This document shows positions 1 through 64,000 of a DNA stretch of 64,000 nt, in pieces. The notes under the pieces were generated by a model, which made no database searches, had not been told where the DNA came from, and saw only the letters and a program-made list of their open reading frames with translations. The translations under genes were made by a program, and so were the position numbers. Source of the DNA: an uncultured Bacilli bacterium (lineage in GTDB: Bacteria > Bacillota_I > Bacilli_A > RF39 > UBA660); contig CALVSA010000002.1 in the NCBI GenBank assembly GCA_944358825.1, positions 17,707-81,706 of the forward strand, given 5' to 3'. Position 1 is the first letter of the stretch; every line of letters begins with the position of its first letter.

Positions 1-1608
1 ATCGGCTATTTTTATTTTCTCAAATTTATCATTAGTATATTTATAAACATCTTCTTCACTAATTAGACTATAACTTAAGGTTTCATTTAATCCTAGTGAT
101 ATCATTTTATTTCTAATATCTCTTTTTACTTTATTAAATTTTCCTAATTTAGTATCAAAAGTTGGTAACTTTCCTTTTATGTTATTCATTCCATAAAAAC
201 GCCCTATTTCTTCGATTAAGTCTTCTTTGATATTAATATCTAATCTTCTTGTTGGAACACTTACTGTTAATATATTATTGTTACTTTCTACTTTAAAGCC
301 TAAATTAGTCAATATTTCAATACAAGTATCTTCTGGTATTTTTATACCTAATACTTTTTCTACTTTATCTATTTGTAAAGTTATTATTTTATCTTCTTTA
401 GTTGTTTTATCATAAACACAACTTCCACCAACTATTGTAGCATCGGCATATTTTTCTAATAAATGGGCACTTCTTTCAAGAGCCATATATGTTCTTTTGG
501 GATCTATTCCTTTTTCAAATCGATTAGAGGCTTCACTTCTTAATATCTTTTTAGATGTTTTTCTTATTTTAACACTGTTAAATATTGCTGATTCAATTAT
601 AATGTTTTTAGTTGTTGGCTCTACTTCTGTAGAATAACCTCCCATAACGCCCGCTAATCCAATTGCTTCTTTATCTGTTGCAATTACTATATCTTCTTTA
701 GTTAAGGTTCTTTCAATTTTATCTAGTGTAACTACTTTTTCCCCATCAATAGCATTTCTTACAATTATTTTATTACCAAGGTTATTAGCATCATAAAAAT
801 GAAGTGGTTGTCCTGTTTCTAGCATAACATAATTTGATATATCAACAACATTATTAATTGGTCTAATTCCTGATGCGATAAGACGATTTTTTATAAAATC
901 AGGACTAGGTTTTATGTTTAAATTAACTATCTTTTTGGCTAAAAATAATGGACAATCTTCTGTTTTTACTTCTATGTTAAAGCTATTATTTATATCCTCA
1001 TCATTTTCTTTATAAGTTAAATCTATATTCTTTATTTGTTTTTTATAAATTGTTCCTAGCTCATAGGCCATACCTAAAATACTAAGTAAATCAGCACGAT
1101 TTGATGTAAGTTCAAAATCAATTACTTCATCATCTAATCCTAAAGCTTTAATTGCATCTATTCCTATTTCTACATCATCACTAAATTCATAAATACCATT
1201 TTTATCTTTTTCATCCAAAAATTTATTATCAAGTCCTAATTCTTGCAAAGAACATAACATTCCATTTGATTCTACCCCACGAATTGTTGTTTTTTTAATT
1301 TCTATGTTTGGTAGTTTAGCTCCATTTTTAGCAACAATTACTTTAATACCTTCTTTAGCATTAGGAGCACCGCATACAATATTTAAGACTTCATCTTTTA
1401 TATCAACTAAACAGATGTGAAGATGATTAGAATCAGGATGATTAGTGCATTTAATTATTTTTCCAACCACTAAATTAGTAGCGTTTATAAGTGGGGTTGC
1501 ACTATCATATTCGTTTCCTACATTTGTCATTGCATCAGCGATTTGTTTTATAGATAAGTTTGCATCTAAATCTATATAGTCGTTTACAAATTTTCTACTT
1601 AATTTCAT
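1..1608 (-). CDS. pheT: Phenylalanine--tRNA ligase beta subunit, N-terminal part (continues beyond the window start)
   Basis: The minus-strand frame is open from 1608 to the window edge. The translation starts MKLSRKFVNDYIDLDANLSIKQIADAM and has the tRNA-binding and B3/B4 domain pattern of PheT. Its ATG overlaps the pheS stop as TAATG. It was not in the ORF track because it is truncated at the edge. Confidence 0.85.
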   Translation of the reverse strand, partial: MKLSRKFVNDYIDLDANLSIKQIADAMTNVGNEYDSATPLINATNLVVGKIIKCTNHPDSNHLHICLVDIKDEVLNIVCGAPNAKEGIKVIVAKNGAKLPNIEIKKTTIRGVESNGMLCSLQELGLDNKFLDEKDKNGIYEFSDDVEIGIDAIKALGLDDEVIDFELTSNRADLLSILGMAYELGTIYKKQIKNIDLTYKENDEDINNSFNIEVKTEDCPLFLAKKIVNLNIKPSPDFIKNRLIASGIRPINNVVDISNYVMLETGQPLHFYDANNLGNKIIVRNAIDGEKVVTLDKIERTLTKEDIVIATDKEAIGLAGVMGGYSTEVEPTTKNIIIESAIFNSVKIRKTSKKILRSEASNRFEKGIDPKRTYMALERSAHLLEKYADATIVGGSCVYDKTTKEDKIITLQIDKVEKVLGIKIPEDTCIEILTNLGFKVESNNNILTVSVPTRRLDINIKEDLIEEIGRFYGMNNIKGKLPTFDTKLGKFNKVKRDIRNKMISLGLNETLSYSLISEEDVYKYTNDKFEKIKIAD

Positions 1609-2654
1609 TATTCTTCATCCCTTCTATCAAATTGAGTCAGAAATCTAATATCATTTCCATATATCGTTCTAATATCTGTAATGGAATATTTAAACATTGC
1701 AAAGCGATCTATTCCAGTTCCAAAAGCAAAGCCTTGATATTTATTTGGATCATAACCAGACATTTCTAATACATGAGGATGAACCATGCCCGCTCCTAAG
1801 ACTTCGATCCAACCTGTATGTTTACATAAGTTGCATCCTTTTCCGCCACATTTAAAGCATGAAATATCTACTTCTACTGATGGTTCGGTGAATGGAAAGA
1901 AACTTGGACGAAATCTTACTTCGGTGTTTTCTCCTAAAAATTTTTTTAAAAATAGTTCTAAAGTTCCTTTTAAGTCAGCCATTGATATATCTTTATCTAT
2001 TACTAATCCTTCTATTTGCATAAATTGATGAGAATGAGTTGCATCTTCATCACGGCGATATACTTTACCAGGGCATACTATTTTTAGTGGTCCTTTTTCT
2101 TTATTTTCTTCCATTGCTCTTACTTGTGCGGTTGATGTTTGAGTTCTAAGTAAATAGTTTTCATATTCTCCTTCTAAATAAAATGTATCTTGTGCATCAC
2201 GAGCTGGATGTCCTTTGGCAATATTTAATTTTTGGAAACAATTCTCATCACTTTCTAATTCTGGTCCATCATAAATTGTATATCCCATTGATAAGAATAA
2301 GTCCTCAAATTCTTCTTGAACTCTTGACATTGGATGTTTACTTCCTCTTTTTACTTTAGTAGCGGGTAATGTTATATCTATTTTTTCGCTTTGTAGTTTT
2401 TTATTTATTAATTCTTCATTTAATTTTGTATATATTTGATTATAATTTTCATTAAATAATTTTTTTAATTCATTTAATTTAATTCCAAATTCTTTTTTCT
2501 TATCATTATCTAGTGTTTTAACTTGTGATGTAAGTTCTGTTATTTTTCCTTTTTTACCTAAATATTCTACTTTTAAATTATTTAATTTTTCCATGCTATT
2601 TATTTTATCTAAATCAGCTAATAATTGTAATTTTACTTCTTCTATTTTAAACAT
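1608..2654 (-). CDS. pheS: Phenylalanine--tRNA ligase alpha subunit
   Basis: 348 aa with class II aaRS motifs (FRPSFFPFTEPS, GAGMVHP..). A GGAGG RBS lies upstream. It is immediately followed by pheT. Confidence 0.9.
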   Translation of the reverse strand: MFKIEEVKLQLLADLDKINSMEKLNNLKVEYLGKKGKITELTSQVKTLDNDKKKEFGIKLNELKKLFNENYNQIYTKLNEELINKKLQSEKIDITLPATKVKRGSKHPMSRVQEEFEDLFLSMGYTIYDGPELESDENCFQKLNIAKGHPARDAQDTFYLEGEYENYLLRTQTSTAQVRAMEENKEKGPLKIVCPGKVYRRDEDATHSHQFMQIEGLVIDKDISMADLKGTLELFLKKFLGENTEVRFRPSFFPFTEPSVEVDISCFKCGGKGCNLCKHTGWIEVLGAGMVHPHVLEMSGYDPNKYQGFAFGTGIDRFAMFKYSITDIRTIYGNDIRFLTQFDRRDEE

Positions 2655-2663
2655 ATTTCCTCC

Positions 2664-2945
2664 TTATTGATTTTCTAATAACATTATTACTTCTTCTTTA
2701 GTTAATCTTTTTTCATAGTCTTTTATACTTTTAATAAATTCATTATGATTAACAGTTATTTCTTCTAACATATTATAAATTACTTTATCAATATTAGTTA
2801 TTCCATATTTGATTAAATATCTAATATTTAAATCAGTATCGATATAGTTACTATGTAATTTATCTAATATATAGTCAGATTTCTTATTTATTTTTTTAAA
2901 TGTATCATTAGATACGTATTTTAATAAATAATCTATATTATACAT
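2664..2945 (-). CDS. Small hypothetical protein (~93 aa) encoded between the T-box leader and pheS
   Basis: The ORF has a GGAGG RBS 5 nt before ATG at 2945. The track start at 2957 is a TTG. There are no recognisable motifs. Confidence 0.4.
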   Translation of the reverse strand: MYNIDYLLKYVSNDTFKKINKKSDYILDKLHSNYIDTDLNIRYLIKYGITNIDKVIYNMLEEITVNHNEFIKSIKDYEKRLTKEEVIMLLENQ

Positions 2946-2961
2946 AAATACCTCCAAAAAG

Positions 2962-3160
2962 AAAAAAGATGGTATAAAAGGACGAGAAAACCCGCGGTAC
3001 CACCTTTTTTTATAACTATGTTATACACTCAATTCTTAACGCGATTAAACGATTAAAACTAAAGGGTGAATTCATATTTAATAACTAGCTCTACTCTCAT
3101 CATCTAGAACTTTCTGTATAGTTATTTTACAAATACTACTACTTCCTTATTATTGTTTTA
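2962..3160 (-). promoter_or_regulatory. T-box riboswitch leader (Phe specifier) controlling the small ORF-pheS-pheT unit
   Basis: The minus-strand transcript carries the conserved T-box core AAAGGUGGUACCGCGGG (plus coordinates 2992..3004). A terminator follows in which GGUGGUA pairs with UACCAUC and is followed by a U-run (2964..2976). Upstream there is a GAAUUCA specifier-like triplet, UUC for Phe. Confidence 0.6.
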
Positions 3161-3703
3161 TTAAATAGTCATTAATTCTTTTTCTTTTTCTTTTAATTTT
3201 TCATCAACTATTTTGTTAAAATCATTAATTAATTCTTGAACTTTTTCATTAGCTCTTTTTTCTTCATCTTCACTTAACTCTAAATTATCAATTGCCTTAT
3301 TTGCATCTTGTCTGATATTACGAAGAGCAATTCTTGCTTCTTCAGCGATTTGTTTTACTTGTTTTACTAGTTCTTTTCTCCTATCTTCTGTTAAAGCTGG
3401 AATAACTATAAATATTGATTCACCATTATTATTTGGTGTTAATCCTAAATCAGCTTCAAAAATTGCCTTTTCTATATCTTTTAAAATACTTTTATCAAAT
3501 GGCTTTATTGATAATTGACGAGCTTCTGGAATAGAAATATTTGCTAGTTGTTTGATTGGAGTGTCAACTCCATAATAACTAACTGTTATGTCATTTAATA
3601 TATTAGGATTTGCTCTACCCGCTCTTACGTTAGTAAATTTATGTTCTAATGAATTAATTGATAATTCCATTTTTTCTTTGGCATTTTCTAATACACTTTC
3701 CAT
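3161..3703 (-). CDS. frr: Ribosome recycling factor
   Basis: 180 aa with the typical RRF length and sequence pattern (VRAGRANPNIL.., DLGLTP). Confidence 0.9.
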   Translation of the reverse strand: MESVLENAKEKMELSINSLEHKFTNVRAGRANPNILNDITVSYYGVDTPIKQLANISIPEARQLSIKPFDKSILKDIEKAIFEADLGLTPNNNGESIFIVIPALTEDRRKELVKQVKQIAEEARIALRNIRQDANKAIDNLELSEDEEKRANEKVQELINDFNKIVDEKLKEKEKELMTI

Positions 3704-3736
3704 GTTTATCTTTCCCTTCTTAAATATTATAACATC

Positions 3737-4699
3737 TTACTTATTCAATGTCAAAACTTTTATTTTTTTATCATAGTTAAATGCCGCTTCCAAATATTTT
3801 TTATTATGAAACTTATATAAAGTATCTTTATAAATACTATAAGCTGTTTTCTTATCTTCTTGAAATAATAAATTAACACTATCAACATAGACAATATCTA
3901 ATATTTGATATATCAATTGTTGAGTAGGATCAGGTTCAACTAATTCATGTTGTGTTTCAAGAAAGTTGTATAAACTTTTTGATAAATAATCTGTTTTAAT
4001 TATGTTATAATTAAATATTAATCCTGCGTCTGTTTTTTCTAATACATCATATAGTAGTTTAGAATATAAATATGTATTTTCTAGGCTTTTATTTTTATTT
4101 AATAGTTCTAAATTATTTTTACCAAATACATTTACGACTATGTATTTATATTTAATTAGTGTTTCTTTAATTTCATTATTAGCTATTAAATTAATATAAG
4201 TATTTAAATTACATATAAATAGTTCTAATAGATCATTAAACAATTGACTTTCTACTAAATATGTATTTAATCGTCGCTCACAAAAAATTTCTTGTTCGTC
4301 ATCTTCAAAATCATAATAATCTGTTTCTATAAATTTAGTTTTTTTATTTTTAATTAAATAATTATCTTTTAATAATGATTTAAAACGAACATTACTACTA
4401 CTTCTAAAGTCTAAACTTAAAAGTGATAAAATCGTAAATTTTTCATTAATATTATCAAGACTATCATAAGCAGTACTTGCATCTATCATATCCATCATTT
4501 CTGTTACTTCCCTAGTAGATAATCTTTTATAGTCTTTTTCTTCTTTTTGAAGTTGTTCTTTAAGAACTTTATAAATTTTTTCATAAGTTAGTTTATCATT
4601 ATTTATTTCTGCTTGTGATAATTCTTCAAATAACATACTTATATCATCACTACATGATAATAGAAATTCCATTTCTGAACCAAATTGTTCTTCATTCAT
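3737..4699 (-). CDS. Hypothetical acidic protein (320 aa)
   Basis: Long ORF with an AAGGTG RBS. No recognisable domain. It is co-oriented and tightly spaced with the two upstream genes. Confidence 0.5.
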   Translation of the reverse strand: MNEEQFGSEMEFLLSCSDDISMLFEELSQAEINNDKLTYEKIYKVLKEQLQKEEKDYKRLSTREVTEMMDMIDASTAYDSLDNINEKFTILSLLSLDFRSSSNVRFKSLLKDNYLIKNKKTKFIETDYYDFEDDEQEIFCERRLNTYLVESQLFNDLLELFICNLNTYINLIANNEIKETLIKYKYIVVNVFGKNNLELLNKNKSLENTYLYSKLLYDVLEKTDAGLIFNYNIIKTDYLSKSLYNFLETQHELVEPDPTQQLIYQILDIVYVDSVNLLFQEDKKTAYSIYKDTLYKFHNKKYLEAAFNYDKKIKVLTLNK

Positions 4700-4741
4700 A
4701 AAATCACCTTGTTTAGTATTATAGCAACTTTTTTATTTTTT

Positions 4742-5587
4742 TCAATATATTTCTGATAATATTTGATCTAAAGATACTATTTTATATCCTTTAGAAACTA
4801 TAAAGTTTATTATTTGACTAAACTCATTTAATGTTTTAGTGTTTGGTTCTAATAATATTAAACTGCCATTTGTAATATTATTTTTAATATTATTATACGC
4901 ATGATTATTGGTAATAATAGTTGGATAAATTGTATGCATTTTTTTATTTTTACAAGTATTTAAGGTATTTTTATTTTTTTTATCAGTTAAACAATATAAA
5001 GATTTATTATTAAAATTATTATTAATCAAGTTATTAGCATACACCAAATTATCGGTTGTATAATTACTATTATCACCATAAGTATATATAAAATAATTAT
5101 CTTTTTTTAAATCATTTAAGTTGTCCGCTAATAATTTGTAGTCTATAAAAATATTTAGATAAACGTCTTTAATACTTAAAATCTGATTTAAATCATTTTT
5201 ATTTTTTATTGTAAAAATTAAGGCTACATTTTTTTTGATATTATTTCCTTTGACAATATATTTATCATAAATATTAGATAATGAATTTTCTACTTTTATT
5301 TGTTTGTATGAAAGAAGCATTTCTTTAAAAATTCCTACTTGTTTCATATCTTTATAGCTTTTTTCAACATCGACTTCATATCCATTTAAGCCTGGAGTTA
5401 TTGTATCTTTAGTAATAATAGCGTTAGTTGGTTCTTTTTTATATTTATCTTTTTCTTCGTTTATTTTTATCATTATTTCATCTTGTTCATTTACTACATC
5501 CATTATAGTTTCTGTATAAAAAAAACTAAAACATATTAAACTTATAAGGCCGATCATTTTAATAATATCTCTCAAAATATCACCCAT
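4742..5587 (-). CDS. Membrane-anchored polysaccharide deacetylase-like protein (PdaB-like, degenerate catalytic motif)
   Basis: It has an N-terminal TM helix. VALIFTIKNKND stands in place of the NodB TFDDG motif. The C-terminal GSLILLEP...KGYKIVSLDQIL resembles the NodB-fold C-terminus of B. subtilis PdaB. Confidence 0.35.
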   Translation of the reverse strand: MGDILRDIIKMIGLISLICFSFFYTETIMDVVNEQDEIMIKINEEKDKYKKEPTNAIITKDTITPGLNGYEVDVEKSYKDMKQVGIFKEMLLSYKQIKVENSLSNIYDKYIVKGNNIKKNVALIFTIKNKNDLNQILSIKDVYLNIFIDYKLLADNLNDLKKDNYFIYTYGDNSNYTTDNLVYANNLINNNFNNKSLYCLTDKKNKNTLNTCKNKKMHTIYPTIITNNHAYNNIKNNITNGSLILLEPNTKTLNEFSQIINFIVSKGYKIVSLDQILSEIY

Positions 5588-5600
5588 ATAAATATATGTT

Positions 5601-6914
5601 TTAATTAGCTTTAAATTCTTTTTTCTTGATTTTTATACTTTTAGTTTCCTCGATCATAGCATTTGAAAATTCTTCATCGATTAACTTATCGACAATACGA
5701 TTTAAAGATCTTGCTCCTTTATGATCTAAAAGAGCTAATTCAGCAATTTTTTCAATGGTTTTTTTGTCAATATTAAAATCTATTCCTAGACTTTTAAAAG
5801 TTTTTTTCATTAGTCCTAAACGTCCTTTAGGAGAGTTTAATATTTCAATTAATATTTCTTTAGTCATAGGATTTAATCTTCGTATTTTATTAATTCTACC
5901 CATTATTTCTGGTTCAAAACCATACTCTACTATTTTATCTGTTATGTTAGTTAGTTCATTATTTTGTTTAGTTCTAAATCCTTTATCATAATTAAATCCA
6001 ATTAAATTTTTATTTTTTTCTTCTTCTAAAGATGAGAAGGCTCCTAGAAAGATTATAGTAAGTCCATGAGTATTAAATTCAAAAACTTTATTACCAATAC
6101 TTACTTCACGATTACTTCCTTCAATCATTGTTAGTAACGATCTTTGTACTCCTTCTTTATTAATACCTGAACTTTTTGACTCTTTGTTTTTAGCTAGTTT
6201 ATCAAATTCATCAATTACTAATATTGAATGTTGTGCTAAATCTATGTTTTCATCAGCATTAATAAGTATTTTATAAAGCATATGATCAACACTGTTACCC
6301 ACATATCCTACTTCTGTATAAGTAGTAGCATCAACTATTGTTATAGGTATATTTAAATTAGCAGATATTTGTCTTATTATTTCTGTTTTACCAACACCAG
6401 TTGGTCCCATAATTAATAAGTTATGTTTTAATTTTGCTACTTCGTTTAATGTAAGAGAAGAATTATATAGTTTTTGGTTCCATTCAATAGATGCAAGAAT
6501 TGATTTTACATGTTCGTCTTGGCCTTTTACAACATCAACTACATTTTTATAAACATTAATTGGTTTTTGTTTTCCATTTATTAAATCAACTAATTCTGGA
6601 TTAGTAATAATTGCTAACTCTACTTTACCATTGCAAATTTTAGCTGTAAAATATTTACCACTGTAATCTTCATCGTATTTAGCTAAAATATCAATACCAT
6701 AATCATCAGTTCCTTTTGGATAAAAATAATATTCATTATTTGTCGTTGCAAATAAGTTAATATTATCTACAAATCTTTGTTCCCAAAATATTTGTCCTTG
6801 GGCTGCTTCTTCATTTCCATAACAACATGAGACAATATATTCGAATGTATCTATTTTTTCTCCTTTAAATTCTACTTCTTTTTTCTTCAAGACAAAACAA
6901 TAATTTTCATGCAT
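5601..6914 (-). CDS. ClpX-like AAA+ ATPase lacking the C4 zinc finger, with a novel ~150 aa N-terminal domain
   Basis: Walker A LLIMGPTGVGKTE, ClpX-like DATTYTEVGYVG, Walker B VIDEFDKL, and GVQRSLLTMIEGS matching ClpX GVQQALLKLIEGT. The N-terminus has no CxxC zinc-binding motif. Confidence 0.6.
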   Translation of the reverse strand: MHENYCFVLKKKEVEFKGEKIDTFEYIVSCCYGNEEAAQGQIFWEQRFVDNINLFATTNNEYYFYPKGTDDYGIDILAKYDEDYSGKYFTAKICNGKVELAIITNPELVDLINGKQKPINVYKNVVDVVKGQDEHVKSILASIEWNQKLYNSSLTLNEVAKLKHNLLIMGPTGVGKTEIIRQISANLNIPITIVDATTYTEVGYVGNSVDHMLYKILINADENIDLAQHSILVIDEFDKLAKNKESKSSGINKEGVQRSLLTMIEGSNREVSIGNKVFEFNTHGLTIIFLGAFSSLEEEKNKNLIGFNYDKGFRTKQNNELTNITDKIVEYGFEPEIMGRINKIRRLNPMTKEILIEILNSPKGRLGLMKKTFKSLGIDFNIDKKTIEKIAELALLDHKGARSLNRIVDKLIDEEFSNAMIEETKSIKIKKKEFKAN

Positions 6915-7000
6915 AATAACACCTCTAACTTGACTTTTATTTTATTATATCAAAAAGATAAAGTCAAGAAAAATAAATATTAATATTTGTATTTTTAATA

Positions 7001-7022
7001 ATAAAAACTGACACTATGTCAG
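7001..7022 (-). terminator. Rho-independent terminator downstream of rpoZ
   Basis: Palindrome CTGACActaTGTCAG (7008..7022), followed on the minus-strand transcript by a U-run. Confidence 0.5.
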
Positions 7023-7031
7023 CTTTATGAT

Positions 7032-7229
7032 TTATTTCTTCACATGAATTAAATTTTCATATACTTCTTCTAATGCTCTGCCGATATTTTTTGCTGAATG
7101 ATATTCTGATTCTTTCATTTGATAGTAACCAGTTCTTTCCATTTGTTTGCTACGACTAGCTACTATATATACTAACTCATATTTAGAATCAACAATATTT
7201 AGGATTTTATCAATTGAAGGATAAATCAT
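7032..7229 (-). CDS. rpoZ: DNA-directed RNA polymerase subunit omega
   Basis: 65 aa. MIYPSIDKILNIVDSKYELVYIVASRSKQM matches the Firmicute RpoZ/YloH N-terminus MLxPSIDxLxxKxDSKYxLV. Confidence 0.7.
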   Translation of the reverse strand: MIYPSIDKILNIVDSKYELVYIVASRSKQMERTGYYQMKESEYHSAKNIGRALEEVYENLIHVKK

Positions 7230-7307
7230 TTATATCACACTCCCTCTTCCCTACTAATACTAGAATATAATATTATCTTTTAAATTGCAATATGTTTTAC
7301 ATAAATT

Positions 7308-8198
7308 TTACAAATTACTCTTTTCGTGTTTAATAATATCAACTGCTGCAATTACTCCTTCATTGGCTGCGGTTACTAATTGATATACATCCTTTTTTAT
7401 TGCATCACCAATAGCATAAACATTAGGCAAAGATGTATGCATTTTAGAATCAACTATTATATAATTATTATCATTTTCTAACTTTAGCATATTGGCAATT
7501 GGTTCGTATCCTATAGCAATAAATACTCCATCTGCTTTTATTTCTCGATTATCTTTTAATTTTACTTTTGTTAGTTTGTCTTCGTTTGTTATATATTCTA
7601 CTACTTCATTATCATAAATTATTTGTGTATTAGGAAATTCTTTTAACTGTTCTACTAATTTATCTTCTGCTCTTAAATTATTACGACGATGTATTACACT
7701 AACTTTATTACAAATATTTGCTAAATAAATAGCGTCTTCAATAGCACTATTTCCACCACCAATTACTACTACGTCTTTGTTTTTATATAAGCTACCATCA
7801 CATAATGCACAATAACTTATTCCTTTTCCTATTAATCTTTCTTCATTTTCTAAATTTAGTTTACGTGGTGCTCTACCAGTTGCTATTATTAAATATTTGG
7901 TTTTTATTTCTTCTTTTTTAGTTTTGATAATAATGGTATCTTCTTTTGTTATATTTATTACTTCATCATATAAATATCTTACATCTAGTTTTTTTACTTG
8001 ATTATAAATATTAAAAGCTAAATCAGGTCCACTTATTTTTTCAAAACCAGGATAATTTTCAATAACATTTGCTTTATGTAATTGTCCTCCCGCTACTTCT
8101 TTTTCCATAATAAGTGGATCTATTCCTGCTCTTTTTAAGTATATTGCACTACTCATACCGGCAATTCCAGACCCTATTATAACTACTTTTTCTTCCAT
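7308..8198 (-). CDS. trxB: Thioredoxin reductase-like FAD/NAD(P) oxidoreductase
   Basis: 296 aa with GSGIAGMSSA and GGGNSA dinucleotide motifs and a CALCDG redox-active disulfide like TrxB CATCDG. Confidence 0.75.
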   Translation of the reverse strand: MEEKVVIIGSGIAGMSSAIYLKRAGIDPLIMEKEVAGGQLHKANVIENYPGFEKISGPDLAFNIYNQVKKLDVRYLYDEVINITKEDTIIIKTKKEEIKTKYLIIATGRAPRKLNLENEERLIGKGISYCALCDGSLYKNKDVVVIGGGNSAIEDAIYLANICNKVSVIHRRNNLRAEDKLVEQLKEFPNTQIIYDNEVVEYITNEDKLTKVKLKDNREIKADGVFIAIGYEPIANMLKLENDNNYIIVDSKMHTSLPNVYAIGDAIKKDVYQLVTAANEGVIAAVDIIKHEKSNL

Positions 8199-8953
8199 GT
8201 TATCCTCCTTTTTACTAATATTAGTATACCAATTAAGATAAATATTATTGATACTATTTGACTAATTCTAAAGCCTAGAAAATACAAACTATCTGTTCTA
8301 AGTCCTTCAATAAAGAAGCGAATTATTCCATAATAAATTAAATATGTAATAGTAAGTGTTCCTATTTTAGTATTTTTTTTGTATCTAAATACCATCATAA
8401 TAATAAAGCCAATTAAACAAAATATTGATTCATATAAAAATGTGGGATGATGATAATTACCATTAATATACATATTTTCAATAATAAAATTTGGTAGGTG
8501 TAAATTAGTCAAAAACTCATAACTAACTATACCACCATATGCTTCATGGTTGAAGAAATTTCCCCATCTACCAATAGCTTGTGCTAGTATTAATGATGGT
8601 GCGAATAAATCTAATAATTGTAAAAAATTTTGTTTATATTTCTTGGAATAAAAATAAATAAAAATAATTGCCGCGATTATTCCACCATAAATGGCTAATC
8701 CCCCTTCATAAATGGCGAAAATTGATAATAGTGAATCAAAATTTTGATAATTAAAAATAACATAATATAATCTAGCTCCAATTATTCCAATAATTACCAT
8801 ATAAAATATTAAATTTTCTAAAAAATTATTATCAATATTTTGTCTTTTAGCTTCTTTTTTTACTAATATATAACCAATTATTATACCAATTATTATTAAT
8901 ACAGAATACCAATATATATTAATATTTCCTATTGATATAAAAACTCTATCCAT
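8183..8953 (-). CDS. lgt: Prolipoprotein diacylglyceryl transferase
   Basis: 256 aa polytopic membrane protein with the Lgt signature GRWGNFFNHEAYG. Confidence 0.85.
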   Translation of the reverse strand: MDRVFISIGNINIYWYSVLIIIGIIIGYILVKKEAKRQNIDNNFLENLIFYMVIIGIIGARLYYVIFNYQNFDSLLSIFAIYEGGLAIYGGIIAAIIFIYFYSKKYKQNFLQLLDLFAPSLILAQAIGRWGNFFNHEAYGGIVSYEFLTNLHLPNFIIENMYINGNYHHPTFLYESIFCLIGFIIMMVFRYKKNTKIGTLTITYLIYYGIIRFFIEGLRTDSLYFLGFRISQIVSIIFILIGILILVKRRITWKKK

Positions 8954-9395
8954 CTTTTCCCCTATTAATAATTGGCTTTATAATCATTCCTTCCATTAAT
9001 ATATTTAAAAACGATATTAAAATAGCTATAAAAAATGGAATGATAAAACCTGATATTTGAAAATTATCTCCTAAAATAAGACTTGTTAGATATAAAATAA
9101 ATAAATTAATTAATGGATAAAATAGTCCCATTGTTAGGGCTGTTATTGGTAATGTTATATAAAATAATATTGGTTTTATTGTTTGATTAAATACATAAAT
9201 AATTATAGCTGCAAGTAGCGCATATAAACCAAAATAATCAAGATTAATATATATTGATTTAAATATACTAGATACAACTATTAAAACAATTGCATAACAA
9301 ATCATATACAATAACCATTCAAATATTTTATTATTAATTAATTTTTTACTAACATTTTTTGGTTCAATGATAATATTTTTTTTCATCGCAATCAC
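8946..9395 (-). CDS. Small polytopic membrane protein (4-TM, holin-like/DUF360-like)
   Basis: 149 aa and hydrophobic. Its end overlaps the lgt start, so the two are likely co-transcribed. Confidence 0.4.
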   Translation of the reverse strand: MIAMKKNIIIEPKNVSKKLINNKIFEWLLYMICYAIVLIVVSSIFKSIYINLDYFGLYALLAAIIIYVFNQTIKPILFYITLPITALTMGLFYPLINLFILYLTSLILGDNFQISGFIIPFFIAILISFLNILMEGMIIKPIINRGKDG

Positions 9396-9439
9396 CTTAA
9401 TTATAATATCACATTTTTTTTATAAAATAAATATATGTA

Positions 9440-9469
9440 TATCAATTTTTACTATATTTGTGTTATAAT
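9440..9469 (+). promoter_or_regulatory. Putative promoter of the FemAB-family gene (extended -10 TGtTATAAT)
   Basis: TGTTATAAT at 9461..9469, about 24 nt upstream of the GGAGG RBS. Confidence 0.4.
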
Positions 9470-9492
9470 ATTATTGTTTGGAGGTACTATTT

Positions 9493-10713
9493 ATGACAAT
9501 TGTTGAACTTAATGAAATTCAATTTAGAAATTATTCGAGACTACATAGTAGCAGAAATTATTTACAAACGGTTGAGTATGCAAATATGCAAAAGATTTAT
9601 GGTTTTGATGTTAGCTATGTTGGTTTAGTTGATGTTGATGACAAATTACTCGCGGCCACGATGATTATTAATAGAAAAGTCTTTTCAAAGTTTTTATATG
9701 GAATATCTCCAGGTGGATTTTTAATTGATTATAATAATTATGATTTACTTAAAACTTTTGTTAAGCAATTAAAAAAATATTTATTTAAAAACGATTATAT
9801 TTATTTGCAAGTCGAACCAAGATGTATCATAAATAGTGCTAATAAGAAGATGGGAACTGTTTATAGTGCTACTTCTATTATTAACAATATTAAAAATTTA
9901 GGTGGAATATTTGTTGAGAATAATTTAAATAATAAATATGCAGTTTATTTGAGTGTAAAAGATGAAAAAAGTTTATATAATAATTTTAGTCGTAGTTTAA
10001 GAAGAACTATTCAAGATTGCAAAGATATGGGAATTGCTATTTATAAGGGTGATGAGTCTAATATCGATGAGTTTTATAATTTGATTAAGAAAAAAACTAG
10101 TCAAGAGATTGATTATTATTATAATTTTGCTAATTCGTTTAATAATCCTAATAACATGTTTGAGATTTATTTTGCTCGTCTAGAGCCACAAGCTTATTTA
10201 AATAACGCAACTCTTCTTTTAAATAAAGAACAAAAGAAAAACGAAAAATTAAATAAAAAGATGCAAAATAGAGTTGTAACTAATGGACTTCTTAATCAAA
10301 AAATATCTTCTGATAAAAGAGTTCAAAAATACAATAAGAAGTTAAAAGATGCGATTAATATGTATGATATGTATCCAAATGGAATTATTGTTAGTGCTTG
10401 TGCAATTATTAAGACTAATAACGAAATTACTTTTCTAATTGATGGTTATGAAGAAAAATTAAGAAAAATACGTGCTAGTGTTATGTTAAGATATGAATTA
10501 ATTAAAGAATTTAGAAAGCAAGGTTATTCTAAATTTAATTTAGGTTTCTTACCTAAAGATAAAAGTAATGTTAATTTTAAGCATATTTATGATGTTAGAA
10601 TGAACTTTGGTGCTAATTTTGTAGAATTTCCTGATGCATTTCATCTAGTTGTCAATAAGATTTTATATTCTTTACCTACTTTACCAAAAACACAATCACG
10701 AAGTGATTCGTAA
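9493..10713 (+). CDS. FemAB-family peptidoglycan interpeptide-bridge aminoacyltransferase
   Basis: About 406 aa. Its length and pattern fit the FemX/FemA family. A GGAGG RBS precedes ATG at 9493. Confidence 0.7.
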   Translation: MTIVELNEIQFRNYSRLHSSRNYLQTVEYANMQKIYGFDVSYVGLVDVDDKLLAATMIINRKVFSKFLYGISPGGFLIDYNNYDLLKTFVKQLKKYLFKNDYIYLQVEPRCIINSANKKMGTVYSATSIINNIKNLGGIFVENNLNNKYAVYLSVKDEKSLYNNFSRSLRRTIQDCKDMGIAIYKGDESNIDEFYNLIKKKTSQEIDYYYNFANSFNNPNNMFEIYFARLEPQAYLNNATLLLNKEQKKNEKLNKKMQNRVVTNGLLNQKISSDKRVQKYNKKLKDAINMYDMYPNGIIVSACAIIKTNNEITFLIDGYEEKLRKIRASVMLRYELIKEFRKQGYSKFNLGFLPKDKSNVNFKHIYDVRMNFGANFVEFPDAFHLVVNKILYSLPTLPKTQSRSDS

Positions 10714-10866
10714 TAGTCCAAATATTCATTAATATTTTTCTTGTTTTTAGTATAATTATGATTATTTGTGTTAGAATATAGGTAAGAGGAAAAAATTTAC
10801 GAATGTCAATCATTCTTTATGATTTATTCATAAACTCGTAACTCCGTATTCCTCTTACATTAGGTG

Positions 10867-11553
10867 CTATCTAATTATGGTACCTAATTTTTTTATGACT
10901 CTTTTTTCTATTCTTGATATATATGATTGAGAAATACCTAACATATCCGCGACTTCTTTTTGAGTGAGTTCTTTTTTACCGTTTAAGCCATATCTATATT
11001 CTATTATTTCTTTATCGCGACTGTTTAATTTTTCTATTTCTTCATATAGAATTTTTTTATCATTTTCATCTTCTAAACCTTTAGTTACAATATCACTATC
11101 TGTTCCTAATACATCTTCTAGATGTAATTCATTTCCTTCTGTATCAAAACTAAGACTATCTTCAAAACTTATTTCACCTTTTTTTCTTTTTATTTTACGA
11201 AGATACATTAATATTTCATTATCAATACAACGAGATACATAAGTTGCAAGTTTAATGTTTTTATCTAATTTATAGGTATTTACACCTTTTATTAGTCCAA
11301 TTGTACCAATTGAGACTAAATCTTCTAAATCTACTGTTGTATTTTCATATTTTTTAGCTAAAAATACTACTAATCGAAGATTATGTTCAATTAATTTATT
11401 TCTAGCTTCGATATCACCATTTTGGGATAATTCTACGTATTTTATCTCTTCTTCTTTATCAAGTGGTGGTGGTAATATATCACTACTTCCTACATAAAAA
11501 ATATAATTAAATTTTAAAAATAATTTTTTAATTAATTTGATTAATTTTTTCAT
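10867..11553 (-). CDS. sigE: Sporulation sigma factor sigma-E (pro-sigma-E)
   Basis: YVGSSDILPPPL pro-sequence signature followed by LIEHNLRLVV, LVSIGTIGLIKGV, KLATYVSRCIDNEILMYLRK and MLGISQSYISRIEKR. It is near-collinear with B. subtilis SigE and lies directly downstream of spoIIGA. Confidence 0.85.
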   Translation of the reverse strand: MKKLIKLIKKLFLKFNYIFYVGSSDILPPPLDKEEEIKYVELSQNGDIEARNKLIEHNLRLVVFLAKKYENTTVDLEDLVSIGTIGLIKGVNTYKLDKNIKLATYVSRCIDNEILMYLRKIKRKKGEISFEDSLSFDTEGNELHLEDVLGTDSDIVTKGLEDENDKKILYEEIEKLNSRDKEIIEYRYGLNGKKELTQKEVADMLGISQSYISRIEKRVIKKLGTIIR

Positions 11554-12350
11554 ATGATATCTTCCTCCAATAATTTAGCATTTAAAATACAATCAACTCC
11601 ATCTATTTTTATTTCTTCTTCACTAATTCCGATTAGAAAGTTTTTCTTCATACCTACTTTATCAATATAAACTTTTTCTGGAACAATACATTTTAATAAG
11701 CCATGATTATTTAGGGAATCATAAGGTACTATTAATATGTTTGTATCTAAATAATTGAAATTAATTTGATTTTTATTGACTAAAATAATTGGTCTTTTAA
11801 AATAAGGATCAATTAGTTTATTTCCTGTATCAAGAAAAGCTGTTAATGGTTTAATTGTTCCATCTTTTAGATAAATATCAATATTATAATATTTAGAGTA
11901 ATTATCTTTTAGTTCTTTAGCTTGTTTTACGTAAAGATAAATTATAATTGGACTTAAGAAGATAAGAACACTAAAGTTTAGGCTAAGTCCATTATGGTAA
12001 AATAGCATGCCTTCGTTTTTATAGCAAAGTTCTAGTTCTAACATGTATAAAAAACCTCCTAAAACGATGCTTGATGTATATAGGTAAAAAACATTTTTTA
12101 AAGTATATCTTATATCCTTATATCCAAAGACTATAATTACCATTAAAAAAGCTGTAAATACTTTTAAGAATATTAAGAAAAAAGAATTAAGATTAAATAG
12201 TAAACTTATAATAGAGATACTACCAATTAATGCTCCAATTATTATTTTTTTTAGATTTGTTTGTCTTCTTAAAATGAGCGCTGTTGAAAATATTAAAATT
12301 AAATCAATTAAAAAATTTAATAATAATACTACATCAATATATACTTTCAT
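11550..12350 (-). CDS. spoIIGA: Sigma-E processing peptidase SpoIIGA
   Basis: N-terminal multi-TM domain plus a C-terminal aspartic-protease motif FLDTGNKLIDP. The likely start is MKVYIDVVLLLNF, which is like B. subtilis MKIYLDVIWLLNF. Confidence 0.8.
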   Translation of the reverse strand: MKVYIDVVLLLNFLIDLILIFSTALILRRQTNLKKIIIGALIGSISIISLLFNLNSFFLIFLKVFTAFLMVIIVFGYKDIRYTLKNVFYLYTSSIVLGGFLYMLELELCYKNEGMLFYHNGLSLNFSVLIFLSPIIIYLYVKQAKELKDNYSKYYNIDIYLKDGTIKPLTAFLDTGNKLIDPYFKRPIILVNKNQINFNYLDTNILIVPYDSLNNHGLLKCIVPEKVYIDKVGMKKNFLIGISEEEIKIDGVDCILNAKLLEEDII

Positions 12351-12404
12351 ATAATCACCAAAAAAAGTATATAAAAAAAACAACATAAATTATGTCGTTT
12401 ATTG

Positions 12405-14306
12405 TTATATTTGAAAATTATCTTCCAAAGAAAATTCGACGTTTTCTTCAATCCAATTTTTTCTTGGTTCTACTGCATCACCCATTAATATATTGACACG
12501 TTTTTCTGCTAATGCAAGATCAGTTATATTTATTTTAATTAAACTTCTTTCTTTAGGATCCATAGTTGTTTCCCATAATTGATCAGCATTCATTTCTCCT
12601 AATCCTTTGTAACGTTGAATTTTATAGTTTGTTTTGTTTTTCGTTATTTCTTTTAATTCTTCGTCAGTCCAAGCATATGTATTTTTGTTTCCAAAATTTA
12701 TCTTATATAGTGGTGGGTATGCGATATACAAGTGTCCTTGTTCTATTAAAGGACGCATATAACGATAGAAAAATGTAAGTAATAGACACTGAATATGAGC
12801 ACCATCAACATCAGCATCTGTCATAATGATTACTTTTCCATAGTTTATATCTTTTATATCAAAATCACTGCCGACTCCTGCGCCAATGGTATGGATTAAG
12901 GTATTTATCTCTTCGTTTTTAAATATGTCTTCTATTTTTGCTTTTTCTGTATTTATTACTTTACCACGAAGTGGTAAGACTGCTTGTGTTTTACGATCAC
13001 GGCCTTGTTTAGCAGAACCACCGGCAGAATCTCCTTCGACTATAAATAGTTCACGGGCTAATTTATCTTTTGTTTGAGCAGGAGTTAATTTTCCAGATAA
13101 TATTTTTTCTAATTTTTTACTATCTTTTCCTTTTCTTGTCTCTTCACGAGCTTTACGAGCTGCTTCTCTTGCTTCTTTTCCTTTTTGAGCTTTAGATATA
13201 ATTTTCGTAGCAACCGCTTTATTTTCTTCTAAATAAAATTTTAATTTCTCACTAACTACATTTTCAACAATGCTTCTGGCTATTGGTGTTCCTAATTTCG
13301 ATTTTGTTTGTCCTTCAAATTGCAATAAGTCTTCTGGTATTTGTACACTTATAATAGCAGTTAGTCCTTCACGAACATCACTACCTTCAAAGTTTTTATC
13401 TTTGGCTTTTAATATTCCTTTATCTTTGGCATAGTCATTTAATACTTTAGTAATAGCACTTTTAAACCCTACTTCATGACTTCCTCCATCACTTGTTTTA
13501 ACATTATTTACAAATGAGACAATATTTTCAGCATAACTATCGGTATATTGCATGGCAATTGATACTTTTATTTTATCTTTTTCTGAATTAAAACTAAATA
13601 CTTTATGCAATTTTTCCTTGCCTTCGTTTAAATACTCACAAAAAGCTTCAAGTCCATTATCGTAGCAATATTTTTCACTTCTATTTTCTATCTCATCTAT
13701 TATTTCAATCGTAAGTCCATTTATTAAAAAAGCACATTCTTGCATTCTTTCACAAATGGTTGAGAAGTTAAATATGGTTGATGGAAATATTTCTTTATCA
13801 GGCAAAAATTTAACAGTTGTTCCTGTTTTGTTAGTAGTCCCTATTTTTTTTAGCGGAATACTAACATGGCCACCATTTTCAAATTTTATGTAGTATTCTC
13901 CCCCATCACGTCTTGTTGTAACTTCCATAACGCTACTTAAGGCATTTACTACAGATGCTCCAACACCATGCAAGCCTCCAGAGACTTTATATCCACCTTC
14001 TGAAAACTTTCCACCAGCATGTAATACAGTGTAGATTACTTCTGGAGTTGATTTACCTGATGAATGCATTCCAACTGGTAGTCCACGTCCGTGATCAGTA
14101 ACACTAATGAAACCATCTTTGTGCATTATTATTTTTAAATGATTACCATAGCCATTTAAAGCCTCATCAACGCCATTATCTACTATTTCCCAGATTAAAT
14201 GATGCAAGCCTCTTTTATCAGTAGAACCAATATACATACCTGGACGTTTTCTAACAGCTTCTAATCCTTCTAGTATTTTTATTGAACTCTCATCATATTT
14301 TGCCAT
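12405..14306 (-). CDS. parE: DNA topoisomerase IV subunit B (GHKL ATPase, type IIA topoisomerase)
   Basis: The sequence is closer to ParE than to GyrB. Shared ParE features are FENGG, NGLEAF, SGKLTPA, RKTQAVLPLRGKVINTEKAKIEDIFKNEEINTLIH and KNWIEENVEF. The likely ATG is at 14306, and the track start at 14339 is a GTG. Confidence 0.8.
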   Translation of the reverse strand: MAKYDESSIKILEGLEAVRKRPGMYIGSTDKRGLHHLIWEIVDNGVDEALNGYGNHLKIIMHKDGFISVTDHGRGLPVGMHSSGKSTPEVIYTVLHAGGKFSEGGYKVSGGLHGVGASVVNALSSVMEVTTRRDGGEYYIKFENGGHVSIPLKKIGTTNKTGTTVKFLPDKEIFPSTIFNFSTICERMQECAFLINGLTIEIIDEIENRSEKYCYDNGLEAFCEYLNEGKEKLHKVFSFNSEKDKIKVSIAMQYTDSYAENIVSFVNNVKTSDGGSHEVGFKSAITKVLNDYAKDKGILKAKDKNFEGSDVREGLTAIISVQIPEDLLQFEGQTKSKLGTPIARSIVENVVSEKLKFYLEENKAVATKIISKAQKGKEAREAARKAREETRKGKDSKKLEKILSGKLTPAQTKDKLARELFIVEGDSAGGSAKQGRDRKTQAVLPLRGKVINTEKAKIEDIFKNEEINTLIHTIGAGVGSDFDIKDINYGKVIIMTDADVDGAHIQCLLLTFFYRYMRPLIEQGHLYIAYPPLYKINFGNKNTYAWTDEELKEITKNKTNYKIQRYKGLGEMNADQLWETTMDPKERSLIKINITDLALAEKRVNILMGDAVEPRKNWIEENVEFSLEDNFQI

Positions 14307-14411
14307 ATTATCAACTCTTTTCCTAAATAATTTTATCACAAAAGAAAGTTTGAGGCAAGTTTTGATGTCTAGTTTTTGTCAAAAAAAAATAAATGATTTT
14401 ACGCATTTATT

Positions 14412-15080
14412 TTATAACACTCTTCTAACCGCGACAATTGGCATAATCTGATAATCTGTTACAACTATACCTGTATTAGAATTAAGTGCGTGCACTACTT
14501 GGTTATTTCCAATATATAAAGCAGCATGAATTACTACTCCATCATAACCATGTAATACTAAATCTCCCGGTTGAATATCGCTTATATTAACTGTTCTTCC
14601 AACATAAGCTTGGGAGGCTGCTGTTCTAGGTAAGCTTATACCAAAGTTTTGAAATACTAAACTTGTAAAACCTGAACAATCTGTTCCATTTGTTAGGCTA
14701 TTTCCTCCATATACGTATGGATTTCCTACAAACTGTAAGGCATAATTTACTATTTGGCTAGCTAAACCTGTATTTGTAGAAGTATCACTAGTAACTGTTT
14801 TTGCTTGTATGCTTTCTTTTTTCTTTTTTGCTTCTTCTTCTTGTTGTTTTTTTACTTCTAACTCTTTAGCAGTTTTAATGATATCTTCGCTACTTTTTAC
14901 ACTTGATACTGCACTATCGATTTCATTTAAAATATTTGCAGTTTCAAAACTACTTGCATATGTTATTAATACTTTATTAACGCTTTTTTCTTGATTAACT
15001 AAAAAAACATATCTAGTTGCAAGGATCATTAAAAGCATAATTAAAAATATCATTTTAAACTTTTTATCGATAATAAACAC
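14412..15080 (-). CDS. NlpC/P60-family cell-wall hydrolase with an N-terminal membrane anchor and a coiled-coil region
   Basis: C-terminal NlpC/P60 motifs GTDCSGFTSLVF ... H ... H. Confidence 0.75.
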   Translation of the reverse strand: MFIIDKKFKMIFLIMLLMILATRYVFLVNQEKSVNKVLITYASSFETANILNEIDSAVSSVKSSEDIIKTAKELEVKKQQEEEAKKKKESIQAKTVTSDTSTNTGLASQIVNYALQFVGNPYVYGGNSLTNGTDCSGFTSLVFQNFGISLPRTAASQAYVGRTVNISDIQPGDLVLHGYDGVVIHAALYIGNNQVVHALNSNTGIVVTDYQIMPIVAVRRVL

Positions 15081-15129
15081 TTCAATCTCTCCTTTTTGTA
15101 AGGTGCGATAGTTATTATATCATAGTTAT

Positions 15130-15166
15130 AAAAAAATAGCAAATTTATATACTTATATTTGCTATT
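15130..15166 (-). terminator. Rho-independent terminator after the thioredoxin-membrane fusion gene
   Basis: Perfect 10-bp inverted repeat AATAGCAAAT / ATTTGCTATT with a 12-nt loop and a U-run on the minus-strand transcript. Confidence 0.55.
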
Positions 15167-15199
15167 AAACCCTTATAAGTAAAGGAAAAAATACTTATT

Positions 15200-16339
15200 T
15201 TATATTTTAAAAACTAATAAATTAGGATTCATTATAAAGACTAAACCAAGGATAAATAAAATAAATCCACTAGTTAGTTTAGCTACTACTTTATGTTTTG
15301 ATTTTATTTTATCTACTTTTAATGAAGTAATTATTATTATTAATATAATAAGCTCATCAATTAAAAAGAATAAAATATAAACTAATGTATATAATATTTG
15401 TTCTAATATCGTTACATTATTAATAAATAAAGTCTGATTAAACATAGATACTAATCCAAAAGATGAAGTTAATTCTAATAAATTTAGACTAATTATTAAG
15501 CTAGTTATTCCAATTATGATTAGTCTTTTATTATTTATCTTTCTTTTACTAATAAGTGGTTTTAGACTAAATACACCACCAATTATTATAATTAGACCTA
15601 TTATAAATCTTAATATATCATTACTAGATATTATTGTTGCTAAATTAGGTAATATTATTAATGATATAAAATATATAATACTAGAATTTAAAATAAACGC
15701 TGATCCTAATATTAGCATTCTTTTTTTATCTTCTAAACTAATTAAAGTAGCAATTAAAAATATAAGTATCCATATAGTACAAGGATTAAATCCATCGATA
15801 CTTCCCATGATTAATGCACTAATGGGAAGAGATAAATCATTAGTGTTTATATTTCCTATTAAAGGTAGGCTTATGGTATAATTTCCATAATTTTCTAAAT
15901 AATTATCAATATCAGGATCATTGGCATTTACTTGATAAGTTGGTTTTTCTAAATTTTGTAAATCTGCTACTTTATCTACGTATCCATAATTAGAAAAATA
16001 TTCAATCGCCCCAATGAATTTTCTTTTAGAAGTTTCAGTACTAAAACCACTAAAAGTTTTATTTCCTATAATAGTAAAAGGTACACTTGTAATTTTCGTA
16101 TTATAAATTTCAGATACTTGTGATAATAACATACTATTTTTAGTATCACTAATTTCATATTTATAAACTCTTATATTATCATATCTATCTTCTAGTTCAT
16201 CCAATATTTTTGTTTCTTCTTTACAATGTGGACAACTATTTGAATGAAATAAATAAATATTTACTAAATTTCTACTGTCTGCATCTACATTTGGTATAAG
16301 TATGAATAAACTTAATATAAATATTATTATTTTCTTCAT
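15200..16339 (-). CDS. Thiol-disulfide oxidoreductase: secreted thioredoxin-fold (CPHC) domain fused to a polytopic membrane domain
   Basis: Signal peptide, SNSCPHCKEE CxxC motif, and a C-terminal domain of about 200 aa with 5-6 TM segments. Confidence 0.5.
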   Translation of the reverse strand: MKKIIIFILSLFILIPNVDADSRNLVNIYLFHSNSCPHCKEETKILDELEDRYDNIRVYKYEISDTKNSMLLSQVSEIYNTKITSVPFTIIGNKTFSGFSTETSKRKFIGAIEYFSNYGYVDKVADLQNLEKPTYQVNANDPDIDNYLENYGNYTISLPLIGNINTNDLSLPISALIMGSIDGFNPCTIWILIFLIATLISLEDKKRMLILGSAFILNSSIIYFISLIILPNLATIISSNDILRFIIGLIIIIGGVFSLKPLISKRKINNKRLIIIGITSLIISLNLLELTSSFGLVSMFNQTLFINNVTILEQILYTLVYILFFLIDELIILIIIITSLKVDKIKSKHKVVAKLTSGFILFILGLVFIMNPNLLVFKI

Positions 16340-16343
16340 ATAA

Positions 16344-17468
16344 TCACTTTAAATTAAGTTTTTGATAACATTTATCAAATATTTCTAAAAATTTAATTAT
16401 TTCTTCTTTAGTTGTTTGATAAGATAGACTAATTCTAATAGAAGAAGATGCTAATTTATCATCTTGAGTTAGAGCTTTTATAGGTCTAGATATACTATCT
16501 ATTTTAGAACAAGCACTTTTAGTAGATACATATATATCATCTTCTTCTAGAGCATGAATAAAAGTTTCTGGTTTTATATTTATAATACTAATATTAATAG
16601 TATGTTTAATTGATTTATCAGTACTATTTATATGAACATTGGGATATGTTTTTAATTTATTAATAATTAGTTCATTTAGACTTTTTACTTTTTCATAATT
16701 TTCATCAATTTTATCTATTATTAATTCTAAAGCTTTTTTTAGAGATACAATTAAACCTAATGCTGGAGTTCCACTACGATAAATAGTAGTTGATTTTCCT
16801 CCGTGAATTAATGGTTCTAATTCGATATTTTCTTTTTTTATTAAAATTCCTATTCCTTTTAATCCATAAAATTTATGAGCTGAAATACTAGCTAGATCAA
16901 TATTTGTAAAATCAACTTTTACTTTACCAATTGCTTGAGTACAATCAACATGAAAATAGCACTTGGGATATTTTTTTATTATTTTTCCTATTTCTTCTAC
17001 TGGTTGTCTAATACCTAATTCACTATCTACACATGATATTGAAACTAATAGAGTATCATTAGTTAGTTTATTTTCTAAATCTTCTAAATTAACTGTTCCA
17101 TCTTTATTTAAATCAACGTAATCAATAATAAAACCTAATTTTTCTAAATAATTACAAGTCTCAATAATTGAAGAATGTTCTAATTTAGTTGTAATTATGT
17201 GATTAGCTCTATTTTTATATTTAAAACAAATACCTTTTAAGGCTAAATTATTAGCTTCACTAGCAGATGATGTATAAATTATTTCTTTTGGTTTTATATT
17301 TAAATATTTAGCTATATTCTTGGTTGCATAATCTTCTAGTTCCTTTGATTTTAAACCTAGTTTATGTAGAGAATTACTATTAGCAAAATACTCTTGTGAT
17401 ACTTTAGAGAAAACATCTATTACTTCCCTTTGGGGAGGAGTTGTTGCTGAATAATCTAAATATATCAT
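16344..17468 (-). CDS. Cysteine desulfurase / class V aminotransferase (NifS/IscS-like)
   Basis: 374 aa with the PLP-lysine motif SAHKFYGLKG and a fold-type I pattern. Confidence 0.75.
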   Translation of the reverse strand: MIYLDYSATTPPQREVIDVFSKVSQEYFANSNSLHKLGLKSKELEDYATKNIAKYLNIKPKEIIYTSSASEANNLALKGICFKYKNRANHIITTKLEHSSIIETCNYLEKLGFIIDYVDLNKDGTVNLEDLENKLTNDTLLVSISCVDSELGIRQPVEEIGKIIKKYPKCYFHVDCTQAIGKVKVDFTNIDLASISAHKFYGLKGIGILIKKENIELEPLIHGGKSTTIYRSGTPALGLIVSLKKALELIIDKIDENYEKVKSLNELIINKLKTYPNVHINSTDKSIKHTINISIINIKPETFIHALEEDDIYVSTKSACSKIDSISRPIKALTQDDKLASSSIRISLSYQTTKEEIIKFLEIFDKCYQKLNLK

Positions 17469-17512
17469 AAAAACACCTCTTTTTCTTAACTATTTTATCA
17501 TAAAAGAAAAAA

Positions 17513-17980
17513 TTATAAAACTATTTTTTTTAATAATTTTATAATTTCATTTATAACTTCTTGTTTACACTCCAATCTATTTTTCTTTTCTAATTTTATT
17601 TTTAGCTCGTAATATTTATCTAAATCTTTATCATAAATACTTACATAAACTACATCATTATCAGAATATAAGTTATATTTATCAACTTTATTTAATTTAC
17701 CAGTTATACCAACAGCATAATTAGAATTAGTAAAATTAGCTATAGTATAAGCCATATTATTAGCTACTTCTTGACTATAAACTGAATATTTATCTATTAA
17801 ACTAGCATTTATCTTCATTTTTATTTTAAACTCATTAGAATAAGTTACTGCTCCAAATTTAAAGACTTCACTTGCTCCTTCAATATTAGTAATTTCATTT
17901 GCTAAAGCACCACCTGTACAAGATTCCATGATAGATATTGTTTTGTTTAAGCTAGTTAATTTTTTAACAATCTCTTGCAT
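17513..17980 (-). CDS. CinA C-terminal domain protein (PncC-like NMN amidohydrolase)
   Basis: 155 aa with the CinA_C signature MESCTGGALANEIT. Confidence 0.65.
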   Translation of the reverse strand: MQEIVKKLTSLNKTISIMESCTGGALANEITNIEGASEVFKFGAVTYSNEFKIKMKINASLIDKYSVYSQEVANNMAYTIANFTNSNYAVGITGKLNKVDKYNLYSDNDVVYVSIYDKDLDKYYELKIKLEKKNRLECKQEVINEIIKLLKKIVL

Positions 17981-19005
17981 TATTTATTTAAATCAACCAT
18001 TATTTTAATCGAATTATTAGTATTTGATAATAATCTATCACAAGCATCTTGTGTATCTTCTAGAGAAATTATTTCATCTAAAAATTTTAAGACGTCGATT
18101 TTTTTAGTTGATATTAACTCAATACATCTTATAAATTCTTCTTTAGTATAGGCAATTGAACCAATTATCTTAAGTTCATTCATGACCGCTAGTACTGTTG
18201 GAATAGTAATTGGAGTTGGTGATACTCCTACTAAAACAACGCTTGAGCCTGGTTTAGCAAAAGTAAGGGCACTGCTAACTGCACTAGAATTTCCACAGCA
18301 TTCAATTGTTTTATCAAATGTAAACATATTGTTTTTAACATAATTATTGTATTCTTCTTCATCAGCCACATTTACAAATTCATCAACTACTTCTAATTTT
18401 AAAGCTTTGTTTGCTCTATTTTTATTAGTTTCTAATAAAGTTATCGAACTTGCTCCTGCTAGTTTGGCAAACATGGCACTAACAAGTCCAATTATTCCGC
18501 CTCCTATTATTAGAACTTTATCTCCTATTTCAATATCTGCTAAATTAACAGCGTGCAAGCCAACTGCTGTTGGTTCGACCATGGCTGCTTCTTCATCAGT
18601 TATATTATCATCTAATTTTATGACCATATCACTTCTTAACTTAATTTCTTGGCTTAAAGCTCCTGGATAATCTAGTGATAAACCAACGGCATGTGTCCAA
18701 GTTTCTTTGCAATAATGAATGTTTCCATTTAAACAAGCTTCACAATTTAGACAAGGAGATAATGGTAGAGCTGTTACTCTATCACCTACTTTTAAGTCTG
18801 TTCTATTTCCTGGATCAATTACAGTCCCACTAAATTCGTGTCCCATGATTAAACCAATTGGATTTCCTAATTCAAAATTATGTAGATCTGATCCACATAT
18901 TCCACATTTGCTTACTTTAATTATTACATGGTTATTATCTGCAATAGGTTCATTAGTTGTTGTTAATTCTAATTTCTTTTTATCTTTTATTTTTACACAC
19001 TTCAT
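17980..19005 (-). CDS. Zn-dependent alcohol/polyol dehydrogenase (MDR family; sorbitol/threonine dehydrogenase-like)
   Basis: CGICGSDLH and GHEFSGTV zinc motifs and a GxGxxG Rossmann motif. A GGAGG RBS is present. Confidence 0.8.
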   Translation of the reverse strand: MKCVKIKDKKKLELTTTNEPIADNNHVIIKVSKCGICGSDLHNFELGNPIGLIMGHEFSGTVIDPGNRTDLKVGDRVTALPLSPCLNCEACLNGNIHYCKETWTHAVGLSLDYPGALSQEIKLRSDMVIKLDDNITDEEAAMVEPTAVGLHAVNLADIEIGDKVLIIGGGIIGLVSAMFAKLAGASSITLLETNKNRANKALKLEVVDEFVNVADEEEYNNYVKNNMFTFDKTIECCGNSSAVSSALTFAKPGSSVVLVGVSPTPITIPTVLAVMNELKIIGSIAYTKEEFIRCIELISTKKIDVLKFLDEIISLEDTQDACDRLLSNTNNSIKIMVDLNK

Positions 19006-19016
19006 TTTCTACCTCC

Positions 19017-19098
19017 ATTTTCTTTATTATACTACAATATTTGATGTTAATAAATAAAATTTAGTAATTTATATAAAAAAACTAACAATTAAGTTAGT
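19017..19098. repeat. 82-bp direct repeat copy 1 (terminator hairpin plus -10 promoter), identical to 23620..23701
   Basis: Identical over 82 bp. It contains ACTAAC-aattaa-GTTAGT followed by a T-run on the minus strand, and TAgTATAAT just upstream of the ADH RBS. Confidence 0.9.
19026..19060 (-). promoter_or_regulatory. Putative promoter of the ADH gene inside repeat copy 1
   Basis: Minus-strand TATAAT at 19026..19031, about 15 nt upstream of GGAGGT and the ATG. Confidence 0.4.
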
Positions 19099-19101
19099 AT
19101 T

Positions 19102-21054
19102 TTATAGATTTCCTTTATAGAAATATATTTTCATTGCTTCTTCTGTATAAGTAGGTTTTGATATATCTATGTTAAGATAATTTGCTATATAATGGATTAG
19201 ATATTGTACTGCTACTAATAAGTCATATTCACATAGTATTCCATCATATCTACTTTCTATTATTAAAGCTTTGTTATTAGACAAATAATTTAGTAATTTT
19301 TCTTCGTATAAACTGGTACTTTTTTGTTTTAAATATATACTGTTTTTATTATTTAAATGTTCGTAATTTATGAATCTTCCATGTGAGAAATTTTTCTTTT
19401 CATGGACTAGACAATTATAAATGCCAGACTCTATTATTTTACTTTCTAAATCAATAGCAGACGATTCTGTAAAATCTCCCATAAAAATATTGAATTGATT
19501 ACCATTTTCTAACATCTCATTAAATTTTATTATATTGTTATTAAAATATTGTTTCCAATAATTAATACATTCTTTTATAAATTCTTCAACATTATTCATT
19601 TCTTTTTCTTCGAAATATAGCTTTAAAAACAAACTAGCGGGCACTAATGAACCCTCAAATGATAAAAAACCTCTTTCTTTTGATTTATTTGTTTTTGTAC
19701 GATATGAAATAATATTATTTTTATCTATTTTCGTTTGTTCTATAATTTTTTGTATTTCTCCCTTAGTTATTATGTATTTATTGTCATTTTTTATCGCGAA
19801 AGTGGAAACATATAAATCGTTAGTTGTACCTGAATATGTAAATAGAAAAGCTTTATCAACTTGAGAATTATTTCTATAATAAACATCTCTAGGCAATAAC
19901 GATAACGTTGTTATTCCATACACATCATTTATTATTTTAGATGCTATTTTAGCAGGGGCAAAAGACCCTCCTGTACCAATAAAGATACTATTTTTTAAAT
20001 TCAAAAAATCTATTGCTTTTATTTTGTTATATGCATCACTTTTAAGTGCGTTAATTACTCTTATTTCTAAATTATTTATATTAATATTACATCTTTTTAT
20101 TTTTTTTCTAATTGATAATTCAAAATTTTGACAAGAGCATGTATTTTTTATCTTTTTTATTTTATAAAGTCCTTGTATATGACCTCTTGCTCCAAGCTTT
20201 TTTACTACTTTTTTAGTTAATTTTGTTGCTTTTTCAAATGTTTCATCGATAAAATTTTTATCAATTATATAATCTTTTTTTATATACTCGCTAATGAAGC
20301 AAGAGAAAAATGCATCACCAGCACCAGTAGAATCAAGTTCTTCCGCTGGATTTGTAAGTTCTTTTGTAATTTTTGTATTATCAAAAGCAAAATCAGAACC
20401 TTTTTTCCCTCTTGTTACTATGATTAGCTTGGGATTAAACATATTATATATTTCTTCTAGTTTTTTTATTGAGTATCTTTTTTTTAAATATTTTTCTACT
20501 CTTTCATTTAAATTAATAATTTCAAATTTATTTTTAATTTTTTCTATAATTTCTTCATCTTTATAATTGTCTAGCTCAAAGTACTGTCCTAAATCCAGCA
20601 TTTTCTTGTTATGAGATTTATCTATTATTGTTTGATTTTTTAAATTTAAATTATCAAATACTAATATATCGTCTATATTTATTTTTTTTAATATATCTTC
20701 TACATCAATATTACTTTCTTCATACCAATTTTTTTGATTACATATAGGACATCTTTTTTTTGATGTAAATTCTAATTTCTCATTTTTCTCAAAATAAGAA
20801 ACATGAAAACATCTGGTCTTTAAATCTTTAATTATTTCTATATTATCTATATTTACACCTATATCTTCTAAACTTTTAATAGCTATTTTCCCTGCCATAT
20901 CATCTCCGCACACTCCATAGACAGCTGTTGGTATATTCATTGTAGCAATATTTGCAACGATATTGTGCGAAGTCATACCTCCGTTTATACCAACTAGTTT
21001 ATTATCTTTATAATAAAAATCTGTAACTAAATCACCAATACTAATTATTTTCAT
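19102..21054 (-). CDS. Fusion protein: PfkB-family sugar/nucleoside kinase (N-terminus) plus SIS phosphosugar-binding/isomerase domain (C-terminus)
   Basis: N-terminal ribokinase-like fold with the DSTGAGDAF anion-hole motif. C-terminal SIS motifs FIGTGGSFAPAKIAS and FLFTYSGTTND. A Cys cluster CPICN...CSCQN lies between them. Confidence 0.55.
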   Translation of the reverse strand: MKIISIGDLVTDFYYKDNKLVGINGGMTSHNIVANIATMNIPTAVYGVCGDDMAGKIAIKSLEDIGVNIDNIEIIKDLKTRCFHVSYFEKNEKLEFTSKKRCPICNQKNWYEESNIDVEDILKKINIDDILVFDNLNLKNQTIIDKSHNKKMLDLGQYFELDNYKDEEIIEKIKNKFEIINLNERVEKYLKKRYSIKKLEEIYNMFNPKLIIVTRGKKGSDFAFDNTKITKELTNPAEELDSTGAGDAFFSCFISEYIKKDYIIDKNFIDETFEKATKLTKKVVKKLGARGHIQGLYKIKKIKNTCSCQNFELSIRKKIKRCNININNLEIRVINALKSDAYNKIKAIDFLNLKNSIFIGTGGSFAPAKIASKIINDVYGITTLSLLPRDVYYRNNSQVDKAFLFTYSGTTNDLYVSTFAIKNDNKYIITKGEIQKIIEQTKIDKNNIISYRTKTNKSKERGFLSFEGSLVPASLFLKLYFEEKEMNNVEEFIKECINYWKQYFNNNIIKFNEMLENGNQFNIFMGDFTESSAIDLESKIIESGIYNCLVHEKKNFSHGRFINYEHLNNKNSIYLKQKSTSLYEEKLLNYLSNNKALIIESRYDGILCEYDLLVAVQYLIHYIANYLNIDISKPTYTEEAMKIYFYKGNL

Positions 21055-21096
21055 TTCTTACTCCTTATATAATTATTAATTTATTAACTTTACATT

Positions 21097-21124
21097 TTTG
21101 ACAATCTTAATTTTTTTTGTCAAA
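21097..21124. promoter_or_regulatory. Perfect 8-bp inverted repeat TTTGACAA-N12-TTGTCAAA between the two fusion-enzyme genes
   Basis: Seen directly in the sequence. It could be an operator, since it contains a TTGACA -35-like hexamer, or an intercistronic hairpin. Confidence 0.35.
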
Positions 21125-21151
21125 CTATTACATTTATTATCACACTATATC

Positions 21152-23473
21152 TTATTTTAATCTTTTTACATATTTTACCTCACTATTTTGAGAATAATCA
21201 CCATTTTTTGCTAAACATTCTAATATCTTCCTTCTGTTGAGATCAAAAATTCCCAACGAATCTTTATATGGATCTAAACTATTTGGATCTTTCCAACTAT
21301 AGGGACTTGGAAAATACAATCCTTGAATAAAACTAAAAAAGTATTTATAATCAACAGCGCCATGATTTGGCATAAACATTTGACTAATTCTGTTAACACC
21401 CGGATATCTAACGACAACAATTTTATCAATATTTATTCCTATATCATATAAACTTGTTATAGCAAGTTGCATTGTTTTTCCAGTTAGTAAATTATCATCC
21501 ATTAAAATGCATTTTTTATTTTTATCTATTTCTTTTTCTTCTATGCCACCTGCTTTAAATACATCAAAAAAGCGCAAATCTAACGACTGTTTTTTTGAAT
21601 AGCCGGAAACATTTTTATTAAAATTTAAAATCAATATATCTTCTAATTTATTGTTTATTGACTTTGTTATTATTGGAAGTTCTATTCCACCATAGCTCAA
21701 CCCACAAACTCCTTTATTTAATATTTCACAATCTTTACTTAAAGTCAAATAACATGTAATAAAATTCTCTGCAAAATTATCAATTTCACGATAAGCTCTA
21801 AAATCTTTTGAATAATTTTCTTTTCTTTTTTCATTAATAAACATCATTTTAAATTTTTCTGTAATAAAAATTGCATTGTTTATTAAGCAATATACATCTT
21901 TTATATTTATTTTATATTTTTTATCAAAAGATATCTTTTGCATCATTTGACTAACAAACAATAGAATACTATATATTTTAAATATTAAACTTTGATTATT
22001 AACTTTTTGCAAATTTACTAGCAAACTTTTTTGTGGGTTAACATTTATTATCTGCTGATTTAGTAATATAAGCAACTGATTTCTTATATTATCTATTAGG
22101 GCTAAAACCATTTTTGTATCGTTTAAATCCTCTATATATTGAAAATGTTTAATGGCATCTAATGCTTCTAAATAAAATTTCTTATTATTTTCTAACCAAT
22201 TATATACCATTTCTTTTGTTGTTACATCTTCTCCTGTTATTTCATTATGAAATCTTCTGGATAAAAAATAATAATATACTTGTGATCCTCTTAACAAAAT
22301 ATTTTCGTTATCAAACATTGAATATATCATATAGGAAGATACTTGTTTATTCCAAAATATTTTTAATGGATTATTATCATCTATACATATCCACTCATAC
22401 ATGGGTATTTTTATACTTCCACTTGACTTATCATATAATCCATATATACCATCCACTAGCTTGAACTTATCATTAATAATATTATTAAAAACCTGTACCC
22501 GCTGGTTTTTACCTAAATTCATTTGTTTTTCTATTTTTGAATATCCCTTAATATAATCATTTTCAATTGCGTGTACTAAACAAATTGTTGGTAAAAGTTT
22601 AACTTTATTTAATAATAATATAGTAGCATCAACACCAGTTATTATTTGTTTGTCATCATTTATTACTGGAAAACATTTGTCGTTAACTTTACTAGTTTTA
22701 TTAACACTAAATCCTTGTGAACAGTTAAGCATACTATAATCATTTCCTAATTCATCTCCACAGTCACCAATTCTTAACATCGAACTTTCTGGTATTCCAA
22801 TAATTCTTTCAGCGGTCATAATTGCTTTACTTTTAGTTGCTGCGCCTATTTGAATAATTTTATTACCATTGAATATTCCAATACTCATGTTTATGTTTTC
22901 TGAATTTATCATTTTTATAGAATCTTTTATCAAATTCAAAATATAATCATCTATTGTTTTGTTATTAGAATGTATTTCTATTATAATATTAATAATTTTT
23001 TTTAATTTTTTATCTATTGAATGTGTAACATTACAATACTTTGACATTCTTTTGTCTGTTAGTTTTTTTATTAATTCACTATTTACGTTTTTTAAGTTTT
23101 CTAAATCTGATGATGAGATAATATATTTATCTTGATCAAATACTTTTGTGCTATTTAAAGTTGTAGTGAAAATTCTTGCACCATCATTTGTGATAGCATA
23201 CAATCTAGACAATTGCTTATTACTAACTTTATATTTTATTTTTAATACTTCAATTATTTCTTTTTCTAATCTTTGCAATACTGTTTCGCCTCTACCAGTA
23301 ATAAACACAACTGGAATGTAATCTTTTAATATTTCGGCTAATATCGGTATAATCCTTTGGTCTATTTTTATTGAATTATTCTCTGTCAACGTTCCATCGA
23401 CATCTAAACATACTGCATTATATTTTTGACTTAATGCTTTATTATAATTTTGTATTAATTTTTCTTCTAACAT
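21152..23473 (-). CDS. Fusion protein: HAD-IIB (Cof-type) phosphatase N-terminus, central domain of unknown function, C-terminal type I phosphoribosyltransferase domain
   Basis: HAD motif I CLDVDGTLTEN. C-terminal PRPP-binding motif KCILMDDNLLTGKTM with GLSYGGIELP upstream. Total 773 aa. Confidence 0.55.
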   Translation of the reverse strand: MLEEKLIQNYNKALSQKYNAVCLDVDGTLTENNSIKIDQRIIPILAEILKDYIPVVFITGRGETVLQRLEKEIIEVLKIKYKVSNKQLSRLYAITNDGARIFTTTLNSTKVFDQDKYIISSSDLENLKNVNSELIKKLTDKRMSKYCNVTHSIDKKLKKIINIIIEIHSNNKTIDDYILNLIKDSIKMINSENINMSIGIFNGNKIIQIGAATKSKAIMTAERIIGIPESSMLRIGDCGDELGNDYSMLNCSQGFSVNKTSKVNDKCFPVINDDKQIITGVDATILLLNKVKLLPTICLVHAIENDYIKGYSKIEKQMNLGKNQRVQVFNNIINDKFKLVDGIYGLYDKSSGSIKIPMYEWICIDDNNPLKIFWNKQVSSYMIYSMFDNENILLRGSQVYYYFLSRRFHNEITGEDVTTKEMVYNWLENNKKFYLEALDAIKHFQYIEDLNDTKMVLALIDNIRNQLLILLNQQIINVNPQKSLLVNLQKVNNQSLIFKIYSILLFVSQMMQKISFDKKYKINIKDVYCLINNAIFITEKFKMMFINEKRKENYSKDFRAYREIDNFAENFITCYLTLSKDCEILNKGVCGLSYGGIELPIITKSINNKLEDILILNFNKNVSGYSKKQSLDLRFFDVFKAGGIEEKEIDKNKKCILMDDNLLTGKTMQLAITSLYDIGINIDKIVVVRYPGVNRISQMFMPNHGAVDYKYFFSFIQGLYFPSPYSWKDPNSLDPYKDSLGIFDLNRRKILECLAKNGDYSQNSEVKYVKRLK

Positions 23474-23619
23474 AGCTACCTCTCAATTATTTTTTCAAAC
23501 TTTTTATTGTTTTGAACTCTTCATTCAGTATCGAATATTACTCCGTCAAAATCTATTAAAATTTTCTTATTATTCACGTTTTTCCATCACTCCTTTTATT
23601 TTTAAAATCGTTTTAAATA

Positions 23620-23701
23620 ATTTTCTTTATTATACTACAATATTTGATGTTAATAAATAAAATTTAGTAATTTATATAAAAAAACTAACAATTAAGTTAG
23701 T
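23620..23701. repeat. 82-bp direct repeat copy 2, identical to 19017..19098
   Basis: Identical sequence. The terminator hairpin overlaps the stop codon of the ABC-2 permease gene. Confidence 0.9.
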
Positions 23702-24860
23702 TTGAAAACAAAATATTTTCTGATTTATATTGTTTTATTATTACTTTTAATACAATTGCAATAATTACAACTGTTGATATTAACATTAATACTATATTTA
23801 ATATATCAAAATTTCCATTAACTAAATCAGTAAATATCATTGTATAATTTAAAAATGGAATTATAGAATATATAGCACTATTTTCTAAATTAACCATAAA
23901 TGCAATCATTGATGGAAAGAAAGATATAAATGTAAGTGGTGTTAAAGCACTTTGAGCTTCTTTAAATGATTTTGATTTACTTGCTATTGCTATACATAAA
24001 CCACTAATTAATAAAGAGTATGCAATAATTGTAACGATTGCATAAATTATACTACTTAATGGTAACATCAAATTAGCATTTTGATATATTGTAAACATAT
24101 CTTTTGCTATAAATAATGATACTATAGTTAATATTAGACTAATTATACCAGTAATTATTGAAGATAAGGAAACACTAAAGAATTTACCTAAAATAATATC
24201 TTTACTTTTAATTGGAAAAGTTAGTAGAGTTTCTAATGTTCCTCTTTCTTTTTCTCCTGCAGTGGCATCAGTTGCAGGATAAGTTGCAGATACTGTAATA
24301 GCCATAATTATAAATAAGAAGGCATAAACTGTTATGTAATTTGCAAAATAATTTTCTTGTTCACTTATATTTTTATTAATATTAATTATATTTAAAACAT
24401 TATTTACATCTATATTATTATTTATTAAATACTCGTTTTGTAAATACTCTTTATATGTATTTAGATAAGTTTCCGCTAATATAGTGGCTAGTGATGATAT
24501 TTCATTATCGCTACCATTAATTGTATAATTATTATTTTCTTTAGTTATATATAAATCGATTTCACCATTATTATATTTTTCTACTAATTTCTCTTTGGTA
24601 TCGTATACTGTAACGATATTGGTATTTTTTATTATTTCTTGTTCAACTTTTTCCGGTTCATAATTAATACCAATAGTATTATATTCACTAATATCTCTAT
24701 TCATTTGTGCTTCAAATAATGCTGACATTCCTAATACTAATAGTGGTATCATAAATGGAATAATAAGCATCATTGCTAATGATTTTTTATCTCTAAACAT
24801 TTCTCTTAATTCTTTTTTTAATACAAATAATAGATTACTTTTCATGTTTTTCACTTCCAA
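23697..24860 (-). CDS. ABC-2 family transporter permease (NatB-like)
   Basis: 387 aa with a large first extracytoplasmic loop and then 5-6 TM segments. Its start overlaps the end of the ATPase gene. Confidence 0.7.
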   Translation of the reverse strand: MEVKNMKSNLLFVLKKELREMFRDKKSLAMMLIIPFMIPLLVLGMSALFEAQMNRDISEYNTIGINYEPEKVEQEIIKNTNIVTVYDTKEKLVEKYNNGEIDLYITKENNNYTINGSDNEISSLATILAETYLNTYKEYLQNEYLINNNIDVNNVLNIININKNISEQENYFANYITVYAFLFIIMAITVSATYPATDATAGEKERGTLETLLTFPIKSKDIILGKFFSVSLSSIITGIISLILTIVSLFIAKDMFTIYQNANLMLPLSSIIYAIVTIIAYSLLISGLCIAIASKSKSFKEAQSALTPLTFISFFPSMIAFMVNLENSAIYSIIPFLNYTMIFTDLVNGNFDILNIVLMLISTVVIIAIVLKVIIKQYKSENILFSN

Positions 24861-25593
24861 TCAAACTAAAGAAAGCATCTCTTAAATTAGTTGTGTTTGT
24901 ATCTTTTTTTATTTCTTTAGGTGTTCCTGTTTTTATGACTTTTCCTTTATTAATCATAATAACTTGATCACATATATTTTCTGCTTCTTCCATGTAATGG
25001 GTTGAATATAAAATAGTTTTACCTTTTTTCTTTTCTTCTTTTATAAAATCTAATATTATTTGACTAGATATAATATCAAGTCCACTAGTCGCTTCATCTA
25101 ATATGTAGTAACTGGGATTATGTATTAGGCATCTAGCAATATTTACTCTTTGAGTTTGTCCAGTTGATAGTTTTTCGATTCTATTATATAAAAAACTATT
25201 CATTTCTAATACTTTTGATATTTCTTTTATTCTTTTATCTATTTCATTTTTTTCTACTTGATAGAAATTAGCACACATACTAAGTAGTTCATAGGCTGAT
25301 AATGAATTATAGATTTTTGTATTACCTGATAAATAAGCAATATTTTTCTTTATTTCTATTTCATTATTTTTATAAGTCATTCCATCAAACTCTATGGTTC
25401 CTTTTGTCGGCTCAAGAATACCTGCGATCATACGTAGTAATGTTGTCTTCCCCGCTCCATTTGGTCCTAAAATGCCGATTATTTGGCCTTTATCAGCAGT
25501 AAAAGAAATATTTTTGTCTGCAAAAAATTCTTCTTTTTGCTTTTTAGCATTTACTCTTATAAACTTTTTTTCTAAATTAGTTACTTTTAGCAT
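24835..25593 (-). CDS. ABC transporter ATP-binding protein (NatA-like)
   Basis: Walker A GPNGAGKTT, signature LSTGQTQRV and Walker B ILDEATSGLD. Confidence 0.85.
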   Translation of the reverse strand: MLKVTNLEKKFIRVNAKKQKEEFFADKNISFTADKGQIIGILGPNGAGKTTLLRMIAGILEPTKGTIEFDGMTYKNNEIEIKKNIAYLSGNTKIYNSLSAYELLSMCANFYQVEKNEIDKRIKEISKVLEMNSFLYNRIEKLSTGQTQRVNIARCLIHNPSYYILDEATSGLDIISSQIILDFIKEEKKKGKTILYSTHYMEEAENICDQVIMINKGKVIKTGTPKEIKKDTNTTNLRDAFFSLIGSEKHEK

Positions 25594-25731
25594 AAATTTC
25601 TCCTTACTTTTTTATTTTTAATATTTAGCTTATCATCACATTTTTGTAATGTATCACATCCCTAGTAATTATATCATAATTATAATAATTAATATAGCTA
25701 TTAATATAAAATTAATTATTATAATAAAACC

Positions 25732-26700
25732 TCATTTTACAAAATATTTTTTTACTTTATTTATAATAAGAGCAAATATAATACTTATAATAACTACTAC
25801 TATATAATGTATTAGATTATTATATACTAGTATTTCTTCTAAATTAAATATTTTTGCTATAAATCTAACTACTACAATAAAAAATGGATGGAATATATAT
25901 ATAGTTGTTGCCATATTTCTATATTTAATATTTTCGCCTTTATAATTAATTAAAAAACTAAATAAGAAATACATTGTCGGTATTAACATTAAATACATAC
26001 TATCGTGTTTTTGAATGTTGAAATTATGTAAGATTAAGCCTTCTACTATCATTAGAAGATAAAATACTATAAATAGATATAAACTTTTTGTTTTATCGGT
26101 TTTCTTATTATTTAGAAAATATCCTAAAAATAGGAAAATTGGAACATAAAACAACCCATTTCTAGTATAATCAAATATAGTAAATATTTTGTTATAAATA
26201 TTTAAGAAAAACTCATTATTTAAATAATAATAACTATCTCCAAATAAACCAATTAGATATAAAATTATACTAATTATAAAAACTACATTGGTCTTAAAGT
26301 TTTTAACTAAAAAATATAAAATCCATATTCCTAATATTAAAGCAGGAAAATACCATAAATGATAAAATGCTCCTTCAATAAATATGTCTTTTAATATATT
26401 TGCAATACTAAACTCATAACCAGCATAGATATTGATTGGTAAATATAATAATATACAAAGAAGATATATTTTTATAATATTTATAGTATACTTTTTTAAA
26501 ACATTTATATTTTTTAGAGCTTTTGGAATAACAAAATAACCTGTTATCATTAAAAATAGTGGTACTCCTATTCTACATATTACATGAGTGAATATAAAAT
26601 CTAGAGTTGTATTAATCGTGTAGAATGGAAAAATGTGAATTGCTACAATTAATATGGCCGCAATTAATCTGGCAAAATCAAGATTTAATATTTTATTCAT
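25732..26700 (-). CDS. Acyltransferase family 3 membrane protein (O-acyltransferase)
   Basis: 322 aa and polytopic, with an acyltransferase_3-type N-terminus (..HIFPFY.., HLWYF). Confidence 0.65.
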   Translation of the reverse strand: MNKILNLDFARLIAAILIVAIHIFPFYTINTTLDFIFTHVICRIGVPLFLMITGYFVIPKALKNINVLKKYTINIIKIYLLCILLYLPINIYAGYEFSIANILKDIFIEGAFYHLWYFPALILGIWILYFLVKNFKTNVVFIISIILYLIGLFGDSYYYLNNEFFLNIYNKIFTIFDYTRNGLFYVPIFLFLGYFLNNKKTDKTKSLYLFIVFYLLMIVEGLILHNFNIQKHDSMYLMLIPTMYFLFSFLINYKGENIKYRNMATTIYIFHPFFIVVVRFIAKIFNLEEILVYNNLIHYIVVVIISIIFALIINKVKKYFVK

Positions 26701-26977
26701 ATTTATCCTTTCTATAAATTATATTTTTCTTTTAATTAAAATATTTCAATATTATTATACATTTTATATTTATAAATACTTTAAATATCACCTCACTTGT
26801 AATTAAACTATAACATGTAAAACATATGTTGGTCAACATTTTTTAAATCAAAAAGATTATTTTGTTACAGTTCTATATTTAGTTTTGTTAGAATTAAATC
26901 TGATGCGACTTTTTTGTTTGTTCTTGAACGAAGAACTTTCCTATTTAATAAATAAACTATTAAATAAAAAAGATAAT

Positions 26978-27616
26978 TTAAGTAAGCTTTTTACTATCAA
27001 CTATCTTTCCTTCTTCTAAAAATATTTCTTCATCACATAATATTTCTACATCTTCTTTATTATGGGTTGCAACTATTATTAAAGTATCTTTATTTTTTAT
27101 ACTTAAAATTAATTTTCTTATTTTATCAACACTTTTAGTATCTAATCCATTAAATGGTTCATCTAATAAAATAATATTTGGTTTTTCCATTAAGGCTTGA
27201 GCAAGAGCTAGTTTTTGTTTCATACCTAAAGAGTATTTAGAATATTTTTTATCTTTTTCTTCTAACAAGCAAACTTTATCTAATATATCTAATATGTCCT
27301 TTTTAGTTATTATTTTTTTGATGCTCGCTAATAATTCCAAGTTTTCATAACCTGTTAATTCGTTTAAAAATTTAGGTTTTTCTATTAAAACTCCAAAGTT
27401 ATATTTATAAAATTCTTCATCCATTTTTTTATCATTTATTAATATAGTTCCACTTGTTGGTTTAATTAAATTACAAAGCAAGCGAAGAAGCATGGTTTTT
27501 CCACTGCCATTTCTTCCAATTAAAGCATAAGTTTTTCCTTTTTTAAATGTATATGTTATATCTTTTAATACTATAGTTTTGTCTATTTCTTTTGATACTT
27601 TTTCTAATTTAATCAT
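26978..27616 (-). CDS. ABC transporter ATP-binding protein, short LanF-like ATPase of a three-gene ABC-2 exporter
   Basis: 212 aa. Walker A GRNGSGKT, signature SLGMKQKLALAQAL and Walker B ILLDEPFNGLD. Confidence 0.8.
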   Translation of the reverse strand: MIKLEKVSKEIDKTIVLKDITYTFKKGKTYALIGRNGSGKTMLLRLLCNLIKPTSGTILINDKKMDEEFYKYNFGVLIEKPKFLNELTGYENLELLASIKKIITKKDILDILDKVCLLEEKDKKYSKYSLGMKQKLALAQALMEKPNIILLDEPFNGLDTKSVDKIRKLILSIKNKDTLIIVATHNKEDVEILCDEEIFLEEGKIVDSKKLT

Positions 27617-28341
27617 TATTCTTCCTCGCTTTCTTGATAAAATTCTTTTTTATTTATAATTTTATTTAATATTATTATTGTTATTAGTAATATAATTAAA
27701 AAATATATACTACTAAATATAATATTACTTGTAATTGTATTAAATACTTGGTTTGTATCATATAAATAAATATTTGGTAAAATAAATTCTATATATGGTA
27801 TTATACCTAATAAATATTTAGAAAAATATAATATTGCTATTAATATAAAACTAGCTAAATTAGCAATTTTACTTTTTTTAAAGAAAAGATAAAAACTTAG
27901 AATAATAAATGAAAATATGATTAACCATACCCACATCTTAATAATAGCTAATATTAATAGATAAAAGTTTGCTAAATCTAGACCTAGATGAGAAGTTATA
28001 TTACACATTATTAATGTTAGTAATAGTAATAATATGTATATAATACTATTTACTTTAAAAACTGTCTTTAGCATAAACATAAGATAGCGTTTTCTATTTT
28101 TAAATCTAATTATTAAGTTATTATTATTTAGTTGTTTAAATAAATATGAGGTTATTAAAATAAATGATGGTAAAGTGAATATAAGATTAAAATTAGTATT
28201 AAAAAATGTATTTAAAAATTTATTTATATAATCAAAATTTATATAATAATTTGAAAATATATAAGCTCCAATTCCATAGTAGAAAATTATAAATAATACT
28301 AGTTTATTACTAGATAAATTATAAATATATTTACTACTCAT
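27616..28341 (-). CDS. ABC-2 type permease subunit (LanE/LanG-like 6-TM membrane protein)
   Basis: 241 aa and very hydrophobic. It overlaps the ATPase stop and start, so translation is coupled. Confidence 0.55.
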   Translation of the reverse strand: MSSKYIYNLSSNKLVLFIIFYYGIGAYIFSNYYINFDYINKFLNTFFNTNFNLIFTLPSFILITSYLFKQLNNNNLIIRFKNRKRYLMFMLKTVFKVNSIIYILLLLLTLIMCNITSHLGLDLANFYLLILAIIKMWVWLIIFSFIILSFYLFFKKSKIANLASFILIAILYFSKYLLGIIPYIEFILPNIYLYDTNQVFNTITSNIIFSSIYFLIILLITIIILNKIINKKEFYQESEEE

Positions 28342-29141
28342 TTTAGCACCACTTTTTCTTTATCTTTGTATGTTATATAAATTATTAATCCTAATATTAT
28401 ATTTCTAATAATTCCAAAAAATATATTTACAAAATAATTTCCACGAGCACAGAAGTAATCATCATATATATTAATGTTATAAAACATATCATTATTAGTT
28501 ATACTATATAATATATTTGATATTAAACTTCCTTCAATAAATGCAATTAGAAATACTATCATAAGTGTTAATCCTAATACTAGATAAAACTTTTTAAAAA
28601 AGCGTGATAATATAATAGCAATACTAGTAATTGTAAAACTATATAAACTAATTGATATCAATGAAAATATTACATGGACAAAAGGATTATCAACACTTGG
28701 AAAATTATGTATATGAAGTCCTGTTTCATTAATTTCGGGGCTAAAGAAAATTGATGCTATTATAAATATTATTAAAGAGAATAATGGAAATAATAATAAA
28801 GCTTTTTTATAGCAAGTTAACATACTTTTGGTCATAAACTTTTTATATGTTATTTTAGTAATTATACTTTCTATAAAACCAGAATTTATTATTTTAAAAA
28901 AGGAATAGACACATACAAAAGGAATAATTATTTGAGACAAAAAGCCGATTGCACTACCTATTCCATGATTCATAGTGTAAAACCAAAAGGAATAACTACT
29001 TACTTTAGTTATATCCATTACTCCAAATGGTGTATATATTGCTGTGATATAATTAATAATAGCAATAATTAATAAAAGCAAAAAAACAATAATTGATGTT
29101 TTGTATTTTTTTAATATCATGATTACCTCCAAATAAAGCAA
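28338..29141 (-). CDS. ABC-2 type permease subunit (LanE/LanG-like)
   Basis: 267 aa polytopic membrane protein. It overlaps the downstream permease gene by 4 nt. Confidence 0.55.
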   Translation of the reverse strand: MLYLEVIMILKKYKTSIIVFLLLLIIAIINYITAIYTPFGVMDITKVSSYSFWFYTMNHGIGSAIGFLSQIIIPFVCVYSFFKIINSGFIESIITKITYKKFMTKSMLTCYKKALLLFPLFSLIIFIIASIFFSPEINETGLHIHNFPSVDNPFVHVIFSLISISLYSFTITSIAIILSRFFKKFYLVLGLTLMIVFLIAFIEGSLISNILYSITNNDMFYNINIYDDYFCARGNYFVNIFFGIIRNIILGLIIYITYKDKEKVVLK

Positions 29142-29218
29142 GAGTATGAATATTATTTTCTATTAATAACTCCAATCAAAACTAGTATAAGTTGTTTTTG
29201 TATAATTCCAACGCGAAT

Positions 29219-29551
29219 CTATATACAAATAATAAGGTGCCGGTAATATTTCATCACGTCCATTGAAAAATGTTTTTTTCCATTTTGAATTTCTCTCCAC
29301 GGGCCAACTGGAAGATTATATTCGTTTTTTAAGATTACATCTAGTGTATCATTTGCTGGGCTTACAACGACATTTGAAAGAACTTCTTCTTTCATAAGAA
29401 GTTTATCAGTACTTGGTCTTAAGTCTGTTTGAACATGTCCATTAAATCCAGGAACATTAAAACTGTAATGTCCGCCACCTGCAAATACACTCATTGTAGA
29501 AGTAATGCAGGTAACTGCAAAAATTGCAATAAGTATCTTTAAATATTTCAT
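29219..29551 (-). CDS. Small secreted protein (signal peptide), possibly extended by a frameshift at an A7 run
   Basis: Signal peptide MKYLKILIAIFAVTCITSTMSVFA. A second frame is open for about 40 codons downstream of a poly-A tract. Confidence 0.4.
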   Translation of the reverse strand: MKYLKILIAIFAVTCITSTMSVFAGGGHYSFNVPGFNGHVQTDLRPSTDKLLMKEEVLSNVVVSPANDTLDVILKNEYNLPVGPWREIQNGKKHFSMDVMKYYRHLIICI

Positions 29552-29722
29552 GTTTATACCTTTTTAATATTCATACTCTATATGCTAATTATATAATTAA
29601 TATTTATTGTTATCTTCTCTTATCATATGAGTTTTTTTCATATTCGTCATATTTTATAGGTTACATAAAATATTTATTTTTTAATAATAAATAAGAGAAT
29701 ATAGAATTAATATTCTCTTGCA

Positions 29723-30163
29723 TTATTTACAGAAATTTCTCTGATAATTTAAGTCACTATTTCCGATATAAACATCATTATTGCCCTCTGTCGTACCACA
29801 GCGAATAACAGTTATATTATCGTTTTTATAAATTCTTGTACCACCATCATCTAATACTGATGTTAGTTGTAGTGATGAAGTTATTTCCATTATATTTGCG
29901 TCAATTGCTTTATCATCGCTGTCCATATGTTCTTTTAAACTTTTTTGATTCCCTTGTTCATCAGTTACGTTAATATCATTAACACATACTCCATAAATTG
30001 TTATTTCACCTTCTTGATAATATTCTCTTGCTTCTGCTACGCAATCATCCATTGGTGTTACCGTAAAATCATATTTATGAGTGGTTGTATTTTCTTCTTT
30101 TTCACCGCAACCTACTAGTAATAACAAAACCCCTGCGATAAGTAATACTTTTTTCATTTTCAT
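29723..30163 (-). CDS. Lipoprotein (146 aa)
   Basis: Lipobox LLVGC after a signal peptide. AAGGAAG RBS. Confidence 0.6.
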   Translation of the reverse strand: MKMKKVLLIAGVLLLLVGCGEKEENTTTHKYDFTVTPMDDCVAEAREYYQEGEITIYGVCVNDINVTDEQGNQKSLKEHMDSDDKAIDANIMEITSSLQLTSVLDDGGTRIYKNDNITVIRCGTTEGNNDVYIGNSDLNYQRNFCK

Positions 30164-30304
30164 CTTCCTTTCACTAATTTTAGCAATTTACTCCTATGTA
30201 TTTATATTTTAACATCTTAATTATTCTTTATCAATAGTTTTGTTATTTATTATTATATATTTTACATTTTTTAATAATTGATTGGCTTTATAAATTATGC
30301 TTTG

Positions 30305-31015
30305 TTATTTACAAAAATCATCTATCTTATCTTTATCATATTTTTGATTTTTAATTACTCTAAATGTTTCATTATCTTTATTTACATTGCATCTTATTAC
30401 ATCATAAAATGGTGTATCATAATAAATAACATTTTCTCCTGATACTTTTATTAATGAAAATCTTGGTGCTTGATGAATATTAACAACTCCTATGTAATCT
30501 ATTATCATTAATATTAGTATAAATATGATAAAATAACCAAAATTACATATTAATCGTTTGGGATATGTTAATCGTTTTGTAAACTTACTTATACCGATTA
30601 AGGAAATTATTACTCCAAAAACAGAATATATACTCCCCCAACTACTTTCACTAGGAAATATTGCAACAGCAGTAATTGAAATTAAGACTCCAAATATTAT
30701 TAATATTAAACCTATAAAATTATTGTGGTTTTTAATTTTTGTATTAGTATAATCTATTGTATTAATTATATTTTCTTCTAATTTTTCTTGGTATTCTTTT
30801 TCTTCTACTATCTCTCCACTCATTAAATCATTTAAAGAAATATTAAATTCTTTACATAAAGGTTTAAATAATGATAAATCCGGCATATTTCTGCCATTTT
30901 CCCAGTTTCCAACTGTACGATCTGATACTCCTAATTTTTCTGCTAATTCTTGTTGAGTCATGTGTTTATCTTTTCTGCACTTTGCAATGAATTTTCCGAT
31001 TTTTTCTTGGTTCAT
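30305..31015 (-). CDS. Membrane-anchored XRE-family HTH transcriptional regulator
   Basis: N-terminal Cro/C1-type HTH (MTQQELAEKLGVSDRTVGNWENGRNMP), then three TM helices and a C-terminal extracytoplasmic domain. Confidence 0.75.
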   Translation of the reverse strand: MNQEKIGKFIAKCRKDKHMTQQELAEKLGVSDRTVGNWENGRNMPDLSLFKPLCKEFNISLNDLMSGEIVEEKEYQEKLEENIINTIDYTNTKIKNHNNFIGLILIIFGVLISITAVAIFPSESSWGSIYSVFGVIISLIGISKFTKRLTYPKRLICNFGYFIIFILILMIIDYIGVVNIHQAPRFSLIKVSGENVIYYDTPFYDVIRCNVNKDNETFRVIKNQKYDKDKIDDFCK

Positions 31016-31188
31016 AATCTCTCTCCTTTCACAATATTATTTTATAATGTAGAAGTTTTTTATTACAGGAAATATTTCAAGGGTTTTATTTTTTCATTTA
31101 TTATAAGTATTAAATATAGGTTAATTATACCATATTATATCTTGTTTTTTTATTTAATATATGCTATTCTTATGGTAAGGAGGAGCTT

Positions 31189-31635
31189 ATGAAAAAAACA
31201 ATATTGACTATTTTATTATTTGGAATTATGTTATTTGGGATTAGTGGATGTAAAACAAGCAATGATTTTAATGTAGGTGGTGTATCAAATATTAAAACTA
31301 GTAATAATGATGTTTCATTATCTATTAAAGATCAAACATTAAAAAATACTGGTGCGACATTGATTTTAACAAATGATAGTGATAAATTACTTTATTATGA
31401 TGCAATTTATGAAATAGAAATAAAAAAAGATGATGAGTGGCACAAGATTAATGTTGAAATAGATTTTAATCTCCCACTTTTTCAAGTAGAGCACAATTCT
31501 AACAAAGAAATTGAGTTAAACTGGGAACATGGATATGGAAAATTAGCACCTGGAGAATATAGAATAATCAAGGAAGTATATTTTGATACTCAAGAGTCAA
31601 AATTTTATGTTTCTGCTGAATTTACTATAGAATAA
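31189..31635 (+). CDS. Lipoprotein (148 aa)
   Basis: Signal peptide and lipobox ISGC. GGAGGAG RBS. Confidence 0.6.
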   Translation: MKKTILTILLFGIMLFGISGCKTSNDFNVGGVSNIKTSNNDVSLSIKDQTLKNTGATLILTNDSDKLLYYDAIYEIEIKKDDEWHKINVEIDFNLPLFQVEHNSNKEIELNWEHGYGKLAPGEYRIIKEVYFDTQESKFYVSAEFTIE

Positions 31636-32001
31636 TAAGATCAATTAATTAGATTAACATATTATGGATGAAGTTTAAGATAAAGCTAGACATAAAAGTT
31701 AATTATTTTAGCACTTTTTTAAGTGTACTCACTTGTTTTAAAAAGATTTCTATGTATAATTTTTTAATTCTATCTTTAATCATCATTATCTTCTTATTAA
31801 TTGACTTACTTTTTACATTGGTAAAATGTAACCTATATAAGAAAAATAGCACTCAATCTCATAGATTAAGTGCTTAACCATTTATATGGGCAAGTACTCA
31901 ACTATCTGAAGTTAAGTCTTCCCTTTTTTATTTTATGTAAATTATCTTGTTTGCATACTAATAATAACAAAAAAGACTTTTGGTAAGTCTTTCATATTCT
32001 T

Positions 32002-32051
32002 ATGGCGTCCCCGATTGGAATTGAACCAACGACCTATCGCTTATGAGGCGA
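32002..32051. repeat. attL-type core repeat (tRNA 3' half)
   Basis: Matches 37842..37891 at 49 of 50 positions. Confidence 0.8.
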
Positions 32052-32079
32052 AGGCATTTTCCTATTATGCTACAGGGAC
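32003..32079 (-). tRNA. tRNA-like gene with anticodon CAT (Met/Ile2-type), probably the element-derived attP-side hybrid copy
   Basis: 77 nt that fold as a cloverleaf with a perfect 7-bp acceptor stem and a D stem GCAT/ATGC. The anticodon stem has a U-U mismatch at its top. It has 3' CCA. Its 3' half is identical to that of tRNA-Arg at 37843. Confidence 0.5.
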
Positions 32080-32529
32080 ATATACCTTAATTTTAAAATA
32101 TTAATATCAAAATCAAGGTTATTTTTTCAAATTTTCATTGTTTTTTTTAAAGATAAAGACAATTTTTCGCGACTATTTTGCGACTATCTTATTTCTTTAA
32201 AACCTGTCCTTCCTCGTAAAATAAAGGTTTCTAATACATTTTCCTTTATTTTAAACAACTCCTTAGGAGAGAAGAGTTTTAAATTTCAAAATCAATCCGT
32301 TTTTTTCAAAACCCTTGTTTTTTCTAACAAAACCGCGATATTTTTAAAATTTAATTTTCAATACAAAGTGTAGATTTTAAATAATTTTAAATATAACTAT
32401 TTAATTGTTGCGACAAAATCGCGACATCTAACTTTGAAATTCTGTCCTAATTAGTTCTTCGCCTCAAGAACTCCCATTTCTCATCAATATTATAACAATT
32501 TTTTTCTATAATAACAACAACTATATAAT

Positions 32530-34308
32530 TCATGGAAGTGGAATTAATATATATTCATTACCATATTTTTCTTTATAATATTCTAACTTATCCCACACAT
32601 TATTAAAGTCAATTTCTTCTACATTTATTTTTTTAAATATAGGATATCTATTATCAAAATATTTCTGAATTTTAGACAACTTGTTTTCCCTATCCTCATC
32701 AGCATTATTAACTGCATATTTGAGTAAATCATCTATTTCTTTTGTAGGAGCAAAATTAATTCCTGTATATAAAGAAAGCATTTGATTAAAAGTAGTTTTA
32801 ACTTCTCCCTTTGCATTATAATATTTATCAAATACAGAAATTGCATCTAGTGTTTTATCTTCATTTGAATGTGTATAGATAAAAGTAGTAGATAGTTGTG
32901 AATGTCCCATTAACTTTTGAACATCAGCTGGAGATAAGTTTGGATTTTCATTCATTTGCATAGTACAATAACTATGTCTTAATCCATGTAACGATACATT
33001 TCTTATTTCTGGATGTCTTTTTCTAAAATCTAACCATTTACTAGAAACAGAATCAGGGAACATTATTCCCCCATATTTGCTTAAAAACAGATTTTCCGGT
33101 GGATTATAATTATCAAATTTTCTTTTAAACCTTTGAATAATCCTATCTCTTAACTTAAAATATTCTCTAATAATTTCTGTGCAAAATAATGGTATTGGGA
33201 CATTTCTAACACTATTTTTTGTTTTAGTATCTTTTTCAACTATTTTTTGTTTTTCCTTATCTCAAACGACTGCTCGTTTTACTGAAATTGAATTGTTTAT
33301 AAAATCAATGTCATCAATGTGTAAGCCAAGTATTTCTCCTCTTCTTAACCCTGTGCATATTGAAATTGTAAACATAGTTTCAATTAATAACCCTTCTTCT
33401 TTCAATAAATCTAATATTTTCATTAATTCTTCTCGATTGTAGGACTGCTTTTCTTTTTTAGAAACCTCGGGTGTCTTTACTTTTAACACAGGATTAGTTT
33501 CAATATAGTCCCAAGCAACTGCTTTATTAAGAATCTTCCTCAAAAGTCTATATACCCCATTAACAGTTGTTTCAGATAATTTTTTTACACTACCATCTTT
33601 TTCTTTTCTTTCTTTATCTCTATCTTTTAAATTGTTAATAATTTTTTGAATTACTAATACATCAATTTTATTTAAAGGATAATTAGCAATCTCTGGCAAT
33701 ATATATGTTCTTAATGAACTCTTACCACTTGCAACAGTTGTAGGACTTAACTCCACTTCTGCATATTCTTTATAATAAATTCTTACAAAATCAATAAATC
33801 TAATATTCCCTTTATCACTTTTCCCATTTTTTAATTTTAGCTCTGCTAATCTCTTATCCCTTTCCTTTTTAGCCTGTGCTAAAGTCCCTTCAAATACTTT
33901 TGAATAGTATTCTCCCTTTTGACCATTTTAGCCACCCTTTCTAATAAATATCCTATATTTTTTCCCTTTTTCAATCTCATATAAGTATTTATCTACTTTT
34001 TTAGTATCTTTCCCTGATACTGTTGCCCGTGGTTTTGTTGGATTAGTTTTAGTTTGCTTTTTTTCCTTTGCATCAAATTCAGCAAAGAAATAAGTTTTCT
34101 TCTTTTCAGTTTCTAAACATAATCCATTTTCTTTTAATTTATTATCTCTTAAATTTCTGGCCTCATCTAAACTACCATTAATATATTGATCAAAACTAAT
34201 TCGAATATTACGTGTCTTATCTACTTTTAAAAACTTTACCCTATATCTGTTTTCAGAAACATAATAAATATATTTATCTACTTTTTCTTGCATTTTTCCA
34301 CCCTCCAT
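32530..34308 (-). pseudogene. Tyrosine site-specific integrase, disrupted by an in-frame TAA at 33928..33930 and a frameshift near 33250..33265
   Basis: Three ORF pieces are collinear with one phage integrase. 33928..34308 is the arm-binding N-terminus. 33262..33756 is the core-binding region and box I R (TGLRRGEILGL). 32530..33063 is the catalytic HGLRHSY...GHSQLSTTFIYTH region. The first two pieces are in the same frame, separated by a single stop. The second and third are in different frames. Confidence 0.75.
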
Positions 34309-34568
34309 TAAATTTCATATTTATTTTTTTCATTATTCATAAAAAAACTCCCTCCTTTTGACCAAAGAGAGAAAAAAATCTTTTCAAATTAATATTTTTG
34401 TGTATAATATTAAGTGTGTTGGATTTATTAATCTCCTTGGTCGGAAATTATAATAAACCAACACATTTTATTTTGCAATATTTTTTTGCCAGAAAATAAA
34501 GACTTTTCGTTAGAAATTTGGTACAATTAGATATATGAAATGTTATTCATATTTAGGAGATGATATTT

Positions 34569-35387
34569 ATGGAAAAATTAAATCTAGATACTTTAGAAGA
34601 AACATTGTTTGTTCCAATGAGAGGAAGAGTCTTTTGCAGTAGAACTTTTCCAGATACTTTTAAAGATGAAAAAGCATTGGAAATAGCAAAAGAGTTACCA
34701 GAAGAATATATGAATTTAGAAAGAGAAACAGAATATACTTTAATGGCTAGTGCTATTAGAAGTAAAAATATGGATATTTATATCAAAAAATTCTTATCAA
34801 AGAATCCTAATGGAACAATTATAAATGTTGGATGTGGAATGGAAACAACATTCTATAGAAATGATAATGGTAAATGTATATTTATTGAAATGGATTTAGA
34901 AGAAGTAACATCAATGAGAGAAAAAGTTTTTGGCAAGAATAAAAGAGATATTATACTAACTAAATCATTACTTGATTATAGTTGGATTGAAGATGTTAAA
35001 AAAATAGCAAAAGGTCCATATTTAATAATTGCAAGTGGAGTGTTCTATTATTTTCCTAAAGATCAAATAATAGATTTTTTAAGAAAAGTAAAATTATTAG
35101 GTAATGTAGAAATATTATTTGATACTGTTTCTAAAAGTGGAATGAAGAGAACAAAAAAATATATGAAACAATTAGGAAAAGAAGATGCAACAATGTATTT
35201 CTATGTAGAAAAAGGAAAAGAATTAATTAATGAAATTGGAAATAATTGCAAATTAATTGATGAACATGATTTTTATGATTTTACCGAAAATAAAAGTAAA
35301 TTTAAATTTAAAACAAAACTATATATGGTTATTTCAGATAAACTTCATATGGTTAAAATGATACAATTAAAATATGGAGATGAATAA
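34569..35387 (+). CDS. SAM-dependent methyltransferase, TcmP/LCM (leucine carboxyl methyltransferase-like) family
   Basis: IINVGCGMETTFYR resembles the VVnLGaGlDTRayR motif of the LCM/TcmP family. An AGGAGA RBS precedes ATG at 34569. Confidence 0.55.
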   Translation: MEKLNLDTLEETLFVPMRGRVFCSRTFPDTFKDEKALEIAKELPEEYMNLERETEYTLMASAIRSKNMDIYIKKFLSKNPNGTIINVGCGMETTFYRNDNGKCIFIEMDLEEVTSMREKVFGKNKRDIILTKSLLDYSWIEDVKKIAKGPYLIIASGVFYYFPKDQIIDFLRKVKLLGNVEILFDTVSKSGMKRTKKYMKQLGKEDATMYFYVEKGKELINEIGNNCKLIDEHDFYDFTENKSKFKFKTKLYMVISDKLHMVKMIQLKYGDE

Positions 35388-35388
35388 T

Positions 35389-36165
35389 ATGAATATATTA
35401 TTGGGATTATTGATACCTTTTGTTGGAACCACATTAGGAGCTGCAATGGTATTCCTAATGAAAAACAAATTAAATAAAAAGGTCGAAAAAGTATTATTAG
35501 GTTTTGCTTCTGGTGTTATGGTAGCTGCTTCCGTCTGGTCATTACTTATTCCATCAATTGATATGGCAAAAGAGCAAAATATAATAGCTTGGTTACCAGC
35601 AACCGTGGGATTCATTTTAGGAATTGTATTCTTATTAATATTAGATAATATAATTCCCCATTTACATATTAAAAGCAAAGAACCAGAAGGATTAAAATCT
35701 AAATTAGGAAAATCTGCAATGATGGTATTAGCTGTAACACTTCATAACATTCCAGAAGGTATGGCTGTTGGAGTTGCTTTAGCTGGAGCAATTAGTGGTA
35801 ATAGTACGATTACCGTGATGGGAGCAATTGCTTTATCAATAGGAATTGCAATTCAAAACTTCCCAGAGGGTGCGATTATATCAATGCCATTAAAAGAAGA
35901 AGGAAATACTAAAAGTAAGTCATTTATATATGGTACATTATCAGGTATAGTTGAACCTATATTTGGAGGACTTACTATTTTACTAACTTCATTAGTAGTT
36001 CCAATTTTACCTTATTTATTATCATTTGCAGCAGGAGCTATGATATATGTAGTTGTAGAAGAATTAATACCAGAATCACAGGTTGGCAAACATTCAAATT
36101 TGGGAACGATAGGATTTGCGTGCGGGTTTATCTTAATGATGATCTTGGATGTAGCATTAGGTTAA
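35389..36165 (+). CDS. ZIP-family divalent metal transporter (ZupT-like)
   Basis: Eight TM helices with the ZIP signature HNIPEGMAVG and the second motif QNFPEGAII. Its start codon abuts the methyltransferase stop, so translation is coupled. Confidence 0.8.
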   Translation: MNILLGLLIPFVGTTLGAAMVFLMKNKLNKKVEKVLLGFASGVMVAASVWSLLIPSIDMAKEQNIIAWLPATVGFILGIVFLLILDNIIPHLHIKSKEPEGLKSKLGKSAMMVLAVTLHNIPEGMAVGVALAGAISGNSTITVMGAIALSIGIAIQNFPEGAIISMPLKEEGNTKSKSFIYGTLSGIVEPIFGGLTILLTSLVVPILPYLLSFAAGAMIYVVVEELIPESQVGKHSNLGTIGFACGFILMMILDVALG

Positions 36166-36376
36166 AATAGATCGGAAGATTAAGATATTGTGATTAATGA
36201 GATAGTTGAAAAACCTATCTTTTTATTTTTTTGTCTTATTATAAGAAACGCGAAAGGAAATATGCTATTGCATTATGCTATTGCATTATAAAAACTTAAA
36301 TAAAAAACAAGTTTTTTCACAAAAGTCATAAAAAGGCAATAAAGCCCCTTACCCCATAAAAAGTATTATGTGATTA

Positions 36377-37790
36377 TTAAGTTAATAATGTTTTTTTAGT
36401 ATAAATTAGAATACTATTAATAATCTTTCTACCAGAAGTAGTCAAATAATATTTATTCTTATTGGCTACTTTTTTAATAAGTCCATGGGCTTTTAATTTT
36501 GATAACAGTCTAGTAGTCTTGTTAATAGTTTTCTTATCTTCACTATTTTCAAAAATATTTTTTCTAATCATTTTGTTAGTAAAACCATTAATTAAGTATT
36601 CGCCTTTAGATATTTCAGAAAATATTTTTAAATTTTGTTCATTTAAAATATTAATTCCAGAATAAACTTTATTATTAATTTCTGCTCTTTTAGATATCCT
36701 TTCAATTTCCTTTAAAGGAACTTCATCAATATTAATATCAGGTAATGCTTCTATATATCTTTTTATAATGTTTTTACTTATTTCTACATATCGATATAAA
36801 TTTGCAATACTTTTTCCCATAGGAACCCATTGTTTTGTTTCTACAATTTCTCCAGTTTCATCATTTTCTTTAGTTTTCAACACTTTAAAATCCTTAGGAT
36901 TATTGATAGTAACTTCAATCCTTAAATTGTTTCCTTTATCATACATTTTGATTTGATTATTATTAATCTTAAATTTTATTCGGTAACCTTGATACCTGTT
37001 TCTTAAATCGGAAACAATTTCTCCTTTTTTTAAAGTATTAATATAATTCACATTTCTACCAAAGAAAGAATATATATCTTCACTACTAAATGTAAAGTAT
37101 GTAGTTTCAACCAGTGTCTTATAAAATAAACTTAAGTCTTCACGACTTTTAAAATTAATATCAGTTGCAAACTCACATTGATCAATACACCAGTAATATG
37201 AATGATTAAATATGTTTCTAATTTTAGGTAAATGAATATTTATCTTCTCAACTAATCCATCAAAAGAATCAGATATTTTTTTATTCAAAATACTATCTGC
37301 AAGTTTTTGAGATTTTTCAAAATCTTCAATATATGAAAAAGAATTGTTATACATTTCATATTTAATATTATTCTTATCAAGTAATTTAGATAAATATTCT
37401 CTTCCATTGATATAAATTTGGACATTATAAGGAAACCAAGTTTGGATTTTTAGAAACATTAAACCAAACTCTTCATCATTAAAGTAAAAATAATAATGCT
37501 TACATTTAGTAGGTCTTGGGGGAACCTCTAACTTTTTCTATTTCTAAATAATGATACTCTTGCAATTCCTTTAGTATGGATCTAATTCCATCTCTACCCT
37601 CTTTACTTATAGAGCAAAGACCTGCCAAAGAATAATCCCAATCTTCTGGCAAACTTAACATAAACGATAATAACCCTTTAGCTTTATACGATAAATTTTT
37701 ATCTCTTAAGTGATAATTAGACATAACAGTATAGTTATTATTTTTTTCTATTTTAAAAACTGACATATTTACACCTCCTAACATTTGCAA
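36377..37790 (-). pseudogene. Replication initiator with a RepA_N-family N-terminus, split by a frameshift at a C5 run (37478..37482) into 94-aa and 360-aa ORFs
   Basis: The N-terminal ORF carries the RepA_N pattern YTVMSNYHLRDKNLSYKAKGLLSFMLSLPEDWDYS. The downstream ORF's frame stays open upstream across GGTTCCCCCAAGACC, where the two frames overlap. Confidence 0.5.
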
Positions 37791-37841
37791 AATAAAACTG
37801 ATTTAGTTTATAGTATCTAAATCAGTTGAATTAACACAAAA

Positions 37842-37891
37842 ATGGCGTCCCCGATTGGAATTGAACCAACGACCTATCGCTTAGGAGGCGA
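37842..37891. repeat. attR-type core repeat (tRNA-Arg 3' half)
   Basis: Matches 32002..32051. Confidence 0.8.
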
Positions 37892-37919
37892 TTGCTCTAT
37901 CCTACTGAGCTACGAGGAC
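37843..37919 (-). tRNA. tRNA-Arg (anticodon CCT)
   Basis: 77-nt cloverleaf with acceptor GUCCUCG/CGGGGAC, D arm GCUC-AGUAGGAUA-GAGC, anticodon arm AUCGC-CUCCUAA-GCGAU, T arm GUUGG-UUCAAUU-CCAAU and an encoded CCA. Confidence 0.8.
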
Positions 37920-37924
37920 AGATG

Positions 37925-38434
37925 CTAAAATCTTACTAATACAAGCATCAATACAGCAGCAATATTTTCAAGTTTTAAGAAACATAATTTATGATAAGAT
38001 AAAATAAACTCATAGGCTGCAACTACTTTATCTACCATACTAACTAGCCAACTTTCTAAATATTTAGGGGGTCTAGTAGGTATTAACGGAAACATATGCG
38101 AATAAATTATATCTTTTTGCATATCAGATAAAACAAAGTATTTGTTTGCATTTTTTAAACACTTTTTAGGATGAGTAAATGCACTTAAGCTATGCTCTTT
38201 TTTTGTTAATTGATCATCTGTAAAAAAGTCATGTAATAGGCTAGCAACTGCTGTTTCTTTGTAATTTAACTTTAATTTTTTACTTATTTTATAAGAAAAA
38301 TAAGAAACTCGTAATGAGTGTTCTAATCTAGTAATTCCATGATGACGACAATTATTTATTTTTAAAAATTCTTCATTTGTTAAGACATGATTTATTATTT
38401 TATTATACTCACAATCTTTTTGAAAATGATTCAT
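37925..38434 (-). CDS. HD-domain phosphohydrolase (169 aa)
   Basis: HG..R..HSLRV ... LLHD metal-binding motifs. Confidence 0.55.
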   Translation of the reverse strand: MNHFQKDCEYNKIINHVLTNEEFLKINNCRHHGITRLEHSLRVSYFSYKISKKLKLNYKETAVASLLHDFFTDDQLTKKEHSLSAFTHPKKCLKNANKYFVLSDMQKDIIYSHMFPLIPTRPPKYLESWLVSMVDKVVAAYEFILSYHKLCFLKLENIAAVLMLVLVRF

Positions 38435-38533
38435 TGTTCACCTCTTAATATTCACGTTCGTATTACATTATATCATATTTTTTCAAAAATGACAGTCTAT
38501 TTTTTAGTTTTTGTAAAAAAAATAGGAAAAATC

Positions 38534-38953
38534 CTATTTTTCAATCATGTTTAATAAATTAATTTTAAATATATCTTTTTCAGCATGACTTTTAGATACC
38601 ATTACTCCTTTATAAGTAGTAAGTTCTCTTTGGTGTCCTTCTGTTAATATTTCTTCTGGTGTAATTGTATCTAACATAACTATCTTTTGATTAGCGTATA
38701 CTGTATAATGTAATACTATGTCTCCATGAACTTTAGAAAACATCTCATCAGTTGGTAATTTTAATTCATATTTTGTAATTCCATCTTTAGTGTTTTTAGA
38801 AACGGCAACCCCCTTAAATTCACCGTCTCTAAAAGAAGGATAATAATCAAACATCATTTTTTTGTAAGCAAGCATATTATACTTCTTAATAGATCTTTCC
38901 TTTTTTCTAAATTCATTTTCATTTAAATATTCAATAACATAAGCATTTTTCAT
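38534..38953 (-). CDS. Hypothetical protein (139 aa)
   Basis: ORF with an AAGGGGG RBS. No confident family. Confidence 0.4.
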   Translation of the reverse strand: MKNAYVIEYLNENEFRKKERSIKKYNMLAYKKMMFDYYPSFRDGEFKGVAVSKNTKDGITKYELKLPTDEMFSKVHGDIVLHYTVYANQKIVMLDTITPEEILTEGHQRELTTYKGVMVSKSHAEKDIFKINLLNMIEK

Positions 38954-39089
38954 TTAAAATACCCCCTTTTTTCCATCTATTATTCAACCAGTGTATATAA
39001 ATTATAGCACTTTTTTCCTTGTTTGTCAACACTTTTTTACAAAAAACATAAACATGTGTTCTAACAAACAATCGTTAAATTATTTTAAA

Positions 39090-39118
39090 TTGCATAAATA
39101 GTTAATTTTTGATATAAT
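39090..39118 (+). promoter_or_regulatory. Sigma-A-type promoter of the sortase gene
   Basis: TTGCAT -35 (39090..39095), a 17-nt spacer and TATAAT -10 (39113..39118). Confidence 0.55.
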
Positions 39119-39134
39119 TATGATGGTGATATAC

Positions 39135-39971
39135 ATGAGTAATAAAAAACAGGTAGTAAAAAAAAGAAGAAGAGTTAAACTATGGGTATGGGTAGTTATT
39201 GCAACTATTCTACTTAGTACAGTATTTATTTCTATAGGAAAAATAATATTATGGCAACTTGATAACAATAAATCTAAAGGTATTAAAGATGAAGTTGATA
39301 CAATTGCTGAAGTTGATGAGATTGAAGATAATGAAAACACAGAATTAATTAATGAACCTACTGATCAAAATAGTGATTATTGGTATTATATATCTTTTCC
39401 GCTTATTAATGTTGATTTTAGCGAACTAAAAAAGAAAAATTCTGATACTGTTGCATGGATTAATGTTAATAATACTAATATTAATTATCCAATTGTGCAA
39501 ACTTCCGATAATGATTTTTATTTAGATCATTCTTATGATAAGTCTTATAATGAGGCCGGATGGGTATTTTTAGATTATCGTAATGATTCTTCATTTAGTG
39601 ATAAAAACACTATTATATATGCTCATAGTAGATTGGATAAAACTATGTTTGGTAGTTTAAGTAAAACACTTAAACCAGAATGGTATGAAAATAAGGATAA
39701 TCATATTATTAGAATTTCAAATGAAAAAGAAAATAGTTTATGGCAAATATTTTCAGTTTATGTAATTGAGACTGAAAGTTATTATATTACTACTAATTTT
39801 AATAGTGATGAGGAATATTTAACTTTTTTAGAAACAATGAAATCACGTAGTAGATATGATTTTGATACTAATTTGTCCGCTAGTGATAGAATAATTACTT
39901 TATCTACTTGTTATGATGATGATAGAAAAACTGTTGTTCATGCAAAATTAATTAAACGTGAATTAAAATAG
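39135..39971 (+). CDS. srtB: Class B sortase
   Basis: N-terminal TM anchor and the catalytic TLSTCYDDDRKTVVHAKL TLxTC motif. The His region IIYAHSR is present. Confidence 0.75.
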   Translation: MSNKKQVVKKRRRVKLWVWVVIATILLSTVFISIGKIILWQLDNNKSKGIKDEVDTIAEVDEIEDNENTELINEPTDQNSDYWYYISFPLINVDFSELKKKNSDTVAWINVNNTNINYPIVQTSDNDFYLDHSYDKSYNEAGWVFLDYRNDSSFSDKNTIIYAHSRLDKTMFGSLSKTLKPEWYENKDNHIIRISNEKENSLWQIFSVYVIETESYYITTNFNSDEEYLTFLETMKSRSRYDFDTNLSASDRIITLSTCYDDDRKTVVHAKLIKRELK

Positions 39972-39981
39972 CACTTTTGTG

Positions 39982-41100
39982 CTATTTTATTTTAATATCT
40001 TTATTTTTCACTTCATCTATAGTACTTACATAAGTAATTTTAAATACTTTATCATAATAAATTTTTCCATTTTTTAATAACAAAAACATATTAGTAAGAT
40101 AAAAAATTATAATAATTATAAAACATATAAAATATATCCATATAGAATATAATTCTGATAAGTTTAGAGTATTTACTACCATTATACCGGCTATTAATAT
40201 TAAAATTGGTAATATGAAATAGTAAAAGTAATTAAATATATTTTTAAAAATTAATCTTATAAACTTCATATTAGGAAAACTAAGTCTAATATTTAAAAAG
40301 TTACTAGCAATTGTTTTACCATTCCAAAAACAAGGAATTAATACATAATATATTATGAAAACTACTACTGTTGTTAATAATGTTTTAGAAAACATTGAAA
40401 CTATCATCAATAAAAAGAAGTATACAAAACAATCTAGAAAAAATAAAGTCATTCTTCTAAAACCTGATACTTTCTTACCTTCTTCAAATGTATCTTCATC
40501 TATCTCATCACGTGTTGGTAGAAAATTATCTACTATTCCCATTATAAAGTAGCCTATAAGACCTCCTAGAGTATTTGTTATTAAATCATCTACATCAAAG
40601 AGTCTATATGCTTTTGGATATATTCCATAAAGACCAGTAAGTTGTGTGATTTCAAAAAATAATGAAAGTAATAATGTCAATATAAATGTCTTTTTTAAAC
40701 TACATTTATAGTAATATCTCAAATACATTCCAAATGGAATTGTCATTACAATATTAAAAACAAAGGTATAAACAATTGGATGACATAATGTAGGTATATA
40801 AGTGGAAGGATCTGTTATAGAAAAATTAGTTTCTCTAGCAATATTAGAAATAAAGGAAAATGGAGTTAATTGAAGTGCTTTTCCTGTCATATTTGCTACT
40901 TCTTCCCTACTAGGAAGTGGGAGTATTACTAGAAAATATATTGTGATTAGATAAAGTATAAATGAATATATTATTAAAACTCTAAATTTATTTATAGATC
41001 CATATTTATGATATTGATGTAGTATAAAAGGGATAGTAAATATAAATGATATGATTGGAAATATAATTACTGCTGTTTTTATTGGTTCTAAATATCCCAT
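39982..41100 (-). CDS. VanZ-like family membrane protein with an additional C-terminal multi-TM domain
   Basis: 372 aa. N-terminal VanZ-like 4-TM region, then additional TM helices. Confidence 0.55.
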   Translation of the reverse strand: MGYLEPIKTAVIIFPIISFIFTIPFILHQYHKYGSINKFRVLIIYSFILYLITIYFLVILPLPSREEVANMTGKALQLTPFSFISNIARETNFSITDPSTYIPTLCHPIVYTFVFNIVMTIPFGMYLRYYYKCSLKKTFILTLLLSLFFEITQLTGLYGIYPKAYRLFDVDDLITNTLGGLIGYFIMGIVDNFLPTRDEIDEDTFEEGKKVSGFRRMTLFFLDCFVYFFLLMIVSMFSKTLLTTVVVFIIYYVLIPCFWNGKTIASNFLNIRLSFPNMKFIRLIFKNIFNYFYYFILPILILIAGIMVVNTLNLSELYSIWIYFICFIIIIIFYLTNMFLLLKNGKIYYDKVFKITYVSTIDEVKNKDIKIK

Positions 41101-41183
41101 AAAATAGTAGTAAAATATACTAATTTCTTTTTATTATTAATGTTTTTTAAAACAGCATTTAAATTATAATTTCCAACCATCAT

Positions 41184-43232
41184 TTATCTCTCCTTTATAA
41201 TGTTTTTACTACATAAATAAGTAATTAAGAAATATCCACCATAGATAAATACGATAACTCCTGCAGTTACTATAATTGATTTTATTAATTCGTCTTTACC
41301 GAAAGTTTCTAATAAATATGCACAAAATTTAATTCCAAAAATAGAATGAATAATTGCTAATATAAGTGGGAATAAGAAAAATATTCCAATTTGTCTAAAT
41401 AGTGCTTTATTAAGCATTTTCTCATCTGTACCAATCTTTCTTAACATATTAAATCTCTCTTTATTATCAGTAGATTCTGATAATTCTTTTAACGCTAAAA
41501 TTGCTGCACTGGCAATTAAGAATATGATACCTAAATATAATCCAATGAAAGTAATCATGGCTCCAAGTCCAATACTAGATTCATATAAAGATATTTTGGT
41601 ACTTGCTTCTATAGTAGTACTTGATGCATAAGGACTATTTTCAGTTGCAATTATCATATCTTCTATTTCTTGTTTTTCTTCATCCGTATTAGCATTATAA
41701 TTAGCAACCATTATTCCAGTTTCTTTTTCAATGTTATTAACTGCATTATCTGGAACAACAAATACTCCTGTATTTATATGGCTACTTGTCATATAAATAA
41801 ATCCATTTACACATTCATCATATTTTGGAGTTAATGTAACATCATTTAAAGTAATTGAAGTATTATTTTTTAAGCTTTGATTTCTAATATTAACCCAAGA
41901 ATCAAAATCAGCTATAATTATATATTCATTATTATTTAGATGAACTTGGTCTAATCCATATAATTTAGCTATTTTATTATAATCGCTTACTTTGATAAAA
42001 GTCTCAGCACTATCATAGTTTAAATACGGAAACTGTTTAGCTATCTCTTCGTAAGAACTACCTAAAGTATCTCTTATTAAAATATCATTAGTTGCATATA
42101 AATTAACTTCAACTATGTCTTTAAAATATTTATCTACATCAAAGCCTAATCTATTTAAGCTTTCTTTTATAGAGACTTTTGAATCTTCTATAATATTTTT
42201 TGAATATTCATTATTTTCTTCTAAATCTAACTTTTTATCAAGTTGTATATCAGCAGGTACCATAGTTGTTAAATTACTTGTCATAGAATTTCTTATAGAA
42301 ATTGCACTTGATAATACACAAATTGTAAAAAATAGCATTAAACATATAACAGTCATTGAAAATACTGTTGTATTAATTTTACTACTAAATTGTCTTAATG
42401 TAAAACTATTTAATCCTTTATAGTAGACATTTTTCATATTCATAAATATTTTCAATAATAATCCTGATAAAGACCAGAAAATAAAAAATGTCGATAATGC
42501 TCCTATAGCAATTGGAATTAATATTTTATCAGCTGTTTGCATATCAGTTGCACCAGTTGTTACACAAAAGTAAGCGTACGCTAATGCGCAAACTGAAATT
42601 ATAAATACAATGATACAAAGCCATGGATTTTTCAACTTAATTTGTTCTGATTTTTTATTGGCATTTAGTAAGTCAATTAGCTTACAACGACTTACATTAT
42701 ATGTGTTAAAAATCATAACAAGTACATACATTACACTAAAATATATAAGTGTTTTTATGCAAGCTGATGATGAGAAGATAAATTCAAATTCAGTCATCTT
42801 AGCTTCAAACATATTTGCAACAAGTAAGCTCATAACTTGTGATAATGCTGTTCCAAGCACTAGACCTACAATTAATGATATACATCCAATAATTAATGTT
42901 TCAAAGAATAATATTAATGATATTTTTCTTTTACTCATACCTAAAGTTAAATATATACCAAACTCTTTATTTCTTCTTTTCATCAAAAATCTATTGGCAT
43001 AAATAATTAAAAATCCTAATACACTTGCAACAAAGACACTTACACCAGATAACATACTATTCATAAGATCAATAATCTCATAAGTTGATGATGATACATT
43101 CATCATAACAGTTTGACTTTCAATCGCATTAAATATATAAAATATTGCCACACCTAATATTAAAGTAAAAAAGTAGATGGCATAATCTTTTATACTTCTA
43201 GCAATATTTTTTAATGATAGCTTAAAGAGCAT
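41184..43232 (-). CDS. BceB-type ABC transporter permease (FtsX-family, 10 TM with a large extracellular domain)
   Basis: 682 aa. Duplicated FtsX-like 4-TM modules with a domain of about 230 aa between TM7 and TM8. It overlaps the ATPase gene. Confidence 0.75.
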   Translation of the reverse strand: MLFKLSLKNIARSIKDYAIYFFTLILGVAIFYIFNAIESQTVMMNVSSSTYEIIDLMNSMLSGVSVFVASVLGFLIIYANRFLMKRRNKEFGIYLTLGMSKRKISLILFFETLIIGCISLIVGLVLGTALSQVMSLLVANMFEAKMTEFEFIFSSSACIKTLIYFSVMYVLVMIFNTYNVSRCKLIDLLNANKKSEQIKLKNPWLCIIVFIISVCALAYAYFCVTTGATDMQTADKILIPIAIGALSTFFIFWSLSGLLLKIFMNMKNVYYKGLNSFTLRQFSSKINTTVFSMTVICLMLFFTICVLSSAISIRNSMTSNLTTMVPADIQLDKKLDLEENNEYSKNIIEDSKVSIKESLNRLGFDVDKYFKDIVEVNLYATNDILIRDTLGSSYEEIAKQFPYLNYDSAETFIKVSDYNKIAKLYGLDQVHLNNNEYIIIADFDSWVNIRNQSLKNNTSITLNDVTLTPKYDECVNGFIYMTSSHINTGVFVVPDNAVNNIEKETGIMVANYNANTDEEKQEIEDMIIATENSPYASSTTIEASTKISLYESSIGLGAMITFIGLYLGIIFLIASAAILALKELSESTDNKERFNMLRKIGTDEKMLNKALFRQIGIFFLFPLILAIIHSIFGIKFCAYLLETFGKDELIKSIIVTAGVIVFIYGGYFLITYLCSKNIIKER

Positions 43233-43989
43233 CGTTTAAATCTCCACCTAATAGGGTTACAACATCAATAATTTTATCAAAAAATTCTTTTCTTGAATCA
43301 TCACCTTTATGTAATTCATTAAAAATTTTACCATCCTTGATAAAAATTACACGTGTTGCATAACTAGCTGTAAAAGCATCATGAGTAACCATTAAAATTG
43401 TGGCCTTAAGTTCTTTATTTAAATAATCGAATCTCTCTAATAGCATTTTAGCTGATTTAGAATCTAGTGCACCAGTTGGTTCATCTGCTAAAACGAGTTT
43501 AGGATTAGTAATAATTGCTCTAGCAGAGGCAACTCTTTGTTTTTGTCCGCCACTCATTTGATATGGATACTTTTTCAAAACATCTTTAATATCTAACTCT
43601 TTAGCGACTTTATCAACTCTTTTAGCGATTTCATTAAAGCCTACATTTTGAATAGATAAAGCTAGAGCAATATTTTCATAAGCATTCAAGGTATCAAGTA
43701 AATTAAAGTCTTGAAAAATAAATCCTAATTCTTCTCTTCTAAATTTATTAAGACTATTACCTTTTAATTTAGTAATATCTTGTCCATCTACAAAGATATG
43801 TCCACTTGTAACTCTATCGATTGTAGAAATACAATTTAGTAGTGTTGTTTTACCGCTACCACTTGCGCCCATTATGGCAACAAATTCACCTTTTTCTACT
43901 TCAAAAGATATATTATTTATAGCTTTTGTAAGACTTGATTTACTACCATAATATTTTTCAATATTATTAATTTTTAAAATACTTTCCAT
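43222..43989 (-). CDS. BceA/MacB-type ABC transporter ATP-binding protein
   Basis: Walker A GASGSGKTT, signature MSGGQKQRVASARA and Walker B LADEPTGALD. Confidence 0.85.
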   Translation of the reverse strand: MESILKINNIEKYYGSKSSLTKAINNISFEVEKGEFVAIMGASGSGKTTLLNCISTIDRVTSGHIFVDGQDITKLKGNSLNKFRREELGFIFQDFNLLDTLNAYENIALALSIQNVGFNEIAKRVDKVAKELDIKDVLKKYPYQMSGGQKQRVASARAIITNPKLVLADEPTGALDSKSAKMLLERFDYLNKELKATILMVTHDAFTASYATRVIFIKDGKIFNELHKGDDSRKEFFDKIIDVVTLLGGDLNDAL

Positions 43990-44087
43990 ATAATTTCTCC
44001 TTTCATGCTTAAATTTTACGATAAAAAAAGAACTTTGTCGTTATTTTAATATTACACTACATTACAATTTTGTAATAGTTAAAATTA

Positions 44088-45107
44088 TTAGTTTTTTATT
44101 TTATAAAAATCATTTTTAGAAAATGATATTATAACATCTGTATATTCATTTTGAACTGATTTAACAACAATTTTATGTCCTAATTTTTCGCATAATCTTT
44201 TAACTATATATAATCCCATTCCTGTTGTTTTTGATCTATTTCTTCCATTTTCTCCTGTAAATGTTTTTTCAAAAACTCTTTTTATATCTTTAGCAGGTAT
44301 TCCAATACCATTATCATAAATATGTAGATCTATTTGTTTTGAGTGTTCTTCTGTCTTTAATTTAATAATACTGTCTACATCATCTCTAGTATATTTAATA
44401 CTATTACTTATAATTTGATTAATAATAAATTCTAACCATTTAGAATCAGTAAGTACCATCTCATCATTAACTTCTACATTTAAACTGATATTATTTGCAA
44501 GTAAATCATCTTTATTTTTCATAGCGACATTATTTATAATTTTTTTTAAATTAGTCTCTTTAATCAAATAATCTTTTTCGGCATTTTCACTTCTTACAAA
44601 ATATAATATTTGATCTACATAACTATCTATTTTTCTAATTTGTTCTTCATATCTTTTATAGAGCTTATTTTTTTGATTGTGATTCATCAGGGTTAAACTA
44701 GATATAGGTAATTTTATTTCATGAATCCAAAGTTCAATATATTCTTTAAAGTCTATTAAGCTAATTTCATATTGTTTTACATTTTCGTTCATTGATTTAT
44801 TTATTTCATATAAAACTTGATAAAATATTTTCCCATCATAAAAAGATGGTTCATTTAACATTTCTAAAACTAAATATTTTTTGTCTAATTTATCTACATT
44901 ATTAATTAAATTATTATAAAATTTTCTTCTTTTTATATATCCAATTAATATTACACCAAAACAGCTAATAATTAAGATTATTGTTATACCAATAATAACT
45001 TGACTAGGCACTTTAAAGGCAAATAGCATCATGAGAATTATTATATATCCAAAAATAACAATTAATATTTCTATATATTTATCTATCAGATATTTTCCAA
45101 ATTTCAT
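44088..45107 (-). CDS. Intramembrane-sensing histidine kinase (BceS-like)
   Basis: Two N-terminal TM helices with no extracellular domain, an H-box EIKLPISS and HATPase motifs (DNGIGIP, GMGLYIV). Confidence 0.8.
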   Translation of the reverse strand: MKFGKYLIDKYIEILIVIFGYIIILMMLFAFKVPSQVIIGITIILIISCFGVILIGYIKRRKFYNNLINNVDKLDKKYLVLEMLNEPSFYDGKIFYQVLYEINKSMNENVKQYEISLIDFKEYIELWIHEIKLPISSLTLMNHNQKNKLYKRYEEQIRKIDSYVDQILYFVRSENAEKDYLIKETNLKKIINNVAMKNKDDLLANNISLNVEVNDEMVLTDSKWLEFIINQIISNSIKYTRDDVDSIIKLKTEEHSKQIDLHIYDNGIGIPAKDIKRVFEKTFTGENGRNRSKTTGMGLYIVKRLCEKLGHKIVVKSVQNEYTDVIISFSKNDFYKIKN

Positions 45108-45766
45108 AATAATTTATATCCTTGTCCTTTTTTTGTTTCAATTGCATTTTCTATACCAAAGTCTTCTAATTTTGCTCTTAATCTACTAATATTTACCGTT
45201 AAGGCATTTTCATTAACATATTCTTCATTATTCCAAAGTTCAGTCATAAGTTCGTCTCTTGTTACGATATTTCCTCTATTTCTTAAAAGAAGAGAAAATA
45301 TTATCATTTCATTTTTAGTTAAATCTAGTTCTTTATTATCTTTTACTAACATTCCTTTATTTTGATATACTTTTATATCATCATAAGTAATTACATTAAT
45401 ATTTTTCTCCATTCTTTTAAAAATATTGCCAATTCTTAAGAGTAATATATTTGGATTATATGGTTTTGTTATATAATCATCAGATCCATAAGACATAGAT
45501 AATACTTCATCAGTAACATTTGCTCTACTTGTTAGCATAATAATTGGTACGTTAGTTGTTTTTCTAATTTCTTTTAAAATGAATTCACCATTTACTTTTG
45601 GAAGATTTATATCTAAAAGTAGTAAATCAAATTCAGTATTTAAAATATCATTTAAAGTATTATCAAATTTTTCTAGTAAGATTACATTATAACCAGAAGT
45701 TTCTAATAATTCTTTTAACTCATCTCTAATTGTCTTTTCATCTTCAACGACTAAAATTGTTTTCAT
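45104..45766 (-). CDS. OmpR-family response regulator (BceR-like)
   Basis: Receiver domain (DEKT.., LLLLDINLP) plus a winged-helix trans_reg_C C-terminus. It overlaps the kinase gene. Confidence 0.85.
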   Translation of the reverse strand: MKTILVVEDEKTIRDELKELLETSGYNVILLEKFDNTLNDILNTEFDLLLLDINLPKVNGEFILKEIRKTTNVPIIMLTSRANVTDEVLSMSYGSDDYITKPYNPNILLLRIGNIFKRMEKNINVITYDDIKVYQNKGMLVKDNKELDLTKNEMIIFSLLLRNRGNIVTRDELMTELWNNEEYVNENALTVNISRLRAKLEDFGIENAIETKKGQGYKLL

Positions 45767-45934
45767 AAATTATCACTTCCTATATCAATTATACCATTAT
45801 TTACTCTTTTTTGATATTACAATACCGTAATACTATATTAATAATTAATATAGTATAAATAACTTCATCATATGATGAAGTTATTCTACATTTTCTAAAA
45901 ATATTAATAAGTATATATTTATAATCACTTATAG

Positions 45935-48565
45935 CTAATTATTCTCTTTTTTTCGTATCGTTGCTTGAGCCGCGGCTAATTTGGCTATAGGTATTCTATA
46001 AGTGGAACAAGATACATAATTTAATCCTAGTTTTTGACAAAATTCAATTGATTTAACTTCTCCGCCATGTTCACCACAAATACCTAATTTAATATTTGGT
46101 TTGGCTTTTTTAGCTAAATGAACTGATATTTGCATTAATTTGCCTACTCCTTTTTGATCTATGGTTTCAAAAGGATTAAAGCTTAATATATTTTTCTTAT
46201 AATAATCGTTTAAGAATTTTTCTGAATCATCGCGAGAAAATCCAAATGTTAATTGTGTTAAATCATTAGTTCCATAACTAAAGAAGTCTGCTTTAGTGGC
46301 TATTTCATTAGATAAAACGGCTGCTCTTGGTACTTCTATCATTGTTCCAACTTTATAGCTTATTTGTTTATTTTTCTTCTTCATTATTAATTTAGCTGTA
46401 TCATCAACTACTTTTTTTACATATTCTAATTCTTTTATATCTCCTACTAATGGGATCATTATTTCTGGTTCTATTTGTATTTTGTCATTACTTACATTAA
46501 TTGCTGCTTCGATAATTGCACGGGCTTGCATTATAGCAATTTCTTTATAAGTTATAGATAAGCGACAACCACGATGTCCCATCATTGGATTAAATTCTCT
46601 TAATTCTTCAATTCTTTTTTCAATTTTTGCTACTGTTACATTTAAGGTATCTGCTAATTTTTTAACATCTTCTTTTGTTTTTGGTAAAAATTCATGAAGA
46701 GGTGGATCTAATAATCTGATTGTAACTGGTTTATCTTGCATAACTCTAAATATTTCTTCATAATCTTGTTTTTGATAACCAAGTAATTTAGCAATTGCCT
46801 TATTTCTATCTAAATCATTATCTGCAATTATCATTTGTCTTATAGCAAGTATTCTTTTATCTTCAAAAAACATATGCTCACTACGACAAAGACCTATGCC
46901 TTCCGCTCCAAATGCTAAAGCTTGTTTAGCATCTTTAGCATTATCAGCATTTACATATACTCCTAGATTTTTTATCTCTTCTACGTAAGACATAAATGTT
47001 TTAAAATCACCGGTTATACTTGGTTCTACTAAATCTATTTTATCTAAATATACTAATCCTGTTGAACCATCCAGAGAAATATAATCTTTCTCATGTAAAG
47101 TTAAATTATTTTTAAAAGTTATTGTCTTATTATTTTCATTAACTATTACATCACTTGCTCCAGATACACAGCATTTACCCATTCCTCTTGCCACAACTGC
47201 AGCATGGGAAGTTTTTCCTCCATGAACTGTTAATATTCCATTAGCACTATTTATTCCTTCTATATCTTCGGCTGATGTTTCATTTCTTACTAGTATTACA
47301 TCTTCTCCATTTTTATGAGCGATTATTGCTTCTTTGGCATTAAAATATATTTTACCTACTGCTGCTCCTGGGGAAGCCGCTAATCCTTCTGCAATTATTT
47401 TTGCTTCTTTTAATTTTTCTTCATCAAATGTTTTATGTAATAGTTGATCTAGAGTATTAGCATCTACCATTAATATAGCTTCTTCTTTAGTAATTAATTT
47501 TTCTTTATACATATCAACTGCTATTTTTATTGCGGATTTTGCTGTTCTTTTTCCATTTCTTGTTTGTAAAATATATAATTTTTTATTTTCAATAGTAAAT
47601 TCCATATCTTGCATATTAGCATAGTGTTTTTCCAATTTTTTAGCACACATTAAAAATTCATCATAAATACTTGGCATTTCTTTTTTTAATTTAGAAATAT
47701 CAGATGGAGTTCTAGAGCCTGATACAATGTCTTCTCCTTGAGCATTTATTAAATATTCTCCATATAGTTTATCTTCTCCTGTTACAGGATTTCTAGAAAA
47801 TGCTACTCCAGTTCCACTAGTATCTCCCATATTTCCATATACCATTTCTTGAACATTTACGGCTGTTCCAAAGCAATCTGTTATATGATTCATTTTCCTA
47901 TATGCAATTGCTCTATCATTATTCCATGATTCAAATACAGCACAAATTGCTTCTTGTAGTTGTTCTTTTGGATCTTGTGGAAATTCTCTATTAGCATATT
48001 TTTTATAAATATTTTTAAATTCATATGTGATTTTTTCCATATCATCGCCAGATAATTTAGTCTCACTGCTGACGTTCGCTTCTTTTTTTACTCTTGTTAA
48101 TACTTCTTCAAAATCACTAATTGGATATCCTTTTACAACATCGGAATACATCATTATTAAGCGACGATATGAATCGTAGGCAAAGAATTTATTATTAGTT
48201 AATTTGGAAATAACTTCTACTACTTTATCGTTCATACCTAAATTTAATATACTATCCATCATTCCTGGCATCGATACTTTGGCGCCACTTCTTACTGATA
48301 ATAATAAAGGATTTTGATCATCATTTAGTTTTTTATTAGTTTTTGTTTCTACTTCTTTTATTTTCTCTTCTATTTCTGAAATTAATGATTTTGATAATGT
48401 TTTGTTTTCTTTATAATAATTACTACAAGCTTCAGTAGTTATTGTAAATCCTTTAGGAACTGGCAAGCCTAAATTAGTCATTTCTGCTAAATTTGCACCT
48501 TTACCTCCTAGTAAAGCACGCATATCTTTGTTACCTTCGTTAAAAGCATAAACATATTTTTTCAT
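45935..48565 (-). CDS. ppdK: Pyruvate, phosphate dikinase
   Basis: 876 aa. The PPDK N-terminus is MKKYVYAFNEGNKDMRALLGGKGANLAEM. The phospho-His domain is GGKTSHAAVVARGMG, and there is a C-terminal PEP-utilising TIM barrel. Confidence 0.9.
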   Translation of the reverse strand: MKKYVYAFNEGNKDMRALLGGKGANLAEMTNLGLPVPKGFTITTEACSNYYKENKTLSKSLISEIEEKIKEVETKTNKKLNDDQNPLLLSVRSGAKVSMPGMMDSILNLGMNDKVVEVISKLTNNKFFAYDSYRRLIMMYSDVVKGYPISDFEEVLTRVKKEANVSSETKLSGDDMEKITYEFKNIYKKYANREFPQDPKEQLQEAICAVFESWNNDRAIAYRKMNHITDCFGTAVNVQEMVYGNMGDTSGTGVAFSRNPVTGEDKLYGEYLINAQGEDIVSGSRTPSDISKLKKEMPSIYDEFLMCAKKLEKHYANMQDMEFTIENKKLYILQTRNGKRTAKSAIKIAVDMYKEKLITKEEAILMVDANTLDQLLHKTFDEEKLKEAKIIAEGLAASPGAAVGKIYFNAKEAIIAHKNGEDVILVRNETSAEDIEGINSANGILTVHGGKTSHAAVVARGMGKCCVSGASDVIVNENNKTITFKNNLTLHEKDYISLDGSTGLVYLDKIDLVEPSITGDFKTFMSYVEEIKNLGVYVNADNAKDAKQALAFGAEGIGLCRSEHMFFEDKRILAIRQMIIADNDLDRNKAIAKLLGYQKQDYEEIFRVMQDKPVTIRLLDPPLHEFLPKTKEDVKKLADTLNVTVAKIEKRIEELREFNPMMGHRGCRLSITYKEIAIMQARAIIEAAINVSNDKIQIEPEIMIPLVGDIKELEYVKKVVDDTAKLIMKKKNKQISYKVGTMIEVPRAAVLSNEIATKADFFSYGTNDLTQLTFGFSRDDSEKFLNDYYKKNILSFNPFETIDQKGVGKLMQISVHLAKKAKPNIKLGICGEHGGEVKSIEFCQKLGLNYVSCSTYRIPIAKLAAAQATIRKKENN

Positions 48566-49150
48566 CTAATCACCCTTTTTTAATATTTTCTTTTTACAAA
48601 ATCTACATAAAGAATCATATGTTATTTCTTCATTTGCTCCATCAATTACGATTTGTTTTCCTTTATCAGTTGCTATACCATTTACATATCTAATTACTTC
48701 TGTTGCTTTATTTCCACATGAGCATACAGTTTTGATCTCTTCAATACTATTGGCAGTTTCTACTAATCTTTTACTGCCCACGAATAGATGAGAAGTAAAA
48801 TCTTTTAATAACCCATAACATATAACTGGAATATTTAAATAATCTACTACATCTGTTAGCTCATCTACATGATGTTCTTCTAAAAATTGTGCTTCATCTA
48901 TTAGAATACAACTAATTTTTTTATTTTGATTTTTTATTAATTCAAATAAATTATCTTCTTTAGTTATTAAATGATCAACCATCATAGTCTCTGAATTTCT
49001 TGGTACTATTTTATCATCACCTTTTGTATCTATTGATGGTTTCATTATATATGTTTGCATTCCTCTTTCTTTGTAGTTATAAAATACTGATATAAGTTGT
49101 CTAGATTTACCAGAATTCATTGGTCCATATCTAAAATATAATTTTGCCAT
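48566..49150 (-). CDS. tdk: Thymidine kinase
   Basis: 194 aa with the P-loop YGPMNSGKS and a C-terminal zinc ribbon CSCG...CRFC. Confidence 0.85.
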   Translation of the reverse strand: MAKLYFRYGPMNSGKSRQLISVFYNYKERGMQTYIMKPSIDTKGDDKIVPRNSETMMVDHLITKEDNLFELIKNQNKKISCILIDEAQFLEEHHVDELTDVVDYLNIPVICYGLLKDFTSHLFVGSKRLVETANSIEEIKTVCSCGNKATEVIRYVNGIATDKGKQIVIDGANEEITYDSLCRFCKKKILKKGD

Positions 49151-49162
49151 AATTCACTTCCT

Positions 49163-50017
49163 TTATGCTCTTGGATGAGCATTTTCATATACTTTTTTTA
49201 CTTGTTCATTGGTAACATGTGTATAAATACTTGTTGTATCTAGTGATTCATGTCCTAATAATTTTTTAACACTTACTAAATCTGCACCATTATTTAACAT
49301 ATCTGTTGCAAAGGTATGTCTTAACATATGTGGTGTTATTTTAGTTTTAGCACCTGATATTAATTTTATTTTATTTAATATATTTCTTATCGAGGTAGTA
49401 CTTATTTTACCACCATTTTTATTTAGTATTAAGTAGTTAGAATTCTTTTTATTTATTTTATCTCTTTCTTTTAGATAATTATTAAGATTATTTAGACAAT
49501 TAGTAGAAAAGATAACTATTCTTTCTTTGGATCCTTTACCAAATATTTTTATTTCTCGATTATATAAATTAATATCATTTATTTTAATATTAACTAATTC
49601 ACTAACACGAATTCCTGTTACAAATAATAATTCTAATATTAATTTATCACGAATATTTTTAGTTTTAGAAAACATTAACTCTAAATCTTCATCTTTTATA
49701 TATTTTGGTAGTATTTTATCTTTTTTAGGATTTTTATGATTATTAAAATAATTATAAGCAATTATATCATTATTTACTAAATAATTATAAAAACTCCGAA
49801 GAGAGCTTAATTTTCTAGAAATACTATTTTTATTATATTTTTGATTATATAAATATTCTAGATAATAAACTACATCTTCATCTTTTATTTTCAAATAATC
49901 TACTTTATCTAGATAATTTATAAAATCAATAATATCTTTGTAATAATTATTAATAGTATATACAGAATATCTTTTATTACTCTTTATATAAGTAATATAA
50001 TCATCTAAATACTTCAT
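49163..50017 (-). CDS. Tyrosine site-specific recombinase, XerC/XerD family
   Basis: 284 aa. R (GIRVSEL), HMLRHTFAT and GHESLDTTSIYTH catalytic motifs. Confidence 0.75.
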   Translation of the reverse strand: MKYLDDYITYIKSNKRYSVYTINNYYKDIIDFINYLDKVDYLKIKDEDVVYYLEYLYNQKYNKNSISRKLSSLRSFYNYLVNNDIIAYNYFNNHKNPKKDKILPKYIKDEDLELMFSKTKNIRDKLILELLFVTGIRVSELVNIKINDINLYNREIKIFGKGSKERIVIFSTNCLNNLNNYLKERDKINKKNSNYLILNKNGGKISTTSIRNILNKIKLISGAKTKITPHMLRHTFATDMLNNGADLVSVKKLLGHESLDTTSIYTHVTNEQVKKVYENAHPRA

Positions 50018-50118
50018 ATTATCACCTTAACTACTATTTCATTATATAATTATAAATACTTAAAGTCAATTATTTTACAATAATTTGATAATATAAAAAC
50101 TGTATTTTTACACAGTAA

Positions 50119-51462
50119 TTAGTTAATTAATTGATAAGGAGAACTCGAAGTTCCATTACCAGAAGTTATTGTAACATTAGAGTTTAGATAAAGGACTGGG
50201 CGGGAGGAGCCGGAGTTAGTAGCATTGTTGAGGTCAACATAACCCATACTATGAACGATAAAGACGCGGTAGGAAATACCAGCGTGAGAAGCGAGTGTCC
50301 ATTGACGATTAGATGAATCATATAAATAATCATTGTTTTTACAATCACTATAACTTGAGCTATCCCAGTTATATAATTCTTTGGCTAAACATGATGCTCT
50401 ATTAGTTGTTGTTCCACCACTTGTTGCATACCCATAATCTGATGGATACATTAGGGCTATTTTACCTACCCATGTGGTTGGATTTCCAGAATATACTGTC
50501 GTTCCTCTTTCATAATTATAAAAGTGGCTGGCTAGTCCATTAGATGCACTTGTATATGAATTTGTTCCACCTAAATTCCATAAAGTGTTGCCAATCATAG
50601 ACTCTGCTTCACTTGTTAAGCTATTTAAATATTCACCATTTAAATATGTATTTAATGAGGCTGTTGACCAGTTGTTTCTATCATTTGAATCCCATACATA
50701 TTTTCCTATACTCTCATCTCTTATTATTTTTAATCTCTTTTCACTTTCGCCATTTTCACTAGATTTTACATCAAATACTCCTATTATTCTCCATAATTCA
50801 TTATTAAAACTTACATAGTTATTAGGATCTGCTCCCATATATCTTATATTACCATCTAGATCATCGTTATTCATGGTAGTTGGATTACTATCAAGTAATG
50901 ATGTTATTACATCAGTAGCTAATTTTGATTTAATATATTCACTACTTATTCCATCACTTACTATTTTTGCACTAAAAATCTTACCAATTTCCGTATTTGG
51001 TGTATTTATATCTAACCATATTCTTATACTTATTATCTTACTTTCTCCTGGATTTAGAGTTAAATCACTGGCTATAATATTATTCTCTAGATTAGATAAA
51101 CTAACAGGTTCATTATTATCTACCATTATTTTTATATAATTAGGATTTATTTGATTAGATGTAGTAGTGTTATTTAATAACAAATCAAAAGTATAAGCTA
51201 AATTACCTTTATTTGTTATTTTAAATCTATAAGGAGTACTACTCTTTCCCTCTTCATCTGTTATAGGCAAACTATTTGTAAGATTTAGTACCTCTCCTAA
51301 TCCTTCTTCATCATTTTCTATTACTATATCTAATATACCCGCAGTATAACTTTCTGTATTTTCTAGTTTATCTTTTCTAAAAAATAAAGCATAAGTAGTA
51401 GTTGATAAAATTAATAAAACTACTATTATTGATATAACTAATATAATTACTTTCTTTTTCAT
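50119..51462 (-). CDS. Secreted protein with a TasA/camelysin-like (SipW-cognate signal-peptide class) N-terminal domain and a unique Asn/Ser/Tyr-rich C-terminal domain
   Basis: The N-terminus MKKKVIILVISIIVVLLILSTTTYALFFRKDKLENTESYTAGILDI resembles TasA/CalY TWAAFNDIK...FASGTLDL. VLNLTNSLP...FKITNKGNLAYTFDL resembles VNLSNLKPGD..FENNGSLAI. The first ~180 aa are ~90% identical to the paralog at 61057. Confidence 0.5.
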   Translation of the reverse strand: MKKKVIILVISIIVVLLILSTTTYALFFRKDKLENTESYTAGILDIVIENDEEGLGEVLNLTNSLPITDEEGKSSTPYRFKITNKGNLAYTFDLLLNNTTTSNQINPNYIKIMVDNNEPVSLSNLENNIIASDLTLNPGESKIISIRIWLDINTPNTEIGKIFSAKIVSDGISSEYIKSKLATDVITSLLDSNPTTMNNDDLDGNIRYMGADPNNYVSFNNELWRIIGVFDVKSSENGESEKRLKIIRDESIGKYVWDSNDRNNWSTASLNTYLNGEYLNSLTSEAESMIGNTLWNLGGTNSYTSASNGLASHFYNYERGTTVYSGNPTTWVGKIALMYPSDYGYATSGGTTTNRASCLAKELYNWDSSSYSDCKNNDYLYDSSNRQWTLASHAGISYRVFIVHSMGYVDLNNATNSGSSRPVLYLNSNVTITSGNGTSSSPYQLIN

Positions 51463-51601
51463 ATTTTTACTCCTTTACATAACAAAAAAACAGAAAAAGA
51501 TTCTAAAATTTAGAATTATTTTCTGTTTTTACTGTTTTATTATTAAATATTTTACTATTTTTTAGTAATAAATTTGACCCCCGCATTTACTTATAGTTAA
51601 C
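50938..51601. repeat. Duplicated ~665-bp segment, copy A (5' coding region plus promoter plus upstream terminator), paralogous to 61648..62312
   Basis: About 90% nucleotide identity with long identical runs, including the hairpin AAAAACAGAAAAAGATTCTAAA-ATTTAGAATTATTTTCTGTTTTT. Confidence 0.85.
51486..51530 (-). terminator. Rho-independent terminator (long imperfect hairpin plus U-run) upstream of the TasA-like gene
   Basis: AAAAACAGAAAAAGATTCTAAAATTTAGAATTATTTTCTGTTTTT. Confidence 0.5.
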
Positions 51602-51633
51602 ATATTTATTTTCATTATTACACCTTCTTATTC

Positions 51634-52218
51634 TTATAAACTACTACGAAATGATTTTAATTCCTTAATAAAATCAGTAGTTTCTTCTTCATCTGTTATA
51701 TTATATAATTTTTCTTTATTTGTATTTAATAATTCTTTATATGAGATAATTGCTTCTTCTTCTTGCTTTTTCTCATAATCAGTAAGTTCTATAGTTTGTG
51801 GTTTATATTCGTTTTCTAGTTTTCTTGTTACTTCTTCAGTAAATGAAATATTTTCTTTTTTATCTAATTTATCTATTTTTATTTCATCATTTACAATATT
51901 AATTGGAGAAGTTTGATACCTTGCTGATATATCTTTTAATACATTTTTAGAATAAGGTCCTTCTTGTTTTTTTATTTCTTCTTTTACCTCTTCTACTTTT
52001 GGTACTTCTTTTATAACTTCTTTAATTACTTCTTTTACTATTTCTTTTGGTTCATTTTCTTTTAATTTAATAATTTCTTTTAACTTCTTATTTTTAATCG
52101 ATAAACTAATAGAAATAATAATTAATAATATAAAAGTAAAAATAACTACCCACAGTATTATCAACTCAATTGTACTTAAATTATTATAAATATTTACAAA
52201 ATTATCGATTACATACAT
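51634..52218 (-). CDS. Membrane-anchored protein with a KE-rich repeat region (KEVIKEVIKEV)
   Basis: 194 aa. N-terminal TM helix, then a charged repeat region. Confidence 0.45.
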   Translation of the reverse strand: MYVIDNFVNIYNNLSTIELIILWVVIFTFILLIIISISLSIKNKKLKEIIKLKENEPKEIVKEVIKEVIKEVPKVEEVKEEIKKQEGPYSKNVLKDISARYQTSPINIVNDEIKIDKLDKKENISFTEEVTRKLENEYKPQTIELTDYEKKQEEEAIISYKELLNTNKEKLYNITDEEETTDFIKELKSFRSSL

Positions 52219-52222
52219 AACA

Positions 52223-52933
52223 TCACTTCCTACAATTATAATTAATAATACTTGCTACATATATTGCAGCTGTCTCTACTCTTAAGATTAATTTACCAAA
52301 AGATACACTTATAAAATCACTTTTATTTAATTCTTCTTCCTCTTTTGGTTCAATCCCGCCTTCAGGGCCAATTACTACTATAATTTTATCATATTTTTTT
52401 ATGTTTTGTAAATAGTTAGAGATTAAATTTTCTTCTTTTGTACTTGCAATTAATTTTAGATCGTAATCTTCTTTTATTAACTCTTTTATTGTCATTGGTT
52501 TTTCAATTTTTGGAATTAAATCTCTTTTTGATTGTTCACTTGCTTCTTTGCATATACTATGCCATCTATCTAATTTTTTATCTATTTTTTTATCTTCTAG
52601 TTTAACAATACTTCTATTTAATTTTAAAGGTATAATTTTCTTTACACCTAGTTCTGTTAACTTTTGTAAAATTAAATCCATCTTTTGTTCTTTAACTAAA
52701 CCAATAGCAATTGTAATATCTATATCTAATTCATTATTTTCTTCTATAGTTTTGATTATTTCTATATCATTATTATTTATATTATTAATATTTGCAATAT
52801 ATAATTTTTCCTCATAAACTACTTCTATTTTATCATTATCTTTATATCTCATAACATTTTTTAGATGATGATAATCACTATCTAATAGAGTTACTTTATT
52901 ATTTTCTATATTTTTAACAAAATATCTTTGCAT
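52223..52933 (-). CDS. rsmE: 16S rRNA (uracil1498-N3)-methyltransferase RsmE family
   Basis: 236 aa. The C-terminal SPOUT motif is IIVVIGPEGGIEPKEEEEL. It lies downstream of dnaJ, as in Bacillus. Confidence 0.7.
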   Translation of the reverse strand: MQRYFVKNIENNKVTLLDSDYHHLKNVMRYKDNDKIEVVYEEKLYIANINNINNNDIEIIKTIEENNELDIDITIAIGLVKEQKMDLILQKLTELGVKKIIPLKLNRSIVKLEDKKIDKKLDRWHSICKEASEQSKRDLIPKIEKPMTIKELIKEDYDLKLIASTKEENLISNYLQNIKKYDKIIVVIGPEGGIEPKEEEELNKSDFISVSFGKLILRVETAAIYVASIINYNCRK

Positions 52934-52996
52934 AAAATCACCTACTAATTATTTTATCAAATAATTTTATATTAATCTATAATAAAAAGAAAGTTT

Positions 52997-54109
52997 TTAA
53001 TCTCTTAAGAACTTTCTTATTTTATTTAGAAAAGAATTATCTTCTTTCATAACATTATTTAAATTTTCAAAAGCTTTTTTCTCTTCTTTAGTTAATTTAG
53101 TTGGAATTTGTACTTTTATAGTAACATACATATCTCCTTTTTTAGAAGTATTTACATTGGCTACTCCTTTTGATCTTAATTTTAATTTACTATTACTTTG
53201 TGTACCTGCAGGTATTGTTAAATCTACTTTACCATATAAAGTTGGTATTTCTTTTTTACATCCTAGTACTGCTTCCGGAATTGTAATTGGTAAATCTAGA
53301 TATATATCATCGTCTTCTCTTTGATATATTTCATGGTCTTTAACACTAAATTCGATATATAAATCTCCATTACGACCACCATTTATTCCAGCTTCACCTT
53401 TTTGGGCAAGACGAAGTCTATTTCCATCATCGATACCCGCTGGTATATTTACTTCAATAGTTTTAGTTGTTTTAATACGACCTATTCCACGACAATTGCT
53501 GCATTTTTTAGCGTAAGTTTTTCCTTTTCCTTGACATTCTGGACAAGTAGTTCTAGTTAAGAATGATCCGAAAATTGTTCTTTGCTCACTAGTGATGGTT
53601 CCACTTCCATGACACTGGCTACATGTTGTCTCATCAAAGCCACCCTTACCATTACATTCACTACATGTATCTTCTAAAGTTACTTTTAGATCTTTTTTAC
53701 AACCAAATACTGCTTCTTCAAAAGTTAGATTCATATGTTCTAATATATCATCGCCACGACGGGCATTGGAGCTTTTACTTCTAGATGATGAAAATCCAAA
53801 GCCCATACCTCCTAGGATGTCATCAAATATATCTGACATACTACCAAAATCAAAGCCATCAAAACCACTAAAGCCACCTTGAGCATTTGTAAATGCACTA
53901 TGTCCAAATTGATCATATTTTCTACGTTTTTCTTCATCAGATAAAACTGCATATGCTTCTTGGGCTTCTTTAAATTTTTCAGCAGCATTTTCTTCTTTTG
54001 AAACATCCGGATGATATTTTTTTGCTAGCTTTCTAAAGGCTGATTTTATTTCATCTTGGCTTGCTGTTTTAGAAACACCAAGTATTTCATAATAGTCTTT
54101 TTTATTCAT
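52997..54109 (-). CDS. dnaJ: Chaperone DnaJ
   Basis: J domain (DYYEILGV...KKYHPD), G/F region and four CxxCxGxG zinc-finger repeats. Confidence 0.9.
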
Positions 54110-54156
54110 AAATAACCTCTTTCTATTATATAAGAGAAGTCCTAGTTACCTAGAAC

Positions 54157-56001
<1,845 letters not shown>

Positions 56002-56052
56002 TTATTTTTTCGCCCAATTATAAAGGGCATGTTTTCCCTTTTTATTCTTTAT

Positions 56053-56259
56053 TTATTCATCATCATTTTTAGCATCAATTATTTTTACTTTTTTATTACT
56101 TTTAGTTGTCTTTTTTGGTTTCATTGAATTATATATTAGAAAAGCTACTATTATAATTAAAACTATTGGTAATAACCAAATAAATAATTTAACAGCAATT
56201 ATAGCAATAACAATTGCAAGTATTATATATAATATTTGTTTTATATTATTTTTATCCAT
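56053..56259 (-). CDS. Small membrane protein (68 aa) inserted between grpE and dnaK
   Basis: AGGAG RBS. A two-TM hydrophobic core with a lysine-rich tail. Confidence 0.45.
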   Translation of the reverse strand: MDKNNIKQILYIILAIVIAIIAVKLFIWLLPIVLIIIVAFLIYNSMKPKKTTKSNKKVKIIDAKNDDE

Positions 56260-56269
56260 TACTCATCTC

Positions 56270-56791
56270 CTAACTATTTACTTTAACCATTGCTGGTCTT
56301 ATTACTTTATCTTTATAAGTATAACCTTTTTGCATGACATCTAATATAATACCTTCTTCTTTAGTATCATCATGTTCCTGCAAAACAGCTTGATGATAAG
56401 TTGGATCAAATTTAGTGTTTAAGGCATTTATTTCTTTTACTTCTAATTTGTCTAATACATTTTTTAAATCAGCATAAATCATTTTAAAACCACTTAAGAA
56501 TTTAGATACTTCATCTTCTAAATTATCATCATCCATATTAATTGCTCTTTCAAAGTTATCAAGAATTGGTAGTATTTGTTTTATTATATCTTCATTAGCA
56601 TATTTTAACATTTTTGAGACTTCTTCATCACGTCTTCTTTTATAATTCATAAGTTCTGCTTGATTGCGAAGCAAACTGTTTTCTAATTCTTTTATTCTAT
56701 TACCAAGTAATTCTACTTCATTATTTGTTATTTCTTCTTCTATTTCTTCATTTTCTATTTTTTTCTTTTTATCTTCTTTTTTAGTTTTCAT
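56270..56791 (-). CDS. grpE: Nucleotide exchange factor GrpE
   Basis: 173 aa with the GrpE pattern (..ILPILDNFERAI.., DVMQKGY..). Confidence 0.85.
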   Translation of the reverse strand: MKTKKEDKKKKIENEEIEEEITNNEVELLGNRIKELENSLLRNQAELMNYKRRRDEEVSKMLKYANEDIIKQILPILDNFERAINMDDDNLEDEVSKFLSGFKMIYADLKNVLDKLEVKEINALNTKFDPTYHQAVLQEHDDTKEEGIILDVMQKGYTYKDKVIRPAMVKVNS

Positions 56792-57785
56792 CTTGACCTC
56801 CTATATTTTGTTTTATATAATCGAGCAATCCAACAACTTTATCATATTCCATTCTTTTTGGTCCAATAATGGCAATAGTTCCTTCATCACCATCAATATT
56901 ATATTTTGTTTTTACTATCGATAAATCATCAGAAATATCACTATCACTACCGATATAGATATTTACTCCATTATCATCTTCAGTCATTTTATCTACAAAA
57001 GAAATATTATCAAATTTATTTAAAATATCTTTTACTTTATCAATATCATTAAATTCTGGTTGATTTAAAAATTTAGTTTTGCCCGCGAAGTGAACATCAC
57101 TATTTTTATGATTTATTTCATTAAAAGCATCATAGAAAGTATTATATAATATTTCATGTTGTTTTACATATTTAGCGATAATTGGTTTTACTGAATATTC
57201 TAATTTCTCACTTATTTCATCAAGTGGTGTACCAACGACTAATTTATTTATTAAATCAACTGTTTTTTTAACCTCTTCAGTAGAAATTGTTAATGGTAAA
57301 TTAAGTGTTTTATGTTCAACAAAACCTTTATCAGTAATTACCATAGTTAGTACTTTATTAGCTTCTAGTGGAATTGTTTCTACTTTTTTCAATCTATTAT
57401 CTTGGGCACTTTTACCTAATACTAGTGTAGTATAATTAGTAATTTCAGAAACTATCTCAATACTTTTTTTAATTGTATCATTTAAATCAAGAGTACTATT
57501 ATGAAAAATTGTTTGTAATTTTAACATATCTTCGCCACTCATATTTTTAGGTTGCATCAAATTATTTACATAATAACGATATCCTTCTTCACTTGGTTGG
57601 CGTCCTGATGCAAAATGATTTTTCTCTAAAAGATGATAGTCTTCTAAAATTACCATTTCATTTCTAATTGTTGCTGAAGAACAATTTAGTTTATTGCATA
57701 TTTTATTTGAACTTACTGGTTTAGCTGTTTTTATATATTCTTCAACAATGTATTTTAATATTTCTTTTTGTCTTTCTGTAAGCAT
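56781..57785 (-). CDS. hrcA: Heat-inducible transcription repressor HrcA
   Basis: 334 aa. N-terminal winged helix MLTERQKEILKYIVEEYIKTAKPVSS. First gene of the dnaK operon. Confidence 0.85.
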   Translation of the reverse strand: MLTERQKEILKYIVEEYIKTAKPVSSNKICNKLNCSSATIRNEMVILEDYHLLEKNHFASGRQPSEEGYRYYVNNLMQPKNMSGEDMLKLQTIFHNSTLDLNDTIKKSIEIVSEITNYTTLVLGKSAQDNRLKKVETIPLEANKVLTMVITDKGFVEHKTLNLPLTISTEEVKKTVDLINKLVVGTPLDEISEKLEYSVKPIIAKYVKQHEILYNTFYDAFNEINHKNSDVHFAGKTKFLNQPEFNDIDKVKDILNKFDNISFVDKMTEDDNGVNIYIGSDSDISDDLSIVKTKYNIDGDEGTIAIIGPKRMEYDKVVGLLDYIKQNIGGQDEN

Positions 57786-57925
57786 TTTATCACTTCCTTG
57801 GCAATGCTATTATATGACTGCTAAAGTAATTATATGATATTTTTTTAGCAGTGTCAATAGAAAACTGCTAATTTTTTGTTTTTTTTATAAAAAAAACTTC
57901 GAGTTTGACTCAAAGTTTATTAAAA

Positions 57926-58705
57926 CTATAATGTTTTTTTATTTGCATCTCTATAATTTAAATCTTCTTGGTAGTTATATAACTCTTCATAACTAATATC
58001 TATAGTATCATTTAAATTATAATAATTAGTTATACTAGAAATTGCTAAATTAGGATCACCAATAATGGCGTTTTTAACATTCTCGCATTCACTACCTACT
58101 CCATCTTGATAGTAACTAATAAGTTGTCCGTCATAATAAATTGCCTTACTACTAATAGTATCTCCTTCTTTAAATTCTTTTTTTCCTTCTGGCAAAACTA
58201 TTTTTGTATCTAAATCTCTTTTAGCACTCATAGAAGAGCTTATTACATCATAAGTAACACCTGCTAGTTCGCTTATTTTCTGATGTTTTAATGTATAGTC
58301 AAAATTATCAGAGTTTAACCACTCATTAGTGTTATACATACTATATGAATCAGGTAAAACTATTTTTATGTTTTCACGATAAAATGCTGAAGTCTTATCG
58401 TTAAAAATATTTGTTCCATATTCTTCACTTTGTTCTATTTTAGCAAAATTAAGAGTTCTAATAGTATTATTAAAATCATAATTTTCACTATAAAAATTAC
58501 TTCTATCAACGACATAAGTATATAATCCATCTTTTGTTCCTACAAGAGAACTACTTACATTATAACCTATTTCTTTTTCTTCTTTTCCTTTATTATTACA
58601 AGATGTAAGTCCCAATAATGTGGTAGCTGCTAAAGCTAAACTGATGGTTCTTTTGCTCATTTTCTTTAAAAATTCTTTGTTTACATTTAAGTTATTTATT
58701 TTCAT
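57926..58705 (-). CDS. Lipoprotein (259 aa)
   Basis: Signal peptide with lipobox LTSC. Confidence 0.55.
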   Translation of the reverse strand: MKINNLNVNKEFLKKMSKRTISLALAATTLLGLTSCNNKGKEEKEIGYNVSSSLVGTKDGLYTYVVDRSNFYSENYDFNNTIRTLNFAKIEQSEEYGTNIFNDKTSAFYRENIKIVLPDSYSMYNTNEWLNSDNFDYTLKHQKISELAGVTYDVISSSMSAKRDLDTKIVLPEGKKEFKEGDTISSKAIYYDGQLISYYQDGVGSECENVKNAIIGDPNLAISSITNYYNLNDTIDISYEELYNYQEDLNYRDANKKTL

Positions 58706-58923
58706 ATAACTCTTTCCCCCTTTTTTAAATTGCTGTTATTATAGCACTTTATATCTTACTTGTCAAGTATTTTATAATACATTTGTTTTTATCAAAATTA
58801 AAAAAATTTAATTTATTTATTTTTTTGTATAATTTATTTATTTATAGAACATAATATTAACGGAAAACAAAATAGTTTTCCATTAAAAGAAGCACTTGGG
58901 TATTTACTCAAGTGCTTTTTATT

Positions 58924-59796
58924 TTATCCATTTATTTGTTTTGCAACTTCATCAGCAAAGTTTTCTTCTTTTTTCTCCATTCCTTCACCAACTTCATAAC
59001 GTACAAAACTATTTATTTTACTATTTTTAGATTCAACATATTTACCAACTTTAGTTTTATTTTCTTTTACAAAGCCTTGATCAACTAAACATACTTCTTC
59101 ATAAAATTTATTTAGGCGTCCATTTACTATCATTGGTATTTTATTAGTATCTAAACCTTCATTTTCAGCTTGTTCTGTTAAAATAGTTTTTTCTTTTTCA
59201 ATTACTTCACTTGGAACTTCTTCTCTAGTTAAATAACTAGGACGCATTGCAGCAATTTGCATGGCAATATCTTTAGCTAGTTCTACGTCATTTCCATCCA
59301 TTACACATAATGTTACTATTTTACCACCCATATGTGAATATGTTCCAAATACTTGATTATCTTCTTTTGTTACTTTTGTAAATCTTCTAAATGATAATTT
59401 TTCACCAATTGTAGATATTTTTTCAACAATTAACTCTTCTAATGTTTTATCATCAACATTTAATTTTAGTGCATCTTCAACATTAGTAACATTACTTTCT
59501 AATAAAATATCAGCAATTTTATCTACTAAAGATTTAAACTCTTCATTTTTAGCAACAAAATCAGTTTCAGAATTTACTTCTAATATAACTGCATTATTAC
59601 CGTTTACTTTTGTAAGTCCAAGTCCTTCTGCTGCGATTCTTGAAGCTTTTTTAGCGGCTTTAGAGATACCTTTTTCTCTTAACCATGTAATTGCTTCTTC
59701 CATATTACCATTAGTTTCTTCTAATGCTTTTTTACAATCTAACATGCCGGCGCCAGTTGTTTCTCTTAATTCTTTAACCATGCTTGCACTTATCAT
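58924..59796 (-). CDS. tsf: Elongation factor Ts
   Basis: 290 aa. N-terminal UBA-like region VKELRETTGAGMLDCKKALEE. Confidence 0.9.
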   Translation of the reverse strand: MISASMVKELRETTGAGMLDCKKALEETNGNMEEAITWLREKGISKAAKKASRIAAEGLGLTKVNGNNAVILEVNSETDFVAKNEEFKSLVDKIADILLESNVTNVEDALKLNVDDKTLEELIVEKISTIGEKLSFRRFTKVTKEDNQVFGTYSHMGGKIVTLCVMDGNDVELAKDIAMQIAAMRPSYLTREEVPSEVIEKEKTILTEQAENEGLDTNKIPMIVNGRLNKFYEEVCLVDQGFVKENKTKVGKYVESKNSKINSFVRYEVGEGMEKKEENFADEVAKQING

Positions 59797-59810
59797 TTTA
59801 CTCTTCCTTT

Positions 59811-60788
59811 CTATTTTAAGCTTGCTATTAATTCATCTTTTTTCATTTTTGAATAGCCTTTTATTTCTTTTTTCTTGGCTAATTCACGTAGTTCAGATAC
59901 TGTTAATATTTCTAAATCTATTTTAGTTTCAACTTCTTTATTAACTGTTTCTTCTTTTTTTGGCTCTTCTTTTGTTTCTTTTACTTCTTTATTTTCTTTT
60001 TTCTCTTCTTTTTTAGTTTCTTTTTTTACTTCTTTGGTCTTTTTGCTTTCGCTTTTATCGAATTTAGTTTTCTTATTTTCATCTTCTGTTACATAATCTA
60101 CTAAAGTACCACCATTAGCTTCTACTATTGCATTTGTTAATGCTCCAAGAACAACTTTAATACTTCTTACTGCATCATCGTTTCCTGGAATTACATAATC
60201 TACCATATCTGGATCACAATTTGTATCAATTATTCCAAATACTGGTATTTTTAATTTTCTAGCCTCACGAATAGCGTTGTATTCTTTAGTTGAATCAACA
60301 ATAATAATTGCTTGTGGTAATCTTTGCATATCGCGAATACCATGTAGGTTACGATCTAATTTTTCGTATTCTTTTTTAAGACCAATTACTTCTTTTTTAG
60401 GTAATTTTTCAAATGTACCATCTTTTTCCATCTTTTCGATTTCTTCTAATCTGTTAACTCTTTTTCTAATTGTTCTAAAATTAGTTAGTGTTCCTCCTAA
60501 CCATCTTTCAGTAACATAATACATTCCTGCTCTTTCAGCTTCTTCTTTGCAAACTTCACTAGCTTGTTTTTTAGTTCCAACGTATAGAACTTTTCCACCT
60601 TCTTGAGCAATTTTGTGTAAAGCATTATATGCTTCTTCTATTTTTTCTACTGTTTTAGATAAATCGATAATATAAATATCGTCTCTTGAGTTGTAGATAT
60701 ACTCTTTCATTTTTGGATTCCATCTTTTGGTTTGATGACCAAAATGAACTCCAGCTTCTAATAAGTAGCTCATAGATACTACTGCCAT
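59811..60788 (-). CDS. rpsB: 30S ribosomal protein S2 with a ~100-aa Lys/Glu-rich C-terminal extension ending in a Rho_N/SAP-like helix-extended-helix motif
   Basis: [27 protein letters not shown] is a canonical S2 N-terminus, with an AAGGAGG RBS before ATG at 60788. The tail is [54 protein letters not shown]. Confidence 0.9.
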
Positions 60789-61056
60789 TTTATTTCCTCC
60801 TTTTGTTTTTCCTCCAAATACTTCTTCTTTAAACATCACCTAATAGGCACTAGATATTTAAATCAGTATTTGTGTGTATTTTTGAAAAGCCATAAATATA
60901 TTATCATGTTTTATGGCTTTTTACAACTATATTTTGTTATTTTTTTATGTTTTTTTAAAGCGATGCTTAATGATTTATCTAAATACTATTATATATTATG
61001 TTTATTTATATATATGATGTATGTATATGATAAATTATTATATACATAATAGCAAC

Positions 61057-62172
61057 TTAACAACTAAATCCGCCATTTCCAATATCTTCTGCTCCACCTC
61101 CACCTTTTGCATAAACAACACCACCATTTATTCTAATTATACCTGTAACAGAAGCCTCTTTATAACCTCCAATTCCTGCACCACCACCTGCTCCACTTCC
61201 ATTATCATAACCTTCCATATTAGTTGCTCCTATTCCTACTCCTCTACCTTCTGAATTTAATACCCCTGTTCCATCTATTATTAATTTTGATGAATAAGAA
61301 ACATATAAACCAACTGATGGTGAAGCACTTGAAGAAGAATTTGTTTTTAAACTATTTTCTCCTTCAATTTGCAAATTAACTACTGAATCATTAAATAATC
61401 TAAATGTGCCTCCATTAAATCTATCTTCTGTTATACTAACATTATTTAATGTTATATTAGATTCTCCTCCATTAATAGTTACTCCTCTATTATCTGTTGC
61501 AGTTCCTGTTATAACAATAGGTGTTTTATTTGATATTTCTTGTTGAGAATCTAGTCCTCCACCACTTACTAATAATGTATTATCACCATTTCCTTTATCT
61601 ATAGTAATTGCTCCTTTTGATATACCTAAATTCATTATTTCTGGAGCCTCACTACCTACTCCATCACTTACTATTTTTGCACTAAAAATTTTTCCTATTT
61701 CACTATTTGGTGTATTTATATCTAACCATATTCTTATACTTATTACCTTACTTTCTCCTGGATTTAGAGTTAAATCACTGGCAATAATTGAATCTTTTAA
61801 ATTAGATAAAGTAACTAGCTCTTTATTATCTACCATTATTTTTATATAATCAGAATTTATTTGATTAGAAGTAGTTGTATTATTTAACAACAAATCAAAT
61901 GTATAAGATAAATTACCCTTATTAGTTATCTTAAACTTATATGGATTACTTTTCTTACCTTCTTCATCTGTTATAGGCAAACTATTTGCAAGATTTAGAG
62001 TTTCCCCTAATCCTTCTTCATCGTTTTCTATTACTATATCTAGTATTCCAGCAGTATAACTTTCCGTATTTTCTAGTTTATCTTTTCTAAAAAATAAAGC
62101 ATAAGTAGTAGTAGATAATATAACTAAAACCACTATTATTGATATAACTAATATAATTACTTTTCTATTCAT
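61057..62172 (-). CDS. Secreted protein with a TasA/camelysin-like N-terminal domain and a Gly-rich (beta-helix-like repeat) C-terminal domain; paralog of 50119..51462
   Basis: The N-terminal ~180 aa are near-identical to the paralog. The C-terminus is GGGLDSQQ...GSGAGGGAGIGGYKEASVTG...GGGGAEDIGNGG. A GAAGGAG RBS precedes ATG at 62172. The track start at 62193 is further upstream. Confidence 0.5.
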   Translation of the reverse strand: MNRKVIILVISIIVVLVILSTTTYALFFRKDKLENTESYTAGILDIVIENDEEGLGETLNLANSLPITDEEGKKSNPYKFKITNKGNLSYTFDLLLNNTTTSNQINSDYIKIMVDNKELVTLSNLKDSIIASDLTLNPGESKVISIRIWLDINTPNSEIGKIFSAKIVSDGVGSEAPEIMNLGISKGAITIDKGNGDNTLLVSGGGLDSQQEISNKTPIVITGTATDNRGVTINGGESNITLNNVSITEDRFNGGTFRLFNDSVVNLQIEGENSLKTNSSSSASPSVGLYVSYSSKLIIDGTGVLNSEGRGVGIGATNMEGYDNGSGAGGGAGIGGYKEASVTGIIRINGGVVYAKGGGGAEDIGNGGFSC

Positions 62173-62312
62173 ATTACTCCTTCTTTCACACAATAAAAAA
62201 ACAGAAAAAGATTCTAAAAATTAGAATTATTTTCTGTTTTTATTATTTTATTATTAAATATTTTATTATTTTTTAGTAATAAATTTGACCCCCATATTTA
62301 CTTGTAGTTAAC
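61648..62312. repeat. Duplicated ~665-bp segment, copy B
   Basis: Paralogous to 50938..51601. Confidence 0.85.
62196..62241 (-). terminator. Terminator hairpin, duplicate of 51486..51530, downstream of the aminopeptidase gene
   Basis: AAAAAAACAGAAAAAGATTCTAAAAATTAGAATTATTTTCTGTTTTT. Confidence 0.5.
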
Positions 62313-62413
62313 TTGTTATTTACTTTATTATTTATATTTAGGCTTTGCTCTTTTAACATATTAACCACTTCCTTTACTATTTAAGTATATCACATTAGTT
62401 AATTTTCTGCAAT

Positions 62414-63532
62414 TTATTTTTCATCAAAATTTAGTGGTTTTAAACTATCTATTACAAATTTTCCATCTTTTCTAATTAATACATCATCAAAATATATTTC
62501 ACCACCACCATAATCTTTAGTTTGAATTAAAACTAAATCCCAATGTATTGCTGATTTATTACCATTAAATGCTTCAGCATAAGCCATTCCAGGGGTAAAA
62601 TGAATACTTCCATATATTTTTTCATCAAATAAAATATCTCCCATTGGCTTTCTAATTAAAGGATTAATTCCTATTGCAAATTCTCCTATATATCTACTAC
62701 CTTCATCAGTATCAAAAATTTCATTTAATTTATCATTATCTTCATTACAAGTAGCATTTATTATTTTACCATCTTTAAATTCCAAACTTATATTATTATA
62801 AACATTATCACGATATGGAGATGGTGTGTTATAAGTTATTTTACCATTAACACTTGTTTTTATCGGGGCAGTAAATACTTCTCCATCTGGAATATTAAAT
62901 TCGCCTGCACATATAATCGCGGGCATTGCTTTTATTGAAAATGTTATATCTGTATTTTTAGATACTATTCTTACTTTATCTGTATCTTCCATTAACTCTT
63001 TTAAAGGTAGCATTAAATCATATAGTTTATGATAATCAAAACACATTGTATCTAGGGCAAAATCAAAAAATTCTTTGGTAGTCATTTTTGCTTTATGAGC
63101 ATCTAGTAATGATGGATAATTTAATAAAACCCATTTTTTCTTATTTATTCTTATATCATCTAAATTTTCTGTTATTTCATGATATTTATTTAACATTTTT
63201 AAATTAACATTTTTATTTTCATGATCGTTTGTTGAATAACATATTGTAATAAAACTATTATAAGTTTTTACTTCATGTTCTAAATTAGCTCTACTTAATA
63301 ATATTTGATTTTCTGTTAATTTACTATTTAAAAATGCACTTATTTCATTATCTATTATTTTTACTAAAACACCTGCATTTTTTTGTAATATTTTTTCTAT
63401 TAATTTATTTATTAAGTCTTCTGATACTCCTTTTTCTACTGTTATTAATATGTTTTCTTTTTCTTCTACTTTAATTGAATAATTAACTATTGTTTCTGCT
63501 AAAATTTCAAATTTTTCATTCATTTTAGACAC
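62414..63532 (-). CDS. Aminopeptidase, M29 (AmpS/PepS) family
   Basis: 372 aa. GEFAIGINP...DEKIYGSIHFTPGMAY resembles the M29 conserved metal-binding region. Confidence 0.65.
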   Translation of the reverse strand: MSKMNEKFEILAETIVNYSIKVEEKENILITVEKGVSEDLINKLIEKILQKNAGVLVKIIDNEISAFLNSKLTENQILLSRANLEHEVKTYNSFITICYSTNDHENKNVNLKMLNKYHEITENLDDIRINKKKWVLLNYPSLLDAHKAKMTTKEFFDFALDTMCFDYHKLYDLMLPLKELMEDTDKVRIVSKNTDITFSIKAMPAIICAGEFNIPDGEVFTAPIKTSVNGKITYNTPSPYRDNVYNNISLEFKDGKIINATCNEDNDKLNEIFDTDEGSRYIGEFAIGINPLIRKPMGDILFDEKIYGSIHFTPGMAYAEAFNGNKSAIHWDLVLIQTKDYGGGEIYFDDVLIRKDGKFVIDSLKPLNFDEK

Positions 63533-63575
63533 TCTCCTATTCTTTTTTTATATAATATATTGAAGGAGGAATTTT

Positions 63576-63791
63576 ATGTACCCAAATTACCAAAATGTTT
63601 ATTCTAATAATATGAGAAGACCCCCAATGCGTCCTGGGCGACCAATTGGCCCAAATAATAGGTTTTTTGGCGGAGGATTTTTAGGACCATTTATCCTTGG
63701 TGGAATAACTGGCGGTTTGCTTGCACCATCTTTTTACCCTCGTCCTATGCCTTATGGTCCACCTCCACCACCATATCCTATATATTATTAA
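63576..63791 (+). CDS. Small Pro/Gly/Tyr-rich protein (71 aa)
   Basis: Strong GGAGG RBS. Low-complexity composition: PPMRPGRP..GGGFLGPFILGG..PPPPPYPIYY. A perfect terminator follows. Confidence 0.5.
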   Translation: MYPNYQNVYSNNMRRPPMRPGRPIGPNNRFFGGGFLGPFILGGITGGLLAPSFYPRPMPYGPPPPPYPIYY

Positions 63792-63817
63792 ACTGTCCAA
63801 AAAGACAGTTTTTATTT
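63790..63817 (+). terminator. Rho-independent terminator (ACTGTC-caaaaa-GACAGT plus T-run), shared with the convergent minus-strand gene
   Basis: Perfect 6-bp stem at 63792..63809, followed by TTTTATTT. Confidence 0.6.
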
Positions 63818-63822
63818 ACATT

Positions 63823-64000
63823 TTTGATCATCTAACTCTATTTTATAATCATTATTTTCTCTAGTTGCATTTATTATTAAACAACTACTTATGTCTTTAT
63901 TTTGACTATTGGTTAGGCTTTTAAAATAACCTGCTTCTATTAAATCATTTGCACTAAAACTAGTTTGATTATTTTTCCATACATAATTACATGGTAATAA
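63823..64000 (-). CDS. C-terminal end of a hypothetical protein that continues beyond the window end
   Basis: The minus-strand frame is open from the window edge to TAA at 63823..63825. The translation reads ...NDLIEAGYFKSLTNSQNKDISSCLIINATRENNDYKIELDDQKCK. Confidence 0.35.

Follow-up and report, generated by a model that had tools for sequence, protein, structure and literature searches.

TasA-family proteins are single-domain subunits of biofilm fibres. The pilE/pilS genes of Neisseria, the tpr genes of Treponema and the MgPa repeats of Mycoplasma are dispersed paralogs that swap short tracts, which leaves paralog-derived polymorphism between near-clonal strains, and conversion in these systems diversifies an exposed variable region. 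Two genes, A and B, in the 64 kb stretch of DNA analyzed here (the window) can be compared with both. The N-terminal module common to their products shares with TasA and CalY (PF12389; tapA-sipW-tasA operon of Bacillus; fibre structure PDB 8aur) an aromatic-Ala cleavage motif (TWA/AF in TasA, TYA/LF in the module), a short segment followed by x-x-G-x-L-D-[LI], and the motif F-x-[FI]-x-N-x-G-[SN]-L (PMC9674648). Both probably have a beta-sandwich core, and both have an adjacent gene for a dedicated SipW-type peptidase, in the case of the module in relatives. In contrast to TasA, the similarity of the module falls under the curated thresholds, it has ~150 mature residues compared with 234, and it is joined to large C-terminal domains, of which TasA has none. 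The module genes are also dispersed single genes with many paralogs per genome and, in this lineage, with no adjoining sipW or tapA.

BsaA and BsaB of Clostridium perfringens (sipW-bsaA-bsaB-bsaC with adjacent srtB) are likewise remote homologs of TasA, recognized by profile methods only (PMC11580942). They resemble the module family in having multiple paralogs, signal-peptidase and sortase genes nearby (locus L021 in our set) and no LPXTG, and donor-strand exchange is proposed for both (PMC11580942). BsaA is a single-domain protein, whereas the present module is joined to heads of various kinds and appears subject to gene conversion. A conserved Asn-Glu-Lys isopeptide triad as in BsaA was not evident in the module, and family members vary in the Lys content of the segment that comes after the signal peptide; a BsaA-like isopeptide "lock" was considered and set aside because this segment has no invariant Lys. 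The archaeal bundling pili AbpA/AbpB (PDB 7ueg) probably share with the module a TasA-like jelly-roll or beta-sandwich, and 7ueg was among the top structural matches of the module, with modest scores. The AbpA/AbpB locus, like this lineage, has no dedicated peptidase nearby, and AbpB was proposed to bear distal adhesin domains on its donor-strand module (PMC9245690). These pili, however, belong to another domain of life, and no assembly-gene operon was seen with the module genes. Fusions of adhesin domains to TasA-like proteins were sought in the literature, and none was found.

Both genes are on the reverse strand. Gene A (50119..51462) encodes 447 aa, which the open reading frame, homologs and domain split resolve into the N-module and a DUF6273/C-type-lectin-fold head. 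Gene B (61057..62172) encodes the N-module followed by a putative Gly-rich beta-helix, as judged from the open reading frame and from homologs with PF18889. The open reading frame of gene B was listed as 61057..62193 with a TTG start; the likely start is the ATG at 62172, which has GGAGTAA ahead of it and gives 371 aa. This ribosome-binding site is present ahead of both genes, as had been proposed. Exact-sequence look-up of protein A and of P0022 returned no recorded identical entry for either. A tyrosine recombinase gene (49163-50017) is directly downstream of gene A, and the essential genes dnaK, rpsB and tsf stand between A and B.

A repeat search and MAFFT alignment defined a direct repeat of ~670-685 nt, 50938-51606 versus 61648-62317, with 88.8-89% identity, a single 1-nt indel and a longest exact run of 47 nt. 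It is present in two copies within the window and contains a 145-nt leader and codons 1-176 of each gene (N-modules 50935..51462 in A and, by alignment, 61645..62172 in B), stopping sharply at codon ~176, which is the domain boundary. Over residues 1-176 the two proteins have 88% identity, with one difference in residues 4-57, and further on they cannot be aligned. The original prediction of a ~665-bp duplication that covers the leader and ~180 codons, followed by unrelated C-termini, is therefore confirmed. The high identity it emphasized holds with a reservation: the shared segments differ with dS 0.41 and dN 0.068 (dN/dS ~0.17), so that the two copies, taken over their whole length, are not freshly homogenized.

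The N-module of gene A consists of a signal peptide (~codons 1-25, predicted cleavage TYA/LFF), a putative donor-strand segment (~codons 26-46) and a predicted beta-sandwich. On the evidence of profile comparison, the module is probably a distant relative within the TasA superfamily. The family profile aligned by hhalign with TasA alone at 92% probability and with a 117-sequence TasA-family profile at 95% (E 3.8e-8, 79 columns); with signal peptides removed the probabilities were 62% for the profile (E 7.8e-5, 56 columns) and 31% for the single TasA sequence. The score of this last, mature-only comparison was 29.6, versus 15.4 or less in 30 shuffled controls. The alignment places TWA/AF of TasA on TYA/LF of the module, and FASGTLDL on YTAGILDI. 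Peptidase_M73 was the most recurrent Pfam match in the family (9/22 and 17/32 members; best E 1.6e-4, sub-threshold), the NCBIfam TasA model NF046066 matched 5 of 32 (E no better than 9.6e-5, with scores well short of its cut-off), and TIGR04088 matched 3 of 32 weakly (best E 0.016). For A and B themselves, PF12389 (Peptidase_M73) gave 18.6 and 17.5 bits, and 20.9 for the isolated module, all below the cut-off of 22.5; NF046066 gave no match, and TIGR04088 none at E≤1. Module HMM profiles searched against PDB sequences did not retrieve TasA, phmmer searches of the PDB sequences with the complete A and B proteins were uninformative, and Foldseek of the module against the PDB gave no match at E≤1e-3, with TasA outside the top 50. 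The model of the monomer shows disorder at residues 29-39, which follow the predicted cleavage site. The TasA/camelysin likeness expected for the N-terminal domains is partly supported: it was seen in profile-profile alignment, less clearly once signal peptides were removed, and was missed by curated family thresholds and by structural search.

A SipW-type peptidase is directly upstream in 10 of 37 related loci (L011, L012, L018-L025), in the order sipW, a gene of ~500 aa, and the N-module gene. The peptidase at L021 (3656-4312) was assigned with TIGR02228 at 92.2 bits (cut-off 51.85), and a class B sortase is adjacent to that sipW locus, as also in the bsa locus of C. perfringens (PMC11580942). 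A tblastn search of the 64 kb window with the L021 SipW (E≤1e-3) found no sipW, none was found beside six further paralog loci of the same genus, and L041 is syntenic with the L021 sipW locus yet has no sipW. We infer that A and B are cleaved by SipW in this genome.

The family has 5,047 representatives of protein clusters at E≤1e-3, with protein lengths of 124 to 1011 aa and the module N-terminal in every member, and in this species group it occupies six or more dispersed loci. The C-terminal domain of gene A (50122..50934), a putative ligand-binding head with a C-type-lectin-like fold, has both the family-model match and the fold of DUF6273 (Pfam PF19789). Its relatives are the N-terminal domain of the Thomasclavelia ramosa IgA protease (PDB 9qa6) and the "tentaclin" receptor-binding proteins of phages, which are targeted by DGRs, whereas in gene A the domain sits C-terminal to a TasA-like module. 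Action of a DGR on the lectin head was considered and is not favoured, with no reverse transcriptase or template-like repeat seen in the window. The putative C-terminal beta-helix domain of gene B (61060..61644) does not itself match PF18889 (Beta_helix_3); P0123, a homolog of B with 70% identity at 100% coverage, does so with 28.5 bits (cut-off 27). Gene B stops after GNGGFSC, where a paralog in another strain runs on into a HINT domain. Other heads in the family are beta-helix with HINT, LamG/FGE-sulfatase-like and DUF285/LRR.

The leaders have a common organization, in which the stop of a small upstream open reading frame is followed after ~31 nt by a hairpin with seven U residues and, ~22 nt further, by the main ATG. 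Leader A, as the non-coding part of the repeat, is 51463..51606 by alignment, with a small upstream frame at 51562..51615 (17 aa, MKINMLTISKCGGQIYY) and a terminator-like hairpin with U-tract at 51479..51530 (hairpin proper 51486-51530). Leader B is 62173..62400, of which 62173-62317 is common to A and the further upstream part, to ~62400, is common to paralogs E and F of related strains; its small frame is at 62273..62359 (28 aa, MLKEQSLNINNKVNNKLTTSKYGGQIYY) and its hairpin with U-tract at 62190..62241 (hairpin proper 62197-62241), all on the reverse strand. Small frames of 17 or 28 codons with a Shine-Dalgarno sequence are present in 9 of 10 leaders, and their peptides share the motif SK[Y/C]GGQIYY. 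This is the layout of a leader-peptide transcription attenuator, namely, a short frame with its own Shine-Dalgarno sequence and then an intrinsic-terminator hairpin upstream of the gene. No alternative antiterminator structure was evident in MFE folds of the leaders, and no Rfam family matched them, a weak t44/rpsB-leader match being located elsewhere only. Whereas the upstream terminator hairpin of the original prediction is present in both leaders, the promoter that it put in the shared segment could not be placed, because scanning the shared leader for sigma-70-like sites gave none on the strand of the genes; a promoter between hairpin and start codon is ruled out by the ~22 nt that separate them, and the conserved upstream block is the short frame instead. 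The common leader would co-regulate the family, and the combination of small frame and hairpin is a candidate for a new cis-regulatory element.

Related strains were compared on metagenome contigs (L001, L039-L045), in which repeats can be mis-assembled, and among those 99.1-99.7% identical the module differences were 20- to 25-fold, up to ~45-fold, in excess, most of them being alleles present in other paralogs. The window and L001 are 99.1% identical across 20.9 kb; of their 178 mismatches, 75 fall within a ~1-kb stretch that spans the module (L001 9750-10750). Among 66 differing sites, at least one allele is present in paralog B or C at 65, and both are at 23, in patches. Over the 8.9 kb shared with L042 there are 31 mismatches, all in gene B and 25 of them in the module, where the L042 allele is that of paralog A or C at 21. 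At the aspS locus three strains have 49-54 mismatches per 680 bp, compared with 25-35 per ~8.5 kb. Between strains of 99.1% identity homology ends at codon ~175-180, the 3' edge of the module; for the pair L043 and L045 it returns after the gene. The excess of paralog alleles and the break at the module edge are the grounds on which these comparisons indicate gene conversion among paralogs and exchange of heads at the 3' edge of the module. Unlike in the pilE/pilS, tpr and MgPa systems, conversion here would affect the leader and the export/assembly module, which are conserved, and C-terminal cassettes would be swapped as wholes at the edge of the module. The proposed module shuffling or gene conversion is thus supported, and continuing homogenization holds as short-tract conversion among paralogs, although it does not extend to the entire shared segments of A and B.

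The strain mosaics could have been produced by short-read assembly, if paralogs of ~90% identity, or strains present together, led to path switching or bubble merging; many MAG contigs do terminate within the module, which is troublesome for assemblers, and downstream of the aspS flank L044 has another neighbourhood, as a chimera would. We consider an artefact of this kind unlikely, since paralog C is 100% identical (0/674 positions differ) in two independent samples and assemblies, the excess was seen again and again, in five strain pairs at three loci, and every mosaic is in frame. The exact runs between paralogs, mostly 44-120 nt, are also short for switching in and out of a path at large k, the flanks of L043 and L045 are collinear with the cassette alone different, and across many independent assemblies the N-module stays at ~90% identity, in contrast to C-terminal parts that are anywhere from 98% to 48% identical. 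An old duplication whose copies resemble each other through strong purifying selection on protein and leader alone, with no continuing exchange, would agree with the dS and dN/dS of A and B, which denote old divergence and strong constraint, but it is very improbable, as it leaves unexplained both the 4-10% divergence of the module against 0.3-0.9% of the flanks in near-clonal strains and the occurrence of the variant alleles in other paralogs. Least probable of all is Mycoplasma-style phase or antigenic variation, in which the neighbouring site-specific recombinase would move one expression site among cassettes. The position of the recombinase gene, the common 5' leader and signal sequence, and a host in a low-GC gut Bacilli lineage would suit this explanation; however, the enzyme is XerC/XerD-like (299 bits versus XerC), no such recombinase is next to the other paralogs sampled, every copy has its own leader and ribosome-binding site, and the lipobox is absent. 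Inversion or a shufflon driven by this enzyme was rejected on its XerC/D-like character and on the arrangement of A and B as direct repeats around dnaK, rpsB and tsf, with no inverted copies in the window.

A different question is whether the module assembles at all. It may be a signal-anchor, or a cleaved signal peptide with a generic Ig-like stalk, that exports the C-terminal domain, holds it at a distance from the cell and so presents a monomeric adhesin, with a likeness to TasA that is fold-level or ancient. We regard this as possible but doubtful. The family alignment shows no variation at A25, and the small residues at -1/-3 (T-Y-A) suit a cleavage site; Y39, G42, L44 and I46, just past the signal peptide, show strict conservation and fall on the donor-strand/first-strand region of TasA when aligned. 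The sipW gene adjoins in the 10 loci described above, the family includes stand-alone module proteins of ~175-190 aa, in which a lone stalk would be purposeless, and a missing nearby peptidase is also true of the archaeal TasA homologs (PMC9245690).

We therefore favour, with a probability of about 0.6, the interpretation that A and B belong to a dispersed, gene-converted family in which a TasA-like common 5' unit, polymerizing or fibre-docking, is combined with a swappable 3' cassette. The common unit would comprise the leader with its upstream frame and terminator-like hairpin, a SipW/TasA-type signal peptide, a donor-strand-like segment and an eight-stranded beta-sandwich; the cassette would be a binding or structural head, a DUF6273 C-type-lectin fold in A and a beta-helix in B. 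After export and cleavage of the signal peptide, the N-module may polymerize by TasA-like donor-strand complementation or dock onto such a fibre, and so display its head; fibre formation and co-polymerization are predictions of this model. Purifying selection (dN/dS ~0.17) would keep the module near-identical because every paralog needs the same peptidase and the same acceptor groove, recurrent short-tract conversion among paralogs would also keep it similar, and the sharp 3' edge would serve as the recombination joint for exchange of cassettes. A more far-reaching proposal, to be taken as tentative and on balance improbable, is that uncultured low-GC gut Bacilli build heteropolymeric TasA-like surface fibres out of many paralogs, each with its own lectin-like or beta-helix head, in which conversion preserves compatibility of the modules, strains swap heads at a fixed joint and a hitherto undescribed attenuator-type leader, with its conserved small peptide and terminator, provides co-regulation.

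In summary, thousands of surface proteins of uncultured gut Bacilli, otherwise unrelated, appear to carry the TasA-like module as a portable export/assembly "handle", and their heads include lectin folds with relatives in an IgA protease and in the receptor-binding proteins of phages. The strain comparisons offer a clean natural case of concerted evolution in which the conserved module, not the variable part, is affected and cassettes are exchanged at a domain boundary. If the subunits polymerize, they would form a modular adhesive-fibre system, functionally like tip-adhesin pili but with TasA chemistry, and this, if true, would help to account for the attachment of these gut bacteria, with their reduced genomes, to host or glycan.

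The duplicated segment is real. Within the window, which has a G+C content of 25%, a single direct repeat links genes A and B, at 50938-51606 and 61648-62317, with ~89% identity and no more than 47 nt in a row without a mismatch, and only these two copies are present. Gene A (50119-51462, minus strand) is an ORF of 447 aa, and gene B (61057-62172, minus strand) encodes 371 aa from an ATG preceded by GGAGTAA. The repeat consists of a leader of ~145 nt and codons 1-176, that is, the N-module with its signal peptide and beta-sandwich, and its identity ends sharply at the domain boundary; residues 1-176 of the two proteins are 88% identical, and what follows them is unrelated. The shared coding part has a dS of 0.41 and a dN of 0.068 (Nei-Gojobori), which indicates old copies under strong purifying selection, not freshly homogenised ones.

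Curated profiles did not provide the matches anticipated for the N-module. Pfam Peptidase_M73 scored 17.5-20.9 bits for A, B and the module, below the cut-off of 22.5, and an NCBIfam scan of A and B gave no match to TIGR04088 or to TasA. When 1.84 billion representative proteins were searched with the profile, 5,047 family members passed E<=1e-3, and 2,759 of them also passed E<=1e-10. Peptidase_M73 was the commonest Pfam match among diverse members (9 of 22, then 17 of 32), and the only specific NCBIfam families that recurred in 32 members were TasA (5/32, best E 9.6e-5) and the SipW-cognate signal (3/32). With hhalign, the family profile matched B. subtilis TasA with 92% probability; the TasA sequence used is 100% identical to PDB 8aur over residues 28-261. 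Against a TasA-family profile of 117 sequences the module reached 95% (E 3.8e-8). The alignment superposes the signal peptides, with the TasA cleavage site TWA/AF on TYA/LF of the module, and pairs FASGTLDL with YTAGILDI and FQFENNGSLA with FKITNKGNLA. Without signal peptides, the single-sequence comparison gave 31% and a score of 29.6, with none of 30 shuffles scoring above 15.4, and the profile comparison gave 62% (E 7.8e-5). As far as sequence comparison can tell, the TasA signal in the module family is specific and recurrent despite the failed curated searches. We consider the module to be a distant member of the TasA superfamily, with a probability of roughly three in four; that it actually polymerises by donor strand is an inference, with a chance slightly below even.

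The strongest independent support for this relationship is a genomic association. Ten of 37 related loci, from metagenome-assembled genomes of gut Bacilli including Clostridium sp. CAG:914, have the order signal peptidase, ~500-aa gene, N-module gene; the peptidase is of the SipW/archaeal type (92 bits with TIGR02228, whose cut-off is 51.85) and the C-terminus of the ~500-aa product is module-like. Such loci, exemplified by the CAG:914 contig L021, where a class B sortase adjoins the sipW locus, mirror the tapA-sipW-tasA (PMC9674648) and sipW-bsaA (PMC11580942) arrangements. The proteins encoded between sipW and the N-module gene (L021 4323-5972, with equivalents in L011, L012 and L018-L025) are ~450-550 aa long and carry a membrane segment at the N-terminus, and their C-terminal ~120 aa resemble the module beta-sandwich and end in W.DYE.I.N..MN.AF.GT.KVY; they could be TapA-like anchors or initiators. 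The expected sipW partner is missing from this region, with none beside the module genes in the window or in the close-relative paralog loci sampled; archaeal TasA homologs likewise depend on a peptidase encoded elsewhere (PMC9245690). As a separate observation, the CAG:914 sipW operon is flanked by a type IV pilin gene and the class B sortase gene (L021 2055-2540 and 8262-9125), and paralog D, which follows efp, adjoins a Tad-type pilus cluster (TadE, CpaE-like ATPase, TadA, TadB/C; L041 12657-17104). These neighbourhoods bring to mind the bsa locus of C. perfringens, for which secretion dependent on type IV pili has been reported.

Throughout the family the module is N-terminal, in proteins of 124-1011 aa, and stand-alone module proteins of 175-190 aa also exist. 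The attached C-termini comprise one or two copies of DUF6273, a beta-helix (PF18889), a beta-helix with pretoxin-HINT, DUF285/BspA-type LRR, LamG with an FGE-sulfatase-like domain, and several unknown domains. The end of gene B (GNGGFSC and stop, 61057-61080) falls at the exact Cys where the aspS-locus paralog of contig L043 (9011-10573) runs on into a pretoxin-HINT/intein-like domain (C/FVVGTPV), and gene B looks like a HINT-less form of a self-processing protein.

At least six module loci exist in the species group. Locus A has a 194-aa gene on one side and xerC/D on the other, and locus B has an M29 aminopeptidase gene and rpsB as its neighbours; C, D, E and F follow holA, efp, aspS and tuf, respectively. 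The rpsB gene at locus B (59811-60839, minus strand) encodes ribosomal protein S2 with a long Lys/Glu-rich C-terminal extension that ends in a Rho_N-like domain (Pfam, L001 ortholog), and its 5' end (60805-60894, minus strand) gave a weak match to the t44/rpsB-leader of Rfam (31.6 bits, where the gathering score is 44). The strains used for comparison are metagenome assemblies in every case. Strain L001 is 99.1% identical across 20.9 kb, and 75 of the 178 mismatches lie within ~1 kb (L001 9750-10750) that covers the leader and module of gene A. At 65 of the 66 differing module sites at least one allele is found in paralog B or C, and at 23 both alleles are, grouped in contiguous patches. Strain L042 is 99.65% identical across 8.9 kb; all 31 differences fall inside gene B. 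The module holds 25 of these, and at 21 of the 25 the L042 allele is that of paralog A or C. Comparison of three strains at the aspS locus shows 49-54 differing sites in 680 bp of module against 25-35 in ~8.5 kb of flank. The homology of 99.1%-identical strains stops there exactly at codon ~175-180, the C-terminus being a beta-helix with HINT (520 aa), a short beta-helix (290 aa) or an unrelated 594-aa form, and between L043 and L045 it restarts right after the gene. Judged from these alignments, the pattern is the signature of short-tract gene conversion between paralogs in the module, together with the swapping of C-terminal cassettes at the 3' edge of the module. A second L001 mismatch hot spot (L001 2500-3750; ~39 in ~1.2 kb against a background of ~1 per 250 bp) coincides with a putative lipoprotein gene (57926-58705, minus strand; 259 aa, with LLGLTSCNN), which shows no difference in strain L042.

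Several other explanations (ALTERNATIVES) bear on this pattern. Purifying selection by itself cannot explain it, since paralog-derived polymorphism between near-clonal strains would be left unaccounted for. That the mosaics arose in metagenome assembly is improbable: paralog C is identical in two independent assemblies (0 of 674 positions differ), the same pattern recurs in five strain pairs and three loci, and L043 and L045 are collinear on both flanks, although the downstream neighbourhood of L044 is also changed, with an aspS-to-thyA junction, and that contig could be chimeric. Phase variation by inversion is unlikely, as the copies are direct repeats either side of essential genes, the neighbouring recombinase is XerC/D-like and no recombinase occurs at the other paralog loci. 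The recombinase gene (49163-50017, minus strand) lies directly downstream of gene A and appears to encode a housekeeping enzyme. As to the module itself, a monomeric signal-anchor with an Ig-like stalk is a possible but less likely reading.

The leader departs from the order of terminator, promoter and RBS first proposed. Its hairpin, a two-part stem of ~19 bp followed by U7 (MFE -22 to -26 kcal/mol, z -2.4 to -3.9), ends ~22 nt upstream of the start codon and is retained in paralog C, whose stem carries several paired substitutions. What is conserved further upstream is a small ORF that has a Shine-Dalgarno sequence of its own; it is found in nine of ten leaders, ~31 nt before the hairpin, and each paralog of the species group has it, F included. 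It has 28 codons in paralogs B, E and F (MLKEQSLNINNKVNNKLTTSKYGGQIYY; B copy 62273-62359, minus strand) and 17 in A and C (MKINMLTISKCGGQIYY; A copy 51562-51615, minus strand), and its peptide always ends in LT[T/I]SK[Y/C]GGQIYY, also in L039, L040, L042, L043 (two copies), L044 and L045. In L001 a G5 run inside the uORF is G6 (L001 9880-9900, window 51570-51580), which breaks the frame, and a 37-aa ORF is called at that position; the change could reflect a sequencing error in the homopolymer or a genuine on/off variant. Paralog F keeps the leader despite a very different N-terminal coding region (~57% nucleotide identity), so the leader is conserved in its own right. The order uORF, terminator-like hairpin, RBS and gene is the layout of a leader-peptide attenuator, and this may be its function; no antiterminator was evident in the MFE folds of the leader, and an Rfam search gave no match. 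An ordinary cassette of terminator, promoter and RBS, found elsewhere in the window, shows by comparison a clear TTAACA-N17-TATAAT promoter between hairpin and RBS. That cassette is an 82-nt direct repeat, 100% identical, at 19017-19098 and 23620-23701, with a terminator hairpin and then this good promoter upstream of the RBS on the minus strand, and appears to be an intergenic expression cassette duplicated ahead of two different genes. Genes for tRNA-Met (CAT) and tRNA-Arg (CCT), at 32003-32079 and 37843-37919 (minus strand), share 82% identity across 94 nt including flanks. A Pro/Gly/Tyr-rich ORF of 71 aa (63576-63791, plus strand), without a family match, ends in PYGPPPPPYPIYY; its IYY ending, as in the leader peptide, is probably a coincidence.

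The original prediction was largely right about a TasA-like module, unrelated heads and gene conversion; as regards the promoter, matches to curated profiles and a sipW in this region, it was wrong or is unproven. What is new here is that uncultured gut Bacilli use a probable TasA-superfamily module as a common handle, one that evolves in concert and bears surface-protein heads that can be swapped.

Follow-up and report, generated by a model that had tools for sequence, protein, structure and literature searches.

The ribosomal protein S2 (uS2) encoded by rpsB in an uncultured Bacilli bacterium ends, behind a complete S2 core and a charged linker, in a small domain that its sequence identifies as a genuine member of the helix-extended-helix (HeH)/SAP/Rho_N superfamily, with Rho_N as its closest relative. 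The gene lies on the minus strand of the window, by which we mean the whole stretch of 64,000 nucleotides analysed here. The earlier note had treated the tail as a peculiarity of S2; comparisons with other genomes show instead that the module of linker and HeH is also carried on the C-termini of L20, L21 and L27, i.e. on proteins of both ribosomal subunits, and any explanation of it must therefore hold for both. We put at roughly one half the probability that the HeH is a generic arm on a flexible tether which binds RNA and so concentrates it locally at the surface of the ribosome. The features of the rpsB region are as follows.

59811..60788, minus strand: rpsB coding sequence (325 codons and a TAG stop), encoding the S2 core, linker and HeH tail
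60120..60764, minus strand: Ribosomal_S2 core, residues 9–223 (Pfam PF00318, E 2.8e-99)
59919..60086, minus strand: K/E-rich linker, residues 235–290, predicted to be disordered (AlphaFold2 pLDDT about 30)
59814..59918, minus strand: C-terminal helix-extended-helix domain of Rho_N/SAP type, residues 291–325 (35 amino acids; Pfam and AlphaFold2)
60796..60800, minus strand: Shine–Dalgarno sequence GGAGG, 7 nt 5' of the rpsB ATG, read off the sequence
58924..59796, minus strand: tsf (EF-Ts), a 290-amino-acid ORF and second gene of the operon, 14 nt 3' of the rpsB stop
58887..58920, no strand assigned: 15-bp hairpin directly after tsf, a terminator-like site

The rpsB start is an ATG at 60788–60786 with AAGGAGGAAATAAA directly 5' of it, and the TAG stop is at 59811–59813 (minus strand). 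A longer ORF with a GTG start reaches 60839 (60789–60839, 17 extra codons), and this start is the one adopted in public gene calls (P0001, 341 amino acids). The GTG was rejected as an over-extension: the N-termini of orthologues begin MAVVSMSY, from which we take the ATG at 60788 to be the real start, and the strong Shine–Dalgarno sequence favours the same codon. The 290-amino-acid ORF was assigned as EF-Ts because the orthologous gene 3' of rpsB in loci L081–L084 is annotated EF_TS; the rpsB–tsf operon context, taken as a mark of uS2 membership, is thus present. The hairpin at 58887..58920 is likely to be the terminator of this operon (two terminator-like sites were found versus 0.4 expected), and a promoter scan 5' of rpsB gave nothing above chance.

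The S2 core is full length, with residues 9–223 covering positions 1–215 of the 216 in the PF00318 profile, and it matches S. aureus uS2 with an E-value of 1.8e-100 in a comparison with PDB sequences. The linker that follows has 56 amino acids and a charged fraction of 0.68; its net charge per residue of +0.04 makes it almost neutral. The earlier note had read this region by eye as a K/E-rich linker leading into a C-terminal HeH of Rho_N/SAP type, and both strings that it quoted are present exactly. An HMM search agreed, with Rho_N (PF07498) matching residues 291–324 at 36.2 bits (E 5.9e-9) when the whole protein was scanned and at 41.5 bits when the last 42 amino acids were scanned alone, against a Pfam gathering score of 24.9 bits. 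The protein ends one residue past this match. Sub-threshold matches of the tail to SAP (18.7 bits) and HeH (12.9 bits) were also obtained.

The predicted structure is consistent with this assignment. The AlphaFold2 model of the full-length protein, built with a 52-sequence alignment, comprises the S2 core; a stretch at residues 236–288 with a pLDDT of about 30, indicating that the charged linker is also disordered; and a tail with a helix at 297–306, an extended loop and a helix at 317–324 (pLDDT about 75). Modelled alone, 44 residues of the tail reached a pLDDT of 82, with helices at positions 16–25 and 36–43 in a helix-extended-helix topology, so that the fold proposed earlier is borne out both by the profile and by the model. 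Foldseek comparison of the tail model with the PDB returned the E. coli Rho N-terminus and the SAP domain of FAN1 as best matches, and nearly all of the leading hits were either Rho N-termini or FAN1. Rho N-termini superposed with an rmsd of 1.4–1.7 Å over 35 residues (TMq 0.70) and DNA-bound FAN1 SAP, the closest superposition, with 0.8 Å over 32 residues; all E-values were ≥1 and hence not significant, which we attribute to the very small size of the domain. A profile built from 34 tails was compared with PDB sequences, matching the Ku70 SAP domain at 1.5e-9 (the top match) and M. tuberculosis Rho at 4.7e-9, as well as the Rho N-termini in 8hsj and 3l0o and the SAP domain of Tho1. The tail motif GYS.MKK.ELI is closest to Rho N-termini.

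Conservation of the tail was assessed at two levels. PF00318 and PF07498 are annotated together in all 120 of the best 90%-identity protein clusters; and when one genome was scanned for each species, more than 538 related loci came up, among the best 80 of which the HeH tail is present and in frame in 78. Of the two loci lacking it, L075 is truncated where its contig ends and L053 has a different tail. Mean pairwise identity across 73 orthologues was 77% for the core and 60% for the HeH but only 28% for the linker, a difference which marks the HeH as being under purifying selection, with the linker keeping its composition only. Linker length varies from 27 to 121 amino acids across orthologues at a maintained charged fraction of about 0.6 and net charge of about 0; drift of sequence and length at constant composition is in keeping with a flexible tether rather than with an element that docks. 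In 56 of the 57 S2 proteins compared the HeH itself forms the very C-terminus, with 0–2 residues after it; in the remaining one six residues follow. Low-complexity extensions of the S2 C-terminus are very common and variable, and one reading is that the tail is a further non-functional example or the product of a frameshift or mis-assembly. The in-frame conservation in 78 of 80 species and in every one of the nearest 120 clusters, and the contrast between tail and linker identity, rule out an artefact and leave this reading with a negligible probability; the survey of related rpsB genes proposed earlier thus came down in favour of the extension.

The carrier genomes are, by their names, metagenome-assembled genomes (MAGs) of uncultured gut Bacilli/'Tenericutes' (for example Acholeplasma sp. 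CAG:878, Clostridium sp. CAG:1193, Ca. Coprosoma, Ca. Fimihabitans), lineages which we take to be RF39-type. Among S2 proteins overall the fusion is rare, as only eight of the best 150 S2 representatives at 50% identity have it; and no S2 chain in the PDB carries an HeH tail, including those of B. subtilis, S. aureus and M. pneumoniae, the last of which could be aligned only to residue 248. The view that such an extension is unusual on S2 therefore holds.

Most of the other S2 proteins among these 150 representatives have unrelated acidic or basic low-complexity tails. Two end differently: P0160 (412 amino acids) in an HhH motif like that of the RNA polymerase alpha-CTD (35.3 bits, above threshold); P0255 (339 amino acids) in a motif resembling a C2H2 zinc finger, below threshold. 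In the S2 of locus L053 (L053:3001-4161, 387 amino acids) the HeH is replaced by a K/A/V-rich tail like histone H1, with a weak HC2 match below threshold. Judging from these sequences, the C-terminus of S2 appears prone to acquire appendages that bind nucleic acid.

Among the 80 genome loci, 16 have rplT directly 5' of rpsB, in the order infC-rpmI-rplT-rpsB-tsf, and in all 16 (L034, L047, L054, L059, L061, L064, L077 and nine more) the L20 protein bears its own charged linker and HeH tail. Tailed L20 proteins match Ribosomal_L20 together with Rho_N at 38–46 bits; one tail subtype, 'VTGLKK', scores best as SAP, at 32.3 bits and above the SAP threshold. The fusion is present in 120 of the 120 best L20 clusters, and a circular metagenomic contig of 1.81 Mb encodes both a tailed S2 and a tailed L20. 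In half of the 16 genomes (eight) the L20 tail nearest to the S2 tail comes from the same genome, and in L061 the tails of L20 (gene L061:2623-3186) and S2 are 96% identical at the DNA level. These same-genome matches suggest recent duplication or gene conversion between the neighbouring genes, and functional interchangeability of the two tails. In one L20 entry, P0271 (293 amino acids), a complete tailed L20 is preceded by a tandem duplicate of about 90 residues from the start of the L20 domain; this is probably an artefact of assembly or gene calling.

Further carriers were sought by scanning metagenome contigs with the degenerate DNA motif GY[ST]xMKKxEL, which returned 80 loci; the carrier counts are biased, as the motif was derived from S2 and L20 tails. 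With a tail score of at least 25 bits there were 42 S2, 16 L20, eight L21 and one L27 protein; two Rho proteins (L137 and L121, the latter counted as Rho from its sequence) with the domain N-terminal and an ATPase domain present; and seven other proteins. Pfam gave 39.3 bits for Rho_N on L21, 38.1 bits on L27 and 39.7 bits on a divergent S2 whose source looks Bacteroidota-like. Two carriers in the scan were non-ribosomal proteins with an HeH of this type: a highly acidic one in which Rho_N and SAP come after a DNA-ligase-like domain at the N-terminus (L161:817-1848), and a DUF4912 protein whose N-terminal Rho_N precedes a K/A-rich stretch (L138:3597-4619).

The fusion of L21 with Rho_N is found in the best 120 L21 clusters without exception (120/120), among which are those of named Flavobacteriaceae in culture (Aquimarina, Muricauda/Flagellimonas, Winogradskyella, Arenibacter algicola and Lentiprolixibacter), with some carrier contigs of 4–6 Mb; it is common in the cultured members of the first four genera. 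In the rplU-rpmA operon of eight Flavobacteriaceae-like contigs (L102, L096, L148, L118, L126, L150, L089 and L116) the tail is on L21 and L27 is untailed, the L27 ORF of L118 leaving the end of the locus; on one contig the tail is on L27 (L135:10828-11328) and L21 is untailed. The cassette thus sits in either the one or the other of these neighbouring genes. The F. johnsoniae bL21 chain (PDB 7JIL) ends inside a low-complexity extension and has no HeH; and among the PDB chains searched, no deposited ribosome chain with the linker and HeH cassette was found. Within the 64-kb window S2 is the only carrier.

What the tail might do is best considered from the position of its anchor. uS2 sits on the 30S subunit's back side, at the hinge between head and body; it docks bS1 there and is close to the chamber of the Shine–Dalgarno (SD) helix (PMC10931766). 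Domains of the HeH/SAP/Rho_N class are small and bind nucleic acid. The HeH would be a small, weakly specific binder of nucleic acid, most likely of RNA, held by the disordered linker on a tether of perhaps a few nanometres at the ribosome surface. On S2 it could sweep the 30S subunit's back side near the bS1 dock and the SD helix, raising the local concentration of mRNA or other RNA and so serving as a minimal, built-in RNA-catching arm. Consistent with this is the overall arrangement, a conserved HeH on a variable tether at the solvent-exposed C-terminus of ribosomal proteins of both subunits; and the nucleic-acid-binding type of tail that other S2 lineages have at the same position also suggests such a role. 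As the anchor can be swapped, between L21 and L27 and, judging from their near-identical tails, between S2 and L20, the ligand is probably generic, with no fixed rRNA site; the same facts argue against two different specific rRNA docking sites. Against an RNA-binding arm, the net charge of the HeH is only about +1.5, the linker is neutral and an OB-fold is missing, and SAP/HeH domains may also mediate protein contacts.

An experimental precedent for an RNA-binding arm is plant chloroplast RHON1: gel shifts show that its isolated C-terminal Rho-N domain of 40 amino acids binds single-stranded RNA, 16S and 23S fragments among them (PMC3458557). As in the tailed S2, the Rho-N domain of RHON1 is at the extreme C-terminus after a highly charged stretch, but this stretch is acidic, and RHON1 is not a ribosomal protein and works with RNase E. 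A functional analogy may also be drawn with bS1, which is likewise a flexible, solvent-facing RNA-binding arm anchored at uS2 (PMC10931766); it differs in being a separate protein with several OB-fold S1 domains, for which there is no Pfam match in the window S2.

SAP domains that bind DNA (FAN1, Ku70) are among the closest structural matches, and DNA has therefore to be regarded as a serious alternative ligand. The HeH would then bind AT-rich double-stranded DNA and hold ribosomes or their subunits near the chromosome and RNA polymerase, allowing early capture of nascent mRNA. The Ku70 SAP domain as top PDB match of the tail profile, the close superposition on DNA-bound FAN1, the L20 tail subtype that scores best as SAP and the low G+C content of the window are all in keeping with such a tether, as are the alternative S2 tails (alpha-CTD-like HhH and H1-like K/A-rich), which are of a type typical of DNA binders, and the report that uS2 lies within the contact site of RNA polymerase on the ribosome (PMC5620080). 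However, the tail motif is nearest to Rho N-termini, and RHON1, the sole isolated Rho-N domain tested experimentally, binds single-stranded RNA (PMC3458557); on balance we regard a DNA tether as unlikely, if worth keeping in view. Protein ligands were considered as well. As a docking handle the HeH would recruit RNA polymerase, a helicase, an RNase or a hibernation factor, or mediate contacts between ribosomes, and uS2 does form part of the interface of the S. aureus 100S dimer and also overlaps the reported RNA polymerase contact site (PMC5620080), while RHON1 associates with RNase E (PMC3458557). Yet Rho-N is itself the RNA-binding part of RHON1 (PMC3458557), and with four differently placed ribosomal proteins carrying the module in two phyla, a suitable partner would be needed in all of them; we think this quite improbable.

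Autoregulation merits separate consideration, as both S2 and L20 carry the tail in this lineage. bL20 is an autogenous repressor. The same is established for uS2 in E. coli (PMC10931766). The HeH could bind nascent rRNA during assembly, or help S2 and L20 to repress their own mRNAs, and so offset factors lost from a reduced genome; the binding of rRNA fragments by the Rho-N domain of RHON1 (PMC3458557) and the make-up of the tailed S2 clade, uncultured gut Bacilli/'Tenericutes' MAGs, one of them represented by a circular contig of 1.8 Mb, would accord with this. Several observations weigh against it. The same tail is borne by L21 and L27, which are not known to be repressors; no ribosomal-protein leader RNA of known type was detected near rpsB or rplT at the gathering score; the near-identity of S2 and L20 tails opposes two different specific RNA targets; and a reduced genome is not required for the tail, since the Flavobacteriaceae carriers include contigs of 4–6 Mb. 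A role in assembly or autoregulation is therefore, in our estimation, rather improbable. The suggestion made in the earlier note, that the tail might bring Rho-like functions to the mRNA entry site, fares worse. Rho's N-terminal helical subdomain (PF07498) is of the same family and fold as the tail, with the shared motif GYS.MKK.ELI and an rmsd of about 1.5 Å, but this similarity is confined to the first 35–40 residues of Rho. The tail is C-terminal and has neither of the adjoining Rho domains: no Rho_RNA_bind OB-fold was matched by Pfam in the window S2 even at E-values up to 10, nor any RecA-type ATPase domain, and without these the tailed S2 cannot function as Rho. In Rho it is the neighbouring OB-fold, not the N-terminal helices, that provides the principal contacts with RNA. 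In addition, the module scores equally as a generic SAP/HeH, it occurs on 50S proteins too, and uS2 is placed on the 30S subunit's back side, near bS1 and the SD helix and away from the mRNA entry (PMC10931766). Neither a Rho-like termination activity nor recruitment of Rho itself by the tail is at all probable.

A flexibly tethered RNA-binding arm thus remains our preferred reading. A broader and more tentative proposal, which we hold to be possible but doubtful, is that the cassette is a recurrent and so far undescribed class of ribosome-borne 'tentacle', which reached uS2, bL20, bL21 and bL27, across two or more phyla, by separate fusion events or by transfer between adjacent genes, and which links ribosomes to nucleic acid outside the decoding channel, be it nascent mRNA or the AT-rich chromosome. 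If so, it would represent a protein-encoded means of mRNA recruitment or transcription–translation proximity distinct from bS1 and NusG.

The SAP/HeH proteins to which the tail is related (Ku70, FAN1 and Tho1; PF02037, PF12949) share its helix-extended-helix superfamily, and in Ku70 the SAP domain is likewise C-terminal behind a flexible linker; these are, however, eukaryotic proteins of DNA repair or mRNA export, whereas the carrier here belongs to a bacterial ribosome. Across bacteria, ribosomal proteins commonly bear C-terminal extensions, mostly disordered and of largely unknown function; lineage-specific ones are present on 11 of 52 ribosomal proteins in M. pneumoniae (PMC9534751). The A/K/E/P-rich extension of F. 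johnsoniae bL21 (7JIL) is of this disordered kind; the extension described here differs in having a conserved folded domain after the disordered stretch, and in the recurrence of the cassette on four ribosomal proteins. Sequence databases already contain the S2, L20 and L21 fusions with Rho_N as automatically assigned Pfam architectures, and among open-access papers we found none describing a fusion of S2, L20, L21 or L27, the recurrence on four proteins or the movement from gene to gene. This suggests that the cassette is a ribosomal protein extension ending in a known fold, whose recurrence and movement are largely undescribed.

The significance of the cassette lies in the fact that ribosomal protein extensions are widespread with largely unknown functions, and here the end of one is a recognisable, conserved and folded domain with a plausible biochemical activity. 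As the same cassette is found on four ribosomal proteins from the two subunits, and as its carriers include both abundant gut Bacilli and marine Flavobacteriaceae in culture, it turns a vague phenomenon into testable questions, namely what the ligand of the domain is and what its removal does. Should the tail tether mRNA or DNA, it would constitute a new structural route for recruiting messages or for keeping ribosomes near transcription, and would bear on how gene expression is organised in uncultured gut lineages with small genomes; should it have no measurable effect, it would be a modest case of domain shuffling.

The window has a G+C content of 25% and a gene neighbourhood typical of Firmicutes, with hrcA-grpE-dnaK-dnaJ, rsmE, a sortase and VanZ; neither bS1 nor Rho is among the 20 annotated ORFs between 37.9 and 63.5 kb. 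The gene 5' of rpsB (61057-62193, minus strand) encodes a protein of 378 amino acids that has a membrane anchor at its N-terminus and a C-terminal region rich in Gly; the protein's sole family match is a weak one to WxLIP_PGBD, below threshold. At 63576-63791 (plus strand) there is a 71-amino-acid ORF in which Pro, Gly and Tyr are extremely abundant and the middle is hydrophobic and rich in Gly (MYPNYQNVYSNNMRRPPMRPGRP...PPPPPYPIYY). A T-box leader was detected at 2975-3162 (minus strand, 97.8 bits), and tRNA genes for Met (CAT) and Arg (CCT) at 32003-32079 and 37843-37919 respectively, both on the minus strand. A tyrosine recombinase with Phage_integrase and SAM-like N-terminal domains is encoded at 49163-50017 (minus strand), flanked on one side by a gene for thymidine kinase and on the other by an ORF without annotation that resembles a surface protein; the recombinase could be of the XerC/D type or part of a mobile element.
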